This document shows positions 1 to 64,000 of a DNA stretch of 64,000 bases, one piece after another (the first letter of the stretch is position 1; every line of letters begins with the position of its first letter). A program made the translations under genes and the position numbers. A model generated the notes under the pieces. The model did no database searches. It saw only the letters and a list, made by a program, of their open reading frames with translations, and was not told the origin of the DNA. This DNA is from an uncultured virus (IMG/VR IMGVR_UViG_3300028393_000045) (lineage: Duplodnaviria; Heunggongvirae; Uroviricota; Caudoviricetes), in IMG/VR virus record IMGVR_UViG_3300028393_000045. One strand, given 5' to 3'.

Positions 1-143
1 GTTGCCTGCTTGATAGTCTTTGACAGACGTAACAGCGCATCATTGGCTTCTTGTGCCCGTGCTGCATCTTCCGCACTGGTGCGAGTCTGTATGCCTGCTT
101 GTAACGCTTGAACAATTGCTTCTGCTAATCTAGTTTCATCCAT
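1..143 (-). CDS. Partial ORF running off the window (MDETRLAEAIVQALQAGIQTRTSAEDAARAQEAND...), possibly the N-terminus of the tape measure protein
   Basis: ATG at 143-141, open to the window edge; helical Ala/Glu-rich sequence; TATAAATA late promoter at 180-187 (-); divergent from the gp26-like gene. Confidence 0.45.
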   Translation of the reverse strand, partial: MDETRLAEAIVQALQAGIQTRTSAEDAARAQEANDALLRLSKTIKQA

Positions 144-159
144 GGCCAGGTTTTTCCCG

Positions 160-187
160 ATAAATATATTACTAACTTATATTTATA
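160..187. promoter_or_regulatory. Overlapping divergent T4-type late promoters
   Basis: ATAAATA on + at 160-166 and TATAAATA on - at 180-187. Confidence 0.65.
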
Positions 188-199
188 GGATTTCAAATA

Positions 200-1048
200 A
201 TGGAAAATCAACGCAAAAACCCACTAGCTGGGCACTTTAGACAACCGGCTATTTACTTAACATTACCCAGCAAAGGTCGATGGTGGGGTGAAAATGCTCT
301 AAATATGCCAGCAAACCAAGAAATACCCATTTATCCAATGAGCACCAAAGATGAAATTATACTCAGAACACCAGACGCATTGCTAAATGGCCAGGGTATT
401 ATAGAAGTTATTCACAGTTGTTGCCCAAATATATTAGATGCATGGCAAATGCCTAGCATTGACGTAGATGCTGTGTTAATAGCAATACGCATTGCCACCT
501 ACGGCAATGACATGAATTTTGATAGTAAATGCACACATTGTGGTGAAGATAATACACACGGGGTAGATTTAAGTGAGCCATTGGCTAGTTTAAGATGTCC
601 TAACTATGCCGAACCATTAGAACATAAAGGCTTAAAAATAAAGTTTAAACCACAACATTATTTTACTGCTAATAAATCAAATGTTTTAGAGTTCCAAGAA
701 CAAAAGATATTAAATTTACTAGCAGCAGCAGACATGGATCCAGAAGATAAAGCAGTGCAAATAAAACAGGCAATGGATAAACTTTTTGATCAAGGCCTCA
801 GGGCCTGTACGGACTGCACAGATCATATAGAAATGGAAGACGGCCAGCAAGTACATAATACTGACTATATCTTTGAATTCTACACAAACGCTGAAAGCGG
901 ACTAATCCGCGAAATACAAGCTAAAGTACAAGAGTTTAGCAATCAAGCTAAACCTGATGGAATAGCACTAGCATGTCAGGAATGCCATAAACCATACGAG
1001 GTAGAACTAGCGTTCGATTACGCAAATTTTTTCGGAAGAGGCTTTTAA
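200..1048 (+). CDS. Baseplate hub assembly protein, T4 gp26-like
   Basis: NPL..FRQP.IYL.LPS start; two CxxC pairs (CTHC, CQEC); ends DYANFF. Confidence 0.75.
   Translation: MENQRKNPLAGHFRQPAIYLTLPSKGRWWGENALNMPANQEIPIYPMSTKDEIILRTPDALLNGQGIIEVIHSCCPNILDAWQMPSIDVDAVLIAIRIATYGNDMNFDSKCTHCGEDNTHGVDLSEPLASLRCPNYAEPLEHKGLKIKFKPQHYFTANKSNVLEFQEQKILNLLAAADMDPEDKAVQIKQAMDKLFDQGLRACTDCTDHIEMEDGQQVHNTDYIFEFYTNAESGLIREIQAKVQEFSNQAKPDGIALACQECHKPYEVELAFDYANFFGRGF
1024..1033 (+). other. Candidate -1 ribosomal frameshift site (A AAT TTT TTC)
   Basis: Overlapping X XXY YYZ heptamers in the correct phase, 5 codons before the stop; the -1 frame is open to 1266. Confidence 0.65.
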
Positions 1049-1266
1049 CTTTAAACACTGACGCAGAGGTCATCAAGTTCTTAGAGAGATATGACCGAGA
1101 AGTAAAAGCCTTAAAAGAAGAAACATTGCGTATGTGCTGGTATATGAGAGGAGGAGTATCTTATAATGAACTCATGGAAATGAGCAACATTGAAAGAACT
1201 ATCATTGGGGATATTATTAAAAGCAATTTAGAAACTACTAAAGAATCCAAATTGCCTTTCTTCTAA
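1027..1266 (+). CDS. gp51-like baseplate/tail assembly protein in the -1 frame (not in the ORF track)
   Basis: FFRKRLLTLNTDAEVIKFLERYDREVKALKEETLRMCWYMRGGVSYNELMEMSNIERTIIGDIIKSNLETTKESKLPFF*; first ATG only at 1132. Confidence 0.7.
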   Translation, partial: FFRKRLLTLNTDAEVIKFLERYDREVKALKEETLRMCWYMRGGVSYNELMEMSNIERTIIGDIIKSNLETTKESKLPFF

Positions 1267-1279
1267 TATTCTTTATCTA

Positions 1280-1720
1280 TTCGAGACTTGCTGTGCAAGT
1301 CTATTGCTATCGCTATCGCTCAGCAATATTATTTCTTCTAATCTAAGAAACAATTCTAAATACTTTTAATTCGGATATATTATCTAGATGTAGATCACAA
1401 TTCGGCCCAGCAGGCCAAAATTGTGATCGAGACATTATCTGAGTGCCTTCAACACACTAACTATAAGAGATTGCTTGCTGGTGCAAACACGGAGGCGGTC
1501 ATCCTGTACCCCCTACTCTAGATTCGATTATGACGGTACACTATACAATAACTAGTTAGCGCCATTGTTAGTGCTTGGGTTGTATATTTTTTACAGAGCC
1601 CAGATCATTTAATACCTTACGTTGGTATCTTACCGTACAGCTCCTAAGTCTGCGGGTGTTATTTCACACACACTCAATAGGGATCGAGGTACCTCGATCA
1701 AACGACGCTGCTATAATAAT
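1280..1720 (-). ncRNA. Candidate large structured ncRNA with a pseudoknot
   Basis: No convincing ORF; many stems, long-range helices and an 8-bp loop pseudoknot; G-U pairs favour the - strand. Confidence 0.65.
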
Positions 1721-1725
1721 TTGCC

Positions 1726-2247
1726 TTAGCGGCTGGATTTACATAGTTGTTCTATTGATTCGGAATTTTTATTCCAGAATGATTCAAAGTCTTGGATGAT
1801 CCATGTGCCATAATTAGGAGAGATATACGTGGAGTAATTGGGATTTAGTGATAGACTTGGTGTCGGTTGACAGGCAATATAAGTGCCTTTGCGATTAAAT
1901 TTCATGAGTAATATATTGAAATCGCCAGTGTTGGCCACTTCTAATAACTGCCCAATCCATTTTTCTAATATAGGTATTGTACCTTGATAAAGTTGATGGA
2001 ATGGAAAATCAGCATAACTCTTTGCTTCCGCATTAAAATATGTCCAAGATTCCGGGGGAACAATATCTCCTTTGAAACTCTTAACTTGACTTGCATCAAG
2101 ACTTGCTTTTCTAAAAGAATTTGTTCCGCCAATGTACGCTCCGCTGTGTGGTGCTCTAATAAAAGAGGCATTGTGGCGCTCAGATAGAAATTTGGCAACT
2201 ACACGTTCCCAGGAATTTCCTTTATTTTTGCTTTTTGATCCACTCAT
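1726..2247 (-). CDS. PD-(D/E)xK Holliday junction resolvase-like nuclease
   Basis: KGNSWER...GDI...EAKSY motif; lies downstream of gp46/gp47. Confidence 0.7.
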   Translation of the reverse strand: MSGSKSKNKGNSWERVVAKFLSERHNASFIRAPHSGAYIGGTNSFRKASLDASQVKSFKGDIVPPESWTYFNAEAKSYADFPFHQLYQGTIPILEKWIGQLLEVANTGDFNILLMKFNRKGTYIACQPTPSLSLNPNYSTYISPNYGTWIIQDFESFWNKNSESIEQLCKSSR

Positions 2248-2306
2248 TGATTTTTGTACCTTGACTATTACTTAGCTTAATTCTCTGTATCTGTGTATTT
2301 TTTATT

Positions 2307-2391
2307 AAAAAAACTGCGGCTGGGTGGCCAACATGATGGACTAAAGTATTGTATTATATTTTTATTATATAGTATTCGTCCCAGCCGCAGT
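2307..2391 (-). terminator. Long hairpin with a 12-bp GC-rich stem and U-tract
   Basis: ACTGCGGCTGGG 2313-2324 / CCCAGCCGCAGT 2380-2391; A-run 2307-2313 gives a U-tract on -. Confidence 0.5.
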
Positions 2392-2403
2392 AAATCTGTG
2401 TAA

Positions 2404-4170
2404 CTATGAGTCTATATCAGTCCCATACGTGGTATAACCGTTGCTTTTGGTGACCCTTAATATATTTTCAACCCTGGCAACTAACTCATCTCGATGACTA
2501 ACTAACCAAACACTCTTCTTGCCATCCCTGCTGAGTTTTTTAAGTATAGCCAATGAACTTTCCATTCCGCTGGAATCTAAACCTGAGTCAACTAATTCGT
2601 CGACAAATAACAAATTGACTTTCTGATATAGGCTTTCCCATACATCACGGAATGCCCAACTTAAACTTAATATAAGTCTATTGCGCTCACCTCGGCTGAG
2701 ATTGTCAAAGTCTAAATCTCTACCTAGCTCTGTGATACTGACTGTGAGATCATTTTGAAACTCAACTTGATGTGGCAGTCCAATCTTTTCTAAGTAGTAA
2801 CTCAGTCTGGTATTTAAATAACTTAAATTTTGATCAATTATTTTTTTGCGAATAAAACTGTCTTTGCTGGTTAACAACTTGAGTAAGAATTCTTCATGAT
2901 CCTTCATCTTAGTCAACTGGTTAATATTATCGTAGCTAACTTCTTCTAATGCAGTTTTTGTCATTTCTTCAATTTGATCATCGTATGGATCAATTTCAAG
3001 TTTTTTCTGTTCTATTTGCTGCAACAGATTTGCTAATGTAGCTCTATGCTCAACGGCGTCTGACTCGCGGTCGTAAAACACATTAGGATGTGTACCTAAT
3101 GCACCCAAGTCGTTTAATTCCTGTGTATTTTCTATGTATTGAGTATTAGTAGCTAGCGACTGTAGTGCAGCCTCTTGCAATGCTTTCTTTTTGCTGTCTA
3201 ACAATTTTACTTGTTTATCATCGTGGAATGATTGCCCGCAACTATGACATGTATGATTTTCTAAACTGGCTATTTCAGTTTTAAGTTGATCAATAAGTTT
3301 AATTTCGCGAGTTTCATCTAGTTCACAGCGTTTAATTAAACTGTTAAGAGTTCTAATCTTTGTTGATTTTTCGTTGTAGGCTGTTAATGCACGATGTGCA
3401 GCTAGCTCTGCCTCAATGTCAATTTGATTCAATTGATCATATGCGCTTTGTAGTTGGTCGCAATCTGTATTGTATTTGTTAACCCAAAGAGTTTGTCTGC
3501 GTCGTAGGGCTTGAATTTGTTCTTCTATGCGTTTATTTGCATCAATGACAGCTCTAATGCGGAATTCGTCCTGCTGTATATCGTCTTTGGTCTGTTTAAT
3601 TCTATCTTTTAGTACTTCTGCTTTTTCACTTAGCAGGGTAATACCCATTAGCTGCTCAATGATTTCTCGTTGATCGCTGGCCCGTAGACTTAAAAAGGGC
3701 TCTGTATAGGTGTTTAATGCAACAATATGCTTAAACATACTGTGGCTCATGCACAATAGTCGTTCAATGTCCTGCTGTGTTTCTCTACTATCGCCCTGAC
3801 TTTCATCTACAATCTGTTGCTCAACATCAGCAACATAAAATTTCATCACGTTAGGTTTACGTCCGCGTTCAACTCTATATTCAACGCCGTCTTTTTCAAA
3901 ATCAATAGTAACCATCATGCCTTTGGCATTAGTTCTATTAATCAGATTGTCTTTTTTGATATTGGTTAGTGCATTGCCATACAAAGCATAGCTAACTATA
4001 TTCAATAATGCGCTTTTTCCAGTGCCGTTGCGAGCACCGCTATCGTCGCCGCCTAAGTCGAGGTTCTCGCCCAGTATCAGTGTTAGGTCATTACGATCTA
4101 AATTGACACTCTGGGTAACATTGCCAATTGACAAAAAGTTTTTTGCCGTAACAGATTTTATTTTAAGCAT
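2404..4170 (-). CDS. Recombination endonuclease subunit, gp46/SbcC/Rad50 ATPase
   Basis: Walker A NGTGKS, CHSC zinc hook, LSRGE signature, LFVDE, SH. Confidence 0.93.
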   Translation of the reverse strand: MLKIKSVTAKNFLSIGNVTQSVNLDRNDLTLILGENLDLGGDDSGARNGTGKSALLNIVSYALYGNALTNIKKDNLINRTNAKGMMVTIDFEKDGVEYRVERGRKPNVMKFYVADVEQQIVDESQGDSRETQQDIERLLCMSHSMFKHIVALNTYTEPFLSLRASDQREIIEQLMGITLLSEKAEVLKDRIKQTKDDIQQDEFRIRAVIDANKRIEEQIQALRRRQTLWVNKYNTDCDQLQSAYDQLNQIDIEAELAAHRALTAYNEKSTKIRTLNSLIKRCELDETREIKLIDQLKTEIASLENHTCHSCGQSFHDDKQVKLLDSKKKALQEAALQSLATNTQYIENTQELNDLGALGTHPNVFYDRESDAVEHRATLANLLQQIEQKKLEIDPYDDQIEEMTKTALEEVSYDNINQLTKMKDHEEFLLKLLTSKDSFIRKKIIDQNLSYLNTRLSYYLEKIGLPHQVEFQNDLTVSITELGRDLDFDNLSRGERNRLILSLSWAFRDVWESLYQKVNLLFVDELVDSGLDSSGMESSLAILKKLSRDGKKSVWLVSHRDELVARVENILRVTKSNGYTTYGTDIDS

Positions 4171-5186
4171 TAGAGAGTACGATAGATTTCAAGCAACAAG
4201 TTAGTATTATAGTTATCGCTGGTAATACCTGTCAATTGATTAGACACAATTTGATCCACGCTTTGAAATGATATGTTGCCTTGTGCAACCATGCCTTCGA
4301 GATCCACATTTGATTGTGGAATTAATTTAATCTCTCTAAGATGATGACTATTAATAAACGTTTCTTTAATAAAACTAGCTTCTTCGTAGCTAATGTCGAT
4401 GTCCAAGTTGACCCTAGCATGCATATTCTTACGTAACAACCTATCGGAGTCATTTAAGATACTGCTGAGATTGTATACTCTATACACGGGTTGATCAGGC
4501 CATGCATGATATACAGGCTCTTGTCCCCATTCAAGTATCATTAGTCCGCGTTCGTCGTCACCGGCATCGGCATAGTTATGCGGAAAACAATTGCCAATGT
4601 AAGTAATATTCTTTTTAGTTTGACGTTTATGAAAATGCCCAGTAAACACATGATCAAAGTGATTAAAGTCTTCTCTATGCACAGTGCCGTGATCGGGCAT
4701 TTCTACCATAGCATTCATCAGGTAACCTGGCAATTCAAAATGCCCAAACATATACCTGGCAGATAGCTTAGGTATACGTTTATGGTCGTCGGCAACAAGC
4801 CAAGGAGCAATAACTACATCGCCCTCAATGAGCCAATCGTTGCAAATGACTACATTCTTTAAATGTTTAGCCCACTCAACACTTTGTACATCGCGCTTGT
4901 CTCTATAATACAAATCATGATTGCCGGGTATAAAAAACACCCTATCAAAATTTGCATTTAAATGTTCTAATGCTTGTAGACTATAATTAAGAGTAACAAT
5001 ATTAATGCTAGCTCTATTATTATGCCAATCACCAAGAAACATGGCTGTTTCGCAGCCCTCTTCCTTGGCCTTAGCAGTAGCCCACTTTACAAAATTTAAA
5101 CAGTCATCGTTGTGTTGGCTGCTGTTTGATTTTAATCCAAAGTGGATATCAGTAAAGACAGCAGCTTTTTTAAAAAGATTACTCAT
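4170..5186 (-). CDS. Recombination endonuclease subunit, gp47/SbcD/Mre11
   Basis: DIHFG, GDW, GNHD, GHFH metallophosphoesterase motifs; coupled to gp46. Confidence 0.93.
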   Translation of the reverse strand: MSNLFKKAAVFTDIHFGLKSNSSQHNDDCLNFVKWATAKAKEEGCETAMFLGDWHNNRASINIVTLNYSLQALEHLNANFDRVFFIPGNHDLYYRDKRDVQSVEWAKHLKNVVICNDWLIEGDVVIAPWLVADDHKRIPKLSARYMFGHFELPGYLMNAMVEMPDHGTVHREDFNHFDHVFTGHFHKRQTKKNITYIGNCFPHNYADAGDDERGLMILEWGQEPVYHAWPDQPVYRVYNLSSILNDSDRLLRKNMHARVNLDIDISYEEASFIKETFINSHHLREIKLIPQSNVDLEGMVAQGNISFQSVDQIVSNQLTGITSDNYNTNLLLEIYRTL

Positions 5187-5192
5187 TCATCT

Positions 5193-5222
5193 ATTATAAC
5201 AGTTTGCCCTACAGTATGTAAA
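5193..5222 (-). promoter_or_regulatory. Sigma70-like promoter for gp47/gp46
   Basis: TTTACA-18-TATAAT on -. Confidence 0.45.
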
Positions 5223-5233
5223 GCATTATGGCG

Positions 5234-6115
5234 CTAATCGTGGTCGCCATCGCTACCACCTGTATAACCAGATGACATACCTTGTCTGGTATAACTTGGA
5301 TTAAAGTTATTCATTTCTAAAATATCGTCGCGTAAGTTCTGATTACGTTTTTCAATATTCAACACACGAGTAAAGCTATTAGTGATAGCGGCAGTATAAT
5401 ACGCAAAAGGGTTCTGCGATTTTGACTCATCAAATTGGAGTCCAATTTGGCTGAGTTGTAGTAAGGCTTGGCTTCGCATTTCGTCATTGTAGGTATATCC
5501 TCTCCAGTTTGATCTTGTTGCATATCTCTCGCATAATTTCATAAACATCAGGGCTAGCTTTTTAGTCATAGACCCATGGTCTCTTGACCATTCTCCGTCA
5601 TCTATATTGCCCTTCCAGTGGCTTTTGCCTACGCAATAGCTAGCACCGTTTACATCAATTTTATAATGTTGGAACGGAGGGAAATTGCATTTAGTGTATT
5701 TAATTATTGCAGCTGGTACTTTATAGTCGGCGTCGTCATCGTATTCGGTATGAGCAGCGGCTTCTTCGTCTGCCGCGTCTTGACTCTTTTTAGTAGCAGC
5801 TTCGTTTATTGGTACATGAGCCCAAGTCATTACTCGAAAAATTACATCTGTAGTAGGAATTTCTTCAGTTGGAAGTAAAAATTCGTCTAGTTTACGTTTT
5901 TCGCCCTGGGCAGCAGCAGCTTCAAGTTGAAGTTTTGCTAATCGCTCTGCTCGATTTTCCTGTGCTTGCCGTATGTTATCTGTGGTGATCTGTAATAAAT
6001 CATGGATAATCATATCATAGTCGGCGTAGTCTGGTAATGTAAAAGTACAGTAAGTACTTTTGCTACGGTGTATCTCTTTTAAGATATCTTTATTATTTAG
6101 GTAATTATGTTTAAT
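5234..6115 (-). CDS. Late-transcription sigma factor, T4 gp55-like; probable ATT start (ORF track uses TTG at 6133)
   Basis: NYLNNKD N-terminus, WRGYTY.DEM, FDESKSQNPFAYYT; SD AAGGAG 7 nt before the in-frame ATT. Confidence 0.85.
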   Translation of the reverse strand: MKHNYLNNKDILKEIHRSKSTYCTFTLPDYADYDMIIHDLLQITTDNIRQAQENRAERLAKLQLEAAAAQGEKRKLDEFLLPTEEIPTTDVIFRVMTWAHVPINEAATKKSQDAADEEAAAHTEYDDDADYKVPAAIIKYTKCNFPPFQHYKIDVNGASYCVGKSHWKGNIDDGEWSRDHGSMTKKLALMFMKLCERYATRSNWRGYTYNDEMRSQALLQLSQIGLQFDESKSQNPFAYYTAAITNSFTRVLNIEKRNQNLRDDILEMNNFNPSYTRQGMSSGYTGGSDGDHD

Positions 6116-6150
6116 TTTTATTCTCCTTAGCAAATTACTGCATTGTTTTT

Positions 6151-6179
6151 AGTTTAGCATATAAATCAACGTATTGCAA
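6151..6179 (-). promoter_or_regulatory. Sigma70-like promoter for the late sigma gene
   Basis: TTGCAA-17-TAAACT with extended -10 TG. Confidence 0.55.
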
Positions 6180-6213
6180 CCATTTAAGTATAAACATAGC
6201 ATATTTTAACTCA

Positions 6214-6221
6214 TATAAATA
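6214..6221 (+). promoter_or_regulatory. T4-type late promoter of the baseplate operon
   Basis: Exact TATAAATA 19 nt before the ATG at 6241. Confidence 0.75.
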
Positions 6222-6240
6222 TAGTTAAGAAGGTACAACC

Positions 6241-7167
6241 ATGCCATTTAATATTCCAGATTTATCTACAACTGCCATACAAAAAATGACAGGGCCTCCT
6301 AACCTATACCAGAGTCTGTCGGGAATTTCTAATCCAGTCAGTGACTTAACGTCGTTGTCAGATCCGGCTGCTAGTAGGTTGTCTTCAGCGGGATTGTCAA
6401 AAGGTGCATATCTGCCAGATGCTGACGAAGTGGATCCTTCTAACATAGATTATGAAGAATCCGACGATACTAGCCAAGATGGTGGCGGAGGCGGTGCCGA
6501 CGACGATAACGAAGGCGACAGTTCGTCTCCAACGTCCTCTAATAGGGCTGCATTTAAAACGTCGCAAATTGCAGCATTTTCTGGACCACAGGGCAAAGAT
6601 TGGCGTTTAAAAGTCACGTGTAAAGAAATCTCAAACTTTTCTGGATTATTAGGACCATTAAAAAATACAGGTGGCGTTATATTTCCGCACACTCCTACAG
6701 TTACAGTTGGGTATCAGGCAAACTATGCAGCACAGAGATATACACATAGTAATTATCCAATGTATACATATGAAAGCAGTGAAGTTCAACCTATACAAAT
6801 ATCTGGAGAATTTACTGTACAAAACAGTGCAGAGGCAGCCTACGTATTAGCTTGTATTTATTTCTTTAGGGCAAGTACAAAAATGTTCTTTGGATCTTCA
6901 AAAAATGCAGGTGCTCCTCCCCCAATAGTCAGACTTACTGGATACGGAGATCAATATTTTCCGTCAGGTGGTGTTCCTTGTGCAGTAACCTCGTTTACTC
7001 ACACTATGCCGCCTGATGTAGATTACATTAATACAGGGCAAACTCGAATGCCCGTAATTAGTACCATAACAGTAAATTTACAACCAATTTACAGTAAATC
7101 AACTTTGACAAAATTTGATTTAAGTAAATTTTCTACAGGTGGACAACTAGGAACAGGATTAATATAA
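6241..7167 (+). CDS. Baseplate/tail tube initiator-like structural protein
   Basis: GVIFPHTP, THSNYP, GAPPPIVRL motifs; first gene of the baseplate operon. Confidence 0.55.
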   Translation: MPFNIPDLSTTAIQKMTGPPNLYQSLSGISNPVSDLTSLSDPAASRLSSAGLSKGAYLPDADEVDPSNIDYEESDDTSQDGGGGGADDDNEGDSSSPTSSNRAAFKTSQIAAFSGPQGKDWRLKVTCKEISNFSGLLGPLKNTGGVIFPHTPTVTVGYQANYAAQRYTHSNYPMYTYESSEVQPIQISGEFTVQNSAEAAYVLACIYFFRASTKMFFGSSKNAGAPPPIVRLTGYGDQYFPSGGVPCAVTSFTHTMPPDVDYINTGQTRMPVISTITVNLQPIYSKSTLTKFDLSKFSTGGQLGTGLI

Positions 7168-7469
7168 TGGCTGCAATATACTCAAAAACTAGTCCGTACT
7201 ATACAACCTCTGTTACCGGTAATTTTTTAAATGTGTTGGCATACCGCCCTATCCCTAAAAATCCAATGGATATAAAATATACAATTGATTATGTTTATGA
7301 ATTTAGGCCTGACATGTTAGCATCTGACCTATATGATAATTCAGGACTGTGGTGGGTATTTGCAATAAGAAATCCAAATGTAATTGCAGATCCAATATTT
7401 GATTTCTATGCTGGTCAGATTATATATCTTCCTAGTAAAGATACATTAATTTCATCATTGGGAATGTAA
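7167..7469 (+). CDS. Baseplate wedge protein, gp53/LysM-like
   Basis: RPDMLASDLYDNSGLWWVFA..N. Confidence 0.8.
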   Translation: MAAIYSKTSPYYTTSVTGNFLNVLAYRPIPKNPMDIKYTIDYVYEFRPDMLASDLYDNSGLWWVFAIRNPNVIADPIFDFYAGQIIYLPSKDTLISSLGM

Positions 7470-7470
7470 A

Positions 7471-9744
7471 ATGGCTGACAACGGTGCTTATGCACGATAT
7501 CTTGAAGCTCAAAGGCAACAAGCCATTAAAGATAACAAGGCTAAATTTTCAGCTGTATCTAAAGCAGAAGATGATAAAATAAAACTCCGTGGCGCCGGGT
7601 ACGGCGATTTAAGTACCGGTGCTCAAATAAACAATAGAGCCAATGGCAAATTACTTAGATCGGGCGGATCCCCGGCAGTGGGCACATCGGGCAAAGTATC
7701 CGACCCGTATGCTGATAATAGAAAAAATGCAGGTAAAGGTGGGTATGACGAAGCAGGTGACCCAATTGACAATTATTCTTCTAATAGAAAAAATGCAGGT
7801 AAAAGTGGGTATGATGAAGCAGGCGACCCAGTTGATCCGTATGCAAAAGACCGTGCCAATGCTGGTCAGTCTGGATACGATGAAGCCGGTACAAAAATTA
7901 ATAGTGACGGCACACCAGGCGGATCTCAAAAAGTAAATTCCAATGGGGAATCTAGTTCAAGCGACTCGGGCGGCGGTGGTGGTGGAAGTGGCAACCCACT
8001 GGATCAATACGCCAACTATACATATGGTTTAAGCCTGCATGTAATTAAACCCGAAGAATACGAGGGATTAAAGCCAGGGTACAATCCCGATGGAAAAGTT
8101 TTAATTGCCAGCGGTGGCCGGCAAGGTAGCGGATTTGGGCGTATTGCAGGATTCCAGTCTGATTTCTATTTTGATAATTTTAGGATGACTACAATAATAG
8201 GAATGAATCAACGCACTCGCGGCAGTAATGTAATAGATATGCAATTTACAGTACTAGAACCGTTTGGCATGACACTATTAGATAAGATACTTAAAGTAGC
8301 AGATCTACTTGGAGCAAAAAATTGGAACGAAATGCCGTTTGTAATGCAAATTGATTTCTTTGCTAATACCAACGATGATAGGTCTGTATTAATATCAGGG
8401 CATACAAAATATATTCCTATTAAATTAATTGAATGTAAAATATCAGCAACTTCAAATGGCGCAAGTTATCAATTCCATGGTATTCCATACAATCACGCTG
8501 CTTTTCAAACTAATTCTGTTTCTACCCCAGCCTTTAATGAAGTAACTGCCAAAACTGTTAAAGAATTTTTTAGCAGTGACAGTAAAGACAAAGGCAGCTA
8601 TGCATTGGCATTAAATAATTATCAGAAAAAATTAGCGGCAGATGAAGCTAAGTATCAAGAATTTCCTGACATATATGAATTTAAGATTGATTCAGAAATA
8701 GGTGATGCTAAGATTGTATACGAAAAAAGAAATAACGTAAAATCTGCACCAATGGCAAGTAAATCAAATAAAACAGCCACAAAGGACGACGGAAAACGTG
8801 CCGCCGAAGGTGGATCTGCTGCACAATTGGATTTAGAATATCAAGCGATTCCTATCAACGCAGGAACTTCCATTATTGATGTAATCAGCCAAGTTATAAG
8901 AAATAGTAGTTATATGGCGGAACAAGTTGGTAAAGGTGGCGACGACCTTATAAAATCTTGGAGGGTTATTCCTGAAATTAAAATATTAAAATTTGATAAT
9001 TATAGAAAAATTTATCAGAAAAAATTTACTTATCATGTTAAAAAAGCTGATTATCATAATACAAAATATCCAGATGCTCCAATGAAAATGCCAACAAAGA
9101 TTTCTAGGAAATATAATTATTTGTATACTGGAAAAAATCAAGATGTATTGGATTTTGCTATAGATTTTAATGTGGTATTTTATACAGCAATGACTGCAAA
9201 CAGAGATAAATTGAAAAAAGTTGAAGTTGATAAAGAAACCAAAAAAAATGAAAAAGATAAAGGTGTAAGTGCGTCGGCCAGCCCAAATAAATTAGATCCA
9301 AAACATGTAAAGACTGTTGCTACCCAAGCCGATGTAGCAACCTCTGCCCAAGGAGCAAACGATGCAAAAAATGTGTCATCGAATGATTTAGTTAGATCAA
9401 TGTTCACCGATTCTCGTGGTGATATGATTAATATTAATTTAAAAATATCAGGGGATCCTGCATATATCAAACAAGATGATGTATTTTTTAAACCTTCTGC
9501 CAGTAACAATTCTGCAGGAACAATTGACCAGCACGGTAGTTTTTCCACGGACAACGGCGAGCTATTTGTTGAAGTTAATTTCAGAACTCCGTCGGACATA
9601 AATCCAAGTACTGATACGTATGATTTTAGCAATAGTGAAAAAACAGCGTTTAGTGGAACATATAGGGTAATGACAGTTGACAATGTTCTTGAAAGAGGAC
9701 AATTCACTCAAACGTTGTCGTTGATTAAAGTTTTTCCAGCATAA
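7471..9744 (+). CDS. Baseplate hub protein, gp27-like, with a low-complexity N-terminal extension
   Basis: NPLD.YANYTY; LKISGDP; FSGTYRV..V...ERGQFTQTL.L; lies between gp53 and gp5. Confidence 0.65.
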   Translation: MADNGAYARYLEAQRQQAIKDNKAKFSAVSKAEDDKIKLRGAGYGDLSTGAQINNRANGKLLRSGGSPAVGTSGKVSDPYADNRKNAGKGGYDEAGDPIDNYSSNRKNAGKSGYDEAGDPVDPYAKDRANAGQSGYDEAGTKINSDGTPGGSQKVNSNGESSSSDSGGGGGGSGNPLDQYANYTYGLSLHVIKPEEYEGLKPGYNPDGKVLIASGGRQGSGFGRIAGFQSDFYFDNFRMTTIIGMNQRTRGSNVIDMQFTVLEPFGMTLLDKILKVADLLGAKNWNEMPFVMQIDFFANTNDDRSVLISGHTKYIPIKLIECKISATSNGASYQFHGIPYNHAAFQTNSVSTPAFNEVTAKTVKEFFSSDSKDKGSYALALNNYQKKLAADEAKYQEFPDIYEFKIDSEIGDAKIVYEKRNNVKSAPMASKSNKTATKDDGKRAAEGGSAAQLDLEYQAIPINAGTSIIDVISQVIRNSSYMAEQVGKGGDDLIKSWRVIPEIKILKFDNYRKIYQKKFTYHVKKADYHNTKYPDAPMKMPTKISRKYNYLYTGKNQDVLDFAIDFNVVFYTAMTANRDKLKKVEVDKETKKNEKDKGVSASASPNKLDPKHVKTVATQADVATSAQGANDAKNVSSNDLVRSMFTDSRGDMININLKISGDPAYIKQDDVFFKPSASNNSAGTIDQHGSFSTDNGELFVEVNFRTPSDINPSTDTYDFSNSEKTAFSGTYRVMTVDNVLERGQFTQTLSLIKVFPA
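7702..7890 (+). repeat. Three tandem 19-22 aa repeats (NRKNAGK.GYDEAG)
   Basis: Direct repeats visible at both DNA and protein level. Confidence 0.85.
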
Positions 9745-9756
9745 GAGCAAATAAAA

Positions 9757-11901
9757 ATGTCTAAAACAGATAGAAGAATAGGAAAAAAAGTACCTGACTA
9801 TATACGCAGGGAAGATGCTGCGGGCGTAAGATTTGATTCGGGTCCGTATGTAGGAAAAATAAAAAACAACTACGATACTATTCGCCAAGGGAGACTTCAA
9901 GTATGGATTCCTGATTTAGGCGGTGGTGACGAAGACGATGTCTCAAATTGGCGAACCGTTAGCTATGCAAGTCCATTCTTTGGTTCTACGTATCAAGAAC
10001 CCGACAATAAGAAAAATACATTTAAAGATGTAAGACATACTTACGGGTTCTGGTTTACACCACCAGATATAGACAATTTTGTTATGTGTACTTTTATTGC
10101 CGGAGATCCTCAACGCGGATTTTGGTTTGCATGTATACCATCGCAATTAGGGCAACATATGGTTCCTGCTATAGCAGGAACGAGTAGCTACGACACTGAG
10201 GGAATTACCAATAGTGCAGTGCAAAAAATGAACAAGCCGTCGGTGTTGCCGGTAGTTGAATTTAACGAAAACAAAGAACAGGATTGGACAGATTTCACTG
10301 GGCTAAAGAAGCCGTTACACGAAACACAAATTGAGATATTAATAACACAGGGTCTTGATAGGGACACAGATCGAGGAGTAGTAAGCAGCAGTAGCCAACG
10401 CGAGAGCCCTAGTAGGGTGTTTGGAATTAGTACCCCGGGGCAACCCGAATCGGGTGCTACTAAAGACGAATTTGTTTATACACGTAAAGGTGGACACACT
10501 TTAGTAATGGACGATGGTGATTTTAAAGACAAAAATAGAATATTTAGATTGCGATCGTCAGGTGGCCATCAAATTATAATGAATGACACCCAGGATATAT
10601 TTTATATTGGTAACAGTAAGGGAACAGCCTGGGTTGAATTAACCGAAGCAGGAGCAGTTAATATCTTTAGTGACACAGATATAAACTTTAGAGCAAAAGG
10701 TGATTTTAATTTCCATGCTGATAAAGATTTTAAAATACATGTAGGTGGCAAATTTAGTTTATTTGCTAAAACATCTATCCAATCAGAATCTGAACTAATA
10801 ACATCAACCTCTAGTGCAAAGACCACTATATTTGGTAACGGTGTTGAAATTGGCAGCGAGTCTACTATTGATATTAATCCTGCAGGAGCAGGTAGTTTCA
10901 CATGTGGGCCCACATTAACAATGTCGGCGGGCACAATAAAATTAAATTCTGGTAGTGGCCCAACAGTATCAAAACCTGACAAGATTACAGTCAACGATGT
11001 AAATGAAGCCGAACTTGACGGAAGTGGACAATGGCAAACTAAAGCAGCCGCATTAAAAAGCATTGCAAGTGTTGTTCCAACGCACGAGCCGTGGCCTCGC
11101 AAAGGTGGAAAACCAAATGCAGCAGCTAGCGGCGCATCAAGTGCAGCAGGCGGTGGTAGTAGCAGCACCAGTGGAGGTGGCAACACTGGCGGCAACACTG
11201 GCAGCGGCAACTCCACATTAAATTCAGGTACAGGTGGTGCAGCTACAGATGGTAAAGGAAATCCGGCTGTTAGTGGCCAGTCGGGCGACGGCGGCGGCCC
11301 TAATGCCGCAGCGTCACAAAGTGTTAAAAATCCAGCATCAAAATCGTCTATGTACAATAAGGACAATCCAACTCCTACTACAGGGGTAGGCCCATTGGAT
11401 CCTATAGATAAAAAAGCACTTAAAACACAAATAGCTCATAACGAAAGTGGCGGCAGGTATGATATAGTTGAAGCTAAGAGAGGCAACTATTTAGGAAAAT
11501 ATCAAATGGGCGCAGGTGCGTTAGTTGGCGAGGGATATATTAAACCTGATGCGTATGCTAAATATGGGTCATCCGCAGTTAATTATCCCTCAAGCTGGAC
11601 CGGTAAAGGCGGAGTATCATCAAAAGAAGACTTTTTAAATAATCACGATGCACAGGAAAAATCAATGGATGGTCTACTAGATAAAAATTATTCCACGTTA
11701 CAGAGAACTGGCGGAGTCAAACCCGGAGACAGTAAAGAAACTGTATCCGGTATGTTGGCAACAAGTCACCTATTAGGTGCAGGAGGTGCAACAACATGGC
11801 GTAAAACAGGTGGCGGCGCAGATGCCAATGGTACATCGGGTACCTCTTATTATAACATGGGCCGGTATGCATCTAATGTGCTAGCCAAACAAACTGCTTA
11901 A
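9757..11901 (+). CDS. Baseplate central spike, gp5/VgrG-like, with a C-terminal lysozyme-like domain
   Basis: OB-fold GRLQVWIP..., beta-helix region, PTHEPW, Gly linker, then HNESGG...YLGKYQMG. Confidence 0.8.
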   Translation: MSKTDRRIGKKVPDYIRREDAAGVRFDSGPYVGKIKNNYDTIRQGRLQVWIPDLGGGDEDDVSNWRTVSYASPFFGSTYQEPDNKKNTFKDVRHTYGFWFTPPDIDNFVMCTFIAGDPQRGFWFACIPSQLGQHMVPAIAGTSSYDTEGITNSAVQKMNKPSVLPVVEFNENKEQDWTDFTGLKKPLHETQIEILITQGLDRDTDRGVVSSSSQRESPSRVFGISTPGQPESGATKDEFVYTRKGGHTLVMDDGDFKDKNRIFRLRSSGGHQIIMNDTQDIFYIGNSKGTAWVELTEAGAVNIFSDTDINFRAKGDFNFHADKDFKIHVGGKFSLFAKTSIQSESELITSTSSAKTTIFGNGVEIGSESTIDINPAGAGSFTCGPTLTMSAGTIKLNSGSGPTVSKPDKITVNDVNEAELDGSGQWQTKAAALKSIASVVPTHEPWPRKGGKPNAAASGASSAAGGGSSSTSGGGNTGGNTGSGNSTLNSGTGGAATDGKGNPAVSGQSGDGGGPNAAASQSVKNPASKSSMYNKDNPTPTTGVGPLDPIDKKALKTQIAHNESGGRYDIVEAKRGNYLGKYQMGAGALVGEGYIKPDAYAKYGSSAVNYPSSWTGKGGVSSKEDFLNNHDAQEKSMDGLLDKNYSTLQRTGGVKPGDSKETVSGMLATSHLLGAGGATTWRKTGGGADANGTSGTSYYNMGRYASNVLAKQTA

Positions 11902-11909
11902 ATACTATT

Positions 11910-12284
11910 ATGACTACATACAAAGGATTCAGTACTTACAACAGAATGCGTAAATTTACGCTAACTGACTTTGACTTGATTAAGCAAGATTTATTTAATC
12001 ATTTTTCAATTCGCAAAGGTGAAAAACTAATGAATCCAAAATTTGGGACAATTATTTGGGGTCTTTTATTTGAACCAATGTCCCCGGATATTAAAGCATT
12101 AGTGTCCCAAGACGTTAAAGAAATCATTGACTACGATCCAAGAATTTCGGCTGATAGAATATCAGTGACTGAATTTGAACACGGGATTCAGATCAATTTG
12201 AATATACGTTATGTATTAACGAATCAAACTGGAACAATGGCGTTAAAATTTAGTAGAGCTTCAAATCAATTAACTTATAGTTAA
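11910..12284 (+). CDS. Baseplate wedge protein, gp25-like
   Basis: RKGEKLMNPKFGT.IW.LLFEP, YDPR; TAAATA at 11899-11904. Confidence 0.88.
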   Translation: MTTYKGFSTYNRMRKFTLTDFDLIKQDLFNHFSIRKGEKLMNPKFGTIIWGLLFEPMSPDIKALVSQDVKEIIDYDPRISADRISVTEFEHGIQINLNIRYVLTNQTGTMALKFSRASNQLTYS

Positions 12285-12331
12285 CAACCCACTTTTATTA
12301 CATAATAAATATATGAACAGAGTCTTATAAC

Positions 12332-15300
12332 ATGGCTATTATATCTCGACAAACCGGACTGCTCGCAGCAGAAAACTGGAAAAAAATCTATCAGACCTTC
12401 CGCGAGGCCGATTTTACTACCTACGACTTTGAAACTCTGCGCAAGAGTATGATTGATTATATCAAGCTATACTATCCTGAGGACTTTAACGATTTTACAG
12501 AAAGTAGTGAATTTGTTGCATTGATTGATTTAATAGCATTCATGGGGCAAAATTTAGCATTTAGGACCGATTTAAATGCTCGAGAAAACTTTATTGACAC
12601 TGCTGAACGCAGAGAAAGTATATTAAAACTAGCAAAATTGGTTAGCTACAACCCTAAAAGAAATGTACCGGCTAGTGGATATTTAAAAATTGAAAGTGTA
12701 AGCACTACCGAATCGCTATTTGATAGCAATGGATTTGATCTAAGTAATACTATTATTACTTGGAATGACCCAGCTAATGATAATTGGCTAGAACAATTTA
12801 CTACCATTTTAAATGCATCGTTGGTTGGTAGCCAAATAATAGGAAAACCTGCTCATAGTCAAGTTATAAATGGAATTATGACTGACGAATACAGCATAAA
12901 CAATATAACTACTGCGGTTCCTATTTTCAGATTTGAAGCAACAATTGAAGATACTACATCTTCATTTGAAGTGGTTAGCGGAACAAGTTTAGGAAAAACA
13001 TATATATACGAAGCTGCGCCCGACTACGAAAAAGCGTTTAATGTTTTGTATAGATCTGACAACAACGGCAACTCCAGTAACAGTACAGGATTTTTCTTTT
13101 ATTTCAAACAAGGCGAAATGTCTAGTTTTGATTTTAATATACCCGAGGCTGTGCCAAACAAAGTTGTTAGCATTGATATTAACAATATTAACAATACTGA
13201 TGTATGGTTATATAAATTAAACACCGACGGTACAACGCAATCACTATGGTCGGCTGTTCCTTCTACTACTGGTATTAACATTATATACAACAAAGTTGAA
13301 GATAGAAATTTATATCAAATTGGTACAAGAACATCAGACCAAATTAACTTAACTTTTGGTGACGGATCATTCTCAAATGTGCCACAAGGCGACTTCAGAT
13401 TATACTATAGAACTAGTAATGGATTAAATTATAAAATAACACCCAACGAGATGCGATCTATTGCTATATCTATTAGATATATTAGTAGAAAAAATAGGCC
13501 AGAAACAGTTACAATTCGTGCTAGTTTAAAATATACAGTAGTAAATGCAGTACCAACTGAGTCAACAGATGCAATAAGACAAAAAGCACCACAACAATAT
13601 TATACGCAAAATCGTATGATAACCGGTGAAGACTATAACATATTGCCTTACACATCTTTCAGCAATATTATTAAAGCCAAGTCTATTAATAGAACTAGTA
13701 GCGGTTTAAGTAGGTATCTTGACATGTTAGATACAACTGGAAAGTACAGTAGCACTAATACATTTGGTCAAGATGGTGCAATTTACACTGAAAATTTCAT
13801 AAACACATTTTCGTTTGGATTTGTATCTGCTAACGATGTTCGTAAAATTGTATATAATCAAATAATTAATAAAATTATTCCTGATAAAAGATCGTTGCAT
13901 TACTATTATAAAAATTTAACAATTATTAATTCTGCTAATAGCTTAACACCGGCTACTGCTTTGGTTACAGGTAGACGTTATATCATTAATAAAGTTGGCG
14001 TCACCGACTTTACCCTATTAGGGGCTAGTAGGAATGCACCGGGCGTTAATTTTATAGCAACTGATCATGACACAAGAGATCCTAATTATTTTGCAACAAC
14101 AGTTGGTCAAGCAATAGAGGCATCTATATCTTGGCATTTAAGTACGGTAGGAAGTAATAGCTCAAATGGATATTTCATTGGACCTGCGTTTACTCCTTTA
14201 TCGGTTCGAGCATTGGGGTCTGTAGCAAAATACCTCAGAGCAGGTGCAATAATAAGATTTGTTGCTCCGAACGGTAGTTACTTCAATGCAGGAAATAACT
14301 TAATAACAGGAGCACCGGTTGGCCCTGAAGATAAACTTGAATTATATGCGGCTGTGGTTGATATCATTGGTGATGGTACAAATGATGGATTGGGTAATTT
14401 TACCAATGGTGCAGGGCCAGTATCATTGAACACTAAAATACCTACAGGGGCTATAATTAAATATATTGTGCCAGCATACAAAACTAATTTTGGAGCAGGA
14501 TTTACAACCGCATTAGTTAATAATATAACATCTTATAAGAATTTTGCTATATTATATAATTCAACAATGCAAAATTGGCAATTAGCAAGCCCAACAGACA
14601 TAACAAATGATAAATGGTCAATTAAATTTGATTACAGCAATGAAAATGGAACATATCTTGTTAGTTATAAAGGTATTAATTATATCTTCTATAGCCCAAT
14701 GGAAACCACATTTTACTATGATCAAGCATTAAAAGTATATGATAGTAAAACAGCAAGTGTGATATACGATCATATAAAAATACTTGGAACGAATCCCGGG
14801 CCCGACTCACCAATGCCAATTGGAAAAACAGTTGTATGGGATGTTTTAGACAAAGTAACTAATTCGGATGGTACCATTGACAGTAGTAGAATATATATAA
14901 CATATTCAGATTCTGACAATGACGGAGTTCCTGACGATCCAAACATATTTAACATAGTGGTTAATCCAGAAGTGAATCCAATAAGCAAATTGGTATTTTT
15001 TGAATTAACTACAAGTACAGGATATACAAAATACGTAAACTTGGATATATTAGATCTGTCAAGAGTTACTACGCAGTTCAATACAAGGTCACAAATTGTT
15101 GCCGTATCGGCATCTTACTCAGTGGGAGATATATTTTATGCGCCCGGCGATGATGCATTTTATTCAATTTTGCATTCAAAGACCGAAAACGCTAACTATG
15201 TTAGTGAAAGTTTAACAAAATACAAATATTTTACTGGCAGACAAAATCTGAATTATCAATATAGACATAATTCTCCTAATACACGTAGGATTGATCCTAG

Positions 15301-15877
15301 TGTTAGTAATATTATAGATATATATCTTCTAACATCTGCATACGACACCGACTATAGAGCATGGATCAACGATACATCAAATTCAATTAGTCAGCCGTCA
15401 CCGCCTACTAGCACTGAGTTATCGTTATCGTTCTCAGGACTAAATGAAATTAAATCAATCAGCGACACTGTTGTATTTCAAAATGCAATATATAAACCTA
15501 TTTTTGGATTAAAAGCTATTAATAATTTACAGGCAATATTTAAAGTTGTAAAAAATCCAAATTTGAATATCAGTGATGCAGATATCAAAGTGTCTGTTAT
15601 TAATGCTATAAATGACTATTTTAGTATTGACAATTGGGACTTTGGTGAAACATTTTATTTCAGTGAATTGTCTGCCTATTTACATCAAATTTTAAGCCCT
15701 AACATTGCTAGTATTATTATTGTTCCAAGAGATAGTACAATTAAATTTGGTACTCTTTATCAAATTAATGCAGAGGCAAATGAAATTATTATTAGTGCTG
15801 CTACAGTTGAAAATGTCGAAATCATAAGCGCAGTTACGGCAATGCAATTAAATCAAGGCGTGTCCCTGACTTATTAA
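12332..15877 (+). CDS. Baseplate wedge protein, gp6-like
   Basis: DFETLR..M..Y, ARENFIDTA.RRES, FGDG, QNRMITGEDY; ATAAATA at 12305-12311. Confidence 0.82.
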   Translation: MAIISRQTGLLAAENWKKIYQTFREADFTTYDFETLRKSMIDYIKLYYPEDFNDFTESSEFVALIDLIAFMGQNLAFRTDLNARENFIDTAERRESILKLAKLVSYNPKRNVPASGYLKIESVSTTESLFDSNGFDLSNTIITWNDPANDNWLEQFTTILNASLVGSQIIGKPAHSQVINGIMTDEYSINNITTAVPIFRFEATIEDTTSSFEVVSGTSLGKTYIYEAAPDYEKAFNVLYRSDNNGNSSNSTGFFFYFKQGEMSSFDFNIPEAVPNKVVSIDINNINNTDVWLYKLNTDGTTQSLWSAVPSTTGINIIYNKVEDRNLYQIGTRTSDQINLTFGDGSFSNVPQGDFRLYYRTSNGLNYKITPNEMRSIAISIRYISRKNRPETVTIRASLKYTVVNAVPTESTDAIRQKAPQQYYTQNRMITGEDYNILPYTSFSNIIKAKSINRTSSGLSRYLDMLDTTGKYSSTNTFGQDGAIYTENFINTFSFGFVSANDVRKIVYNQIINKIIPDKRSLHYYYKNLTIINSANSLTPATALVTGRRYIINKVGVTDFTLLGASRNAPGVNFIATDHDTRDPNYFATTVGQAIEASISWHLSTVGSNSSNGYFIGPAFTPLSVRALGSVAKYLRAGAIIRFVAPNGSYFNAGNNLITGAPVGPEDKLELYAAVVDIIGDGTNDGLGNFTNGAGPVSLNTKIPTGAIIKYIVPAYKTNFGAGFTTALVNNITSYKNFAILYNSTMQNWQLASPTDITNDKWSIKFDYSNENGTYLVSYKGINYIFYSPMETTFYYDQALKVYDSKTASVIYDHIKILGTNPGPDSPMPIGKTVVWDVLDKVTNSDGTIDSSRIYITYSDSDNDGVPDDPNIFNIVVNPEVNPISKLVFFELTTSTGYTKYVNLDILDLSRVTTQFNTRSQIVAVSASYSVGDIFYAPGDDAFYSILHSKTENANYVSESLTKYKYFTGRQNLNYQYRHNSPNTRRIDPSVSNIIDIYLLTSAYDTDYRAWINDTSNSISQPSPPTSTELSLSFSGLNEIKSISDTVVFQNAIYKPIFGLKAINNLQAIFKVVKNPNLNISDADIKVSVINAINDYFSIDNWDFGETFYFSELSAYLHQILSPNIASIIIVPRDSTIKFGTLYQINAEANEIIISAATVENVEIISAVTAMQLNQGVSLTY

Positions 15878-15897
15878 AATATTACAATAGGTAAACA

Positions 15898-18800
15898 ATG
15901 GCAACTAGAAAGACACTAAATCTTCTTCCGAGTATATTTCAAACGGAAACCAATAAGAAATTTCTTGGTGCAACACTAGATCAATTGGTCAGCGAACCAG
16001 ATATTTCCAAGTTCAATGGATTTATAGGAAGAAAGTTTTCACCGGTTAATAAACCTAGTGATAATTTTATCAACGAGCCTACAGTTAGCAGAGAAAATTA
16101 TCAATTTGAACCGGCTGTTGTTATTAAAAATACTAGTAATGGTATTGACCTATATGCAGATTACCAAGACCTATTAGAAAAAGTTGCAAATCATGGCGGG
16201 ATAACAGAAAATCATAATAGATTATTTGAATCAGAATATTATAGTTTTAATCCTAGAATTAATTTTGACAAATTTATTAACTATACCAGATATTTTTGGT
16301 TACCAACAGGTACCGATCCTGTAACAGTATCTGCAGGCACACCCGGCAATGATAGAACATTTGTCATTACTAGAAATGATCCAGGCGGTTATGCTACTAT
16401 AAATCAAGACTCCACTCCAAATTCAACTATAACATTAGTACGTGGCGCAGTATATAAATTTAACGTCAACCAGCCCGGTGCCAAATTTTGGATTCAAACA
16501 GAAGTTGGTATAGATGGCTTTAAAGATTTTAATCAAACTATCTCTACTAGAGATATTATTGGCATTGAAAATAACGGTGCCGAATCCGGAACTATTACTT
16601 TTACTGTGCCAGACAAAGATTCGCAAGATTATTATTTTAAAATGCCATCATTGGGATTTATTGATTATGCTATTAGTGAACCGTTCTCTGCAATTGACGG
16701 TCAGTTTTGGGTAAACGGTAATAATGCAATGGATCAAATTGAAGGTTCAACTCGATATCCACAAGGTTATTATGTTGTTTTTACATCAACTAGTACAAAT
16801 CCTGATAACTGGATTGATTATACGGGTAATCCAGTACCAATAGATAAACGACATGGTCTTTGGAAAATTACTATTAATCAAAATTCTAAAATACAAATGG
16901 AGTTTGTTAGAACAATACCGTTGGGGTATAAAATTAGAATTAATTATGGAGCAAATGCTGGTAAAGAATTCTTTAAAAATTCAGGAGATAATTTAGTACT
17001 ATCTCCTCCAATTACTGCACCTTTATCAACATTGTTTTATCAAGACGAAAACAATGAATCTATAGTGGGAAAAATCAACATTGTTGATTTTCCGGGTAAT
17101 GCAATTAATGTTAATTCGGATATATTGGGCAAGGTTACATACACTAGTCCTAACGGTGTAGTGTTTACCAATGGGTTAACAGTTGTTTTTGATAACACTG
17201 TATTTCCTAATTCGTATCGCAATTCAAAATATATCATTGAAGGTGTTGGAAAATCAATTAAATTAATTGATATAATATTATTAGAATCTGTTGAGAGCGT
17301 TGACACGAAATCTAGTGTGCCATTTGATCAAGAACCATTTGATACTCTTGGATTAGATCAACCAATAGCAAACAGTGTCGCTATACCCGACTATATTGTT
17401 ATGAATAAATCAACAACAGATTTAAATGCATGGGCTCGCGGCAATAGATGGTTCCACGAAGATATAATTGCAAAAGCAGCTGAATATAATAAAACAACAG
17501 TAAAGATTGATCCAACTAAAAGAGCAAATAGACCAATCATCGAATTTGAAGAAGATTTACAATTATTTAATAGTGGAAAGAACTTTCTTGCTATAATAGA
17601 TAGGGCCGACACTAATTTTGTAGGAACTGGCGAAAAAATATTAAATGCATACACTGATGTTAATGACAAATATGTCAATGATGCGTCTATTAGACGTTTA
17701 AATTATATAGAAAATCAAGTAGCTATTTTCCCCAATGATATTAGTAGTAATGTTAGAAATGCATTATTTAGAATTGAATTTAAAAATCAAACTACTGCAA
17801 CATCATTTAATGGAGTTGGCACCGGATATGTTAACATACGTCAGGGATCAAATCGAGTTTATGAAAAAATATTAGATGGTAATAGAACAACATTCAGAGA
17901 TCAATATATACCGGGTACATTGTTATATGCAGTGGATAATACGTATATTGGAAAAATAAAATCAATTTTTAGTAACAACGAAATGATTTTAGAGTCGCCT
18001 GCATTAGTGACTCGTAACGAAGTAGTTGTAAAATTTAATTATCCTAAAATTACTTTACGCAAAATAAAGACAGCAGTCAATAATGATTCGGTGGTTGTCA
18101 GGACTGGACTTAATCAAAAAAACACATTCTGGTTAAATTCAGGAGTCTGGGCATATGCACAATATAAAAAAGATGTTAACACTCCTATTAAATTTGATGT
18201 AGTTGATAAAGATGGCATTAGTTTATCTAGTCCATCTAAGTACACCGAAAGTAAATTTGCTGGAACAACTGTATTTTCTTATGACATAGGCAGTAGTATA
18301 TCAGATCCTATACTTGGTATCAAATTGCGGTATACTGGCATAGGTAATTCAATATCAGATATCAATTTTGTAAATTCTTTTGAAACTGATACATTTACAT
18401 ATAAACCATATGATTATAAAACATTAAATATTTCGTCGATTGGGTATTTAAGTAAACGCACTGGAAGAAATACTTATAGCTTGCTCACTGTTTGGCAATC
18501 TATATCAGAGCCTACAAAACAATATCAACATATAGCAGATTTGTCCGATGGTACAACTAACTATTTTGAAATTGATATACTGCCCGGTGATATAGTAAAT
18601 CAGCCAAACATAAAAGTTTTTGTTAATAATGTACTAATTAAAAATGAAGATTTTGTTATAGAAACGGTAGGGATCAGACATGCTGTTAATATATTAACTA
18701 CAGTCCTTGACGGTGATAAGATTGATATATTAATTTATAATAAAAAATCAATTAGTGATCTTGGTTATTATCAAATTCCAAGTAACTTAGAATTTAATGC

Positions 18801-21800
18801 ACAAAACTATGATATAACAAACGTAACACTAGGACAACTCAGAGGGCATTGGAATGCTATTGGAAAAAATACTATTGGATTAATTGGAAATCCTATTTCA
18901 TCAAATAATCTACGTGATCTGAATACTAATGCACAAAATGGTTTAATTCTACAACACTCGGCGCCTACAATTTATGCATCGTTGTTTTTAATTGATCCGC
19001 ATCTTAATTTTATTAATAGTATTGAATTTGCACGTAGTGATTATTCAAAATTTAAAAATAAGTTTTTAGAACTATGTGTAAACACACCGGGGCTTCCCCG
19101 TAATAATACACCAGCTGGTGTTGATATGATATTAAAAATTATCAACGGTGTAAAAAATCAAACATTTCCGTGGCATTATTCAGATATGATTCCATGGGGC
19201 GATGATGTTGTATTAGATACATATAAAATAATTAATGCACAGACTAGACTGTATACACTGAATAATATATATCTATCGCCAATTGGCGATAAAATGTATC
19301 CAAAAAATGGTCCATCAAATTGTGCTGTTCTTGTTTATCTTAATAATAGATTATTAGTCATTGATGTTGAATACACCATTACTAATGGTAATCCTTATAT
19401 TACTATTAGTGATAGTGTGTTATTGTACGAGGGTGATTTACTTACAATAAAAGGTTACAAAAATACTGACGGTAGTTATGTGCCCGAAACACCTACTAAA
19501 ATGGGAATGTATCCTAAATTTGTTCCAAGTATATTTGTAGATACAGCATTCAGAACACCTATAAATGTAATACAAGGACATGACGGAAGTAGACTTCCAG
19601 TTTTTAATGATTTGCGGGACGACTATCTACTAGAACTTGAAAAAAGAATATTTAATAACATTAAAGTAGAATACAATGCTGAATTATTTGATGTATTTAC
19701 ATTTGTACCCGGCAAGTTTAGAAATAATGACTATACCAGGCTTGAATTTAATGAAGTATTAAATTCTGATTTTTTAAAATGGATAGGAACTAATCAACTA
19801 GACATTGGCAGCAATGAATATTTCTTATCCAATAACGAATTCAGCTGGAATTATAATCAAGCATCTGATTCTATTAATGATGAATTGTTGCCAGGTTATT
19901 GGAAAGGAATTTATCAATATTTCTATGATACGTGTCGCCCGCACACACACCCATGGGAAATGTTAGGACTACAAAATAAACCAGTCTGGTGGGAACCTAC
20001 ATATGGCGCCGCCCCCTATACACCTTCCAAAACTCAAATGTGGACCGATTTGGCATATGGATTTAATCGCGGCGATCGTACCACTAATACACAATATGCA
20101 AGGCCTGGATTATTGAAAATTATTCCAGTTAATGATGCCGGGGAATTATTACCTCCGGTGTCTAAATTAGTAAAGAAATATAATGGGACTACATTTAATC
20201 AAAGTTATGCAATAGGAGATCAAGGGCCAGTTGAGTCGGCCTGGAGAAATACCAGCGAATATGTATTTTCATTACATCGTGCAATAGCGTTATTAAAACC
20301 TGCTAAGTATTTTGGATTATTTTTTAATACCTCTTCGTATATCAACGATCCGGTAATAAATCAGTATGTTTTAAAAAATAATAAAAAGAGAATAACTCCA
20401 GAGTCGTTGCTAATTAACGGAGAAGTAGTGTCAGGTGCAATAACCAGATCGTCAAGTTACGTAAATTGGATACATGGTTATCTGACTAATTTAGGAATTA
20501 ATGCTGCACAAAAAATAAGAACTACAATTAGTAATCTGGATATTAGACTAGGATATAGGATGTCTGGTTATAGTGATAAATCTTATTTCACTGCTCTGGT
20601 AGAACAGTATAGTCCTAACAGTGTAAATCAATCTGCTATTATTCCATCTGAAAATTACATTGTTCATTTAAATAAAAGCTCGCCTATACGTAGTGCAACC
20701 TACAGTGGGGTTATTATTTCTAAAACTACAGGCGGTTATGTTATCAATGGATATAATTTAAAATATCCTTATTTTACAGTTATACCTAGTTTAATAAATG
20801 GCAATTTTTATAGAATTGAAGCAGTAACAGCAACTGCAATTATATATAAAGATTACATTGATCAAAAAATAAATGTACCGTATGGATTTGAATTTGGTTC
20901 ATCGCAAGAGTTAGTTGACTTTTTAGTTGGCTACGAACGATTTTTAATGTCCCAGGGTTTTATATTTGAAGCATATGATTCAGATCTTGGTGAAGTAAAA
21001 AATTGGATACTAAGTGCAAAAGAATTTTTAGGTTGGACTTTGCAAGGGTGGAACGAAGGTAATATATTAGTATTAAGCCCAGTTCATTACACACTACAAT
21101 TGTTTTCAACTGATTCAGTTGTGGATACAGTCATTGGGCAAACTTCTAATACTCAAGTATTGGGACCAAATTTTAATGTTATCAAAGCCGACGAAATTGC
21201 AGTATTAAAAGAACCGGGACGTACAACTGTTACTGTAATTTCTGGACAAACTATTGCATTTATAGAATTGCAGTTGGTTCAATATGAACATGTATTAGTA
21301 TTTGACAACACAACTGTGTTTGCTGATGTTATATATAAACCAGAATTGGGCAGTCGACAGTATAGATTAAAACTAATTGGATCTAAAACCACTGGGTGGG
21401 ACGGATCATTAAACATACCTGGATTTATTTACAACACAGGATATATTGAACAATGGACCCCTGGCAGAGATTACAAAAAAGCAGATATTATTCAATATAA
21501 AAAACAAAACTATACAGCTATAGCAGATATATCTGGGACAGATACATTTAAACATGATCTATGGAGTATAACTGATCGTAAAATTGTAGCAAAATTAGTA
21601 CCAAACTTTTCTCAAAATGCGTCTAAGTTTAATACGGTGTATAGCTTGGATACTCCAAATATAGATAGTTACTTTTCAGGATTCAGTAATGGGTTAACAG
21701 GATATAGGAATAGATCGTATCTTGAAGATTTAGGAATGGATCAAATTGCTCAAACTAAATTTTATCAAGGCTATATAAAAGAAAAAGGCACATTTAGTTC

Positions 21801-24800
21801 AATATCGGCACTATTTAAAGCTCGTCTTGATAATACAATAAACAATGTAGAAATATTTGAGGAATGGGGTCTAAGAGTAGGCGAGTATGGAGCAACTAAA
21901 ACAAATCAATCAATTGATTTAATCTTAGATGAAAAGAAGTTTCAAGATGATCCAATAGTATTTTCAGTCATTAACGGAATAGAAATTCCACCTCCGAATG
22001 TAAAATTCTTTCGACCTAATACTTTATTAAGCAAAAGTATAGATTTTAAATCGCCGTTGTTTTCGCATCGTCCAATGAATGAATACTTTGAGACAGATAT
22101 AAAAACAGCAGGATATGTCAATATCAATGAGGTTGATAGCTTATTATTTGATTTTAATAATTATAAAAACTTAAATTTAACAATATTGGCTGATCTAGTA
22201 AATGGATATAAACTTTGGGTAGCTAAGGATTTTAATAAAGATTGGCAAGTTTATAAAGTAGTAGAAGTAGACAATCAAGTACTTGGTATTAGTTACGGCC
22301 TTGACAACAAAGTTATTATTACTACTAAGTATGATCACGGCTTACAAATTGCCGATATAATAGCTATCAGAGATTTGAATTCTCTATACGACGGTTTTTA
22401 TCAAGTATTAAATGTTGAAGCACCGAATACTTTTATTTGTATAATATCTACAAGTTTAATATCATCAATACAAACTGTTCCAGTTTATGGAACCGGCACT
22501 TTATTTTTATTACAGAAATCAAGATATAAAACAACAGAACTCAGAGAGTCTAATGTCACTAAAAGTATTTGGCAAGCTGGAGATTTAGTCTGGGTGGATG
22601 AAAACAATGGTCCAAATTGGGCTACATACAAATTTGTAAGTAGCGATCCTGGAAATTTTGGTGGACTGCACAATTTCTGGGGAATAGACAGCGGCTCAAT
22701 AATATTCAGATCGTCTGGATTACCATATCACGAATTTGGAAATATACAGTTTGATGTAACCGCAGTTAAACAAAATTATAATCGTATTTGGCCTCTTTAT
22801 GCTGGAAAAAATATACCTGCTACTGTAGCAAGTCCGATTGGCAGCGGAATAATTGGATTTTGTTTAAATGGAGTTCCAATTTATAGTAGTATTGCTGCCG
22901 ATTTTACAGCACCTGCTGATTATAGTACCCCTGGGGGATTTAATTATAACTTATCGTTCTCAGATTACAATTTCTTTAAGATAGATAATGCCGGAGGTAC
23001 TACAACATTTAGCGGCGAATACTTTTATAGAAGTTTTACTTTTGGACAGGCCTGGAATACCGGTATTGGTGGTAGTGATACTAGAGTAAATGTAGAATAT
23101 AAGTCGGAAATTTTATCTATTGCATATTTAGGCGGTGGTTTGGCTCATGCCAATGGCCATAGTAAAATATTAGGATTTGCAATCGACGGCTATCCAATTT
23201 ATGGGCCGTATGGTTATTCAAATCCAAATAATATTCGTACACCAATTATAAGGATGACCAGCGGTTATGCACTTAGAAATCCTTCGTACAGAGCACCAAC
23301 TGAAGCATGCGATTTAAATGTATATCCAATGGGTATGTTTGCACAAGATTACGAATTTACTCAAGACGGGACACTAGACAAACATAACGGTAGATATTGT
23401 ATTACTCCTGACTACCCTAACGGTACCTATGCATATTTTGCTACTGTTAATAACTCCGGGCCTACATATCCATATTTTATCGGACCTACTTTTTACGGAA
23501 CTGTTTCGTCAGTGAGCAATTCTCTTATACCGGGACCCGGCATTAAACCTCGGGTATTTGACGACCAGGTTAACGCAGTTTGGGAATTATATAAAAATCA
23601 GGAACCGTCGGTTGATTTTAACAGTATGCGTGGTATGCATCTAATAGATAATGTTAATAAGAATATACTTGTTAAGTTAGATATAATTGATCCAGCTAAA
23701 GGAAGAATACTTGGGTCGGCACAAGCTGATATTGATTTTACTACTTCGTTTGATCCTGCATTTTATAACAATGGTACAAATGATGCATTGACAATTGATA
23801 GTGAATTCAATTGGGGTGAACAACAAATAGGATTAGTCTGGTGGGATTTGGAAGCTGTCAGATATTACGACTACGAACAAAGTACTATTGAATATAGAGC
23901 AAACAATTGGGGAAAAGTGTTTCCTGGAAGTAATATTTTTATATACGAATGGGTGTCAAGCGACGTATTACCGTCAATGTATGTTGCTGCTGGATTAGAT
24001 GGTATTCCAAAATATGCAGACGACTCGGGGTATTCTACATTATATTATGTCGACGACATCACAATGACAGTTAAGACCAAATATTATTATTGGGTCAGAG
24101 CTAAGAATAGTGTAGGGAAAACATCTAAATCGCATAGCGTGTCTGGATTAGAGCAAATGGTTGCGGATCCTGGAAAACAAGATATACCATATGCAGCATT
24201 GATTGATAATAAAACTGTTGCATTATATAATATTGGAAAATATCTATTAGAAGATAGAGTAGCATTGCACATTGAATATTCATTAGCTAAAAATGAAAAT
24301 ATTGTACATAGTGAATTTGAATTATTTCAACAAGGTAACAAGAATGCAATAATGCATCCCCGAATTGAGAAAAAAATAATTGATAGTTTAGTTGGGGTAG
24401 ATGAAAATAAAAATTTAGTACCTGACCCTAGTTTATTACCTGCCGATCGCCTTGGGGTCTCGGATCGCCCAAGACAATCAATAATAGCTGATAGATTAGT
24501 AGCGCTCGACAATATAATTGGATTTATTAATCAAATTATATTAAAATATCCAGTTGCAACACGCATATTCGATAAAGAAACAGTATACTCTGATAATTTC
24601 TATGCAGCAGAGCCGTATCCTGCCAAATCCGAATATGATTTAATAGTTGACACATTTATACAGTTAGATTATCTATTTGAAATATATCCAACTGATTTAG
24701 TAGTAGGTACAGAATATATTATTGCACAAGCTGGTAATACTAATTTTGTTGAGTTAGGTGCAAGTGCAAATCAAATTGGCGTGAGGTTTAAAGCAACAGG

Positions 24801-27003
24801 CACCGGGGTTGGGCTTGGTACAGTATTCCATAGTCGTATATTGGTTGCCAAAGATATCAATAACGGAAATAGATGGGCAATTTATTATAAACGTGTAGGT
24901 ATTAATCCTTTGCCATTATTGTTAAAAATTCAATCTTATAACACAACTAATTTTTGGAATTTTATAGATTGGTATGCAAAAGGGCACGATAAGAATACAC
25001 TAGTAGTTACTAAAAGTTTTGACAATTATAACTTAACATACACAGATACCTTTGACATAGGAGATATTGTTAAAATTAATGATAACGGAAAAGGTAAATT
25101 TTCAATCTATAGATATAATGAAAATAGTACCCTTGAGTTAATAGCCATAGAGTCGGGTACAATTGAGATATCTTCTGAATTCTGGAATAAATCTGGATTT
25201 GATCACGAAGGAATGGATTTCTTATCATTTGATTATAGTTACTTTGAAGAACTACGATACATATTTAAAGGTATTAAAGAAGATATTTTTGTAAAAGATT
25301 TAGAAATTTATTACAATCAATTTTTATTCTATGTAATTGAATATGTACTGTCGGAACAGAAATATGTAGACTGGATTTTTAAAACTAGTTTTATAACAGT
25401 TGCACACGAATTGCAAGGGTTAGTGCAATTGCCTTCGTATGTTAAAGATAGACAGACTCTGTACGAACAATATATCAATGAAGTCAAACCTTATAGAACA
25501 AAAATTAGAGAATACATACTAAAATATTCCAATTTGGAAACGTTAGATACCAACACAGTAACTGATTTTGACCTACCATCATATTATGATTTTGATTTAG
25601 GAAAATTCCGTAGCCCCAATGGAGAATTTCCAGGCAAAGACCAAGTATTATTAGCAACAAAACCAGAGTATCAAGATTGGAAAAACCACCATGGATATTC
25701 AATTGGGTCAATTGAAATAGCAAACGCAGGAATTGGTTATATTAGTAATGGACAAGTCGTAACACCCGACATATCTATAGTTCCTACCGATGAAACAGGA
25801 TATGGTGCCAATGCTACCGCAGTAATAGACGAAAGAATTGCTGGTGCAATATCGTCTGTGAACATTAAGACACCCGGAGATTTTTATACTACTACACCAC
25901 TAATAGTTGTTAGCGGAGTGGGAGCAACTCAAATGAGTCGATACCAAGCCGGACATCCAAAATCAGCTCTACTATCTCCGAGATTGTTGAATAAGAAAAT
26001 AAGAAAAATTAATACGGTAATGAAATTTGACAGAGTTACGTACGACACTCAAGTTCAAGAATGGGCCCCGAATACTAACTATGATAATGGTGTATATGTA
26101 ACGTACCAAGGGAAATGTTATATAACCAACTCAAATATTGGAACATTGAGCAAATTTGATAAAACTCAATTTGTTAGCGTAACGTCAAATGTATTCGACA
26201 ATGCAAACGATCGAATAACTGCATTTTACAATCCCACTGCCTCAATGATACCAAAAACATTATCCAGACTAATGACTGGCTTGGATAGACCTATACTGTC
26301 CGGAGAACAGAATGTAATAATTGATACAGCAATACAAGGTGGCGGGTTTACTGGAACTTCTATAGCAGCAGGAAGATTTGTATTAGGTAAAGACTATATT
26401 ATTATTAATATAGGTAATACAGATTTTACACTATGCGGAGCCTCGTCTAACAAAGTAGGACTGAAATTTACAGCAACCGATGTTGGGATTGGGACCGGAT
26501 CGGCAACAATTGCGTTGTCTACATCTGGGTACGGAACAGCATCTGGAATTGAGCCAGGAACAATTACATTAACAGGTGGTGCATTTGTTTATGAAACATT
26601 CAGCCATGCCCCAGAGGAATTATTACCTGGTATAACATTTGATGCTGTCAGCATCCGTGTCGTTGACGATAATGGAGTTGGATATAGAAAATTTGTAAAC
26701 ATGAATCAAATAAAAACTGTTTCAAATACAGCACCGCAAAGTTTAACTACGCTCTCACAAGATTTGTTAATTACAGATCAAACCATAACAGTGTCAGATT
26801 CTAGCAAACTTTATACACCTAGTAGACTTTCAATTTCGCCCGGTTTAATATTTGTAAATGGTGAGCTAATTGAGTATTACACTAAAACTAACAATGTACT
26901 TGGTCAGTTACGCAGAGGTGTAGGCGGAACTGGGACTCCGATGGTACATCTATTAGGTAGTACTGTTGAAAATTCCAATCTCCCCGGAGCACTGAGACTA
27001 TAA
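15898..27003 (+). CDS. Giant 3701-aa virion/baseplate structural protein with an inserted YHYH-like domain
   Basis: Follows gp6; uninterrupted ORF; YINEVKPYRTK near the C-terminus; YHYH-type motifs at ~22.7-23.5 kb. Confidence 0.7.
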   Translation: MATRKTLNLLPSIFQTETNKKFLGATLDQLVSEPDISKFNGFIGRKFSPVNKPSDNFINEPTVSRENYQFEPAVVIKNTSNGIDLYADYQDLLEKVANHGGITENHNRLFESEYYSFNPRINFDKFINYTRYFWLPTGTDPVTVSAGTPGNDRTFVITRNDPGGYATINQDSTPNSTITLVRGAVYKFNVNQPGAKFWIQTEVGIDGFKDFNQTISTRDIIGIENNGAESGTITFTVPDKDSQDYYFKMPSLGFIDYAISEPFSAIDGQFWVNGNNAMDQIEGSTRYPQGYYVVFTSTSTNPDNWIDYTGNPVPIDKRHGLWKITINQNSKIQMEFVRTIPLGYKIRINYGANAGKEFFKNSGDNLVLSPPITAPLSTLFYQDENNESIVGKINIVDFPGNAINVNSDILGKVTYTSPNGVVFTNGLTVVFDNTVFPNSYRNSKYIIEGVGKSIKLIDIILLESVESVDTKSSVPFDQEPFDTLGLDQPIANSVAIPDYIVMNKSTTDLNAWARGNRWFHEDIIAKAAEYNKTTVKIDPTKRANRPIIEFEEDLQLFNSGKNFLAIIDRADTNFVGTGEKILNAYTDVNDKYVNDASIRRLNYIENQVAIFPNDISSNVRNALFRIEFKNQTTATSFNGVGTGYVNIRQGSNRVYEKILDGNRTTFRDQYIPGTLLYAVDNTYIGKIKSIFSNNEMILESPALVTRNEVVVKFNYPKITLRKIKTAVNNDSVVVRTGLNQKNTFWLNSGVWAYAQYKKDVNTPIKFDVVDKDGISLSSPSKYTESKFAGTTVFSYDIGSSISDPILGIKLRYTGIGNSISDINFVNSFETDTFTYKPYDYKTLNISSIGYLSKRTGRNTYSLLTVWQSISEPTKQYQHIADLSDGTTNYFEIDILPGDIVNQPNIKVFVNNVLIKNEDFVIETVGIRHAVNILTTVLDGDKIDILIYNKKSISDLGYYQIPSNLEFNAQNYDITNVTLGQLRGHWNAIGKNTIGLIGNPISSNNLRDLNTNAQNGLILQHSAPTIYASLFLIDPHLNFINSIEFARSDYSKFKNKFLELCVNTPGLPRNNTPAGVDMILKIINGVKNQTFPWHYSDMIPWGDDVVLDTYKIINAQTRLYTLNNIYLSPIGDKMYPKNGPSNCAVLVYLNNRLLVIDVEYTITNGNPYITISDSVLLYEGDLLTIKGYKNTDGSYVPETPTKMGMYPKFVPSIFVDTAFRTPINVIQGHDGSRLPVFNDLRDDYLLELEKRIFNNIKVEYNAELFDVFTFVPGKFRNNDYTRLEFNEVLNSDFLKWIGTNQLDIGSNEYFLSNNEFSWNYNQASDSINDELLPGYWKGIYQYFYDTCRPHTHPWEMLGLQNKPVWWEPTYGAAPYTPSKTQMWTDLAYGFNRGDRTTNTQYARPGLLKIIPVNDAGELLPPVSKLVKKYNGTTFNQSYAIGDQGPVESAWRNTSEYVFSLHRAIALLKPAKYFGLFFNTSSYINDPVINQYVLKNNKKRITPESLLINGEVVSGAITRSSSYVNWIHGYLTNLGINAAQKIRTTISNLDIRLGYRMSGYSDKSYFTALVEQYSPNSVNQSAIIPSENYIVHLNKSSPIRSATYSGVIISKTTGGYVINGYNLKYPYFTVIPSLINGNFYRIEAVTATAIIYKDYIDQKINVPYGFEFGSSQELVDFLVGYERFLMSQGFIFEAYDSDLGEVKNWILSAKEFLGWTLQGWNEGNILVLSPVHYTLQLFSTDSVVDTVIGQTSNTQVLGPNFNVIKADEIAVLKEPGRTTVTVISGQTIAFIELQLVQYEHVLVFDNTTVFADVIYKPELGSRQYRLKLIGSKTTGWDGSLNIPGFIYNTGYIEQWTPGRDYKKADIIQYKKQNYTAIADISGTDTFKHDLWSITDRKIVAKLVPNFSQNASKFNTVYSLDTPNIDSYFSGFSNGLTGYRNRSYLEDLGMDQIAQTKFYQGYIKEKGTFSSISALFKARLDNTINNVEIFEEWGLRVGEYGATKTNQSIDLILDEKKFQDDPIVFSVINGIEIPPPNVKFFRPNTLLSKSIDFKSPLFSHRPMNEYFETDIKTAGYVNINEVDSLLFDFNNYKNLNLTILADLVNGYKLWVAKDFNKDWQVYKVVEVDNQVLGISYGLDNKVIITTKYDHGLQIADIIAIRDLNSLYDGFYQVLNVEAPNTFICIISTSLISSIQTVPVYGTGTLFLLQKSRYKTTELRESNVTKSIWQAGDLVWVDENNGPNWATYKFVSSDPGNFGGLHNFWGIDSGSIIFRSSGLPYHEFGNIQFDVTAVKQNYNRIWPLYAGKNIPATVASPIGSGIIGFCLNGVPIYSSIAADFTAPADYSTPGGFNYNLSFSDYNFFKIDNAGGTTTFSGEYFYRSFTFGQAWNTGIGGSDTRVNVEYKSEILSIAYLGGGLAHANGHSKILGFAIDGYPIYGPYGYSNPNNIRTPIIRMTSGYALRNPSYRAPTEACDLNVYPMGMFAQDYEFTQDGTLDKHNGRYCITPDYPNGTYAYFATVNNSGPTYPYFIGPTFYGTVSSVSNSLIPGPGIKPRVFDDQVNAVWELYKNQEPSVDFNSMRGMHLIDNVNKNILVKLDIIDPAKGRILGSAQADIDFTTSFDPAFYNNGTNDALTIDSEFNWGEQQIGLVWWDLEAVRYYDYEQSTIEYRANNWGKVFPGSNIFIYEWVSSDVLPSMYVAAGLDGIPKYADDSGYSTLYYVDDITMTVKTKYYYWVRAKNSVGKTSKSHSVSGLEQMVADPGKQDIPYAALIDNKTVALYNIGKYLLEDRVALHIEYSLAKNENIVHSEFELFQQGNKNAIMHPRIEKKIIDSLVGVDENKNLVPDPSLLPADRLGVSDRPRQSIIADRLVALDNIIGFINQIILKYPVATRIFDKETVYSDNFYAAEPYPAKSEYDLIVDTFIQLDYLFEIYPTDLVVGTEYIIAQAGNTNFVELGASANQIGVRFKATGTGVGLGTVFHSRILVAKDINNGNRWAIYYKRVGINPLPLLLKIQSYNTTNFWNFIDWYAKGHDKNTLVVTKSFDNYNLTYTDTFDIGDIVKINDNGKGKFSIYRYNENSTLELIAIESGTIEISSEFWNKSGFDHEGMDFLSFDYSYFEELRYIFKGIKEDIFVKDLEIYYNQFLFYVIEYVLSEQKYVDWIFKTSFITVAHELQGLVQLPSYVKDRQTLYEQYINEVKPYRTKIREYILKYSNLETLDTNTVTDFDLPSYYDFDLGKFRSPNGEFPGKDQVLLATKPEYQDWKNHHGYSIGSIEIANAGIGYISNGQVVTPDISIVPTDETGYGANATAVIDERIAGAISSVNIKTPGDFYTTTPLIVVSGVGATQMSRYQAGHPKSALLSPRLLNKKIRKINTVMKFDRVTYDTQVQEWAPNTNYDNGVYVTYQGKCYITNSNIGTLSKFDKTQFVSVTSNVFDNANDRITAFYNPTASMIPKTLSRLMTGLDRPILSGEQNVIIDTAIQGGGFTGTSIAAGRFVLGKDYIIINIGNTDFTLCGASSNKVGLKFTATDVGIGTGSATIALSTSGYGTASGIEPGTITLTGGAFVYETFSHAPEELLPGITFDAVSIRVVDDNGVGYRKFVNMNQIKTVSNTAPQSLTTLSQDLLITDQTITVSDSSKLYTPSRLSISPGLIFVNGELIEYYTKTNNVLGQLRRGVGGTGTPMVHLLGSTVENSNLPGALRL

Positions 27004-27021
27004 TAAACCTGGAAAAATAAG

Positions 27022-27177
27022 ATGATAAATAATGATAATATTCAGTTAGATCAAGATTCTTTAAAGGAATCCGAAAAAGTAGAAAAACCAGACGAAGAGC
27101 CTGGTATATCTGTGCAAGGGTTTTTAAAAATATTTGATCCAGAGTCTGGAGAAGTTTTAGCCCACGGTAGAGCTTAA
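27022..27177 (+). CDS. 51-aa protein (not in the ORF track) resembling the N-terminus of the next gene
   Basis: MINNDNIQLDQDSLKESEKVEKPDEEPGISVQGFLKIFDPESGEVLAHGRA*. Confidence 0.6.
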   Translation: MINNDNIQLDQDSLKESEKVEKPDEEPGISVQGFLKIFDPESGEVLAHGRA

Positions 27178-27192
27178 TAAATTTAAAGGATA

Positions 27193-27822
27193 ATGATGCA
27201 ATCACACGAAACAATACAACCAGGAATACAAGGTTTTATTAAAATATCCGATGTTTCGGATAGTTCCCGCCCTGTTATTTTAGTTGAAAAGAAAAATGCA
27301 ATACATTATGAAAATATCAGTGAAGCATTAGCAATGGGATTAGCCAATAAATCAAGTAATTTTATATATGAAATGCATTTTGGAAATGGTGGTACTACAG
27401 TAGACCAGACTGGTATCATAAACTATTTGCCACCAAATGTTAATACACAAAATTCTAACTTATATAATCCTACCTTTTTTAAAACTGTAGATGATACAAA
27501 TGAAACAAATACAGACCCTATTAGGAATAAACTTGAAGTTCGTCATGTTCCGGGTACTGTATATTCTGACATTTTAGTAACTTGTCTTTTGGATTACGGC
27601 GAGCCAGCTGGGCAATTGGCATTTGATAATAGTCCTTACAGTGAAGATACCTTTGTGTTTGATGAATTGGGACTTAAAGGATGGAGCGCAACTGGCGCTG
27701 GCTTGGGAAAATTACTAACACATGTTATTTTCCACCCGGTTCAGAAAAGTTTAAATCGATTAATTCAAATTGAATATACAGTAAGAATACAATCCCTAAC
27801 TAATTTAACAGGATTAGCATAA
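27193..27822 (+). CDS. Virion structural protein (baseplate-associated)
   Basis: KKNAIHYEN, FGNGG, FDELGL, HPVQKSLNR; SD AAGGA; operon position. Confidence 0.6.
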   Translation: MMQSHETIQPGIQGFIKISDVSDSSRPVILVEKKNAIHYENISEALAMGLANKSSNFIYEMHFGNGGTTVDQTGIINYLPPNVNTQNSNLYNPTFFKTVDDTNETNTDPIRNKLEVRHVPGTVYSDILVTCLLDYGEPAGQLAFDNSPYSEDTFVFDELGLKGWSATGAGLGKLLTHVIFHPVQKSLNRLIQIEYTVRIQSLTNLTGLA

Positions 27823-27873
27823 TGACATATCTAAATAAATGGGTAAATACTAGTAACTTGGAGTTAAAGTTCT

Positions 27874-29085
27874 ATGGCATATAATATATACAAATCAAAT
27901 GGCGATTTGTTATCCATCGTCGATGACGGCTTTGCCGATATAAATTCTGCTAGTGTTGCATTAATAGGAAAAAATTTCCCAGGATATGGCCAATACTTTA
28001 ATGAAAATTTTGTTCACTTAACAGAAAATTTTGCTAGTGATAATGCACCCGATAATCAGCTAACCGGACAACTCTGGTATCAAACTAGTACTAGTCAATT
28101 GAAAATATGGAACTCGACTGAATGGGTATCTGCAGGCAAGCCAACTATTATCAATGACAATGCCAGTGCTAATAGACATTTTGTAACGTTTGTTGATAGT
28201 TTTGGCGGCACACCAGATTTTAAAGTTGCAGCAAACAAAGGTATAACTTTTATACCTAGTTCTGGATTCTTTGGTCTTGGTGCAGAAAACCCAGACTCTA
28301 AATTAACAATTAGTACTAACATAGGTGCTGCCCTTGCAAATCCTGCACCAAATTTAAATACCGCAGTGCATATATTGGGTGACAATGGAAAAAGTCAAAC
28401 TCTGTTAACAGAAAGTTATGGCGGCAATGGTCCAACTTATAACGCTAATAATGCTCCTATTATAGCATTACGTAGAAATAACGGAACAGGAGCTGGCAGG
28501 GAAGCAGTCAAAGTATCTGATATACTTGGTGTAATAGCAGGACAAGGCTACAACGGAACTTCTGCTACTACAACCAGAATTGGTATCAATTTTGAAGCAA
28601 CTGAAAACTGGAGTCCAACTTCTACGCCTACCAGGATGGTGTTCTATACAACACCAACGGGCACTATAACAACAGCAAACGCAATAGGAATATTGAGCAA
28701 CCAAACATTAGAGTGTTATGGCAATGTATCCATGCAAAAAAATCTGACTACCACTGGGTTTATCAGAGCCGGCGGCGACGTAACAGCATATTATACATCC
28801 GATGAACGACTTAAGACAAATGTTTTACCCATAAGCGATGCATTAGATAAAGTTGCATCATTGAATGGCATTACATTTAATTGGAATGATTTGGCAACAG
28901 ACAAAGACCTGACTGTCAGGGAAGCTGGGCTTTTTGCGCAAGATTTATTAAAAGTTTTACCCGAATCCGTTACAGTCAGGGATAATGGATATTTAGCAGT
29001 TCAATATGAAAAAGTAATTCCGTTGTTGGTTGAAGCTATTAAAGAACTTGTAGCAGAAATAAATGCTCTTAAAAAAACTGTTTAA
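27874..29085 (+). CDS. Tail fibre protein with a C-terminal peptidase S74 intramolecular chaperone
   Basis: SDERLK...GLFAQD...PE.V...V.Y....LLVEAIKEL coiled coil. Confidence 0.85.
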   Translation: MAYNIYKSNGDLLSIVDDGFADINSASVALIGKNFPGYGQYFNENFVHLTENFASDNAPDNQLTGQLWYQTSTSQLKIWNSTEWVSAGKPTIINDNASANRHFVTFVDSFGGTPDFKVAANKGITFIPSSGFFGLGAENPDSKLTISTNIGAALANPAPNLNTAVHILGDNGKSQTLLTESYGGNGPTYNANNAPIIALRRNNGTGAGREAVKVSDILGVIAGQGYNGTSATTTRIGINFEATENWSPTSTPTRMVFYTTPTGTITTANAIGILSNQTLECYGNVSMQKNLTTTGFIRAGGDVTAYYTSDERLKTNVLPISDALDKVASLNGITFNWNDLATDKDLTVREAGLFAQDLLKVLPESVTVRDNGYLAVQYEKVIPLLVEAIKELVAEINALKKTV

Positions 29086-29106
29086 AATTAAAATTGGAAT
29101 ACTAGA

Positions 29107-32100
29107 GTGACTATACAATCCTGGACTACTAATCCTCTTACATCATTATCATTGAGTGAAATCCAACGCGAGTTTGATGGAGTAAACCCGATTAGCATGA
29201 GTGAGTATCGTGCAACATCATCTGGATACGTTAGTATTGGAAGAACTGGCTACCCATTTGGTGAGGAAGTAGAAATCCCTGGACTTGGGGTATCTATTTC
29301 AATTAGTAATTTTTACGGCGCAAGTTCTGTTCCGTATGCTATATATCCACAAAAAGTTTCGTTCAATGAGGGCGAAACAATGACATTTACTATCACAGCT
29401 CCAGTTACAAACGGAACAAAATTATACTGGACCTTTGATGATACAACAGTGAATATTCTCGTATCGCCAACTGTGTTCGATGCTGGATATAAAGATGTAG
29501 CGTATCAGACTCAGTTGTCGGCCACTGGCGGTGTTGGTAATTACACATACCGCATTGGAAGAGGCTCACTGCCGTCTGGCCTAACATTGTTTTCTGGAAA
29601 TGGTTTAATATCGGGTACTCCAACAGTTGTAGAAAGTAAAACTTTCCTGGTTAATACATCTGACACTGAATTTAATTCAAATGCATTTTTATATACCATA
29701 AGAATTGACGAGGTATTAATTTCTATAACACCAACTAGCTTTACTCCTGTTAATAAAAATGTACCGTTTACGTATTCTGTTAATGTATCAGGGGGCGCAA
29801 CACCATATATAATTACTCTGGATAGTGGATCTTTGCCACAGGGAGTCTCGTTAACACCAATGACGGATACCAGGGCCGATTTAGGAGGAATTGCAAGCAT
29901 TCCGGGCACATACAATTTTGTAATCAAAGCAGTTGACCAAAATGGTGCATCTAAAACTCGCTCATACGCTTTTGCTGTAAATGAGGTTGGTATTAGTATT
30001 AATCCAACATCATTATCACCTGCGGTTGTTAATACTCCTTATAGTCAAATTGCATACGCTACCGGTGGTACAAGTCCTTACACATATACACTGAATCTTG
30101 GCTCAACATTACCTGCTGGGTTAACACTATCGGGTAATACAGGATTAATAAGTGGATCTCCTACAATGCCGGGGGTATCATCGTTTACAATAAGAGCAAC
30201 AGATTTTAATACAAATTATGGTACCAGAGCATATACATTAACCGTCGGTGCGTCGAGTGTAGTGGTATTACCCGGAGCAATTCCTAATGTATATAAAAAT
30301 GTGCCATTTAACATTAACATAACCGGTGCAGGCGGCAGCTCACCGTATGCTTATTCTATCATATATGGGTCTTTACCAACTGGGTTGACTTTCTTCAACG
30401 CCAATGGTTATGTAACAGGAACGCCGACGGTGACTGGGACTTACGTGTTTGAAATAAAAACTATTGATGCAGTTACAAACTTCGCTACTAGACGTTACAC
30501 AGTAATGTGTGTACAAGTTGTATTAATTTTTGATCCACCGTTCTTGCCGAGAGCTAAAACAAATGTAAACTATACTCAACCTTTAATTGTATCCGGTGGC
30601 CAATCACCATATTCTTTTGCTGTTACCAGCGGGGCATTGCCTAGTGGTGTGTCATTGAGTTCTAGCGGAATTATTGTTGGTGTTCCGTCTGCACCAGTTA
30701 CTGTTAACTCGTTTACAGTAACAGTAACTGATTATAATGGTAATACTGGTACTAAAGTTTATGCATTATTGGTAGACCCTGTAGAAATAATTGTTTTACC
30801 GGCAATTTTAAACGACGGTCTTACTTCTATACCTTATTCAATGAGTTTAGCATCGTCGGGCGGAACTGCTCCTTACACTTATACATTGGTATCTGGCACG
30901 CTGCCACCTGGCATTACATTGTCAAGTGCTGGAGTATTGTCTGGTACACCAACAGTAGTTGATTTATACAATTTTACTATAAGATCGTCAGACATAAACA
31001 CCAATTCAATACAAAAAGCATATTCTTTAGCAATTTTAACTAATCAATGGTCGTTGTCGTTAATTGGTTACAGTGAAGGTGCAGTGTCTGGTTCACCAAT
31101 TACAGTCACCGAAGGATCAGCGTTAACATATATAATTAATTGGCCTACTAATATTCCTGAAGCGGCACAATCCCAATTGAGAATAGTTGGTCCTAAATTG
31201 ACAGATGCATCAGACGTTGATTTAGAAACAATTGATGTATACACCGGTGTATACAATTACGACGTTGGGTTCAGCAATGAATATAACATAACCGGAGCAG
31301 CATTAAATTTAGCAAAATCAATTGGTAGTAGTTTTTATCTGTCCAATAATTCCTTCTTTACGTCAGACGGAATTAGATATGGCCTTTACAGGAAACCAGA
31401 TGCCAATGGACTGCGTTACTGGGTTAAATATGCACAAGACAACAATTTAGCTGTAAGCGACCAAGCCTTTATTGATGCTTTCTTTTTAAAAGCGTCACTA
31501 GGTACAGGTGCTCCTGGAACAATACAGGATGGTACAAGATGTTTAAACAACACAAAGTCTTTGTCAGTTGGGTATTATGAAGGTACTGACTTTTTTGACA
31601 GACCTAATACAATTGGAAGAGCCGGTATTGCTAGTATACATATAGTTGCAGATCAATTATTGGAAGGTGCTGAATCTTTTAATGTTAAATTATTCTATAA
31701 TAGTGCAGTAGTTTCTACATGGGGTGGGGTAAATGTAACAGATACATCAACTCCGCCACCACCTAGTATTATATTAAGTAACATTGCAACCACTGGTGAA
31801 AGAGGTGTTTTGTACGACAGTACCATTTCTGCAACAGGCGGCGCAAGTCCGTACACATTAACATTCACCGGCGGTGTAATACCCAATGGTCTTACACTTG
31901 GCCCCACTGGTAATTTATTTGGCCGACCGTCTAGTACAGGAACTTTTAGTTTTACTATACAAGCAATAGATTCAGAAAATTACTCGGTGTCTAGAACTTA
32001 TAGCATTTCAATCAGTGGAAAAACTTTGATACTAACTCCAAGTTCGTTACCTGATTTTTATCTAGTAGGTCCAAGTTTGTCACCGTATTATAATTCACAG

Positions 32101-32790
32101 TTAAGTACCACAGGCGGCATAGGCAATTATACATATCAAGTTGTTGCAGGAACGCTACCATATAACTTAACATTATCAGAACTGGGATTGATAACACCAA
32201 ATGCCAATCCAGGTGTTGCTGCTACTTATACATTCACTATCAGATCAAGTGACTCGTATGGTAATTCAATTGATAAACAATATTCTATTGTTGACCATGA
32301 AACAACAAATGTACCGCCACCACCACCTCCTCCCACGCCTGGGCCAACGCCTCCGTATTATCCACCGTCTCCGTACACACCTGGCAACAGATTAACAATT
32401 GACGGGTCGGTTAGATTAAGTGCGGCATTTACTTATGTCAATGAGTCGGGTGTGGCGCCCAGAGTTGGTATATATTGGACAGCTGGGCATAACACAATAC
32501 CTTATACATATCGCATTGTAAATCCACCAAGCGAAATTACATGGACTATATCACAGGGAAATTTACCTCCAGGATATGAATTAATACCGTCGGGATTTGG
32601 GTCAGTTGTGATACAAGGAGTAGCAAATACAACAACATATTGTCAATATGGTGATTGTACTCCTGGTAACTTAGTATACAGTCCCAATAACCCTCCTACG
32701 TTTACTATAAGAGCAACAGCCGCCAATGGTGATTATGGAACTCTAATAGACGGAATATTTGTGTTTAAAACCAACGGATTTCCTTCTTAA
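29107..32790 (+). CDS. Ig-like (He_PIG-type) repeat tail/adhesin protein
   Basis: Multiple GG..PY.Y....G.LP.GL.L...G.ISGTP repeats; N-terminus SLSEIQREF..NPISMSEY. Confidence 0.75.
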   Translation: MTIQSWTTNPLTSLSLSEIQREFDGVNPISMSEYRATSSGYVSIGRTGYPFGEEVEIPGLGVSISISNFYGASSVPYAIYPQKVSFNEGETMTFTITAPVTNGTKLYWTFDDTTVNILVSPTVFDAGYKDVAYQTQLSATGGVGNYTYRIGRGSLPSGLTLFSGNGLISGTPTVVESKTFLVNTSDTEFNSNAFLYTIRIDEVLISITPTSFTPVNKNVPFTYSVNVSGGATPYIITLDSGSLPQGVSLTPMTDTRADLGGIASIPGTYNFVIKAVDQNGASKTRSYAFAVNEVGISINPTSLSPAVVNTPYSQIAYATGGTSPYTYTLNLGSTLPAGLTLSGNTGLISGSPTMPGVSSFTIRATDFNTNYGTRAYTLTVGASSVVVLPGAIPNVYKNVPFNINITGAGGSSPYAYSIIYGSLPTGLTFFNANGYVTGTPTVTGTYVFEIKTIDAVTNFATRRYTVMCVQVVLIFDPPFLPRAKTNVNYTQPLIVSGGQSPYSFAVTSGALPSGVSLSSSGIIVGVPSAPVTVNSFTVTVTDYNGNTGTKVYALLVDPVEIIVLPAILNDGLTSIPYSMSLASSGGTAPYTYTLVSGTLPPGITLSSAGVLSGTPTVVDLYNFTIRSSDINTNSIQKAYSLAILTNQWSLSLIGYSEGAVSGSPITVTEGSALTYIINWPTNIPEAAQSQLRIVGPKLTDASDVDLETIDVYTGVYNYDVGFSNEYNITGAALNLAKSIGSSFYLSNNSFFTSDGIRYGLYRKPDANGLRYWVKYAQDNNLAVSDQAFIDAFFLKASLGTGAPGTIQDGTRCLNNTKSLSVGYYEGTDFFDRPNTIGRAGIASIHIVADQLLEGAESFNVKLFYNSAVVSTWGGVNVTDTSTPPPPSIILSNIATTGERGVLYDSTISATGGASPYTLTFTGGVIPNGLTLGPTGNLFGRPSSTGTFSFTIQAIDSENYSVSRTYSISISGKTLILTPSSLPDFYLVGPSLSPYYNSQLSTTGGIGNYTYQVVAGTLPYNLTLSELGLITPNANPGVAATYTFTIRSSDSYGNSIDKQYSIVDHETTNVPPPPPPPTPGPTPPYYPPSPYTPGNRLTIDGSVRLSAAFTYVNESGVAPRVGIYWTAGHNTIPYTYRIVNPPSEITWTISQGNLPPGYELIPSGFGSVVIQGVANTTTYCQYGDCTPGNLVYSPNNPPTFTIRATAANGDYGTLIDGIFVFKTNGFPS

Positions 32791-32797
32791 TAAATAA

Positions 32798-35700
32798 TTG
32801 ATTATGACCATTAAAGTATCAGACTTCGCATCTAGCTCGCTATCGGGGAATGTAGTTTTAACTACTAAAACGGCTACATTTAGTACCACCATAACCGCAG
32901 ACGGTTTGCCCGAAGGCGCTGCAAAGATAATTGCTAAACTTAGAAAAGATAGCGTAACTGGAACGGTGTTAGCAGCATCTGATACTATTTTAATTAATGA
33001 TACTAGCCAGTCCGGAACTGGCGTTGCTATTACTGTATTGCCTTTTACACTAATTCAACCAATTAGTAATATTGCATATTCAAGACAATTGACAGCCACT
33101 GGTGGCACTGCTCCGTACCAATTTTCTTATAGTGGGAATTTGCCCACTGGATTAGATTTGTTACCAAACGGTATTTTAACAGGAATACCCAAAGAAGTTG
33201 GAGTATTTAATTTTACAGTCAGAGCCACTGATATCAACACAGACTTTGGTACAACTTATTATCAATTGGCTGTTACTGGTCCTGGTATATATTTGGCACC
33301 TTTGACAATACTTGAAGGCTATACAAATATATTTTATCAAACAACGTTTACAGCTACCGGCGGACTTGCTCCTTATTATTTTACTATATCTCAAGGTGCA
33401 TTACCAACAGGAATAGAATTAGCACCAAGCGGATCGTGTGAAGGAAAAACTTCAGCAGCAGGACCTGTTGCCATAGTAGTGACAGCAACTGATTCCAATG
33501 GTAACTCGGGATCTAAATCTTATATACTTACAATAAATCGTATTACTATAAATGTAAATCCAGTTACTTTACCGCCAGCATTTAAAAAATTACCATACTC
33601 TCAAAATATCACCGGAACTGGCGGATCAACTCCCTACACCTGGTCGGTGATAAGCCAGAATACTTTTCAAACTGGAATATTATTAAACCCTGATAACGGA
33701 ACATTATCGGGTACTTCTGTTGCTGTAGGAAGTAAATCTTTAACTGTGCAAATTACAGATAAAAATGGAAACTATGGTACCAGAGATTACACATTTTTAG
33801 TTAATGATGTAGTCATTTATATTACTCCTAATACGGCTGTATTAGCCAATATACAACTAAATTCAAGATATAGCCAGGTAATAACAGCCACTGGTGGTGC
33901 AGCATTGATCAATACAGCACCGTCGTACTCATGGGTTGTGTTCAGTGGTACTTTACCACCCGGAATAACATTCAACGGAGTTAGTGCTACTCTAGCCGGA
34001 AGGCCAACTGAAATTGGTAATTATTCGTTTGCAATACAAGCAACCGATGGATATCAAAATAGCGGAACAAGATCGTATCTGTTTAGTGTATTAGCAGTTA
34101 CGATTACATTGTCTCCAAATGAATTAGGCATTGTTACTATTGGTGATTTATATACACAGGTAATTAGTGCAACAGGCGGAGAAGCGCCGTATACTTTTGC
34201 GGTAACCGCAGGAACATTACCATCGGGTTTGACATTAAATACAAATGGAACACTATCGGGCACTACTTATATAACCTTAGAACGTTTGATTACTATCAGA
34301 GCAACTGATATAAATGGAAATTCTGGATCTAAACAATATAAAATAACAGTTGCATCTGACCATTGGATAATAAATTTAAAAAATGTCAACAGTGTTTCTT
34401 TAGAAGCATACACAGCCGCCGAATCGTCAAATAACCCTGGCAGTATTAATACAATTAACGAAAATGAATATGCAACTAGGGTAGTAGTCTCATCAAGATA
34501 TTCAGTTGGAAATGAAACTTTATATTGGAACATAGCTCAGGCCCCTGGGATAGATGCACACCCAGTGGGCAGCGATTTTGGAATTATTACAGCAAGCACA
34601 GTTACTAAAGCCATATACGATTACGACACTCGTTTCGCTAATGAGTTTTCTTTTAATGCCGGGCAAATAACGTTAGCTAAATGGATAGCAACAAATCTAT
34701 ATCAGTCAAATACCTCATATAATACAGATACTGGTACAAAATACGGATTATTTAGAAAACCCGATGCAGCTGGATTGGCTGGTTGGGTTAGAGGTGCTAC
34801 CGCTAATAACTGGGGTGTAGGAAACACAAGTTTAATTAATCAGTTCTTTAGAGGGGCAAGCACAGAAATGGACTATGCCAGATCATTAACATCTAATAAA
34901 ACATTTTTACCTGACATAAATCAGTCTGGGACTTATTTCTACGACAGACCCGACAGCGTTGGTGGTACAATTATTACATTTAATCCTTATACTTACACAA
35001 ACGGATACAGCCAAGAGTTTAATGTAGTAGGAGCTGATCTGACATTAGCTCAATGGATTGGCGCTAATTTATACGCATCAAACAGTCAGTTTACTACAAA
35101 TTTAACCCCAGCAATACGATACGGATTATTCAGGAATCCTGATCTACTGGGATTAAACTCTTGGGTTAATAGAGCAAAAGCAATGAGTTGGGGCATCAAT
35201 GATGCAAATTTAATAAATGAATTTTTTACCGGCGCATCAATAAATGTACTTGACGGCCCCAGATCACTAACAAACAAAAAAGATTTTATACCCGGACATT
35301 CCCCCGGCGATGTGTTTTATGATAGACCAAATAAAACCGGTCTACTTGGGATTTCAGCAGTTGCAGATAATCTCACCGAAGGTCCGGAACAGTTCATTGT
35401 AGAAATAAGACAAAACAGTTTAACTGGACCGGTTGTTGCAACGACCGATAATATTACTATTGCTGATAATAGTACAGCTAGCGCGACCACTTATAATAAT
35501 AACGCGGTTGGATTCAGAAATTTCATCTATAGAGTAAGCGAAGGCGACACAATGAATTTTGAAGTGTTGGCACCCGGTAATGTGTCAACCGCTGACTTAG
35601 CAGTTAAATTAACTCAAATAGTAGTATCTACACCGTCTACTGCCAGCCCACCGGATTTTGTTGTAAGTACAAAAACTGTCCCAATGGTTGGAAGAGTAGG

Positions 35701-38692
35701 AACAGCCAGTTTGACAGTGGTAGCAGACATGATAACCGAAGGCGAAGAATATGTTACTATTGCGGTGGTATATGATGCCTTACAACGATCTTCGTTGGAA
35801 GGACCAGTGCTAATTGCTGATACGTCAAAGGTAACATATGATTTTGTTAACACACCTGCTGCCGTTAACGAAGGAAGTGTAGGGACTTTTACTATTAACA
35901 CCACGGGAGTTTCTGATGGTACAAGATTATACTGGCGTATTAATCATATAACTACACAACCAGCAGATTTCTTTTATGCAGCATCAAAATTTGATGTGTT
36001 GTATGCATTTGCATCTAATCCCATTGCACCTCTTAAACCATCATCTGATGCAGTCATTGAGTATTGGATGACAAATGGATTAACAGCATTTAACTACTTT
36101 ATACTAACAACAAGAACTAAAAGTCCTGCTGTTGCACAACAAATTGATGCAGATCGAATTGCAGATGCAATAGGCACTACCGGACAACCTATACTAGCTA
36201 CACGAGCTGCGGTGTTGGCTGCTTATTATGATTATAGTCAGGCTCCAATGTTTCCAATTGAAAGCGATATCAGATATTGGATGACTTACGGATTGGGGGT
36301 AAACAATGCTACATTTATAGCTTCAATCCAATCTGCAAACTCTGCCAACCCTGCACTGCAACTGGCAAATCAACAGCAAAGAGCAGACCTAATAGGCAGA
36401 AATACACGTTGGGAAGTGTTGTATGCATTTGCCGGTTGTGCATATGCACCTTTGGTTCCAACTGAGGCGGAAATAGCCGACTGGAGATGCAGGGGATTAC
36501 TTGGATTCCAGCAAAATATGTCATCTCGATATCGTGGCGCAAGAGCATCTACAATTTTAGCTCAAAGAAATGCAGATGAATTACTACCTGGGGTACTAGC
36601 GGGGCAATATGTTCTTAATTCAAGATCGGCTGTGTTAGCAGCATATCAAGACAATCCTGATACACAACCGTTTCCGAGTGAAGTTGAAATAAGGTATTGG
36701 ATGGAACACGGATTGGGAACCAATAAGACAACATTTAGTAGTGCAGTTCAAACATACAATCAGCAAAACCCAACTGCTTATGCTCAAAATTTAGCAACTA
36801 GGGCACAAATAGCAAAAGATAATTCAAGAGCATGTAGAGGTTCATTTTTAGTTCAAGGCGACGTTGGCACATTTGGTATTAGAGCCAGGGCCGATTTATT
36901 AGCTGAAACTAGCCAACAATTTACAATAAGTTTAAGTACATCTGAAAATAGTGAACCGGTTGCAACAACTAGTATTGTTACTATAACAGATACTAGTATA
37001 GAAATATATTCAACAGTACCAGTGGACTACGGTGGTGTGCAATATTCTTACTCTAATTCTGCATCTGGATATACATGGTATACAGTAGGGTATGGTTATC
37101 CAATATTAATCGATTCCACCAGTTTAAATATAAATGGTGCAGGATCCCTGGGGTCTTCGCCGGGTGGTACATTTGTAGTTAGCGGCGGCATTGGTGCTGT
37201 TACACCAACATTAAATGGTGAGTCGCCTACTTTTACTATCAATAATCCAACTGGAAGAGGAACAATTTATCAAATTGTAGCAGAATATTTTATCAGATCA
37301 AATATGCCAATTACGTATGCTATATATCGAGTAGCATCTACTGGGGATATTCTAGTACAAGAAAATATAAGAACATTTGATAGGGTGTCCGGAATAGATG
37401 ATGATAACTTTCCGTACAGTCGTTACAACTATTGGCCGTTAACTCAAACTGGGTATGTTGTCATACCTAGTAATACCACATATACATTTAAAATAAAAAT
37501 GTCTGGCACTAGCTATAATTCTATTCCTGCTGGAAGTGGGCTAACCTCTGGAACCACAGTTTATTGTGATCCAAGCGGACTACGCAGAATTACAGTTAAT
37601 CCGGTTATGACAGATGCTCCGGGATATGCATTACCTTTCTATTGGGTACAAGGGTACTCGGATCAAAATTATATTCCGCCTTCTACATATTATGTATCTT
37701 TTAACTCCGTTGGCCAGCCAACTATTACAATGAGCGAAGGTGATACTATTACTGTAATAATGACAGGATTTTATATAGTAAACGGTACATATACCTGGAA
37801 TCTTTATCGTACTGGTGGAGGTGCTGTTAGCGGTAGTGACTTTAGTGCATCATCTGGGTCATTTACAATGACTAGCAATTATGGATCTTTTACGTTAACT
37901 GCACTATCGGATGCAGTTACAGAAGGAACATTAACATATTATGTGGATATTGTACTTGGCGGAACAGTGATAGTATCTTCTAGTACTATTGCACTTACAG
38001 TATTAGATACCAGCTTAACACCACCACCACCATATTACCCACCACCACCATATTACCCACCACCACCATATTACCCACCGTACTATGCACCGTACTATGC
38101 ACCATATGTTGATCCTGGCAGCCGTGGCGGCGGCCGTGGTGGTGATGGTGGAGTTGGAGTTGGAGTTGGAGACGGCGGCGTTGGCGGTGCAAAAGGCGGT
38201 CCTGAGGGCAGAGGCACAATCGGAGGTGACGGCGACGGAGGAACTGGTAGCGTTGGCGTTGCCCATGGCTTTGGAGACGGCGATGGCGGCGGCGATGGAG
38301 GTGGCGGAGGTGGTGGTGGAGGTGGTGGTGGTGGTGGAGGCGGACGTGTAATCTGTACGCATTTCTATCGTAAAGGTGAAATGGATCGTGATACATGGCG
38401 TGCCGATCTTGAGTTCACATTTAACCACCTTAGCCCAACTACTGTTCGTGGTTATCAATTTTGGGGGATTCCGTATGTTAAGTTAATGCGTAGAAGCAAA
38501 TTAGCAGAAGATATTATGAGACCAATAGCTATTCATCGTGCCAAAGAGCTTGCTTATCAAATGGGTAAAAGTTCAAAAGGATCGCTATTTGGTAAAGTTG
38601 TGCGACTGATATTTGAACCTACATGTTTTGTAATAGGATTATTTGTAGGTGAACAAGATTGGAAGGCTCTATGGGGCCCAATGAAAGACTAA
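32798..38692 (+). CDS. 1964-aa multidomain adhesin-like virion protein (Ig repeats, helical repeats, Pro/Tyr and Gly tracts, C-terminal VICT domain)
   Basis: Translated sequence shows these domain patterns directly. Confidence 0.7.
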   Translation: MIMTIKVSDFASSSLSGNVVLTTKTATFSTTITADGLPEGAAKIIAKLRKDSVTGTVLAASDTILINDTSQSGTGVAITVLPFTLIQPISNIAYSRQLTATGGTAPYQFSYSGNLPTGLDLLPNGILTGIPKEVGVFNFTVRATDINTDFGTTYYQLAVTGPGIYLAPLTILEGYTNIFYQTTFTATGGLAPYYFTISQGALPTGIELAPSGSCEGKTSAAGPVAIVVTATDSNGNSGSKSYILTINRITINVNPVTLPPAFKKLPYSQNITGTGGSTPYTWSVISQNTFQTGILLNPDNGTLSGTSVAVGSKSLTVQITDKNGNYGTRDYTFLVNDVVIYITPNTAVLANIQLNSRYSQVITATGGAALINTAPSYSWVVFSGTLPPGITFNGVSATLAGRPTEIGNYSFAIQATDGYQNSGTRSYLFSVLAVTITLSPNELGIVTIGDLYTQVISATGGEAPYTFAVTAGTLPSGLTLNTNGTLSGTTYITLERLITIRATDINGNSGSKQYKITVASDHWIINLKNVNSVSLEAYTAAESSNNPGSINTINENEYATRVVVSSRYSVGNETLYWNIAQAPGIDAHPVGSDFGIITASTVTKAIYDYDTRFANEFSFNAGQITLAKWIATNLYQSNTSYNTDTGTKYGLFRKPDAAGLAGWVRGATANNWGVGNTSLINQFFRGASTEMDYARSLTSNKTFLPDINQSGTYFYDRPDSVGGTIITFNPYTYTNGYSQEFNVVGADLTLAQWIGANLYASNSQFTTNLTPAIRYGLFRNPDLLGLNSWVNRAKAMSWGINDANLINEFFTGASINVLDGPRSLTNKKDFIPGHSPGDVFYDRPNKTGLLGISAVADNLTEGPEQFIVEIRQNSLTGPVVATTDNITIADNSTASATTYNNNAVGFRNFIYRVSEGDTMNFEVLAPGNVSTADLAVKLTQIVVSTPSTASPPDFVVSTKTVPMVGRVGTASLTVVADMITEGEEYVTIAVVYDALQRSSLEGPVLIADTSKVTYDFVNTPAAVNEGSVGTFTINTTGVSDGTRLYWRINHITTQPADFFYAASKFDVLYAFASNPIAPLKPSSDAVIEYWMTNGLTAFNYFILTTRTKSPAVAQQIDADRIADAIGTTGQPILATRAAVLAAYYDYSQAPMFPIESDIRYWMTYGLGVNNATFIASIQSANSANPALQLANQQQRADLIGRNTRWEVLYAFAGCAYAPLVPTEAEIADWRCRGLLGFQQNMSSRYRGARASTILAQRNADELLPGVLAGQYVLNSRSAVLAAYQDNPDTQPFPSEVEIRYWMEHGLGTNKTTFSSAVQTYNQQNPTAYAQNLATRAQIAKDNSRACRGSFLVQGDVGTFGIRARADLLAETSQQFTISLSTSENSEPVATTSIVTITDTSIEIYSTVPVDYGGVQYSYSNSASGYTWYTVGYGYPILIDSTSLNINGAGSLGSSPGGTFVVSGGIGAVTPTLNGESPTFTINNPTGRGTIYQIVAEYFIRSNMPITYAIYRVASTGDILVQENIRTFDRVSGIDDDNFPYSRYNYWPLTQTGYVVIPSNTTYTFKIKMSGTSYNSIPAGSGLTSGTTVYCDPSGLRRITVNPVMTDAPGYALPFYWVQGYSDQNYIPPSTYYVSFNSVGQPTITMSEGDTITVIMTGFYIVNGTYTWNLYRTGGGAVSGSDFSASSGSFTMTSNYGSFTLTALSDAVTEGTLTYYVDIVLGGTVIVSSSTIALTVLDTSLTPPPPYYPPPPYYPPPPYYPPYYAPYYAPYVDPGSRGGGRGGDGGVGVGVGDGGVGGAKGGPEGRGTIGGDGDGGTGSVGVAHGFGDGDGGGDGGGGGGGGGGGGGGGGRVICTHFYRKGEMDRDTWRADLEFTFNHLSPTTVRGYQFWGIPYVKLMRRSKLAEDIMRPIAIHRAKELAYQMGKSSKGSLFGKVVRLIFEPTCFVIGLFVGEQDWKALWGPMKD
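38021..38345 (+). repeat. YYPPPP (ccaccaccatattac) repeats followed by a poly-Gly tract
   Basis: 15-nt tandem repeats and GGN runs. Confidence 0.85.
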
Positions 38693-38693
38693 T

Positions 38694-38879
38694 ATGATAC
38701 ATTTAAACGAATTAATTCCAGGATACGAAAACTTGGAGACAAGAAATCAAATTATAAAGGACATAGATGACTATGCACTAAGTATCGAGTTTACTCAAGA
38801 AGAAGTAAATTCTATTCAGGACCCTAGAATGATTTTAATAGCATACGAAGCAATGATGTACAGAAGACTAAAAGGATAA
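38694..38879 (+). CDS. Hypothetical 61-aa protein
   Basis: Fills the gap between two co-oriented genes. Confidence 0.6.
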   Translation: MIHLNELIPGYENLETRNQIIKDIDDYALSIEFTQEEVNSIQDPRMILIAYEAMMYRRLKG

Positions 38880-38885
38880 TATAAA

Positions 38886-40229
38886 ATGGGCTACAGTGCA
38901 AGTATTAGAGAAAATCAATTCCAAGTTTTTTGGGAAATACGAACAGCAAATGTACCAAACGGTACAACTCTATACTGGACACTAGGACTGGCCGAAGGCG
39001 GCAGCCCTGGTGTCACTCCAGCCGATTTTGGCCTAGCACAAAATTGGGGCACTGTAATTATCAATGACAACTTTAGTAATTTTACGCTGCGAGGAGTTGA
39101 AGACCAAGTATACGAAGGCCCAGAGTTTTTCATACTACAATTAAGAACAGGTAGCCAATATGGTCCTGTTATTGCAACTAGTAATTACATACAAATTGTT
39201 GATACTAGCACTAGTGTCCCGGTAGCACCACCATATTACCCACCACCATATTACCCACCACCACCACCACCACCACCCGATACACCACCACCACCACCAT
39301 ATTACCCACCACCATATTACCCACCACCTGAAACACCACCATATTACCCGCCAGTACCACCTCCACCTCCGCCACCTCCACCACCTCCAGCACCTCCTGC
39401 GGTTGCCCCTACTCCTACATATCGTTTGTCAGTATCTCCTGTTACCGTAGCAGAAGGGGGTACACTCACTTACGTCTTAAATGGAACAAATGTTGTAAAC
39501 GGTACATATTATTGGTTTGTTAATCATACTGAGACTGTTCCGGCAAGTTTTGTATCCAGCTCTGGAGCGTTTGCTGTTACAAATAATTTGGGAAATTTTG
39601 AAGTGACTGCTTCGTATGATATCCCTACAACTCAAGCATTTACAGTAAGTGTATATCTGACCACTACTACCACCAGTAGTTTCAATGGGCTTTTCCAATA
39701 TAGTTCTCCTAACGTATTGACAACTTCTGACACATGCTATGTAACACAAAGCGGCGGCAGCCTCGGCGGCGGCGGCGGCGGCTTTGGTGGCGGCGGCGGT
39801 AGCGTTGCAGTTAATGCATATATGCCATATACAACTAAAAGAGCAGCTGAGATAGCTGTCGGTGATCCATTATTGTTGTTATCAATTGATAGACAAGGTA
39901 CAATGCCGGGCACAACAATAAGTAATAGAATTAGTCAACAGAATTTATTAACGCTAATCAGTGAGTCTGGTATTAGATTAACATTATCGGACAATACTCC
40001 GTTGACATTACCAAATGGTGCGTATGTTAATAGTACACAGGCATTAGGCAATTATTTACCAGTGCAAGATGTAAATGGATTCCGTTGGGAACGAATTGTG
40101 GAAGTAGTTGATGCAGGACAAGGTCTTGTTGCTACAATAGCATGCAAAAATCAATGTTATGCAGCAGGTGACGAGCCAGATAGATTCATATGGACGCACA
40201 ATGTCATGATGCAAATGGAAAAATATTAA
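38886..40229 (+). CDS. Pro-rich virion protein with a C-terminal Hint-like domain
   Basis: GGGG|SVAVNA...EIAVGD.L...L.SESG..L..S..TP...IWTHN. Confidence 0.7.
   Translation: MGYSASIRENQFQVFWEIRTANVPNGTTLYWTLGLAEGGSPGVTPADFGLAQNWGTVIINDNFSNFTLRGVEDQVYEGPEFFILQLRTGSQYGPVIATSNYIQIVDTSTSVPVAPPYYPPPYYPPPPPPPPDTPPPPPYYPPPYYPPPETPPYYPPVPPPPPPPPPPPAPPAVAPTPTYRLSVSPVTVAEGGTLTYVLNGTNVVNGTYYWFVNHTETVPASFVSSSGAFAVTNNLGNFEVTASYDIPTTQAFTVSVYLTTTTTSSFNGLFQYSSPNVLTTSDTCYVTQSGGSLGGGGGGFGGGGGSVAVNAYMPYTTKRAAEIAVGDPLLLLSIDRQGTMPGTTISNRISQQNLLTLISESGIRLTLSDNTPLTLPNGAYVNSTQALGNYLPVQDVNGFRWERIVEVVDAGQGLVATIACKNQCYAAGDEPDRFIWTHNVMMQMEKY
39226..39400 (+). repeat. Extensin-like poly-Pro/YYPPP tract
   Basis: CCA/CCT runs interspersed with TATTAC. 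Confidence 0.85.
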
Positions 40230-40253
40230 AATAACAAATAGAGGAATATACAA

Positions 40254-40550
40254 ATGAACTATCACATTAGAGCATTCAATAAAGTGCTAGGCCACTTATA
40301 TGTTGAATTTGAAGGATTCGGGAATAAAGCAATCAATGTACCAATCAACGAGAATGGGCTTTATATAAACGGCACTGAGTTAGACGAATATATAAAAAAC
40401 TTTATACCAGAATCTGAAGTTAAAAGACGAGCAGCACTGGAAGCTGGAATACCAAATTGGGAAGACATTCAGAGTTTAGTACCAGAACCGGATCAGCAAA
40501 CTTTTGTAACAAATTCTAATCCAGTTATTGATACAGGTCCAGTTCAATAA
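40254..40550 (+). CDS. Hypothetical protein, possibly tail fibre accessory
   Basis: Last + strand gene of the tail module; SD GAGG. Confidence 0.55.
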   Translation: MNYHIRAFNKVLGHLYVEFEGFGNKAINVPINENGLYINGTELDEYIKNFIPESEVKRRAALEAGIPNWEDIQSLVPEPDQQTFVTNSNPVIDTGPVQ

Positions 40551-40551
40551 T

Positions 40552-40794
40552 TTAAAGCCATCTTAGGCAAAAATAAGTTATATCCTCAGAGTGTAACTTA
40601 GCAATAACTTTAAAAGAATAATTGTAGTTGTTGGGGTCAATGGCTTGTTCCCATCTAGGCTTTTCCACAGCATGTCCCATAACCCATTGACCTGCTTCAC
40701 TAGTCTCCCATTCGTATAGAGGCTCAGAGGCATACACACTAGGATCTTCTGCCCAAGCATCTACTAGAAATGTATGGACAACGATCTCTTGCAT
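40552..40794 (-). CDS. Hypothetical protein
   Basis: ORF downstream of thyX, convergent with the tail module. Confidence 0.65.
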   Translation of the reverse strand: MQEIVVHTFLVDAWAEDPSVYASEPLYEWETSEAGQWVMGHAVEKPRWEQAIDPNNYNYSFKVIAKLHSEDITYFCLRWL

Positions 40795-40797
40795 ATA

Positions 40798-41481
40798 TTA
40801 TTCTGACACGTATTCTTCAGCCATCGGGAATATAGCAGCAATGGCTTTAGCACAGGCCAATGCCACAAGTTGATGTTCTTTTTGTGTACCATTTGCACTA
40901 CGTAGTTCTATAAAGTGAACCCAGCTACGTAATGTGCCATTCATATATAAACGGCTAACAGTATTACCTTCGGGCAGTATAGCTCTAGCCTGCTCTTTAG
41001 CAATACCTTGGTCTATTGCCCATGAATAATGCTCATGTACTAGATCTATTACCTCTTGCTGTCTACGGTTCCACTCGGCAGTAATACCCTGTTGTTTTGC
41101 ATCATTAGCATCAATTTCTATGCTGTTTTGTCTATTCTTGGTATCCTGTAAGCGTGCCTCTCTAAGAACAAAGCTAAGATCCTTAGTAGGGTCTGCATAG
41201 CGTTGACTAAACTCTTGGAAACTAAAACTACGGTGCCTGAGAATTTGACGTGCAATATCCCGTGTGGTTTCAATTTCTACACAAGCCGAAACCATTTCGA
41301 GTGGACTCCAATGTGCGTGTTTAACCAGGTACCGAATAAGTTTCTCACTAGATTCAGTATTGAATTGATTAGACGGATTGCTTACACGAGCACAGTAGGC
41401 AATTAGCTCTTGTGCATCGTTAATACCTTGTTGTTGAAATTCAGTCGTAGGTTGTGAGAATGAAACTAAAGTTACGTTCAT
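40798..41481 (-). CDS. thyX: Flavin-dependent thymidylate synthase
   Basis: HWSPLE, RHRSFSFQEFSQRY, EQAR.ILP, TQKEH. Confidence 0.95.
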   Translation of the reverse strand: MNVTLVSFSQPTTEFQQQGINDAQELIAYCARVSNPSNQFNTESSEKLIRYLVKHAHWSPLEMVSACVEIETTRDIARQILRHRSFSFQEFSQRYADPTKDLSFVLREARLQDTKNRQNSIEIDANDAKQQGITAEWNRRQQEVIDLVHEHYSWAIDQGIAKEQARAILPEGNTVSRLYMNGTLRSWVHFIELRSANGTQKEHQLVALACAKAIAAIFPMAEEYVSE

Positions 41482-41819
41482 AGGTCTTTAAGTATTTGGT
41501 CGGTTATGGGTTGAATGGCTTTTGCAACATCGTCGACATCAACATAAAAGTCAACATCAACAATAATATGATCCAAGGCTGTTAACCGTGAATCTAACAT
41601 TTCTTCAATCGCGCTAGGATCGTTTCCCTCGTCGATCAATTCTTTAACATCGATATTAACTACAGTTCCATCTATTAGATTTACATTAAGCGACCGAAGT
41701 AACGTAATAGGAATTTCATTTTTTTCTACATCTTTAAGAATTTTTTTCCATTGATCTCGAGGAGAAACATTAATCTTTTTTAGCTTTGACCGCGGGTTTT
41801 TTCTTGGTTGGGGTGACAT
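41478..41819 (-). CDS. Hypothetical protein
   Basis: ORF coupled to thyX. Confidence 0.65.
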   Translation of the reverse strand: MSPQPRKNPRSKLKKINVSPRDQWKKILKDVEKNEIPITLLRSLNVNLIDGTVVNIDVKELIDEGNDPSAIEEMLDSRLTALDHIIVDVDFYVDVDDVAKAIQPITDQILKDL

Positions 41820-42444
41820 TTTTTGCAGTTATAGGGTCGAGCGCAGCGGCTTCTGTTAACAGACGATCGGCTTCTTTTAAAAGTTGCTCGGCATTGGCTT
41901 TCATAGTCTCGGCTTGTTTGATTCGGTCTTTGGCTAAATCGGCATCACTTAACACTTGGTCTACTGGTGCTTGAATAGAAGCAGGAATGGATCTACTAGA
42001 GCTAGGGACTCCTACTTCTCTTGGTTCTGGTTTACGCTTCTTACCAGACATTCCACGATCCGCATCTAACTCAGCAAGACGCTTAATTGCACTTTCGCCT
42101 TGTGCCATTTCATTTAAGATTGTATTCATTTCATCTAAACGAACAGAGCTAGTGCTATTAGGTGTTAGTATAACTTGATTGGTTGGGATTTTTTTAAGTA
42201 ATCCGTTTTTATGTAATGCTTCCAGACAATTAGTTCCATCAGACATTAGATTTCTAAATAAGACATCTGACAAACTTTCGGCTGCTTGACCCGGCGCACT
42301 TTCTAAAACCGACATTACTGTGTCGTGATACATTCTTGGAAGTAAATCACTATATGCAACTAAGCACATATGATCTTCTCCGGGAAGGGTTCTAAATATT
42401 AATACAATTTTTTTGTTGTTATGTTTGCCAATATGTTTATACAT
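41770..42444 (-). CDS. Hypothetical protein with a C-terminal coiled coil and basic tail
   Basis: 224-aa ORF with SD AAGGA. Confidence 0.7.
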   Translation of the reverse strand: MYKHIGKHNNKKIVLIFRTLPGEDHMCLVAYSDLLPRMYHDTVMSVLESAPGQAAESLSDVLFRNLMSDGTNCLEALHKNGLLKKIPTNQVILTPNSTSSVRLDEMNTILNEMAQGESAIKRLAELDADRGMSGKKRKPEPREVGVPSSSRSIPASIQAPVDQVLSDADLAKDRIKQAETMKANAEQLLKEADRLLTEAAALDPITAKNVTPTKKKPAVKAKKD

Positions 42445-42455
42445 AATAATTTCCT

Positions 42456-42686
42456 TTAAGTGGTGCTATCGTTTGTTTCGTCATTTTTGGCTGCATTAGC
42501 TGCATTAACAAAAGTTGTAATACGATCGTATACTGCGCCCACACTTGAAAGTTCGTCCGGTTTCCAGGCGCCTCTTTTTGTTACAGTTTCTATAATCTGT
42601 AACATTATGTTTAAGTCGTTTAAACTTAATGTTGGTGTTGTGTTTGACGGAATCTCGCTAGATTCAGTATTTGAAACTTCAGACAT
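42456..42686 (-). CDS. Hypothetical protein
   Basis: ORF with SD GGAG and a TAAATA-like element upstream. Confidence 0.65.
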   Translation of the reverse strand: MSEVSNTESSEIPSNTTPTLSLNDLNIMLQIIETVTKRGAWKPDELSSVGAVYDRITTFVNAANAAKNDETNDSTT

Positions 42687-42744
42687 AAATTGATTCTCCG
42701 ATGATACACTTATTTAATAGTAATGGTCATCGGCCAATAAATTT

Positions 42745-43053
42745 TTATAATTTAAAACTATTAATGTCTGACAGCACCAATGCAAAATACGATGCTTCGC
42801 TATGTATCTCAAATCCGGCACGTTTACGCATAGAAAATCCACTGCTACCTTCAGCAATAGATACCACATCACCAAAATAAAACCTACCTTCAAGATTTTC
42901 AAATATCCAATTGACTATCTGACTAGCAGGCCCGGTTAGATCAAAGTCCACCGCAAAAAAATGTGGCGGGCAATGATCTAATTTACGTAATCCGTGTACG
43001 TTTAACGGATTAATCTGGAATGACTGTAGTGATTGTAACGTCATTAAAAACAA
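42745..43053 (-). CDS. Hypothetical protein (start uncertain)
   Basis: ORF in the - strand gene run. Confidence 0.55.
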   Translation of the reverse strand: MFLMTLQSLQSFQINPLNVHGLRKLDHCPPHFFAVDFDLTGPASQIVNWIFENLEGRFYFGDVVSIAEGSSGFSMRKRAGFEIHSEASYFALVLSDINSFKL

Positions 43054-43279
43054 TTTCGTTGGCCAGATCTTCTAAATCTAATCGATCTTTAAGATACTCG
43101 TTTGCAGTTTCGACAAAACTATTTAATAGATGTGGCTGACTTGTCATGATTGAAATCTCAGCTGAGCGAGCCAAATCATCCAAGTAACGCTCACAATCTA
43201 GTAACTTAATTTGTAAGTCTGTAATTACTTGACGAGCTTGTTTAAGACGTTTTACAGAGTCTGGATTTACAATTTTCAT
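43010..43279 (-). CDS. Hypothetical protein
   Basis: ATGA overlap with the VWA gene. Confidence 0.6.
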   Translation of the reverse strand: MKIVNPDSVKRLKQARQVITDLQIKLLDCERYLDDLARSAEISIMTSQPHLLNSFVETANEYLKDRLDLEDLANEIVFNDVTITTVIPD

Positions 43280-44535
43280 TTGACTGCATCCTCGTAGTGA
43301 GCCCAGATACCAAACGGTGGTTGAGCAGATTCATTACCTTTAATAATCCAAACGGTGTCGCAGTAGTTGGCATCACCCCAAGACCCATTTGGGTAACCGT
43401 CAGTGAACACAACCAACTTCTTAGGCTCAATTCCGTTCTCTTTCATGAATTCAAAATTGGCTTCGAACAAAGTGCCACCGCCGCCTGCTGGCTCGTACTC
43501 GGAAATTTGTTTCATGTTGTCTTGTGTGAATTCTTGCATGTTATGAACATCAGTATCAAAACACCACACTTTAATTTTGTAGTCGGTATAAGAATCCATA
43601 ATGCCTTGGATTTCTCCTAAGAATATTTTAAGTTCTTCGTTACCAATGCTACCTGAAGTATCAATGGCTACACAGATATCAACAGTTTCTCCATACTTGG
43701 TACCTGGCAGGATAGCATCCATATGCCAGCCTCTGCGGTTAACTCGCATGAAGCTGTAGTCATCTTTGATTGTACTTTGAATCTGTTGCAACAACAATTC
43801 GCGCCAGTCAATAACCGACTCAGTCATATCTTTAATTAGACGCTTGACACCATCGGGCAAATCATTAGAACCAGCGGCCTGTGCAGCCTGCAATACTGCT
43901 TCTTTGATTTCGTCACGCAAGGCTTTACGTTCGTCTTTGCTCAGTTTAGGCCGACCGTTGCCATCGCCGTCTTGATCACCATCACCATTGCCATCACTGT
44001 CATCTTCGTCTAGATGCTCGTCTAGCATTTGATCAATCAATTTTTTAATGTCAATCTTTTTAGCATTCTTATACAAGTCGTCGTAGACTTCTTCGTAGCT
44101 CATGCCGCGATACTTACGATCTAGTAGAATTGGAACAGTGGTAATCTTCTGACCAATATTGTGATCTACTAGATCTTGATTAACGCAATAGTCGGCAGCA
44201 ATGTTACTAAGCACCGGGTCACGATTTTCACGACGTCCTAAATGATCATATACCACATGCAACACTTCATGCCCAAACAAGAACTCGCATTCTTTTAAAC
44301 TTAGACGATTAATGAATTCGCTATTGTACCAAAAATTACGTCCGTCGGTAGCGGCAGTAGAGCACCAGCTATCGCCGTTAATTAGTTTTAACCGAGTTGC
44401 CAAGTTACCAAAAAACCCAGCTCGCAATAACAAACCTACACGAGCTGTAATAAGTTTTTCGCGGGCAATTGCATCAATTTTAGGATTGGTAACTGTAACG
44501 ACTTTTTGTTTTTCTGCTAGGGTAGTGTCAGACAT
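43276..44535 (-). CDS. Metallopeptidase-like + VWA domain protein (DUF2201 type)
   Basis: TAATDG, HEVLH zinc motif, DTSGS MIDAS, GGGGT.F, FTDG. Confidence 0.85.
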   Translation of the reverse strand: MSDTTLAEKQKVVTVTNPKIDAIAREKLITARVGLLLRAGFFGNLATRLKLINGDSWCSTAATDGRNFWYNSEFINRLSLKECEFLFGHEVLHVVYDHLGRRENRDPVLSNIAADYCVNQDLVDHNIGQKITTVPILLDRKYRGMSYEEVYDDLYKNAKKIDIKKLIDQMLDEHLDEDDSDGNGDGDQDGDGNGRPKLSKDERKALRDEIKEAVLQAAQAAGSNDLPDGVKRLIKDMTESVIDWRELLLQQIQSTIKDDYSFMRVNRRGWHMDAILPGTKYGETVDICVAIDTSGSIGNEELKIFLGEIQGIMDSYTDYKIKVWCFDTDVHNMQEFTQDNMKQISEYEPAGGGGTLFEANFEFMKENGIEPKKLVVFTDGYPNGSWGDANYCDTVWIIKGNESAQPPFGIWAHYEDAVK

Positions 44536-44557
44536 AATATATCCTGGTTAAAATTGT

Positions 44558-44586
44558 ATTATACATTATTCTTATCCGTTTGTCAA
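44558..44586 (-). promoter_or_regulatory. Consensus sigma70 (early) promoter
   Basis: TTGACA-17-TATAAT on -. Confidence 0.8.
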
Positions 44587-44589
44587 GAT

Positions 44590-44615
44590 AAAAAAGAGGC
44601 TTGCGCCCCTTTTTT
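44590..44615 (-). terminator. Intrinsic terminator (possibly bidirectional)
   Basis: GGGGC-GCAA-GCCTC plus T6 on -, directly after the MoxR stop. Confidence 0.75.
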
Positions 44616-45714
44616 ATTTAACTGCGGCAACCACGTACTTACCAAAACGCTTATGGAACTCGTCAAAGTTCTTGATCTTGCCAGGCACAAACGGAATGCC
44701 GTATGTGGTAATAGCAATACGCGATGCCATAACTACCAATTCAGTAGTGAAATTATCCATGATGAAGCGGAAGAAATTATCCGTCATCTTAGTCCACTCT
44801 TCTGACTTTGGACCCAGTTTATCAAAAGAATCTTTGAGTTCATAGCATAAGCTGATAGTCAAAGAGTACATGGCACTGATCTCTTTAATTTTCAGTTCAG
44901 TGATACGACCTTTCAACACTTCAACTGGGTCGGGCATCTGACCTGCTACTTTACGATGAGCCATAAACTTAACTGCAAGCCCTTCGCCTACTGCACCAGA
45001 GATCAAGTCAACAGTGCCAGAGTCCATACCATCATCGTCGTCTAGCAGTTCGCTAACAAAGACCCACGAACGTGGTGTAGCAAAGGACCGTGTACTAGAG
45101 CGTGGGTCAAAGTCAAACAAGTCTTGTTTAGCAAAACTCAAGTAACCGACAACATCTTTATGGATCTTGTTGTTAACTGCCCATGTCTGCCAGGATTCAA
45201 AGTCTACTCGTAGTTCCATATGAATGAAACGATTGCTCAATGGACTAGGCATACGGAAAGTAACGCCTTTATCGCTTTCGCGATTACCGGCCGCAACCAT
45301 AACAACATTCTTAGGCAATACATACTTGCCGATACGACGGTTTAGAATAAGTTGATAAGCCGCCGCCTGCACACTGGGAGCCGCTGAGTTTAGCTCATCA
45401 AGGAACAGAACAATAATAGGATACTGACTGGCCATTTCTTCATCGGGCAAATCAATAGGAGGAGCCCAATCCATTTTACTTTTTTCTTTGTTGAAGAAAG
45501 GAATGCCGCGCAGGTCAGTTGGATCCATCTGGCTTAGACGCAGATCAATCATATGCCCGCCCAAGTCTTCAGTAATGCCAGCTACCAGCTCGCTCTTACC
45601 AATTCCTGGGGGACCCCAAAAGAACACAGGTCGTTGTTTCTTAAAACAACGCATGAGACCACGACGTGCCTCAACTGGAGTAACTGTACGTGCATCTGAA
45701 ATCTGAGTAGCCAT
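44614..45714 (-). CDS. MoxR-family AAA+ ATPase
   Basis: GPPGIGKS, LFLDE, AAGNR, NRF, TPRSW; adjacent to the VWA gene. Confidence 0.88.
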   Translation of the reverse strand: MATQISDARTVTPVEARRGLMRCFKKQRPVFFWGPPGIGKSELVAGITEDLGGHMIDLRLSQMDPTDLRGIPFFNKEKSKMDWAPPIDLPDEEMASQYPIIVLFLDELNSAAPSVQAAAYQLILNRRIGKYVLPKNVVMVAAGNRESDKGVTFRMPSPLSNRFIHMELRVDFESWQTWAVNNKIHKDVVGYLSFAKQDLFDFDPRSSTRSFATPRSWVFVSELLDDDDGMDSGTVDLISGAVGEGLAVKFMAHRKVAGQMPDPVEVLKGRITELKIKEISAMYSLTISLCYELKDSFDKLGPKSEEWTKMTDNFFRFIMDNFTTELVVMASRIAITTYGIPFVPGKIKNFDEFHKRFGKYVVAAVK

Positions 45715-45742
45715 GATAACCTTTCAAGTTAAATAAAAATGT

Positions 45743-45772
45743 ATTATAGCATACAATCAATAACCCGCACAA
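45743..45772 (-). promoter_or_regulatory. Sigma70-like promoter
   Basis: TTGTGC-18-TATAAT with extended TG. Confidence 0.5.
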
Positions 45773-45810
45773 TTGTATGGGTATTGATTGTGGTATTTTT
45801 GCAACACCTA

Positions 45811-46104
45811 TTAGGCTACTACAGCCTCATCCAAAACCAGCTCTAACATGCTGGCAGGAACTTTCCAAAGACCGTTGGTAGTTCGCACTGTGACGAACTT
45901 AATGGCAATTTTTTGAACAGTACCACGTACTAACATTCCGCGCCTGGAGTCACGAAACTGTACAGTGTCGCCTAAGTCTAGAGCACGGCGATTCTGTTTT
46001 GTTAGTTGGGCACGGGCAAACTTAACTGCATCAATAATGCTGGTCAGCTGATCGTTAGTAAAATCACCAAACATGATAGCGGTATTAATTTGAGTAATGT
46101 TCAT
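45811..46104 (-). CDS. Hypothetical early protein (SH3-like C-terminus)
   Basis: SD GGAG; GDTV.F...G.V.K...K...V....WKVP pattern. Confidence 0.65.
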   Translation of the reverse strand: MNITQINTAIMFGDFTNDQLTSIIDAVKFARAQLTKQNRRALDLGDTVQFRDSRRGMLVRGTVQKIAIKFVTVRTTNGLWKVPASMLELVLDEAVVA

Positions 46105-46127
46105 AGTAGACTCCAGTTAGTTAAAGG

Positions 46128-46355
46128 TTAAACAGTTTCAATTTCAAGTTTAGTAACACGCATTGCCTTGAGATTTTGATGAGTGGCACACAGGCGAACT
46201 GAATAATCATGTCCGGCAATCTGACCAACTAAGATATCAATCCAAGGAACAACTTGGTTGGCAGCGTTGAGGTTCAACGAAATGTTAGTGATAACACCTT
46301 CGAGAACGCCTGCACTAGAAGACCAAGTAACTGTATCGTTGACGTTAAGATTCAT
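46128..46355 (-). CDS. Hypothetical early protein
   Basis: SD GGAG; ORF. Confidence 0.65.
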   Translation of the reverse strand: MNLNVNDTVTWSSSAGVLEGVITNISLNLNAANQVVPWIDILVGQIAGHDYSVRLCATHQNLKAMRVTKLEIETV

Positions 46356-46378
46356 AATTAACTCCGTTCAGTTAAGGG

Positions 46379-46489
46379 TTAAACCAAAGTAGAAAGTTCA
46401 GGAAATACATTGGCCAGTAGCTCTGCAATAACATTCATACCCATGAACTTTGCTGTTATTACTAAAACTGCTGTTACTGCTATTTCCAT
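46379..46489 (-). CDS. 36-aa hydrophobic peptide (not in the ORF track)
   Basis: MEIAVTAVLVITAKFMGMNVIAELLANVFPELSTLV*; SD AGGA; first gene after the early promoter. Confidence 0.55.
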   Translation of the reverse strand: MEIAVTAVLVITAKFMGMNVIAELLANVFPELSTLV

Positions 46490-46520
46490 CTCTATCCTGT
46501 TTGTTGCTGTCTATGTATGT

Positions 46521-46549
46521 ATTATAGTGCCTTTCGGGCTAGCAGTCAA
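46521..46549 (-). promoter_or_regulatory. Strong sigma70 (early) promoter
   Basis: TTGACT-17-TATAAT on -. Confidence 0.8.
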
Positions 46550-46596
46550 CCGTTTTTTATGGAATTTTTACGGATTTTTTGTTGTTTTTAAACAAC

Positions 46597-46621
46597 AAAG
46601 TGGGCCTAAAGCCCACTTTTT
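46597..46621. terminator. Intrinsic terminator hairpin
   Basis: AAAGTGGGC-CTAAA-GCCCACTTT. Confidence 0.65.
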
Positions 46622-46641
46622 GCTGGTTTTTTCAGCAGTTT

Positions 46642-46914
46642 TTACTTTTTGCTAGTACCTTGGTTTACAAAACCGTACATTTTTTCAGCAGTTTCTAGCA
46701 CTTTGTCCAGTCCCGGAAAAGTTGGCATTGCTACTGTACTGACAATTTGACCTGTCTTCTCGTCACGAGTAGCAGTCAATTCCCATCCTTGGAATTTAGC
46801 ATGGAAATCGTCTTGTACCAGGCTTTTAGCCATGCCCAAGATATCAGTGCGGATTTCATACCCGTTTTTGTTGAATTTAATTTCTGGTGTTTTTGGTAGT
46901 TCAAATGTTGACAT
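46642..46914 (-). CDS. Hypothetical protein
   Basis: ORF with an ACACACAAGGAG leader. Confidence 0.7.
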   Translation of the reverse strand: MSTFELPKTPEIKFNKNGYEIRTDILGMAKSLVQDDFHAKFQGWELTATRDEKTGQIVSTVAMPTFPGLDKVLETAEKMYGFVNQGTSKK

Positions 46915-46915
46915 A

Positions 46916-47194
46916 TTATTCTCCTTGTGTGTTAATGTCTGTGTCGGCTGATTTTTTGACAGTCTTTGCCTTGACTGTTTTTTCCTCCGTTTGAGGATAG
47001 AAAACTTTACTCATTGAGTCAACGCTATAAGTGAGCATTTCGATTGTGTTGTTGACTATCATTTTACCAAATACTGTTTGAGCATCAATAAAATTATTTG
47101 CAACTTTATTCAGTCTATCGTCAGTGTAGACTTTGTTGGTCATCATTCTTTTAGATGACTGGAAGAGATCGATGTAAAAATCGGGTGTAAACAT
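46916..47194 (-). CDS. Phasin-like helical protein (tentative)
   Basis: Amphipathic helical pattern (IDLFQ..K.........FIDAQT.F.K); similarity judged by eye only. Confidence 0.45.
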   Translation of the reverse strand: MFTPDFYIDLFQSSKRMMTNKVYTDDRLNKVANNFIDAQTVFGKMIVNNTIEMLTYSVDSMSKVFYPQTEEKTVKAKTVKKSADTDINTQGE

Positions 47195-47266
47195 AATTGT
47201 GTCCTTGTGTGTATGTTAACTTATTTATCTACTTAATGCAATAGCTAAACAGTTTTTTTTGGTGAA

Positions 47267-47401
47267 TTAAATCCACCCTTTAAAGTCTTCCATCATGAGC
47301 CTTTTAGCACCTACATGGTCGCCACGTTGTGCAAGATGAGTAGCAGCACGGGCCTTGCCCATGTCGCCCAAAAAGTTATAAATTGATTTAAGTAATTTCA
47401 T
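47267..47401 (-). CDS. 44-aa protein (not in the ORF track)
   Basis: MKLLKSIYNFLGDMGKARAATHLAQRGDHVGAKRLMMEDFKGWI*; ATGA overlap with the upstream ORF. Confidence 0.65.
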   Translation of the reverse strand: MKLLKSIYNFLGDMGKARAATHLAQRGDHVGAKRLMMEDFKGWI

Positions 47402-47574
47402 ATCCAACCCTTTCCTGCGTGATGCATATCAAATTGGCGTGTAAGACGATCTACATCACATGTATTTTGTGGTGCGTGTCTGACAATGTATTCTTCTAAT
47501 GCTGATCCGTAAGTTTGTGGCTTTTCAAATGCCTGAAACATCTTTTGGAAATAACCGGCTAGCTGGTTTAACAT
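47398..47574 (-). CDS. 58-aa protein (not in the ORF track)
   Basis: MLNQLAGYFQKMFQAFEKPQTYGSALEEYIVRHAPQNTCDVDRLTRQFDMHHAGKGWI*; SD AGGAG. Confidence 0.7.
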   Translation of the reverse strand: MLNQLAGYFQKMFQAFEKPQTYGSALEEYIVRHAPQNTCDVDRLTRQFDMHHAGKGWI

Positions 47575-47635
47575 ATTTTTCTCCTGTGTGTAATGTTAAT
47601 AGAAACTCATGGTTTCTACTTACGTATTTACCTTG

Positions 47636-48019
47636 TCAAGAGATATTCTGCGTATGATCTAGGTAAGATTGGAGGTTATTGTTATATAGAGTAAGAGCTA
47701 AACTAGTAACATCGTCAAACGTGCTAATAGAGGATTCATTCCTTATTAAATAAGGTTGTGTTAAAAACTTTTCTAATTGTACTAAAGTTTTTGGTAAAAT
47801 ATTGTGTTGGAGATTGTGTGAATAGTGTTGCACACCAAGTGCCACAAACTCAGAAAATCCTTCAAAAGTCAATCGCATGCTACGATCATTTGTAGGATTA
47901 TACCAATACCTTATCCGGAAGTAATTGATCGAGTGCTGCTCTACTTGCTCTGGAAATTTTTTTGTTTTTAACTCAACTAATGCTTTAGACCATTCAAGTT
48001 GAGTTTTAACAATTGTCAT
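47636..48019 (-). CDS. Hypothetical protein
   Basis: ATGA-coupled ORF. Confidence 0.65.
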   Translation of the reverse strand: MTIVKTQLEWSKALVELKTKKFPEQVEQHSINYFRIRYWYNPTNDRSMRLTFEGFSEFVALGVQHYSHNLQHNILPKTLVQLEKFLTQPYLIRNESSISTFDDVTSLALTLYNNNLQSYLDHTQNIS

Positions 48020-48309
48020 ACAGCTGAATAAACAACAGGCCCTTGATTTAATAAAACAACGGTAAAACTCTCAGTTTTAAATTGAGTGTTTAATTTTTTG
48101 GCTAAACTAATAGCATGCCCTGGATTTGAAAAAGATACTTTTCTGTACTTTGGGCCAGGATAGCTTACTAATATATTTTGTGTTTTTAAATTTACAGGTT
48201 TACCATTGTGATAAACTGCCCAAATTCCATCCGACGCTAGTACTTGGTCGCATTTATAGTTTGTTTTATTTAGATTTTCTAAAATTACAACAGGTTTAGG
48301 TCTACTCAT
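48016..48309 (-). CDS. Hypothetical protein (MSRPKP...YPGPKY)
   Basis: ORF with SD AGGA and a TAAATA element upstream. Confidence 0.7.
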   Translation of the reverse strand: MSRPKPVVILENLNKTNYKCDQVLASDGIWAVYHNGKPVNLKTQNILVSYPGPKYRKVSFSNPGHAISLAKKLNTQFKTESFTVVLLNQGPVVYSAV

Positions 48310-48366
48310 AACTAAGTCCTTTGATATATCATCATGTACTTTATTTATGCGTAGTTAATTAACTCT

Positions 48367-48831
48367 TTATTGTATTACTTCCAATAATTTAGAATTTGCT
48401 TCGCTCTGTGTGATAAATGGACCAAAAAATTTATTTCTGGCTAACACAATTTTCTTAGGACAAAACACACTAGACCATTCGCCTTCTATATTAACTAAGT
48501 AATACCCTGCACAGTAAAAACTTTTACTTTTTGGTTCTTTAGTAAACAACGGCAACCTGGACTTTAAATCAAATATGCCATTATAGGGAATACTATCACA
48601 AGGAAATTCAAGAACTTGGTTGGTATTCTCTTTTTTTGCTTTCCCTATCTTGGTAGGTGCAATGTTGTATTTAGAACTTAATATCTTAAATGATGGAAAC
48701 TTTTCACGTGATGTACCACGTACTAGAACAACACCATCGGGCGCGGCCTGTATAGTACCTATTTTTTGGCCATTGTTTTCGACAATCCAAAATTTATTTT
48801 TAATAACTGTTTTAGCAATCATTGAACTCAT
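48367..48831 (-). CDS. Hypothetical protein
   Basis: 154-aa ORF. Confidence 0.7.
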   Translation of the reverse strand: MSSMIAKTVIKNKFWIVENNGQKIGTIQAAPDGVVLVRGTSREKFPSFKILSSKYNIAPTKIGKAKKENTNQVLEFPCDSIPYNGIFDLKSRLPLFTKEPKSKSFYCAGYYLVNIEGEWSSVFCPKKIVLARNKFFGPFITQSEANSKLLEVIQ

Positions 48832-48841
48832 AATTAATCCT

Positions 48842-49249
48842 TTATTTTGTTTTTTCTGCTATCTCTTTATACCCTGCCCAACTGGGATGAATACCATCTG
48901 GTTGTAATCGAGTAATAGGAATAACAGTATCGCCGAAGCCAGATGCTACTTCCCGGACTATTGCTTGTATCTCGGGTTTAATAGCAGGCATGATCCAATA
49001 GACACGTTTAGCAGATACCAATTGACGTATCCGTGAAATCTCTTCTCGAGAGTGTACACCTTTGTGATCATTTGATCCTAGACTAATGATTAGCGTTTCG
49101 GCTTTGGGTAATGCACCTTGATCTCCATCAAGATATTGCCGGCGCCATTGCCAACTATTAATTCCGCCTTTGGCAATGGCTACACAATCAGGGCGAAACT
49201 GTTTTGTACCAACAGCAATGCTGTCACCTATAATTAGACAATCAATCAT
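48842..49249 (-). CDS. SGNH/GDSL hydrolase
   Basis: IGDSI, SLGSND, DGIHP blocks. Confidence 0.8.
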   Translation of the reverse strand: MIDCLIIGDSIAVGTKQFRPDCVAIAKGGINSWQWRRQYLDGDQGALPKAETLIISLGSNDHKGVHSREEISRIRQLVSAKRVYWIMPAIKPEIQAIVREVASGFGDTVIPITRLQPDGIHPSWAGYKEIAEKTK

Positions 49250-50247
49250 ATAACTGGATTGGGATAACTTGATCCTAGCAATTCACCAAAACTAGTAGCA
49301 TTCTCGCTTAACTTGTTTAATTCAAATTTGCCACAAAATTTTAAAAACTGTGCGCCAACCATGGGTTTGGATTTTACTACGCTATTGCTAATAATAGTTT
49401 CGGCTATCTTCAGTTTAATATTATCGGGTTGGGCAGACAAATCAACTAGTACACGATTGCGCTCGTAGTCGTCTTTAACTCTGTGCTCTTGACCATTGTG
49501 GTCAGACCAACGTTGCAACATGAGATTGTTCCAGGAAAATCCTTTATGATCTCGGTCGTTGTAGGCTTCTTCCAATCCCACCTTGTTCTTGCTGCCTTTA
49601 GTACGCACACCCGGATAGGCACTAAAGACATTATCAGTGGGGTCGCCACGCATACATTTCTCAAATAGTATCCAGCTGGGGTCGGGGATACGTTTAGGTT
49701 CTTTGGTCTTCTTATCAATTACAGGTTTGCCTTTTTTATCAAGGATGCCATCTAAGGTGTGCAATTCATCTGCAATACCATTATATTGTTTTACGTTAGT
49801 AGCCAACAACTGATGAAAATCGGTGTCGCTGCTAACAATAACATGATTATCCAGTGGATGACTTTGTATCCACCCTGCAATTAAATCATCTGCTTCTAGC
49901 TCGGGATGACGCAAGGTAGTACAGTTAGTGCGATCGGTGAAGAAATCCTTAAGAGAATCAAGTCCTTCCCAAAACATCTTATCTTCTTCTTGTTCTGCTA
50001 CAGTAGCAGCGTCTCTGGCTACTGCACGATTAGCTTTATAAGGAGGATAAAAGTCCTTACGCCATGATCGGCCTTCGTTGCAGATAACCACATGATCGGC
50101 ACGTTGATCTCTCCAGCATTTATTAATGCTGCTCATAGTTACATGTAATCCAAATGCCACTCGTTCTTCTAATGTACTGCCTCTGTGTGCAGCATGACGA
50201 GCCCGGAAATAAGTATTTGCTAAATCAATGAGTAGGTATGTAGTCAT
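49246..50247 (-). CDS. 5'-3' exonuclease / T4 RNase H-like
   Basis: LLID, WRK..YPPYKANR, EADD, SSDTDF.QL, GDPTDN. Confidence 0.9.
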   Translation of the reverse strand: MTTYLLIDLANTYFRARHAAHRGSTLEERVAFGLHVTMSSINKCWRDQRADHVVICNEGRSWRKDFYPPYKANRAVARDAATVAEQEEDKMFWEGLDSLKDFFTDRTNCTTLRHPELEADDLIAGWIQSHPLDNHVIVSSDTDFHQLLATNVKQYNGIADELHTLDGILDKKGKPVIDKKTKEPKRIPDPSWILFEKCMRGDPTDNVFSAYPGVRTKGSKNKVGLEEAYNDRDHKGFSWNNLMLQRWSDHNGQEHRVKDDYERNRVLVDLSAQPDNIKLKIAETIISNSVVKSKPMVGAQFLKFCGKFELNKLSENATSFGELLGSSYPNPVI

Positions 50248-50253
50248 ACCGCA

Positions 50254-50282
50254 ATGTTAACATAGATTTGTTTAGCTGTCAA
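50254..50282 (-). promoter_or_regulatory. Sigma70-like promoter
   Basis: TTGACA-17-TAACAT with extended TG. Confidence 0.55.
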
Positions 50283-50728
50283 CGGTACTCTGATCGATTT
50301 GAGTCTAATTTTGTTTTATTTACATAACGTGCATCAGGATCTGCTTGTTCTTGCTCAAATGCTTCGGTTAATACATTTCGGCAAATTTCTTGGAACCATA
50401 AATCAACAATTTGTTGATCGGTCTTTCCTTTGTATCCTGCACGAACCAACTTGGCCAAGAAAATCTCATTCCAGTCTAGCTCGAATGCACCATTGCCAAC
50501 ATTATCAGGATCAATTTCTACACCAATAACAGATACCCATGGTTCACCGGCAGCAGTAGCTTTATCTTTTTCTGACGTTACCGATACTGCTACTACAGGC
50601 TCTTTAGGCTTGCTTTTACTACGGCGTGCTTTCGGTGCTTTGGGTTCTTCGGGGACTACAACCGGGTTGGCCTCAACCGGTGGCGGCATAGATTCTTTTT
50701 TTCCAAATACTTTATCAAATAGTCCCAT
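50279..50728 (-). CDS. Hypothetical protein
   Basis: 149-aa ORF (EPWV.V...G.FELDWN..F). Confidence 0.7.
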   Translation of the reverse strand: MGLFDKVFGKKESMPPPVEANPVVVPEEPKAPKARRSKSKPKEPVVAVSVTSEKDKATAAGEPWVSVIGVEIDPDNVGNGAFELDWNEIFLAKLVRAGYKGKTDQQIVDLWFQEICRNVLTEAFEQEQADPDARYVNKTKLDSNRSEYR

Positions 50729-50750
50729 GATTTTAAATCTTTCTTTATAG

Positions 50751-50846
50751 TTATTCTCTATCTACTCTAGCATCTTCGTTGGAACGATAGCACATATATA
50801 ATACGCCTATAATATAACCAAGCAAGAAACACAAAAAGTAATTCAT
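50751..50846 (-). CDS. 31-aa membrane peptide (not in the ORF track)
   Basis: MNYFLCFLLGYIIGVLYMCYRSNEDARVDRE*. Confidence 0.5.
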   Translation of the reverse strand: MNYFLCFLLGYIIGVLYMCYRSNEDARVDRE

Positions 50847-50847
50847 G

Positions 50848-51045
50848 CTAGTTAATGCCAAACCGTTGTTTAATCATGCCAGCTGCTCCCAAACTGGTCA
50901 TTTGAGTAGTACTACCTTTATCACATATATCAATGCACTCTAATAGGATTAGTTTTGCAAAACGCTCTTGTATATCCGGATTAATGTCAGGATAAAAACT
51001 TCCACCAGCCATTAATTGTAAATTTTTAAGTAATTCTTTATTCAT
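50848..51045 (-). CDS. Hypothetical protein
   Basis: Likely start MNKELL just after the queE stop. Confidence 0.55.
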   Translation of the reverse strand: MNKELLKNLQLMAGGSFYPDINPDIQERFAKLILLECIDICDKGSTTQMTSLGAAGMIKQRFGIN

Positions 51046-51046
51046 A

Positions 51047-51913
51047 TTAAGTACCCCACTCATTTTTAAATAACGGTACTTGTAGCCTATCACTGTACCG
51101 TAGTCCGTGTTTCATTGCCAACAATGCCACATTACGATTGTTTAATGCATACACACTTTCAACACCGCCCACTGGCATTAGATACACATGCCCTGTAAAT
51201 CCTGCTGCACGATATTCAGCAATGGCACGTTCTGCATCTTCAAAATCTTCCTGTGTGGCAATAACAAACTTTAAATATGCTGTGCCGTATTCTTCATATT
51301 CACAAACTACTTCGGGTAGAATAGCTTCTTCCCACGGCTCACCACTACAAGGCAATTTGGCACTTACTGAGAAGGTAATCTCACGCCAAAAGTCTTGATC
51401 ATGATGTGATTTCCATGTGTGCAAATACGAAGCAAAGTCTAGAGCAAGTTTCTGAGTACCATTGGTTTCAAATGTAATTTCTTTCAAGCCAGCCATCTTA
51501 GGATGATTTAACAAATCTGGATAAGCACGTTGCCATCCCAGCAATGGTTCGCCTCCGGTGATAACCAAATGCTCATCGCGCCACTCACCATGCGGAAGTA
51601 TTTCCATAATGCGTTCTACAATTGCATCTGTCGTTAACATTGGACTTAGATCTTTAAATGCTGGATCCCAGCTGGCATAGCTATCGCAGCCTGTGCTTAC
51701 TAACGGGAGCTCTTCATACTTTTGAAAAGGGGTAACCAATGAATGTGTAGCTGCAATACCAGCAGCCTCCATACTTAATTCTCCGCGTGGCATACCAAAC
51801 CCTGCACATTTAAAATTACATCCAAATGTACGTAAGAAAACAGACGGCACACCCATGTAACGTCCTTCACCTTGGATGCTGTAGAACAGCTCTGCTATTT
51901 TAATTTTGCTCAT
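51047..51913 (-). CDS. queE: 7-carboxy-7-deazaguanine synthase (radical SAM)
   Basis: ELFYSIQGEG..G.PSVFLR..GCN..C, CDS, ITGGEP, ETNGT, YLMP, RLQ; start reassigned to MSKIKIAE. Confidence 0.88.
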   Translation of the reverse strand: MSKIKIAELFYSIQGEGRYMGVPSVFLRTFGCNFKCAGFGMPRGELSMEAAGIAATHSLVTPFQKYEELPLVSTGCDSYASWDPAFKDLSPMLTTDAIVERIMEILPHGEWRDEHLVITGGEPLLGWQRAYPDLLNHPKMAGLKEITFETNGTQKLALDFASYLHTWKSHHDQDFWREITFSVSAKLPCSGEPWEEAILPEVVCEYEEYGTAYLKFVIATQEDFEDAERAIAEYRAAGFTGHVYLMPVGGVESVYALNNRNVALLAMKHGLRYSDRLQVPLFKNEWGT

Positions 51914-52178
51914 AAATGTTAGACCATTTCTTAAGTTTTTCAATCTTTGCTTTTTTTGCAACTTCTAAGTTGTCTATGGATATTACACCCAACTCAAGCA
52001 TAATGTCAATCATTGCGAGCATATCGCCCAATTCTTCTTCAAGATGCTCTCGATTGGTTTTAGGTTTACCCGGTTTTACATTGTCGGCTCCAAAGCGATT
52101 AATTTTACTAACTGCTTGGATTACCTCTGCACATTCTTCTTGAAGAATATCCATTACTTCTTTTTCTTTAGCATTCAT
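51900..52178 (-). CDS. MazG-like all-alpha NTP pyrophosphohydrolase
   Basis: QEECAEV...LEEELGD motif. Confidence 0.75.
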   Translation of the reverse strand: MNAKEKEVMDILQEECAEVIQAVSKINRFGADNVKPGKPKTNREHLEEELGDMLAMIDIMLELGVISIDNLEVAKKAKIEKLKKWSNIYEQN

Positions 52179-52196
52179 TCGCTATGTCTTTCAGTA

Positions 52197-52826
52197 TTAA
52201 TAATAAGGTCCAAAATCTGGAGTACGTTGATATCTTGCAACATATGCATTCCACATTAGAGAAAAATCGTTGCAGGTAAACAAACTAATTAACTGCTTTT
52301 GATTTAAATAGTTTTCAGTATGTGTACCTACTGTTTTGTTTATTAGTGCTACATATTGATCTGCTACTGGTAAATCAAATGCTTGCAATAATCTAACTGA
52401 TTTTTTTAGCGTATCTTGGCTACCTGCTAAGTCGTCAACTAGTAAAATAGGATTACCGGTTACTCTGCCTTCGGTGAAATTTAATAATCCGTACGATTTA
52501 CGTGTTTTTTTTAAACTAATCATTGGTGACCCTAATATTTGAGCCATACCAAATCCTAGTGTAATTCCTGCATCCTCGCATGCCCCAATTTGCACATTAG
52601 TATGCGGCAATTTTTCTATTAGAAGTTCTGCTGCTGTAGTTACAAACTTAGGATCAAATAAACATCTACGCAAATAGAATTGCCAATAGTAAGAATCATT
52701 TGCTGCTTTTGCTGGAATTGCTGCTTGCCCATCTGGCACTCTATAAATGCCGCGATGCTCAATTTCGTTTCTTAAATAAATCCATTTTTCGTTACTAATG
52801 CTCATGCAAATAAGTCCTCGTTCCAT
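52197..52826 (-). CDS. Type I phosphoribosyltransferase (PyrE-like fold); start probably at MSIS (52802)
   Basis: PRPP loop ILLVDDLAGSQDT; K.RKSYG flexible loop. Confidence 0.7.
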   Translation of the reverse strand: MERGLICMSISNEKWIYLRNEIEHRGIYRVPDGQAAIPAKAANDSYYWQFYLRRCLFDPKFVTTAAELLIEKLPHTNVQIGACEDAGITLGFGMAQILGSPMISLKKTRKSYGLLNFTEGRVTGNPILLVDDLAGSQDTLKKSVRLLQAFDLPVADQYVALINKTVGTHTENYLNQKQLISLFTCNDFSLMWNAYVARYQRTPDFGPYY

Positions 52827-53299
52827 TCACGATGTCCTTCACGGAAAGCCATATTGGCCTGTGTCTCACGCACTTCCACACGATAACACCACAGTCGCTT
52901 GGCTTCACCTTCGCCCCAGTAGTCGGGGATATAAACACCATTGACATACTTGTACAGCATGTCACTCAGCGACTCGCATCCCATGGCTGGCAGGATAGTC
53001 AGTTTGGCCAACTTACGGCGTTCCATTTCTTTGTAGAACTCAAGTTCTGGATCATCATGTGCCACCAGAGTTGTGTGATCAAATTGGTCTTCTAATATCT
53101 TTTTAAGTTCTTTCAATCCGCCGTAGTCAGCAACCCAGTTGCGAACGTCTAAGTCGTTGGTTCCAAAATAGAACTTCATACTAAACGAGTAACCGTGATT
53201 CATATTGCAATGACTATCGGCCCTCCATTGTCTATAAGCGCAAGGAAATGCGTCTATGTACTCTTTTGTACTAGTGTACTTGTATGTGATTGGGGTCAT
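52802..53299 (-). CDS. queD: 6-carboxy-tetrahydropterin synthase (PTPS family)
   Basis: SHC...HGY, DYGGLK, FDH, E..N; deazaguanine gene context. Confidence 0.85.
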   Translation of the reverse strand: MTPITYKYTSTKEYIDAFPCAYRQWRADSHCNMNHGYSFSMKFYFGTNDLDVRNWVADYGGLKELKKILEDQFDHTTLVAHDDPELEFYKEMERRKLAKLTILPAMGCESLSDMLYKYVNGVYIPDYWGEGEAKRLWCYRVEVRETQANMAFREGHREWNEDLFA

Positions 53300-53381
53300 G
53301 CTGTTTCTCCTATGTTAATTATAGCATAGGCGGCGGAGTTTGTAAAGCGGGACGATGCCGATAGACCGCTGTATGTATTTA
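53300..53381 (-). promoter_or_regulatory. Late promoter plus structured, riboswitch-like 5' leader of queD
   Basis: TAAATA 53376-53381; AGCGG/CCGCU stem; CGGC/GCCG pseudoknot; CCUAUG/CAUAGG stem over the SD. Confidence 0.65.
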
Positions 53382-53383
53382 TC

Positions 53384-53827
53384 TTATTGTTCGGATACGT
53401 TTAGTATTTGAGCTGCTTGAACATCATCTTCTAAAATATTACCATTCTCATCTACTAGACAGATTTTAATTGGATTACTAATACGCATATAGGAACCATC
53501 AATAATCCATTGATCGTCAATTCCGTTAACTCCGTCTCTTCCCCAATTAATTCCAATACTATCTGTTTCTTCTTGAGTAAAATCACCGTAGAATTTGTAG
53601 AATGTTTGAAATTGATTTTTGTACACACATGTATCCATTGGAAAATGCATATTGTCGTCGTTTATTTCTTGCTGTGTAATTGGATTGTCTAAACTTCTAG
53701 TTCCGTATCCGGATACATATGTATCAGTTACGCTCCAACCGCGATCATTGTTTACAGACTTAATATTATAATAAACACTAATGCTACCGTTGTCGTATGT
53801 TGGATACACTCTGTATGAATTTGTCAT
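53384..53827 (-). CDS. Hypothetical protein
   Basis: 147-aa ORF, SD AAGGA. Confidence 0.65.
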   Translation of the reverse strand: MTNSYRVYPTYDNGSISVYYNIKSVNNDRGWSVTDTYVSGYGTRSLDNPITQQEINDDNMHFPMDTCVYKNQFQTFYKFYGDFTQEETDSIGINWGRDGVNGIDDQWIIDGSYMRISNPIKICLVDENGNILEDDVQAAQILNVSEQ

Positions 53828-53865
53828 AATTATTTTTGTCCTTGCTTTATATTTAGTACTTAAAA

Positions 53866-54336
53866 TTATAAGAAATCGTCACTGTCGTAATAATCACTAA
53901 TACCATATTCCTCATCCAGTTCAGGGGGTATAGTATCGACTAACTCTTCTTTTGATAAATGACTGTAGTCGTATTGTTGATCGTCACCGTTATCCCAAAT
54001 ACCACAAAATCCTATTCCTGGTTCGTAGTAAGTTGCATATACACTAAATCCTTGATCTAGTAATGATTTATATGCCATTAACGGTGGTGCCCATGCACTA
54101 GTAAAACTAAGTGTAATTTTATTTGGAGTTACTTCTAAGAAGCCGTCGTTTTCTCCAATGTCCCATTTAGTACCCCAGTTTTCAATATTCCATGTATACC
54201 AATTTTCGTTATGTTCTGTTGGTCTTGGAACTAAGGTGTTTAAAAATTCACCTTTGGCAAAGGCATTACCAGCACGTTCAATTACTTCCGGATCGTTGTG
54301 TTCTAAAATTAATTTGTTATCACACCAATTTGGCAC
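53866..54336 (-). CDS. YubB/DUF1281-like ferredoxin-fold protein
   Basis: MPNWC.N, W...NWGTKW, F.SAW.PP, YYEPG. Confidence 0.65.
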   Translation of the reverse strand: MPNWCDNKLILEHNDPEVIERAGNAFAKGEFLNTLVPRPTEHNENWYTWNIENWGTKWDIGENDGFLEVTPNKITLSFTSAWAPPLMAYKSLLDQGFSVYATYYEPGIGFCGIWDNGDDQQYDYSHLSKEELVDTIPPELDEEYGISDYYDSDDFL

Positions 54337-54347
54337 AATGGTTCTCC

Positions 54348-54560
54348 TTAGGCAGCAGATTTTTTACGAGATGTCTTAACAGGGGCTTCTACACTTAGTA
54401 TAGCAGCCTTCACTTCATTAAGCAAGGCTTCGTCATCCCATTTTAATTCAGTGCGCCCATTCGGAAAAGTTGTAACAGTTAAATGATTACCTTTAACTAT
54501 CTTTACTACATCCAACCCAGTAGCATTGACTACTTCGGATTTCTTTTTTTTAGTTGCCAT
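54348..54560 (-). CDS. Hypothetical basic protein
   Basis: 70-aa ORF. Confidence 0.6.
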   Translation of the reverse strand: MATKKKKSEVVNATGLDVVKIVKGNHLTVTTFPNGRTELKWDDEALLNEVKAAILSVEAPVKTSRKKSAA

Positions 54561-54966
54561 CTTGTGCTTCCTCTATTTCTTCTATCTTTAACAAATCATT
54601 AAACCAGTATTCCGAACGATCAAAAATCCATCCAGATTCTTCCAATGATTTATAAATGTCTATTCCAATTAAATTTTTAATTTTAATTTGTTCTTCACTA
54701 TTGACTTGTGATGGAAACAACCAAGCAGCCACTGATACACTAGTTTTAGGAACAAGCGTTAACAAACTCCAACTATATTCGGTACCTTTTGTTAATTCAA
54801 TTCCGTCAATGTTTTCTAAATTCATATCAGGCATGGTATGGTTCCAGCATACAAATTCTGAATATTCAAATGTCTCACGCCGTGAAATAGTCAAACTGCC
54901 TTTATACCAATATTGCTGCTCAATTATTTTGTTTTTGTATTGAGGTGATATTTTCCATTTTTTCAT
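54550..54966 (-). CDS. Hypothetical protein
   Basis: ATGA-coupled to folE. Confidence 0.65.
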   Translation of the reverse strand: MKKWKISPQYKNKIIEQQYWYKGSLTISRRETFEYSEFVCWNHTMPDMNLENIDGIELTKGTEYSWSLLTLVPKTSVSVAAWLFPSQVNSEEQIKIKNLIGIDIYKSLEESGWIFDRSEYWFNDLLKIEEIEEAQDGN

Positions 54967-55673
54967 CGCGGTGCAAACTCCTGCTGTAGTTTGATGTTAT
55001 CAAAAAACTCCTTCTTGGTGCTTTGATCTGTTTGAAATGCACCTCGAAGCACAGTAGTTTGAGTTAGACTGCTATGTGCCATGATACCACGATTCTCACA
55101 GCATCCATGTGTAGCTTGGATATAAACACCTAGGTCTGTTGCTCCTGTAGCTTTTTGGATTTCTCTAGCAATGTCATTGGCCAGTTCTTCCTGCAAAGTA
55201 CCACGACGAGCGCACCAATGAGCAATACGAGTGTACTTAGACAAACCAATGAGCTTTTCTGCGGCGATAATCCCAATATAAGCGACACCAGATACAGGCT
55301 GGTGATGATGGCTACACATACTGCGTAGTTCACTTCTAACCACAAGCATGCCTTCGTATCTATCTGCTGAATCATTTGGAAAAGCCGTTGCATTCGGTGC
55401 TGGTTCATATCTACCTTCCATAATTTCATTAAAATACATTTTAGCTAATCGACGTGCAGTACCTTTACTATTAGGATCTGTTTCACGATCAATTAATAAT
55501 CTATCCAGTACAGTTTCAAATGCTAGTGTAGCTTCGTCAATTAAAATGTCTTTATCCAATCCGCTGATATATTCGCTAATATTATCGCCTGCCCAAAAGC
55601 GTTTGTTATCGCGTTTCATCTTAGAGCGAATATGATCGCCGAGATAAATTTCTTTGTTGTCTGTTTCACTCAT
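54963..55673 (-). CDS. folE: GTP cyclohydrolase I
   Basis: SMCSHH, IGLSKY.R, LQEEL, HGC...RG, F. Confidence 0.95.
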   Translation of the reverse strand: MSETDNKEIYLGDHIRSKMKRDNKRFWAGDNISEYISGLDKDILIDEATLAFETVLDRLLIDRETDPNSKGTARRLAKMYFNEIMEGRYEPAPNATAFPNDSADRYEGMLVVRSELRSMCSHHHQPVSGVAYIGIIAAEKLIGLSKYTRIAHWCARRGTLQEELANDIAREIQKATGATDLGVYIQATHGCCENRGIMAHSSLTQTTVLRGAFQTDQSTKKEFFDNIKLQQEFAPR

Positions 55674-55679
55674 TTTATT

Positions 55680-55746
55680 TTTCTCCGATGTTAAGGCAGA
55701 GGATTGCCATGTTTGTATTATATATTATTTAGACCAACAGAGTCAA
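55680..55746 (-). promoter_or_regulatory. Sigma70 promoter plus compact hairpin/pseudoknot leader of folE
   Basis: TTGACT-18-TATAAT (55717-55746); GGCA-AUCCUC-UGCC-UUAACAUC-GGAG. Confidence 0.55.
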
Positions 55747-55749
55747 TAA

Positions 55750-56718
55750 TTATGATAGGGTTTTTTGCCATTGCCATGCAGTTGCTACAATATTTTCGAT
55801 AGTACTATTGCGTGGCCGCCAAGAGGTTAGTTGTTTAAATTTTACGCTGTCGGCTACAAGTTTATCTGGATCACCCTCACGGCGTGGCCCAATATCTACA
55901 TTGATTGTATCTCCTACAGCATAACTACATGCATTAATAATTTCTTTATTACTATAGCCATGGCCAGTTCCTAAGTTGTATGCTTCGAACCTTCCGGGAT
56001 CGAAACTTTCAGCCAAACACACAGATTCTAAATGTGCCTGCGCGATATCAGTTACATGCAAATAATCGCGTATGCAAGTGCCATCTGCGGTATCATAATC
56101 ATTTCCGTTTAATACAAATGATTTCTTATTTTGATATGCACCTAATATCCGAGGAATGATATGTGTAGCATCAGCAGTATGACCTAATGCTCCTCCGGCA
56201 TCCGCTCCGCAGGCATTAAAATAACGTAATGCAATACCTTTGTATCCGTGTGCATTGCAATGATCTGCAATCACTTGTTCGCACATGAGTTTACTCCACC
56301 CATATGGATTCATTGGTTCTTGTTTAGAAGATTCACTAATAGGATTAGAACAGTAATTACCGTAGGTAGCAGCACTACTACTGAAAACAATTTTACCTGA
56401 CCAACCGTGCAATTGATCTAACAAAATGTTAGTTTTTGACACATTATTGTTATAATATTCACCAGGATTGGTCATGCTAGGACCTACTAGACTTGTACCT
56501 GCACAATGTATAATAGCATCTGCATTATTTATTTTTGCAGCAGTTGCAGCAACATCGGTGTAGTCGGCTACTAGCATATTGTCCATATAATGTGCAGCCT
56601 TGGGTATAGTTATAGTGCGATCAACACCGATAACATAATACCCTGCTTCTTTAAAAGTCTTGGCGGTATGACTGCCAATAAATCCAAATGCACCAGTAAT
56701 TACAACTCTTTTACTCAT
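55750..56718 (-). CDS. galE: UDP-glucose 4-epimerase-like extended SDR
   Basis: TGAFGFIG, FSSSAATYG, YGWSK, LRYFN, DGTCIRDYLHV, RREGD. Confidence 0.85.
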   Translation of the reverse strand: MSKRVVITGAFGFIGSHTAKTFKEAGYYVIGVDRTITIPKAAHYMDNMLVADYTDVAATAAKINNADAIIHCAGTSLVGPSMTNPGEYYNNNVSKTNILLDQLHGWSGKIVFSSSAATYGNYCSNPISESSKQEPMNPYGWSKLMCEQVIADHCNAHGYKGIALRYFNACGADAGGALGHTADATHIIPRILGAYQNKKSFVLNGNDYDTADGTCIRDYLHVTDIAQAHLESVCLAESFDPGRFEAYNLGTGHGYSNKEIINACSYAVGDTINVDIGPRREGDPDKLVADSVKFKQLTSWRPRNSTIENIVATAWQWQKTLS

Positions 56719-56719
56719 A

Positions 56720-57898
56720 TTAATATTTTGTTTCGTGTGTGTGTTTCCGATAGTCTGTGCTCATACGCAGCCATTTCTCGCCTGTACCTTGCAAGATATC
56801 AACCACGCGATCAATGGTACCATCATTCCAGTCACTGATCTCGCCTTGGCGTTCGTGTGCATAACCCAGTAGATCTTCCAGCTTGGTCAATGCATCATCG
56901 ATGCTCCAAGGGATATAAAGTCTTGTAGGATCGTTAGCAAAGGTTTCGGGGAAACTGCGATAAGCAGGGTAAAGTACATTACAACCAAGAGTGTCCGCTT
57001 CTGATACAGTGTTTGAGACCCAATCTTGTAAAGCGCAATTAAAAAGCACACGAGTATCATTAAGGAGAGCATAGTAGTCGTTCTTTTCCAAGTCCTCATA
57101 GATTGTCAGCAGGCCACGTGCTGCAAGATTGTGTGTACGAGCCATGTAGCTGTCGTTGTTGCTCTTTAGTTTTGCACCACTGAAGATACAGAACTCTACT
57201 GGATGTGCCGGAAAACGTGCATGCCAGGCTTCGATAAGATCCATGTAAAAGTCTGGTTGCTTTTCTTGATCCCAACGTGCAGCAAAGCCCACACGCATGG
57301 TGCGATCACCAAAGTCCTTTAGTTCGCCAGGCACACGGCTACGTACTTCTGCCTTGCCAAATGCCAAGCCTGAAATATTGTAGATAGGACTTTTCCAGCC
57401 TGCAACCTTCATGTGCATTACCATTTCTTCATTGGTGGCCAGTACTCCGTCGACAAAGCTGTCCACCATTTTTTCATAGTGTCCCATGAAATCTTGCATA
57501 CCCCATACATGAACAAAATCGTCAGGATCAATGGACTGAGCAAGACAGCGAACATAAATCCTAGGCCGGTGACTGTTATCGATCTGTTTAAGAATATACG
57601 GGAGGCTTTCGATTCCAGGCTGAAACATGTCTTCAAAGTAAATAACATCTTCATTGTTGAGTTCTCCTGCCTTCATCATTCTAATTAGATTCATCAACTG
57701 GCTCATACCAAAGTATGTGCGGCCGTGTGCATCCAGTACTTGTCCAGTTACAATGGCTTGATCGTTGCTGAGTGTTTCGCCGGGTACTATAACATAGTCA
57801 ATGCCGCGTTGTTCAAAAACAGCACGATTCCACTCTTGCAGTTGTAGAGTGTATCTGGCCTTGTAAGGTTCAAGACCCATGTAATAAAGTTTACGCAT
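56720..57898 (-). CDS. GT-B fold glycosyltransferase
   Basis: RWDQEKQP, QDWVSNTVSEA..LGC..L.P..RSFPE (GT4-like C-terminal motif); start reassigned to MRKLYY. Confidence 0.75.
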   Translation of the reverse strand: MRKLYYMGLEPYKARYTLQLQEWNRAVFEQRGIDYVIVPGETLSNDQAIVTGQVLDAHGRTYFGMSQLMNLIRMMKAGELNNEDVIYFEDMFQPGIESLPYILKQIDNSHRPRIYVRCLAQSIDPDDFVHVWGMQDFMGHYEKMVDSFVDGVLATNEEMVMHMKVAGWKSPIYNISGLAFGKAEVRSRVPGELKDFGDRTMRVGFAARWDQEKQPDFYMDLIEAWHARFPAHPVEFCIFSGAKLKSNNDSYMARTHNLAARGLLTIYEDLEKNDYYALLNDTRVLFNCALQDWVSNTVSEADTLGCNVLYPAYRSFPETFANDPTRLYIPWSIDDALTKLEDLLGYAHERQGEISDWNDGTIDRVVDILQGTGEKWLRMSTDYRKHTHETKY

Positions 57899-57909
57899 GA
57901 TATTCCTTA

Positions 57910-58152
57910 TTAACGAGCATCGTTTCCATAACGACGTCCTTGACGTATCATCCATCCCCAGTTGTCACGAGGCCAGCGTCCATTCTGGAAACGTATATAG
58001 TCTCCAAATGGGCTATACTCATTGCCCAGATGGGCTTCGTTAAACGGAAAACCATAATCCGCACAAAATTTGCAATACTTATCGAGGTCGTCAAAAATAC
58101 GACTCACTTCTGGTTTCATGACAAAATATTTTTTAAGTTGATGATTAGACAT
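57910..58152 (-). CDS. Hypothetical protein
   Basis: Likely start MSNHQ with SD AAGGA. Confidence 0.6.
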   Translation of the reverse strand: MSNHQLKKYFVMKPEVSRIFDDLDKYCKFCADYGFPFNEAHLGNEYSPFGDYIRFQNGRWPRDNWGWMIRQGRRYGNDAR

Positions 58153-58172
58153 AATATAATCCTTTAATAAAG

Positions 58173-58622
58173 TTAAACAGAAATTTGTTTGGCACTGTAG
58201 CGATGGTAAAAAATATTGCAACCGTTCTCTCCATCTTCGGAGACTTCGATTTCTATATCTCTATCTGGGTATCGAGTAGCAATAACTTGATATAGTTCAT
58301 CACTAATCATTTCGCAGCTTTTATGATCTAGTTGTAGTGAATCTTTGTACAAGTTTTCAATCCAACGTTTAAATTGAATAAATTCAATATCACGATCGGC
58401 ATGAAATACTTGGATAGAAACTTTAAAGTGAAATATATGACGATGCGGAAATCCTAGGAAACTCACATCATATTCATCACCGGTTGCCAGTGCTGGATCG
58501 GTTGCTGCTGCTGGATACATATGGATACCTTCTTTACGGAAGGTGATCCAAATTAATCTCTTTGCTCGGTCGGCAATACGATTTCTTTTTTCTGCTAGTG
58601 CAGTTTCGGTTTGTGTAAACAT
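58173..58622 (-). CDS. QueD-like T-fold protein, DpdL-type (putative CDG decarboxylase)
   Basis: LGFPHRHIF (LxxxHRHxF), RDIEF, SCEM, V.EDGENG. Confidence 0.7.
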   Translation of the reverse strand: MFTQTETALAEKRNRIADRAKRLIWITFRKEGIHMYPAAATDPALATGDEYDVSFLGFPHRHIFHFKVSIQVFHADRDIEFIQFKRWIENLYKDSLQLDHKSCEMISDELYQVIATRYPDRDIEIEVSEDGENGCNIFYHRYSAKQISV

Positions 58623-58654
58623 CTTTATTAAATAAAGTTAGTTGATAGATATGC

Positions 58655-58683
58655 AGTATACACTGCGGCGACAACAAAGTCAA
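58655..58683 (-). promoter_or_regulatory. Sigma70-like promoter
   Basis: TTGACT-17-TATACT on -. Confidence 0.6.
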
Positions 58684-58693
58684 TGACTTTGAA

Positions 58694-59200
58694 TTATAAT
58701 ACAGAGTCTTTGGTGTATTCCCGCCAGCTGGTAAAGTTGGCAGGGTTGGTTAAGGCGTGTAGGCTATGGCACCATACGCCGGGATTGGTGGCATCAAAAT
58801 CTTTGTCATCAATTTTGACAGTGGCATTATATCCCAGCTGTTGCAAGTAGGGTATTTTGACTGATATCACAGGGATAAAGTTGTGGTACTCAGTAAGGCC
58901 GCACTCTAGTAGGCCTTCTACAGATCGAACATCGATATCCAATGAGCACAGGTAACCTGCTCTCAGGAACGGCGTAATCATATCTTGCCACTGGTCCCAA
59001 GTGTTAGCATCGTTAACATCAGGATTGGGAAAACTCATGTTAGCACCAAAGTAGATATGCTCGCATCCGTTGATGTGTTGGGCAATATCATCTTCGGGTT
59101 GTACTCCGACTACAAACAGGGTTTTCTTACCGTATGCAGGTGTGCGCTCAATTTCAATGCCGTAGAAGAAACTTACTTCTTCGTGACCTTCTCTAATCAT
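58694..59200 (-). CDS. Hypothetical protein coupled to the TGT-like gene
   Basis: ATGA overlap with the TGT-like stop; HIYFGAN, KIDD.DF.ATNPGVW. Confidence 0.7.
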   Translation of the reverse strand: MIREGHEEVSFFYGIEIERTPAYGKKTLFVVGVQPEDDIAQHINGCEHIYFGANMSFPNPDVNDANTWDQWQDMITPFLRAGYLCSLDIDVRSVEGLLECGLTEYHNFIPVISVKIPYLQQLGYNATVKIDDKDFDATNPGVWCHSLHALTNPANFTSWREYTKDSVL

Positions 59201-60828
59201 GATATTTCCTTTTCTTCAAACAAATCATTAAACTTTGTGCGACCGTTAAGGGCCTTCTTGCCAATGAATCCGCGACCACCAATAATATCCATCCAATAGT
59301 TACGGTAGTGTTCTATGATAGCCTCTGATTCTTCTTTGACATCTGTAGCAAAGATAGCATCTACTATGTCTTTGAACATTTCATAATCGCCATTGTTTTT
59401 ACGCATCATACCAGGATACTCGCCTGCATCGTATGTTCTATTAGCACGTTGTACAGCCTCAATGTGGGTCCATACATTATGTCCCATCAATAATGCATAA
59501 CTAAAACTATCCCAGCTAGTTTTACCTTCTTTGCCATTCTTATTTACATCACCCGGCTTGTAATAGCAAATGTCTTTCATTTTAAGCAGACTGCTAATGG
59601 GACTTTCGTCAAAGTGGCTAACCCACTTTTCTTGTACAGCAGTAACACCATATGGGCGCATATCAGTTGCATACTTCTTATCATCTACAATAGGGCTCAT
59701 ACGATAACACCATTTACCTTCGTGCGGCAAATCAATCTCATGATATACTTGTCCATTGGCAGTAGCTAAGAATGGGCTGGCGCAATCAAAGCTGATAGTA
59801 AAGGCTGGATTGACGTACTTTCTGACAGCTCTTTGTATGTCAGTTAACAATACTGCCCACTCTAATTTGCTAGTACCCAAGAAGTGCATCCAATCATGTA
59901 CACCTTCTTGCAGCAAGTTGTCGTGGCGTAATGCTACTAATCTTTTTAGTATAAGATGCACATCACACATATTCTGTCCGCCCATTGCCCAACCATCAAA
60001 GTGTTTATCTGGATAGACTGTAGGATCACAAAATACTTTCATAGCCTGATACCAATCCTCGGCACTGGTATGATTATCACCTTGCAATACATTTAAGTAT
60101 TTTGCACCACCGTTGTTCTTGCCACGGCGATGACGCATAAAGTATTCGTTATTGTATTTTGTTGCTGCAACCGCCTCTGGCAAGGTAGTAATACCGCAGG
60201 CATTGCTGGCTTTCTTGTCATGAATAACCCAAGTTGGAATATCTAAGATCATTCCATAGTCAGAAATACTATCTAACCAAGTAAGCACACCGCCGCGTTT
60301 CTTTTGTGCTGCATCAATTTTATCTTGATACAGTTTGGCGTGATTAATGTTAACAGTCTTTGGTACACCTTTTTTCATTACAGGATTGCCAGCTTTGTCT
60401 AGTACAGGCCGAGCTTCGATACCCAATGCCTGCATAGCTGCCATTTTCTGTGTAACTTCTGGGCCATTAGGGTCACGCCATTCGCCTTCCCACAAGCCCT
60501 TGGCAATCTGAAATCCGCCCGAATCACCTAACATAAAAGTGCCAGGCTTGCGATTACGAACCATGTCCTCACTGGCGTCTGGTTTATTCAGATCTAAGTT
60601 GGCATGCCCTGCACTATAAAGACTCCAGCGATAAGGAAACAGACCTTTTTGATCATCTAACCAATTCATCTGCTCCATGTCTGTTAAGCCTTGAGGAAAA
60701 CGTGCAGGATCTACGTAGTCGTTATTAACACGTTGTTTCCCCACAAAAGTAGCATAGAATCCCGATATAGCTGGTAAGAATACAGCGTAGTCGTTTTGTT
60801 TAGCGGTTAAATTATCCTGCGACATCAT
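59197..60828 (-). CDS. tRNA-guanine transglycosylase-like protein (DpdA family)
   Basis: GDSGGFQ, LDIP, VLQG, GWAMGG, HFLG, SFD.ASP TGT motifs; deazaguanine cluster. Confidence 0.8.
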   Translation of the reverse strand: MMSQDNLTAKQNDYAVFLPAISGFYATFVGKQRVNNDYVDPARFPQGLTDMEQMNWLDDQKGLFPYRWSLYSAGHANLDLNKPDASEDMVRNRKPGTFMLGDSGGFQIAKGLWEGEWRDPNGPEVTQKMAAMQALGIEARPVLDKAGNPVMKKGVPKTVNINHAKLYQDKIDAAQKKRGGVLTWLDSISDYGMILDIPTWVIHDKKASNACGITTLPEAVAATKYNNEYFMRHRRGKNNGGAKYLNVLQGDNHTSAEDWYQAMKVFCDPTVYPDKHFDGWAMGGQNMCDVHLILKRLVALRHDNLLQEGVHDWMHFLGTSKLEWAVLLTDIQRAVRKYVNPAFTISFDCASPFLATANGQVYHEIDLPHEGKWCYRMSPIVDDKKYATDMRPYGVTAVQEKWVSHFDESPISSLLKMKDICYYKPGDVNKNGKEGKTSWDSFSYALLMGHNVWTHIEAVQRANRTYDAGEYPGMMRKNNGDYEMFKDIVDAIFATDVKEESEAIIEHYRNYWMDIIGGRGFIGKKALNGRTKFNDLFEEKEIS

Positions 60829-61177
60829 AATCTCTTGTTAATGCCAATAGTAAATCTAATTTACTTTTAGCTTGTTCCACTTCTTCGATGGCACCTACTA
60901 GCTGTGGATACTGATCTTTAAGCAATTCTATATCACGTTCTTGCTGCATCTTGTACTGGGCCCAGTCTATGGCCTCTTGTGCTTGATTGCTGAGTCCCAC
61001 GGTAGCATAGCTGGTGTTCATGACAATCCAATTTGCGCCATTAAACACCTCCATGTTTGTACCGTTAATACGAAGCATACCTTGTGCGGGATTACTTGAA
61101 TTGGTACTAATATAAGGCACAGAGGTATCGCCCCCTGTAACTATTACATGCCGCTCGCCCATGAGACCTTTTATCAT
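60812..61177 (-). CDS. Hypothetical protein
   Basis: Overlap-coupled ORF. Confidence 0.65.
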   Translation of the reverse strand: MIKGLMGERHVIVTGGDTSVPYISTNSSNPAQGMLRINGTNMEVFNGANWIVMNTSYATVGLSNQAQEAIDWAQYKMQQERDIELLKDQYPQLVGAIEEVEQAKSKLDLLLALTRDYDVAG

Positions 61178-61905
61178 TTTGTCATTGCAGGTATGGTGTA
61201 ATTATAAACAGCAATGCCAGAATCAACTGTGATCTGTGCTGCACCTTCATCGCTAAAACGCATAGTTTTATCGCCCGGCAAACCTAAAATGTTTTTAACA
61301 ACATTAACAGGCCATGGCCAACCTCTTGTTAAATTGCCTGAGATATTAGTTTCAAATACAAAGCTACCTGCATGGGTACTGTTGTCACCAAAATAGAATT
61401 TAAGATCCTTACCTTCTACTTTAGCAATGAATGTTGTTTCTTCGCTATTAGCCTGGCTTTGAAATACAAATCGTTGTATACCTAGCACAGTAGGAGCAAC
61501 ATCGACACCCCATTTAACATCTTTAAATTTCATTGTTTTGATCTTGTCGTTAACAATAGATGCACCCATAAAGCGATAGTCGTTTTTAAAGTCTCCTACT
61601 TTATTTTCAAAGTGGATGCCAGATGGTACTGCGGCACCATTAACAGTTTGTCTGCTAATACTAATTTGTGCATCTTCCTTGTATTCAGGAATATTTAAAA
61701 TAGTGTTTAGTTTGCCCAAGTTAGGCATTCCAAACTGTCCAATGAACTCTGCCACTGGACCATGAAAGGTAGCATCAAGAATAACACTTTTGTCTTCTGC
61801 AATAGCGTTAACAAGAGTTTCTTCTTCTGTACCTGTAATTTTAATTAAGTCAATCACACCCAGGTTGTGTGTGTGCTTGACCATATCTAATAGTGCGTCT
61901 TTCAT
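61174..61905 (-). CDS. Putative sliding clamp (gp45-like)
   Basis: 243 aa, beta-rich clamp-like pattern, directly downstream of the DNA polymerase. Confidence 0.6.
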   Translation of the reverse strand: MKDALLDMVKHTHNLGVIDLIKITGTEEETLVNAIAEDKSVILDATFHGPVAEFIGQFGMPNLGKLNTILNIPEYKEDAQISISRQTVNGAAVPSGIHFENKVGDFKNDYRFMGASIVNDKIKTMKFKDVKWGVDVAPTVLGIQRFVFQSQANSEETTFIAKVEGKDLKFYFGDNSTHAGSFVFETNISGNLTRGWPWPVNVVKNILGLPGDKTMRFSDEGAAQITVDSGIAVYNYTIPAMTK

Positions 61906-61971
61906 AGTGGTTCCTTATAATAGTTGATATAATACATGATATATTTAGATTTTGCAAACGTTTCGATGAAA

Positions 61972-64000
61972 TTATTCAAACGTGAATAATTGATCAAATG
62001 TAGTTTTTGTTCCGGTATTGTCTCTAATGTCCCAATCCAGAACTCCTAATAAGTTATCAACCTTTTGGTCAACAATAGTTGCTTCCATTAGGTCGTTATC
62101 AAATGGTAAGTCTTTAAACCATTGTGGTATGTGAGTTTCGTCAGTTGGATAGCCAACAGATGTAAATCCTAATGGATTTGCTTTTAGTTTACAAACAATA
62201 GTTTTCATTCCGTCGATTATGCTCATACTGCGATTGTCGCTATTCATACGCCTCAACGAATTCCAATTGATTGCTGCACGTACATGCCCTGGCATATTAG
62301 ATCTACCTTTACGTTCCTCAAGTTCGGCAAACTTAGTTAAGTTGTTTACACGTTTAGGTGTACCTTTTTCCCAAGCCGGCCGCTCTTGAAAACTCAATTT
62401 AAAAGTTAACACACGTTGGTAGATTTCTTTCTTCTCGGCACCTGTTAGTACTGCTAATAATAGTTCACTTAAAAAGTCTTGTACAACCTTAGGAGTATCA
62501 CTACGCTTTAAGTCCAACCCCATTGCCTTTACCTTGCCTAACTTACCATTGACATTCTGTTTGTTTCCTTCAAGGTCGACAATAAGAACTGCATAGCGTT
62601 TCTTTTTAATAAACAACCCTTTACTAGCTACTAGCTCTCGGCCGCCAACAATAATACTGCCCATTTCTCTTGGACAATGGAATGCTCTTTCCATGAACCC
62701 CGGGAAACTGGTATTAACTTGATCGGCGATGTTATCGTACAGTTCGATGCACATTTCTTCAGTCCACTTCATATTACCAGCAGCAACGTCATCCTTGATA
62801 ACTGGCCACGCTGAGAAATAAACTGAGTCTGTGTCACCGTAAATAATAGAGTCACCTGTATGATCGTACTTGCCTGTTATGCATTCATTGGTATGTGCAT
62901 CCATATGTCTAGCAATAACACGCCCAGTTAAGGTAGTCGATTGGCCAATTCGCTTATCAAAAAACCTACAGCCAGGATTAAGAATAGCGCCGTACAAGCT
63001 GTTGAGATTAATCTTTTTAACCAGCTGACGTTTGTCCCAGAATGCTTTATCTTCATTTGTTTTAGCTTCCTTCTTCTTAGCCTGAAGTTCTTTACGCTCT
63101 GCATACCAACGTTCCAGTAATCCGGGCACAATACCTTTAGCATCGTACTTAAAGATAGTACCATTGGCACTAAGTATCCAAGGTTGATTGCCTTCGAATA
63201 CTAAACGCCAAACATCAGCGGCAGACATAGTATCATTACCGCCGCCCTCCCAGTCAATGGTTATGTCTGTGCCAGGCTCCATATTCATTACACTGGTATA
63301 TTCTAAGCTACCAAACAAGTTTTCCCAGGCGTCTGCAAAACTTGAACCTGCATCCATTTTTTCTTTTATGTATTGATCGGTCCTTGTTTGTCTGAGCTGT
63401 CCGACAATAGTCTCACATGCCATGTTGAGGGCACGAATAGCCGAGGGATAGAGCGAGTTGATGTCGATTGCTCCAATCCATTCGTGCATACCCTTTTTGG
63501 GGTAAGCAACGTAGGCACCTGCTGCTTGCGTTTCACCTTGTTCATCTTGATTACTCCTATTTTGAACTATTAAACCTTGACGATGTGATTCATTAATAAT
63601 GGCTTGTTCGGTAACAGCCACAGCCCCCATAGTAGTAGGAAGCAATACAGTATTGTCGTGTGCCAATTCGTTGGCAAGATCAATAAAGCGAAGTTTCTTA
63701 TCCAACTTGGCCAACAACATGGTGTCTTGCCTGTTGTAGTCAATAAATTTAGGAAAATCTTTATTGTATAATTGATCCAATGTACCTTCGTACTGGAGTT
63801 TGCGTTCTTCAAGTTCGTACTCGCCGATAGCATCTAAGCTGTAGCTATGACGTTCTTCATATGTGTATTTGCGATACAGTTGCATATAGTCCATATGCAC
63901 ACGACCAATCAAGTCGAATGTGATGTTTTCAGCACCAAAACGTTCAAAGGTTCTCTTTTTAGGAAATTGATTCCATAAGCAATAACGACGGGTATCGTCT
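61972..64000 (-). CDS. Family B DNA polymerase (5' part outside the window)
   Basis: DINSLYPS, K..LNSLYG, YGDTDS, KKRY; frame open to 64000. Confidence 0.95.
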   Translation of the reverse strand, partial: DDTRRYCLWNQFPKKRTFERFGAENITFDLIGRVHMDYMQLYRKYTYEERHSYSLDAIGEYELEERKLQYEGTLDQLYNKDFPKFIDYNRQDTMLLAKLDKKLRFIDLANELAHDNTVLLPTTMGAVAVTEQAIINESHRQGLIVQNRSNQDEQGETQAAGAYVAYPKKGMHEWIGAIDINSLYPSAIRALNMACETIVGQLRQTRTDQYIKEKMDAGSSFADAWENLFGSLEYTSVMNMEPGTDITIDWEGGGNDTMSAADVWRLVFEGNQPWILSANGTIFKYDAKGIVPGLLERWYAERKELQAKKKEAKTNEDKAFWDKRQLVKKINLNSLYGAILNPGCRFFDKRIGQSTTLTGRVIARHMDAHTNECITGKYDHTGDSIIYGDTDSVYFSAWPVIKDDVAAGNMKWTEEMCIELYDNIADQVNTSFPGFMERAFHCPREMGSIIVGGRELVASKGLFIKKKRYAVLIVDLEGNKQNVNGKLGKVKAMGLDLKRSDTPKVVQDFLSELLLAVLTGAEKKEIYQRVLTFKLSFQERPAWEKGTPKRVNNLTKFAELEERKGRSNMPGHVRAAINWNSLRRMNSDNRSMSIIDGMKTIVCKLKANPLGFTSVGYPTDETHIPQWFKDLPFDNDLMEATIVDQKVDNLLGVLDWDIRDNTGTKTTFDQLFTFE

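Follow-up and report, generated by a model that had tools for sequence, protein, structure and literature searches.

A large pseudoknotted RNA of uncultured giant phages with two identical, covarying sequence words

Genomic context of the non-coding gap

The window analysed here is a 64,000-nt stretch of the uncultured virus IMGVR_UViG_3300028393_000045 (Caudoviricetes), whose own IMG/VR record is a 109-kb virus fragment estimated to be 31% complete. Near one end of the window lies a non-coding gap (1267-1725) between two convergent ORFs, which end at 1266 on the plus strand and at 1726 on the minus strand. The plus-strand side comprises a gp26-like baseplate hub gene followed by a gp51-like frame; on the minus strand, an SbcC/gp46-like gene precedes a gene for a small nuclease (Table 1). 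The latter, called a resolvase in an earlier sequence-only reading of this DNA, encodes a PD-(D/E)XK protein that also matches PHROG 244, named 'RusA-like Holliday junction resolvase'. The window flanks weakly resemble jumbo T4-distant phages, for example PA5oct and RaK2.

Two signals were noted among these genes. The gp51-like frame (1020-1266, plus strand) lacks an ordinary start and is shifted by -1 with respect to the gp26-like gene, and a T_TTT_TTC slippery run lies at about 1027-1033, upstream of the gp51-like frame, an arrangement that suggests a programmed -1 frameshift. Between the gp46-like and nuclease genes, a long hairpin rich in GC (CTGCGGCTGGG...CCCAGCCGCAG), with a T-run behind it (2319-2390, minus strand), is probably a terminator parting the gp46 and nuclease transcription units.

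Table 1. Genes and RNA elements at the locus, in window coordinates. Percentages are fractions of alignment cells that pair; covarying pairs are those that change on both sides.
Feature	Position	Strand	Evidence or remarks
gp26-like baseplate hub gene	200-1048	+	Pfam T4_baseplate; PHROG 'baseplate hub'
gp51-like frame, convergent neighbour	1048-1266	+	after the gp26-like gene
Structured RNA as a whole (~430 nt), spanning P1 to P13	1284-1714	-	predicted extent, by helices
P13, terminal hairpin	1284-1302	-	93.7% paired; 7/8 pairs covary
P12, hairpin with tandem G-A pairs and GNRA-like loop	1303-1327	-	92% paired; 7/7 pairs covary
A-rich linker, 5' of P12	1328-1378	-
Word B, single-stranded AGAUAAU lying 55 nt 3' of word A	1379-1385	-
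P11, long hairpin between the two words	1393-1428 (stem 1393-1402/1419-1428)	-	96.5% paired; 7/8 pairs covary
P10, hairpin whose 12-nt loop holds word A (1434-1440, AGAUAAU)	1430-1448	-	stem poorly aligned, 53% paired, variable register
PK1, 3' strand, pairing with P7 loop 1553-1560 (GCUAACUA/UAGUUAGU)	1456-1463	-	alignment-free helix test
P8, enclosing P9 and P9b	1466-1519 (1516-1519/1466-1469)	-	99.0% paired; 4/4 pairs covary
P9b, variable hairpin	1473-1488	-
P9	1491-1513	-	99.7% paired
PK2, 1530-1534 with 1498-1502 in the P9 loop	1498-1534	-	91.9% paired; 4/5 pairs covary
P7, long hairpin; loop 1553-1560 enters PK1	1538-1574	-	84-91% paired; 11/11 pairs covary
P6 and P6a, conserved GAAAAAGAU-like loop	1576-1602	-	>99% paired; 5/7 pairs covary
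P5, hairpin with conserved 7-nt loop AAC(G/U)UAA	1611-1629	-	88.5% paired; 4/5 pairs covary
P3 and P4 region	1643-1681	-	P3 (1678-1681/1643-1646) 100% paired; 4/4 pairs covary
Conserved internal loop UUGA / GA(N)CU, between P3 and P4	within 1643-1681	-
P4, hairpin with conserved 8-nt loop	1652-1673	-	80-98% paired
P2, hairpin (18-nt palindrome)	1682-1699	-	63.5% paired; 7/7 pairs change on both sides
P1, closing a three-way junction with P2 and P3/P4	1637-1711 (1707-1711/1637-1641)	-	85-100% paired; 3/3 modelled pairs change on both sides
173-aa PD-(D/E)XK nuclease, upstream neighbour	1726-2247	-	Pfam PDDEXK_15, E 8e-21
SbcC/gp46-like gene	2404-4170	-	precedes the nuclease gene on the minus strand

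The gap encodes a structured non-coding RNA on the minus strand

The sequence-only reading had proposed that the gap holds a large, pseudoknotted non-coding RNA, read from the minus strand downstream of the putative resolvase. The covariation found in homologues is strong and sustains this proposal, and we regard it as almost certain that positions 1284-1714 of the minus strand specify a real structured non-coding RNA of ~430 nt. The minus strand folds at -139.1 kcal/mol, compared with -108.7 +/- 5.8 kcal/mol for 100 dinucleotide shuffles (z -5.21, none of the 100 as good); the plus strand reaches a z of only -2.41. Across the modelled pairs we counted 737 G-U as opposed to 81 A-C cells and, because G-U so far exceeds A-C, the folded molecule is the minus-strand RNA, the strand that had been proposed from the G-U pairs of the window itself. 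Taken alone, P12 and P13 do not have this asymmetry (18 versus 19). No conserved ORF was found in the RNA region, the longest ORFs of the homologues differing in position and measuring between 32 and 108 aa, and the only frame of any size, a 74-aa one on the plus strand (1575-1799), was rejected as protein-coding, being broken by stops in 13 of the 14 other homologues.

Covariation supports fifteen helices and two pseudoknots

Helices were derived from pair statistics and mutual information in 35 and then 67 non-redundant sequences, and two covariance models were built, R1 for the core (q186-350) and R2 for the 5' domain (q12-191), where RNA positions are given as q = 1726 - window coordinate. 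The models match the window at 1376-1539 with 108 bits (R1) and at 1535-1714 with 130 bits (R2), the window itself being in the seed of both. Helices within R1 and R2 were scored on model-based alignments; the window-based columns of a MAFFT alignment were off by one for several helices.

Comparative support extends to 15 helices and two pseudoknots. In the core (97 sequences), 92.0% of cells are paired compared with 74.0% after shuffling, 25 of the 30 pairs change on both sides and the covariation score is 0.448 as against 0.142; none of 500 shuffles reached the real value on any of five measures, and slid controls scored 0.04-0.08 (maximum 0.079). The figures for the 5' domain (84 sequences) are similar, with 88.1% versus 66.4% paired, changes on both sides at 40 of the 43 pairs and a covariation score of 0.521 versus 0.171 in shuffles and at most 0.124 in slid controls. 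Model-fitted alignments lean towards the modelled helices, yet PK1 and PK2, which lie outside the models, covary as well. For PK1, in which the P7 loop meets the J8/10 strand, we used an alignment-free test that takes the best helix per RNA: in 80 of 84 homologues this helix reaches a score of 5 or more, with a mean of 6.86 compared with 4.36 for permuted partners (sd 0.12, maximum 4.73), and at least 40 helix types occur among the homologues. The low pairing of P2 arises because two registers were aligned together. These helices fold the RNA into two domains, P1-P7 and P8-P13, tied by the two pseudoknots.

All the pairings listed in the sequence-only reading are present in the window where it had placed them. 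Five of its hairpins (P2, P5, P7, P11 and P13) and its pseudoknot, PK1, proved to be conserved and covarying when aligned across related phages, as it had asked. Two further helices fared differently. The long-range helix 1382-1392/1514-1523 can form in the window, but across homologues it is paired no more than in shuffles (78.5% versus 78.2%) and does not covary, one of its positions being U-U in 24 of 67 sequences; it is the covarying P8 that uses its 5' strand. Helix 1533-1538/1631-1636, likewise present in the window, is specific to it, shows no covariation and overlaps PK2.

Distribution and gene neighbourhood of the RNA

Nucleotide-level conservation of the gap is detectable by blastn even where the nuclease is only ~50% identical. 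In a nuclease-anchored set of 80 IMG/VR loci, the profile found the RNA in 58, always on the strand of the nuclease, and a divergent form, subfamily 2, which was first recognised by eye and then confirmed with its own profile, occurs in 10 more, so that 68 of the 80 loci have the RNA in one form or the other and 12 have neither. In subfamily 2 the gene order is gp26, gp51, RNA, nuclease, all on one strand, and the RNA ends in a hairpin and U-tract just before the nuclease start codon; the inner motif of P12 is kept there, where the convergent gene is absent.

A 14-base core motif has an estimated ~950 matches in IMG/VR, and the RNA is present in 68 of 120 fetched matches, the rest being chance occurrences. 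Among cultured phages the RNA was not found: blastn queries with the RNA of the window and with one from the GIY-YIG clade matched none of 50,697 phage records, and the syntenic region of PA5oct gave no nhmmer or R1 hit. A stricter core motif, run over 185,579 prokaryote species represented by a single genome each, hit 2 contigs, of 148 kb and 183 kb, in one Haliscomenobacter metagenome-assembled genome (MAG); these carry two different RNA copies (L202 and L203, with the words AGAUGA and GGAUGA). The two contigs may be binned phage contigs or a hint of the host. The RNA family occurs in many uncultured giant T4-distant phages.

The association with a small nuclease holds when loci are chosen independently of that gene. 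When the RNA motif was the sole basis of choice, 39 loci extended 1.6 kb or more upstream, and 37 of these carry a small nuclease gene in the orientation of the RNA and no more than 1.5 kb upstream of it (28 GIY-YIG and 9 PD-(D/E)XK, as assigned by tblastn with one query per family). Pfam searches of 12 upstream proteins identified 8 SegE-like GIY-YIG nucleases (142-159 aa) and 1 PDDEXK_15 protein, with 3 left without a family. In either class the neighbouring nuclease is little more than a catalytic domain. GIY-YIG and PD-(D/E)XK nucleases have unrelated folds, and the slot between gp46 and the RNA, as compared in the window and in the upstream ORFs of L086, L092, L093, L097, L105, L095, L139 and L159, looks like a site of non-orthologous nuclease replacement beside the same RNA. 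On the other side, gp51 lies downstream on the opposite strand, as in the window, in 33 of 46 motif-picked loci of at least 2.5 kb, and inserted ORFs of ~1 kb can part the RNA from either neighbour.

Two identical words flank P11 and change together

A new finding on the RNA is a pair of single-stranded words of 6-7 nt, A and B, that flank P11 and that in the window both read AGAUAAU (Table 1). The 12-nt loop of P10 contains CUC plus word A, and the linker after P11 contains UCU plus word B. Among 67 non-redundant sequences, 66 have the same hexamer as A and B, and so do 93 of the 97 sequences aligned to the model; agreement extends to the seventh base in 76 of 84. The four mismatched cases differ by one base (L010 and L012), throughout (L087) or in what looks like an alignment truncation (L098).

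This identity is maintained over many different words. The 93 identical pairs comprise 16 shared hexamers: AGAUGA (27), GGAUGA (26), AGAUAA (18, the word of the window), GGAUAA (9), AAAUGA (2) and eleven seen once each, such as GUCGGA, AUAGCA, AACAAA, ACCGAA and AGCUGA. On a tree of 84 relatives built without the word columns, word A changed at least 35 times and word B at least 34 times. In phylogenetically independent pairs, B follows A at position 1 in 12-13 of 13 comparisons and never goes the opposite way (p ~0.0005), and at position 5 in 7 of 7 (p 0.016). The same rule holds amid the different flanks of subfamily 2, where GGACAGA occurs twice in L014, L015 and L024 and GGCAAGU twice in L075, and in both copies of the Haliscomenobacter MAG. 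The words covary by identity, not by complementarity, and the segment between them is kept in all 97 aligned homologues. We know of no described RNA in which covariation is by identity rather than complementarity.

In the window (1379-1448, minus strand), each word lies in a loose module of ~24 nt that reads AUGAC, ~7 nt, A, three pyrimidines, the word and U. By sequence, the twin modules look like an internal duplication around P11.

Comparison with known RNA families

Beyond the ribosome, RNase P, self-splicing introns and a handful of 'ornate' orphans, few classes of large, highly structured RNAs are known. The present RNA matches none of those represented in Rfam. We searched 4227 Rfam families, including ROOL, GOLLD, RNase P and group I introns, and found no match at the gathering score in the whole 64-kb window, only sub-threshold miRNA and snoRNA noise at E up to 10 in window 1000-2400, and no match in 16 homologues (E up to 5) or in subfamily 2 (E up to 10); ARAGORN detected no tRNA or tmRNA gene in the window. 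The absence of tRNA, tmRNA, RNase P and group I features, asserted earlier from the letters, is upheld by these searches. The companion suggestion, that this is a large phage RNA in the style of ROOL or GOLLD or else a new class, stands in its second half; the likeness to ROOL and GOLLD is confined to size and ornateness. Nothing on this RNA was found in the portions of the literature available to us. From these comparisons, the RNA appears to be a new family, recognisable by P1-P13, PK1 and PK2 and twin identical words flanking P11, all of which the window has.

Several known classes could be set aside individually. Membership of ROOL or GOLLD and identity with bacterial RNase P RNA fail on the respective Rfam covariance models; a short AGAUGAAUG-like stretch shows no more than a resemblance to the J18/2 region of RNase P. 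A group I intron is excluded by the lack of an Rfam match and by the position of the RNA between convergent genes or, in subfamily 2, between two complete genes, and a T-box leader by the lack of a match and by neighbours that are nuclease and baseplate genes. A mere intrinsic terminator is ruled out by 15 covarying helices and two pseudoknots over ~430 nt.

Comparison with the nearest analogues brings out what is distinctive. Like ROOL, GOLLD and OLE, the RNA is hundreds of nucleotides long, has many helices and pseudoknots and no ORF, is phage-associated and emerged from comparative genomics; unlike them, it lies beside a small nuclease gene and baseplate genes, and it has no Rfam match to them. 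To our knowledge, none of the three has an identical, covarying word pair. The bridge RNA (seekRNA) of IS110-family elements has two loops with programmable guides, of which the parts that read the shared core must agree, and so resembles the present RNA as a structured non-coding RNA with two short stretches that must agree. It differs in adjoining a DEDD/RuvC-like recombinase, the neighbours here being GIY-YIG or PD-(D/E)XK nucleases of 142-176 aa, in having less than half the length, and in a shared core of 2 nt as opposed to a whole word of 6-7 nt. An IS110 bridge RNA was rejected accordingly: the tested upstream genes encode PDDEXK_15, SegE-like GIY-YIG or proteins without a Pfam match, and no DEDD recombinase.

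The T-box specifier loop is similar in that a large multi-helix RNA exposes a variable triplet followed by a near-invariant purine, and 15 of the 16 shared words end in A. The present RNA, however, has two such sites, is not the leader of an aminoacyl-tRNA gene, and also covaries at the two bases before the 'triplet', which codon-anticodon pairing leaves unexplained. Type III antitoxin RNAs (ToxI, CptI, TenpI), which are phage-related too, consist of direct repeats in which a recognition sequence bounds a folded unit. Such RNAs form tandem arrays of whole 34-45 nt units ahead of a gene for an endoRNase toxin. Repetition here is limited to the word and the loose 24-nt module, a 6-nt x 3.3 repeat being all that TRF detects, and the gene downstream is the convergent gp51-like frame, not a toxin gene; we therefore rejected this assignment. 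The bypass site of T4 gene 60 likewise has matched short sequences ~50 nt apart around a hairpin, compared with 55 nt here in a T4-related phage, and the word reads as a codon followed by UGA or UAA in 84 of 97 RNAs. A bypass reading of the words nevertheless fails, there being no ORF through the site and stops in all frames; in addition, the landing copy is here also followed by a stop, and the identity spans 6-7 nt.

Expression signals and searches for a partner of the words

Four lake RNA-library runs yielded a few low-depth contigs over the locus: an adapter-flanked 123-nt insert (1511-1633), a contig from a relative (1572-1703) and one that bridges the 3' end of the nuclease gene and the RNA (1645-1904). 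As evidence for a transcript, for which the sequence-only reading had called for metatranscriptome coverage, these contigs are weak: their depth is low and such libraries may hold DNA. Scans of the window found nothing resembling a promoter at 1726-1800 or from the nuclease stop to P1, and nothing resembling a terminator where the RNA has its 3' end.

We looked for a sequence that tracks the words. Mutual information revealed no third column that does so in the RNA, where complements of the word gave scattered matches only, and no complement recurs in a constant position over the ~4 kb to each side. Neither the locus's own word (157 versus 178.7) nor its complement (115 versus 114.8) is enriched or depleted in 419 kb of flanks, and a crossed design gave a count of 237 as against 234 expected. 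The window itself has 10 matches, 2 of which are the words themselves, as against 17.3 expected from shuffles, with no matching depletion in the crossed test; partner searches of the window and its 109-kb record likewise returned nothing. Because the flanks show no word avoidance, a restriction-like nuclease guided to DNA by the bare hexamer is disfavoured. Other motifs compared by eye (a box C/D k-turn, CsrA GGA sites and an anticodon-loop mimic) each fail on part of the word set.

Possible roles of the twin words

Our leading reading, held tentatively and at somewhat less than even confidence, is that the folded scaffold shows two identical words to one outside base-pairing partner. The folded body would act as a rigid scaffold presenting both words, which are exposed, A in a hairpin loop and B in a linker; the partner would be a short nucleic-acid sequence present twice, or else a target with two-fold symmetry, and whenever its sequence shifted, both words would have to shift along. 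Base pairing is favoured over a protein that reads the bases because so many unrelated words are found. Besides the empty partner searches, two points count against pairing: a partner U opposite the common A/G positions would allow it without any need for equal words, and a partner that changes together with the two words needs three coordinated changes. As to its production, the RNA of the window's family would probably be made as the tail of the nuclease transcript, and that of subfamily 2 would end in its own hairpin and U-tract terminator.

It is less likely that the words are twin processing or protein-recognition sites for one endoribonuclease or RNA-binding protein, which could, for instance, free the ~55-nt piece containing P11; the RNA would then resemble type III antitoxin repeats or a decoy for a sequence-specific host RNase. 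Two identical exposed sites around a stable hairpin, each within an imperfect ~24-nt repeat module (AUGAC...YYY-word), are what such an arrangement predicts, fast turnover of the words would fit an arms race, and a nuclease gene adjoins in 37 of 39 loci. However, sixteen unrelated words would need as many protein specificities, the nuclease comes from two unrelated families while the RNA remains unchanged, whole units do not form a tandem array and no toxin-like gene follows, and no read ends or joints fall at the words in the few low-depth contigs.

Rather more doubtful is a purely architectural RNA after the manner of ROOL, GOLLD and OLE, that is, a self-assembling scaffold or cage in which the words would be contacts between protomers or with protein and not guides. 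The size, the two pseudoknots, the GNRA-like loops and the tandem G-A motifs suit tertiary contacts, the RNA is confined to phage sequences, and solved ornate RNAs are reported to be homo-oligomers (10.1101/2024.12.08.627333). Homology to ROOL, GOLLD or OLE was not found, though, and identical sequences cannot pair mutually unless they are palindromic; none of several antiparallel registers tried by hand for word-on-word pairing fits all words.

The base-pairing reading has a more specific form, which we consider unlikely, in which the RNA is the programmable half of an RNA-guided giant-phage system. The heptamers would be guides that place a partner protein on a repeated or two-fold symmetric target, that protein could be the neighbouring minimal nuclease acting as a dimer, and the guide would often be reset in an arms race.

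A role of the RNA as a cis-acting untranslated element is improbable, whether as a 3' UTR stabiliser of the nuclease mRNA, as a leader in subfamily 2 or as a two-way terminator serving the convergent gp51. The lack of a separate promoter-like site at 1726-1800 and the contig joining the nuclease 3' end to the RNA would fit such an element, as would the plus-strand reading of P12 followed by the complement of the A-rich linker, a hairpin and U-tract that could terminate gp51, and the missing G-U/A-C asymmetry in P12 and P13. Yet neither a terminator nor a stabiliser would call for anything near ~430 nt of conserved pseudoknotted structure, the RNA follows the nuclease in one family and precedes it in another, ORFs of ~1 kb can separate it from either neighbour, and the P12 motif is kept where the convergent gene is absent. 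Least probable is a DNA-level element with words as identical cores of direct-repeat recombination sites, or as part of a replication origin, and hairpins as DNA cruciforms: site-specific recombination does require identical overlap sequences of 6-8 bp, and nuclease and recombination genes are nearby, but the 737 G-U versus 81 A-C cells show that one strand acts as a single-stranded RNA, 97 of 97 homologues retain what lies between the words, and no joints occur in the contigs examined.

Each class of large RNA of this kind has either revealed new biochemistry or stayed a puzzle. The present one is abundant in uncultured giant phages, with an estimated several hundred IMG/VR stretches carrying it, its secondary structure is unusually well fixed by natural variation, and the words provide a built-in functional clue, hinting at an unfamiliar mode by which an RNA recognises its partner. 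If the words were guides, the RNA would represent a new programmable system tied to minimal nucleases; should they have some other role, the RNA would remain well suited to cryo-EM and would add a new family to RNA catalogues.

Variation among lineages

Two lineage-level features were noted within the family. In L014, L015, L024 and L075, the subfamily 2 RNA upstream of the nuclease (at about 3343-4006) has several CUAAUAU repeats ahead of it, possibly a promoter motif of the phage. In L149, L129 and L191, a small additional hairpin, capped by a GCAA loop (GAGGCGCAAGCCU-like), lies in the 5' domain between P4 and P3 and is a lineage-specific expansion of that junction.

Follow-up and report, generated by a model that had tools for sequence, protein, structure and literature searches.

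Several small RNA structures provide points of comparison for the leader described in this paper. The leader pseudoknot of T4 gene 32 nucleates the binding of the ssDNA-binding protein that the gene encodes. In Guanidine-III (mini-ykkC) and other small ON pseudoknots, the ligand-stabilised form of the RNA leaves the ribosome-binding site free. The THF-II, or folE, motif is found in pterin and GTP-cyclohydrolase leaders, where it recognises a guanine-like face, and it is built as a hairpin with an internal loop. The preQ1-I riboswitch is described as an H-type pseudoknot with a P1 stem of 5-6 bp and an A-rich tail that lies along the P1 minor groove; its specificity cytosine is 97% conserved and reads the ligand by Watson-Crick pairing, and the Shine-Dalgarno (SD) sequence is sequestered in P2 (PMC10622847).

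At the level of gene content, the relevant system is the QueC-free 7-deazaguanine (dDG) pathway of Cellulophaga phage phiST, which comprises FolE, QueD, QueE and a MazG-like protein, without QueC (PMC10516641). That source, the main paper on 7-deazaguanines in phages, does not contain the word 'riboswitch'.

We call the window the whole stretch of DNA that was analysed, 64,000 nucleotides long; it belongs to an IMG/VR virus record of 109 kb, rated about 31% complete. Since near-complete relatives with the same locus span 331-382 kb, we take the source to be an uncultured jumbo phage. Lake-water metatranscriptomes are the RNA libraries in which the locus occurs. The genes around the leader, in coordinates of the window, are as follows.

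54963..55673, minus strand: folE (GTP cyclohydrolase I; PF01227, E 4.8e-39), upstream of the leader on the same strand
Between folE and the leader gap, minus strand: four small unnamed ORFs
53300..53383, minus strand: the leader gap of 84 nt, directly before queD
52802..53299, minus strand: queD, 165 aa, of the 6-carboxytetrahydropterin synthase family (PF01242, E 6.9e-15)
52197..52826, minus strand: phosphoribosyltransferase-like gene (PF00156, E 0.0016, below the curated cut-off)
51900..52178, minus strand: MazG-like gene (PF03819, E 4.5e-7)
51047..51961, minus strand: queE-like radical SAM gene (TIGR03365, E 4.4e-16, below the cut-off; also PF04055)

The first 25 nt of the phosphoribosyltransferase-like gene lie within the end of queD, and the nearest QueD among cultured phages is 50-53% identical. 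The gene set resembles that of phiST, from which it differs in that DpdA3 and DpdL were not identified in the window. QueC (PF06508) and TGT (PF01702) are both absent from the 109-kb record in a Pfam profile search. Among five near-complete relatives (rated 95-100% complete), TGT is found in none, and QueC is represented by weak partial PP-loop matches, one of the five passing the cut-off at 26 bits. Since QueC is absent from these relatives beyond such weak matches, preQ0 and preQ1 are probably not products of the phage itself. As regards TGT, the phage 7-deazaguanine paper indicates that distant enzymes of the DpdA3/4 type could evade PF01702 (PMC10516641).

Within the leader gap, comparative evidence indicates that 42 nt of the minus strand, from 53370 to 53329, fold as an H-type pseudoknot, which is followed by the ribosome-binding site of queD. 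Its elements, and those of its immediate surroundings, are listed from the 5' end of the message; A3 and A4 denote the two alignments introduced below.

53376..53381, minus strand: TAAATA motif, 5 nt upstream of P1, a candidate phage promoter element
53366..53370, minus strand: 5' strand of P1, AGCGG, pairing with 53350-53346
53360..53365, minus strand: L1, UCUAUC, of variable length, its C and U at positions 2-3 nearly invariant
53353..53359, minus strand: 5' strand of P2, GGCAUCG, pairing with 53335-53329
53351..53352, minus strand: L2, UC; C53351 lies directly 5' of the P1 3' strand, and this C is invariant in A3 and A4
53346..53350, minus strand: 3' strand of P1, CCGCU, with covariation in A3 and A4
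53336..53345, minus strand: L3, UUACAAACUC, an A-rich tail whose end, together with C53335, reads CUCC
53335..53338, minus strand: the CUCC so formed, seen in the sequence
53329..53335, minus strand: 3' strand of P2, CGCCGCC, whose last two C also begin the SD hairpin
53309..53330, minus strand: SD hairpin, CCUAUG, a 10-nt loop and CAUAGG, with arms 53330-53325 and 53314-53309
53307..53311, minus strand: Shine-Dalgarno sequence AGGAG, 7 nt before the AUG
53297..53299, minus strand: AUG of queD, seen in the sequence

An earlier first-pass annotation of this DNA, made from its letters, had named TAAATA, P1, CGGC/GCCG, CUCC, the hairpin, the SD and the AUG, all of which lie on the minus strand where it placed them. 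Its P1, AGCGG/CCGCU, is exact: 100% of alignment cells are paired, and three of the five pairs have changed on both sides. Its P2, read as CGGC (53360-53357) with GCCG (53334-53331), is a real stem whose register is off by 2-3 nt; the annotated register is possible in the window sequence alone because GCCGCC allows two registers. The pairs of P2 are G53359-C53329, G53358-C53330, C53357-G53331, A53356.C53332, U53355.C53333, C53354-G53334 and G53353-C53335, so that the stem holds two adjacent mismatches, A.C and U.C, and it is weaker than the P2 of relatives. U53355, which faces C53333, is invariant in both A3 and A4. The closing pair, G-C in the window, is A-U in most relatives, with one exception among 58 sequences.

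Folded alone, the window sequence is ordinary under nested folding (MFE -14.3 kcal/mol, z -0.44). Since nested folding cannot show pseudoknots, any test of the structure must be comparative.

We therefore assembled related loci from IMG/VR. A QueD-guided scan gave 80 loci whose QueD is 82-100% identical. The exact 29-mer of the leader occurs in 16 more contigs, in some of which QueD is only 39-54% identical (tblastn); thus conservation is higher in the leader than in the protein downstream of it. A degenerate pattern of the core returned at least 120 further loci, from which about 1,200 stored stretches are estimated by extrapolation, and a pattern for the P1 variant AGAGG/CCUCU returned at least 120 loci (about 600 stored stretches, likewise extrapolated). 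Together, these extrapolations put the motif in about 1,800 stored stretches of IMG/VR contigs. The first set consists of 217 loci, that is, 216 related IMG/VR loci and one copy of the window's own region, which was skipped; it contains 204 motif instances and 131 distinct aptamers. The subfamily with AGAGG in P1 adds 96 instances in 120 loci, with 76 distinct leaders, for a combined 300 instances and 207 distinct sequences. Both MAFFT and an alignment fitted to our covariance model (R1, built from 54 sequences) misregister P2 between two length classes, and we therefore split the alignment into A3 (58 sequences) and A4 (50 sequences).

The consensus that emerges is an aptamer of about 42-50 nt. 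P1 has 5 bp, of which the last two pairs are always G-C, and occurs as AGCGG/CCGCU, UGCGG/CCGCA, ACCGG/CCGGU, AUCGG/CCGAU, AGUGG/CCACU and AGAGG/CCUCU. L1 begins NCU and continues as a variable U-rich stretch. The 5' strand of P2 ends in UC(A/G) and its 3' strand begins with (U/C)GC; the first pair is A-U or G-C, the second C-G and the third an invariant U.C mismatch, beyond which four to seven further pairs covary, bringing the stem to 7-10 bp in many relatives. L2 is 2-4 nt long and its last base is an invariant C. L3 reads WUAYAAAYUC, and in A3 six of its bases never vary: A at positions 3, 5, 6 and 7, U at position 9 and C at position 10.

In A3, 93.9% of cells are paired and 7 of 11 pairs have changed on both sides. 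On all five measures, none of 500 shuffles matches the observed value; since the shuffles ignore relatedness, these counts are not to be read as probabilities. Sliding the partner strand by 1-3 columns lowers pairing to 30-61% (maximum 60.8%). In A4, 86.3% of cells are paired and 9 of 14 pairs have changed on both sides; four measures beat all 500 shuffles (relatedness again ignored), and the fifth, the number of further pair types, stands at 14 against 14.9 in the shuffles, 461 of which reach it. P2 taken by itself is paired in 88.8% of cells in A3, with four pairs changed on both sides, and in 78.4% in A4, with six. Finally, in an alignment-free anchored test, 6.61 of 10 P2 positions pair with the leader's own 3' strand, compared with 5.08 when the 3' strands of other leaders are used.

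Conservation and covariation among homologous leaders, which the first-pass annotation had set beforehand as the point on which its proposal would turn, are thus found in both alignments, and the riboswitch-like H-type topology it proposed for the minus strand is borne out by the comparative set far beyond chance. On the evidence of these alignments, the leader is a conserved, covarying, phage-borne cis-RNA.

It is important to ask whether this RNA belongs to a family already described. Searches of the 2-kb region, of the 91-nt leader and of 20 diverse loci against Rfam 15 gave no family match at E up to 10; the chance matches that appear (a snoRNA, a miRNA and a plant-virus pseudoknot) all lie far below their gathering scores and were rejected. 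The preQ1 models, in particular, are unmatched in the window and in the 20 diverse loci, in agreement with the earlier impression that the leader fits none of preQ1-I, -II and -III. In the full-text literature, where subscription journals fall outside the coverage, no description of such a motif was found. Among GenBank phages, megablast of the region gave no match, and blastn of the type-1 and type-2 leaders gave only partial chance matches, with E of 0.7 or worse.

The nearest of the known RNAs is preQ1-I (RF00522, types I-III). Both RNAs have an H-type knot in which P2 crosses a 5-bp P1, as well as an A-rich L3, and C53351, directly 5' of the P1 3' strand, occupies the position of the specificity cytosine, as judged by sequence only; the context of the queuosine/7-deazaguanine pathway is also shared. 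The differences are several. The queD motif fails to reach the RF00522 covariance model. Where preQ1-I has a short P2, the queD motif has one of 7-10 bp with a conserved U.C mismatch; its L2 measures 2-4 nt and its L1 begins with NCU. The SD lies in P2 in preQ1-I, whereas here it lies 18 nt or more beyond P2. The logic of preQ1-I is OFF, whereas that of the queD motif is predicted to be ON, and the queD motif is found in phage contigs only, always before queD. Guanidine-III (mini-ykkC) shares with it the small H-type pseudoknot and the predicted ON design, but the Rfam scans reveal no similarity of sequence or model and the gene context is unrelated. The THF-II/folE motif differs in not being a pseudoknot, and it has no Rfam match in the queD leader.

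The association with queD is close. With its filters off, R1 finds one match in the window, at 71.5 bits (the next best scores 10 bits), and one match in the whole 109-kb record; since the record is matched once, the motif is not a repeated promoter or terminator module. Across 100 sources, R1 gives 97 matches, missing three distant variants (L053, L060 and L080). The first protein downstream is a PF01242 protein in 33 of 37 and in 17 of 17 representatives. In the four exceptions an inserted gene comes first and queD directly next, so that queD is first or second in all 37 and all 17; the inserted genes encode a cupin and proteins of 85, 236 and 243 aa, the latter three without a name from Pfam, NCBIfam or PHROGs. 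The two main types of QueD behind the motif are only 39% identical to each other. One contig, L091, carries two copies of the motif in tandem.

A P1-free pattern was also scanned against bacterial genomes, with at least 120 matching loci and about 200 matches estimated, which is near a rough chance expectation. Some 5-bp complement lies upstream in 24 of the 120 matches listed, and only one of the matches listed is the motif (R1 54.6 bits); it lies on a 5.8-kb contig binned with a Bacteroidetes MAG. The proposal of a new phage cis-regulatory RNA at queD thus stands in so far as the element is queD-specific, conserved, covarying and unmatched in Rfam. What the RNA might sense is a separate matter, to which we return.

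How could such a knot act on queD? In every design of the downstream region that was examined (at least five), the ribosome-binding site offers the 3' strand of P2 a second partner. In type 1, to which the window belongs, the last two C of P2 (53330-53329) start the CCUAUG/CAUAGG hairpin that covers the AGG of the SD; type-1 relatives have CCUAUA/UAUAGG or CUCUAUU/AAUAGAG in place of this hairpin, with the same 2-nt overlap. In types 2 and 3 the helix spans the AUG, formed by UGUCGUC and GAUGGCA in the former and by GCCAUUG and CAAUGGC in the latter. The AGAGG subfamily has one of two pairings, AAGUCAUC with GAUGACUU across the AUG or ACUCC with GGAGU at the SD. The SD hairpin and P2 are therefore alternatives in the window, because they share the C residues 53330-53329. 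The first-pass annotation had a 6-bp stem sequester the SD; the hairpin is indeed present and covers AGG, but it is an alternative to P2 rather than a fixed structure.

The complementarity of the P2 3' strand to its own ribosome-binding site can be compared with that expected of other strands. Over 184 distinct leaders, the duplex amounts to -9.13 kcal/mol, as against -7.52 kcal/mol with the strands of other leaders and -6.58 kcal/mol with shuffled strands; the leader's own strand does better than those of other leaders in 83% of cases and better than shuffled strands in 93%. When the P2 strand is withdrawn, the predicted accessibility of the SD in type 1 rises from 0.25 to 0.57, and that of the AUG increases, in type 2 from 0.02 to 0.30 and in type 3 from 0.00 to 0.50, where accessibility is a nearest-neighbour prediction without pseudoknot energetics. 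At the same time, the downstream structure loses 4-8 kcal/mol. A first, cruder measure of accessibility, which pooled SD and AUG, gave small effects (0.40 versus 0.45 for shuffled strands). Substitutions at the shared positions are also informative: in the five distinct leaders where the shared C is U, its P2 partner is A in three and a G.U pair results in two, and the hairpin keeps U.G. The substitutions thus keep both pairings.

Given that the P2 3' strand can pair with the ribosome-binding site, formation of the knot should free that site, and we infer from these predicted structures a translational ON design. The reading that we prefer, and to which we assign a probability of roughly 0.6, is that the leader is a cis-acting translational ON riboswitch-type RNA, whose ligand-stabilised pseudoknot frees the SD so that queD is translated. 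The 42-nt pseudoknot would form at the 5' end of the queD message, where the 3' strand of P2 would either close the knot or pair with the ribosome-binding site, in the window as the CCUAUG/CAUAGG hairpin. A small ligand that stabilises the knot would draw the shared C residues out of the hairpin, open the SD and allow translation of queD; the phosphoribosyltransferase-like gene would follow by translational coupling, as perhaps would mazG and queE.

The same comparative data bear on a different kind of effector. QueD itself, or another phage protein, might recognise the knot and control translation in the manner of T4 gene 32, whose leader is likewise a phage H-type pseudoknot for translational control. 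A motif tied only to queD operons fits a protein that binds its own message, and the invariant loop bases could equally be protein contacts. In the case of T4, however, the encoded protein binds ssDNA, whereas here it is an enzyme, and the motif is common to QueD clades whose proteins are only 39% identical. It is difficult to reconcile nearly identical aptamers with such divergent proteins, or with the unrelated first genes (the cupin and the proteins of 85, 236 and 243 aa) that they also precede; moreover, at least 18 nt separate the knot from the SD, and a protein that stabilised it would activate its own synthesis, which is an unusual autogenous logic. By analogy with T4, then, a protein-binding leader is conceivable, and we consider it unlikely.

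Conversely, one might keep the small molecule and reverse the sign. In an OFF riboswitch of the preQ1-I type, a knot bound to preQ1, preQ0 or another 7-deazaguanine product would stack on the SD hairpin and stabilise it, thereby repressing queD by feedback, which is the usual logic for a biosynthetic gene. The shared H-type fold, 5-bp P1, A-rich L3 and invariant C favour this arrangement (PMC10622847). But the Rfam preQ1 models remain unmatched even at E of 10, in the 91-nt leader and in the 20 diverse loci, and the SD is placed outside P2. Furthermore, the distal part of P2 and the helix at the hairpin or AUG use the same nucleotides, with both pairings maintained, and QueC is missing, beyond weak PP-loop matches, from the five near-complete relatives. 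We judge an OFF switch of this type to be rather improbable.

A further alternative dispenses with the ligand altogether: the knot might fold first as the RNA is transcribed and simply keep the site open, or it might protect the 5' end of the message or serve as a thermosensor. The P2 stems of 7-10 bp in many relatives might indeed be stable unaided. A plain helix, on the other hand, would have no need of the near-invariant unpaired bases, namely the C of L2, the A, U and C of L3 and the U.C mismatch, and a competing helix of 4-8 kcal/mol at the ribosome-binding site, such as all the platforms retain, would be pointless if that site were always open. The strength of this default helix therefore argues against a merely constitutive leader, and we hold a ligand-independent role, too, to be rather improbable.

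The leader region also carries promoter-like sequences, whose constraints must be disentangled from those of the RNA. TAAATA lies 4-24 nt upstream of P1 in 65 of 102 type-1 leaders, mostly at 5 or 8 nt, and is found within 60 nt upstream of 12 of the 60 called genes of the window, compared with 3 of 60 for its reverse complement. The T4 late consensus TATAAATA was tried as the promoter and rejected, being depleted in the window (2 found versus 11.65 expected). The earlier description of TAAATA as a late promoter therefore holds as to the recurrence of the motif upstream of P1 and its enrichment before genes, but with the full T4 consensus depleted, the term 'late promoter' serves as no more than an analogy. 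A second promoter-like sequence, overlooked in the first-pass annotation, lies inside the leader:

53318..53346, minus strand: embedded sigma-70-like promoter, TTTACA-17-TGcTATAAT, with 11 of 12 hexamer matches plus TG
53341..53346, minus strand: embedded -35, TTTACA, made of the last P1 base and L3

The -10 of this promoter falls in the hairpin loop, with a predicted start near 53311. Among 102 type-1 leaders, the -10 pattern TAnnnT has T at position 1 in 101, A at position 2 in 101 and T at position 6 in 99, and the middle positions vary; TGnTAnnnT is present in 98, with a spacer of 17 nt in 78 of them and of 18 nt in the other 20. Position 4 of L3, which corresponds to the -35 consensus, is C in 95 of 102 type-1 leaders versus 5 of the 51 in types 2 and 3, in counts uncorrected for kinship. 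The embedded promoter is a novelty of the window's leader type, for types 2 and 3 are without an internal -10. Instead, an upstream sigma-70-type promoter near P1 (score of at least 9 of 12) is found in 17 of 31 type-2 and 20 of 21 type-3 leaders, as against 4 of 102 type-1 leaders. In most of those listed for types 2 and 3, its -10 ends 7 nt before P1, and therefore the transcript would begin at the knot.

Could the entire pattern be explained at the level of DNA? That the locus is nothing but a sigma-70 promoter with a palindromic operator, CCTATG..CATAGG, and a GC-rich stem acting as a weak terminator of the upstream gene is a reading that we discount almost entirely, since, despite the 11/12 promoter match with TG, the conservation of TAnnnT and the preference for C at L3 position 4, compensatory changes in P1 and P2 occur also within type-1 leaders, types 2 and 3 keep the knot with their promoter upstream of it and no internal -10, and a terminator scan of the region found nothing at the leader. 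Because types 2 and 3 keep the knot, and because P1 and P2 covary, the embedded promoter seems to be an additional layer and not to explain the whole pattern.

The embedded promoter, if active, could give short transcripts in the window's leader type, starting from about 53311 and bypassing the sensor; if it were the main promoter, the aptamer would be missing from many transcripts. A lake metatranscriptome contains one contig, 265 nt long, that is identical to 53279-53543 and spans the leader into the upstream gene. This RNA evidence consists of assembled contigs from three lake-water runs, which give neither starts nor strand and may include DNA carry-over, and in which uncovered bins are uninformative.

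Returning to the ligand-stabilised ON switch, both the sensing of a small molecule and the ON direction are inferred from the features described above. The invariant C that adjoins P1, together with the pathway context, suggests a ligand with a guanine-like face. Such a face is common to GTP, the pterins and all 7-deazaguanines. Under ON logic, the most sensible candidates would be on the substrate side, namely dihydroneopterin triphosphate, which FolE makes, or GTP; a 7-deazaguanine product (CDG, 7-deazaguanine, preQ0 or preQ1) would be less sensible. Such control is unusual for a biosynthetic gene, but the ON logic and the exclusive tie to queD favour induction by the substrate of QueD over feedback by a product.

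A more specific version of this proposal would make the leader a phage-only, substrate-induced class of riboswitch that senses dihydroneopterin triphosphate or a guanine-faced precursor and that carries, in addition, an overlapping host-type promoter. We regard this full combination as possible, but we advance it only tentatively and with some doubt. In such a scheme, substrate would switch on translation of QueD and of the genes coupled to it that serve to modify DNA with 7-deazaguanine. Host polymerase would produce short, unregulated transcripts, and an upstream phage promoter would produce long transcripts gated by the ligand.

Judged from the comparative set, the leader pseudoknot is real, strongly conserved and specific to queD, and it is most likely a new phage riboswitch with ON logic. 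If it binds a metabolite, it would constitute a new class of riboswitch found only in phages. It would also be, if this is true, the first known sensor controlling production of a modified DNA base by which phage genomes are shielded from host nucleases. The ON wiring, being the reverse of that of the similar preQ1 riboswitches, would show how a very small pseudoknot scaffold can be rewired, and the overlap of RNA-structure and promoter constraints in one sequence provides a compact example of dual coding.

The 7-deazaguanine genes of the window, together with the genes directly upstream of folE, are arranged as follows.

51047-55673, minus strand: 7-deazaguanine gene set, comprising folE, queD, a queE-like gene, a MazG-like gene and a phosphoribosyltransferase-like (PRTase-like) gene
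within 55750-57955, minus strand: NAD-dependent sugar epimerase gene (PF01370, E 4.8e-45), directly upstream of folE
within 55750-57955, minus strand: unnamed 411-aa ORF, directly upstream of folE

A Pfam search of the whole phage record detects no gene for QueC and none for TGT/DpdA. Among five near-complete relatives (G001-G005, 95-100% complete), the same kind of search finds TGT in none of the five, and for QueC gives only weak partial matches. The gene set of the window, with no detectable QueC, is similar to the dDG system of Cellulophaga phage phiST, which does without QueC (PMC10516641).

In many type-2 and type-3 leaders, the sequence TAAATA is found upstream of P1 at a fixed position within the spacer of a TTGACA-16/17-TATAAT promoter (leaders L165, L025, L164, L171, L014 and L035, among others). 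TAAATA occurs within 32 nt of P1 in 14 of 31 type-2 leaders and in 10 of 21 type-3 leaders. Its place in the spacer suggests a second, phage-specific promoter, or else a regulator site, that overlaps the host-type promoter.

At L198 and L056, the pseudoknot and SD are followed merely by a 4-codon ORF with a TTG start, and at L056 queD lies approximately 900 nt beyond that ORF; the platform may have decayed or been rearranged. In a distant variant, L060 (about 2915-2970), a U-A pair replaces the U.C mismatch of P2, which is invariant elsewhere. Among the matches listed, the sole one from the genome collection is L298 (type 3, 54.6 bits), on a 5.8-kb contig assigned to a Bacteroidetes MAG. This contig is probably a phage fragment binned together with a bacterial genome, and its binning is a weak hint at best as to the host.

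The pseudoknot is duplicated in tandem at L091:681-1526: the first copy, whose P1 is AGUGG/CCACU, has an unnamed 236-aa ORF after it, and queD follows the second copy. At three other loci (L147, L101 and L159) an extra gene, encoding a 113-aa cupin-domain protein or an unnamed product of 85 or 243 aa, stands between the pseudoknot and queD; such inserted genes may also belong to the regulated operon. In the window, the stop region of queD and the start of the PRTase-like gene share 25 nt (52802-52826). Because of this overlap the two genes may be translationally coupled, in which case control of queD translation may extend to the PRTase-like gene.
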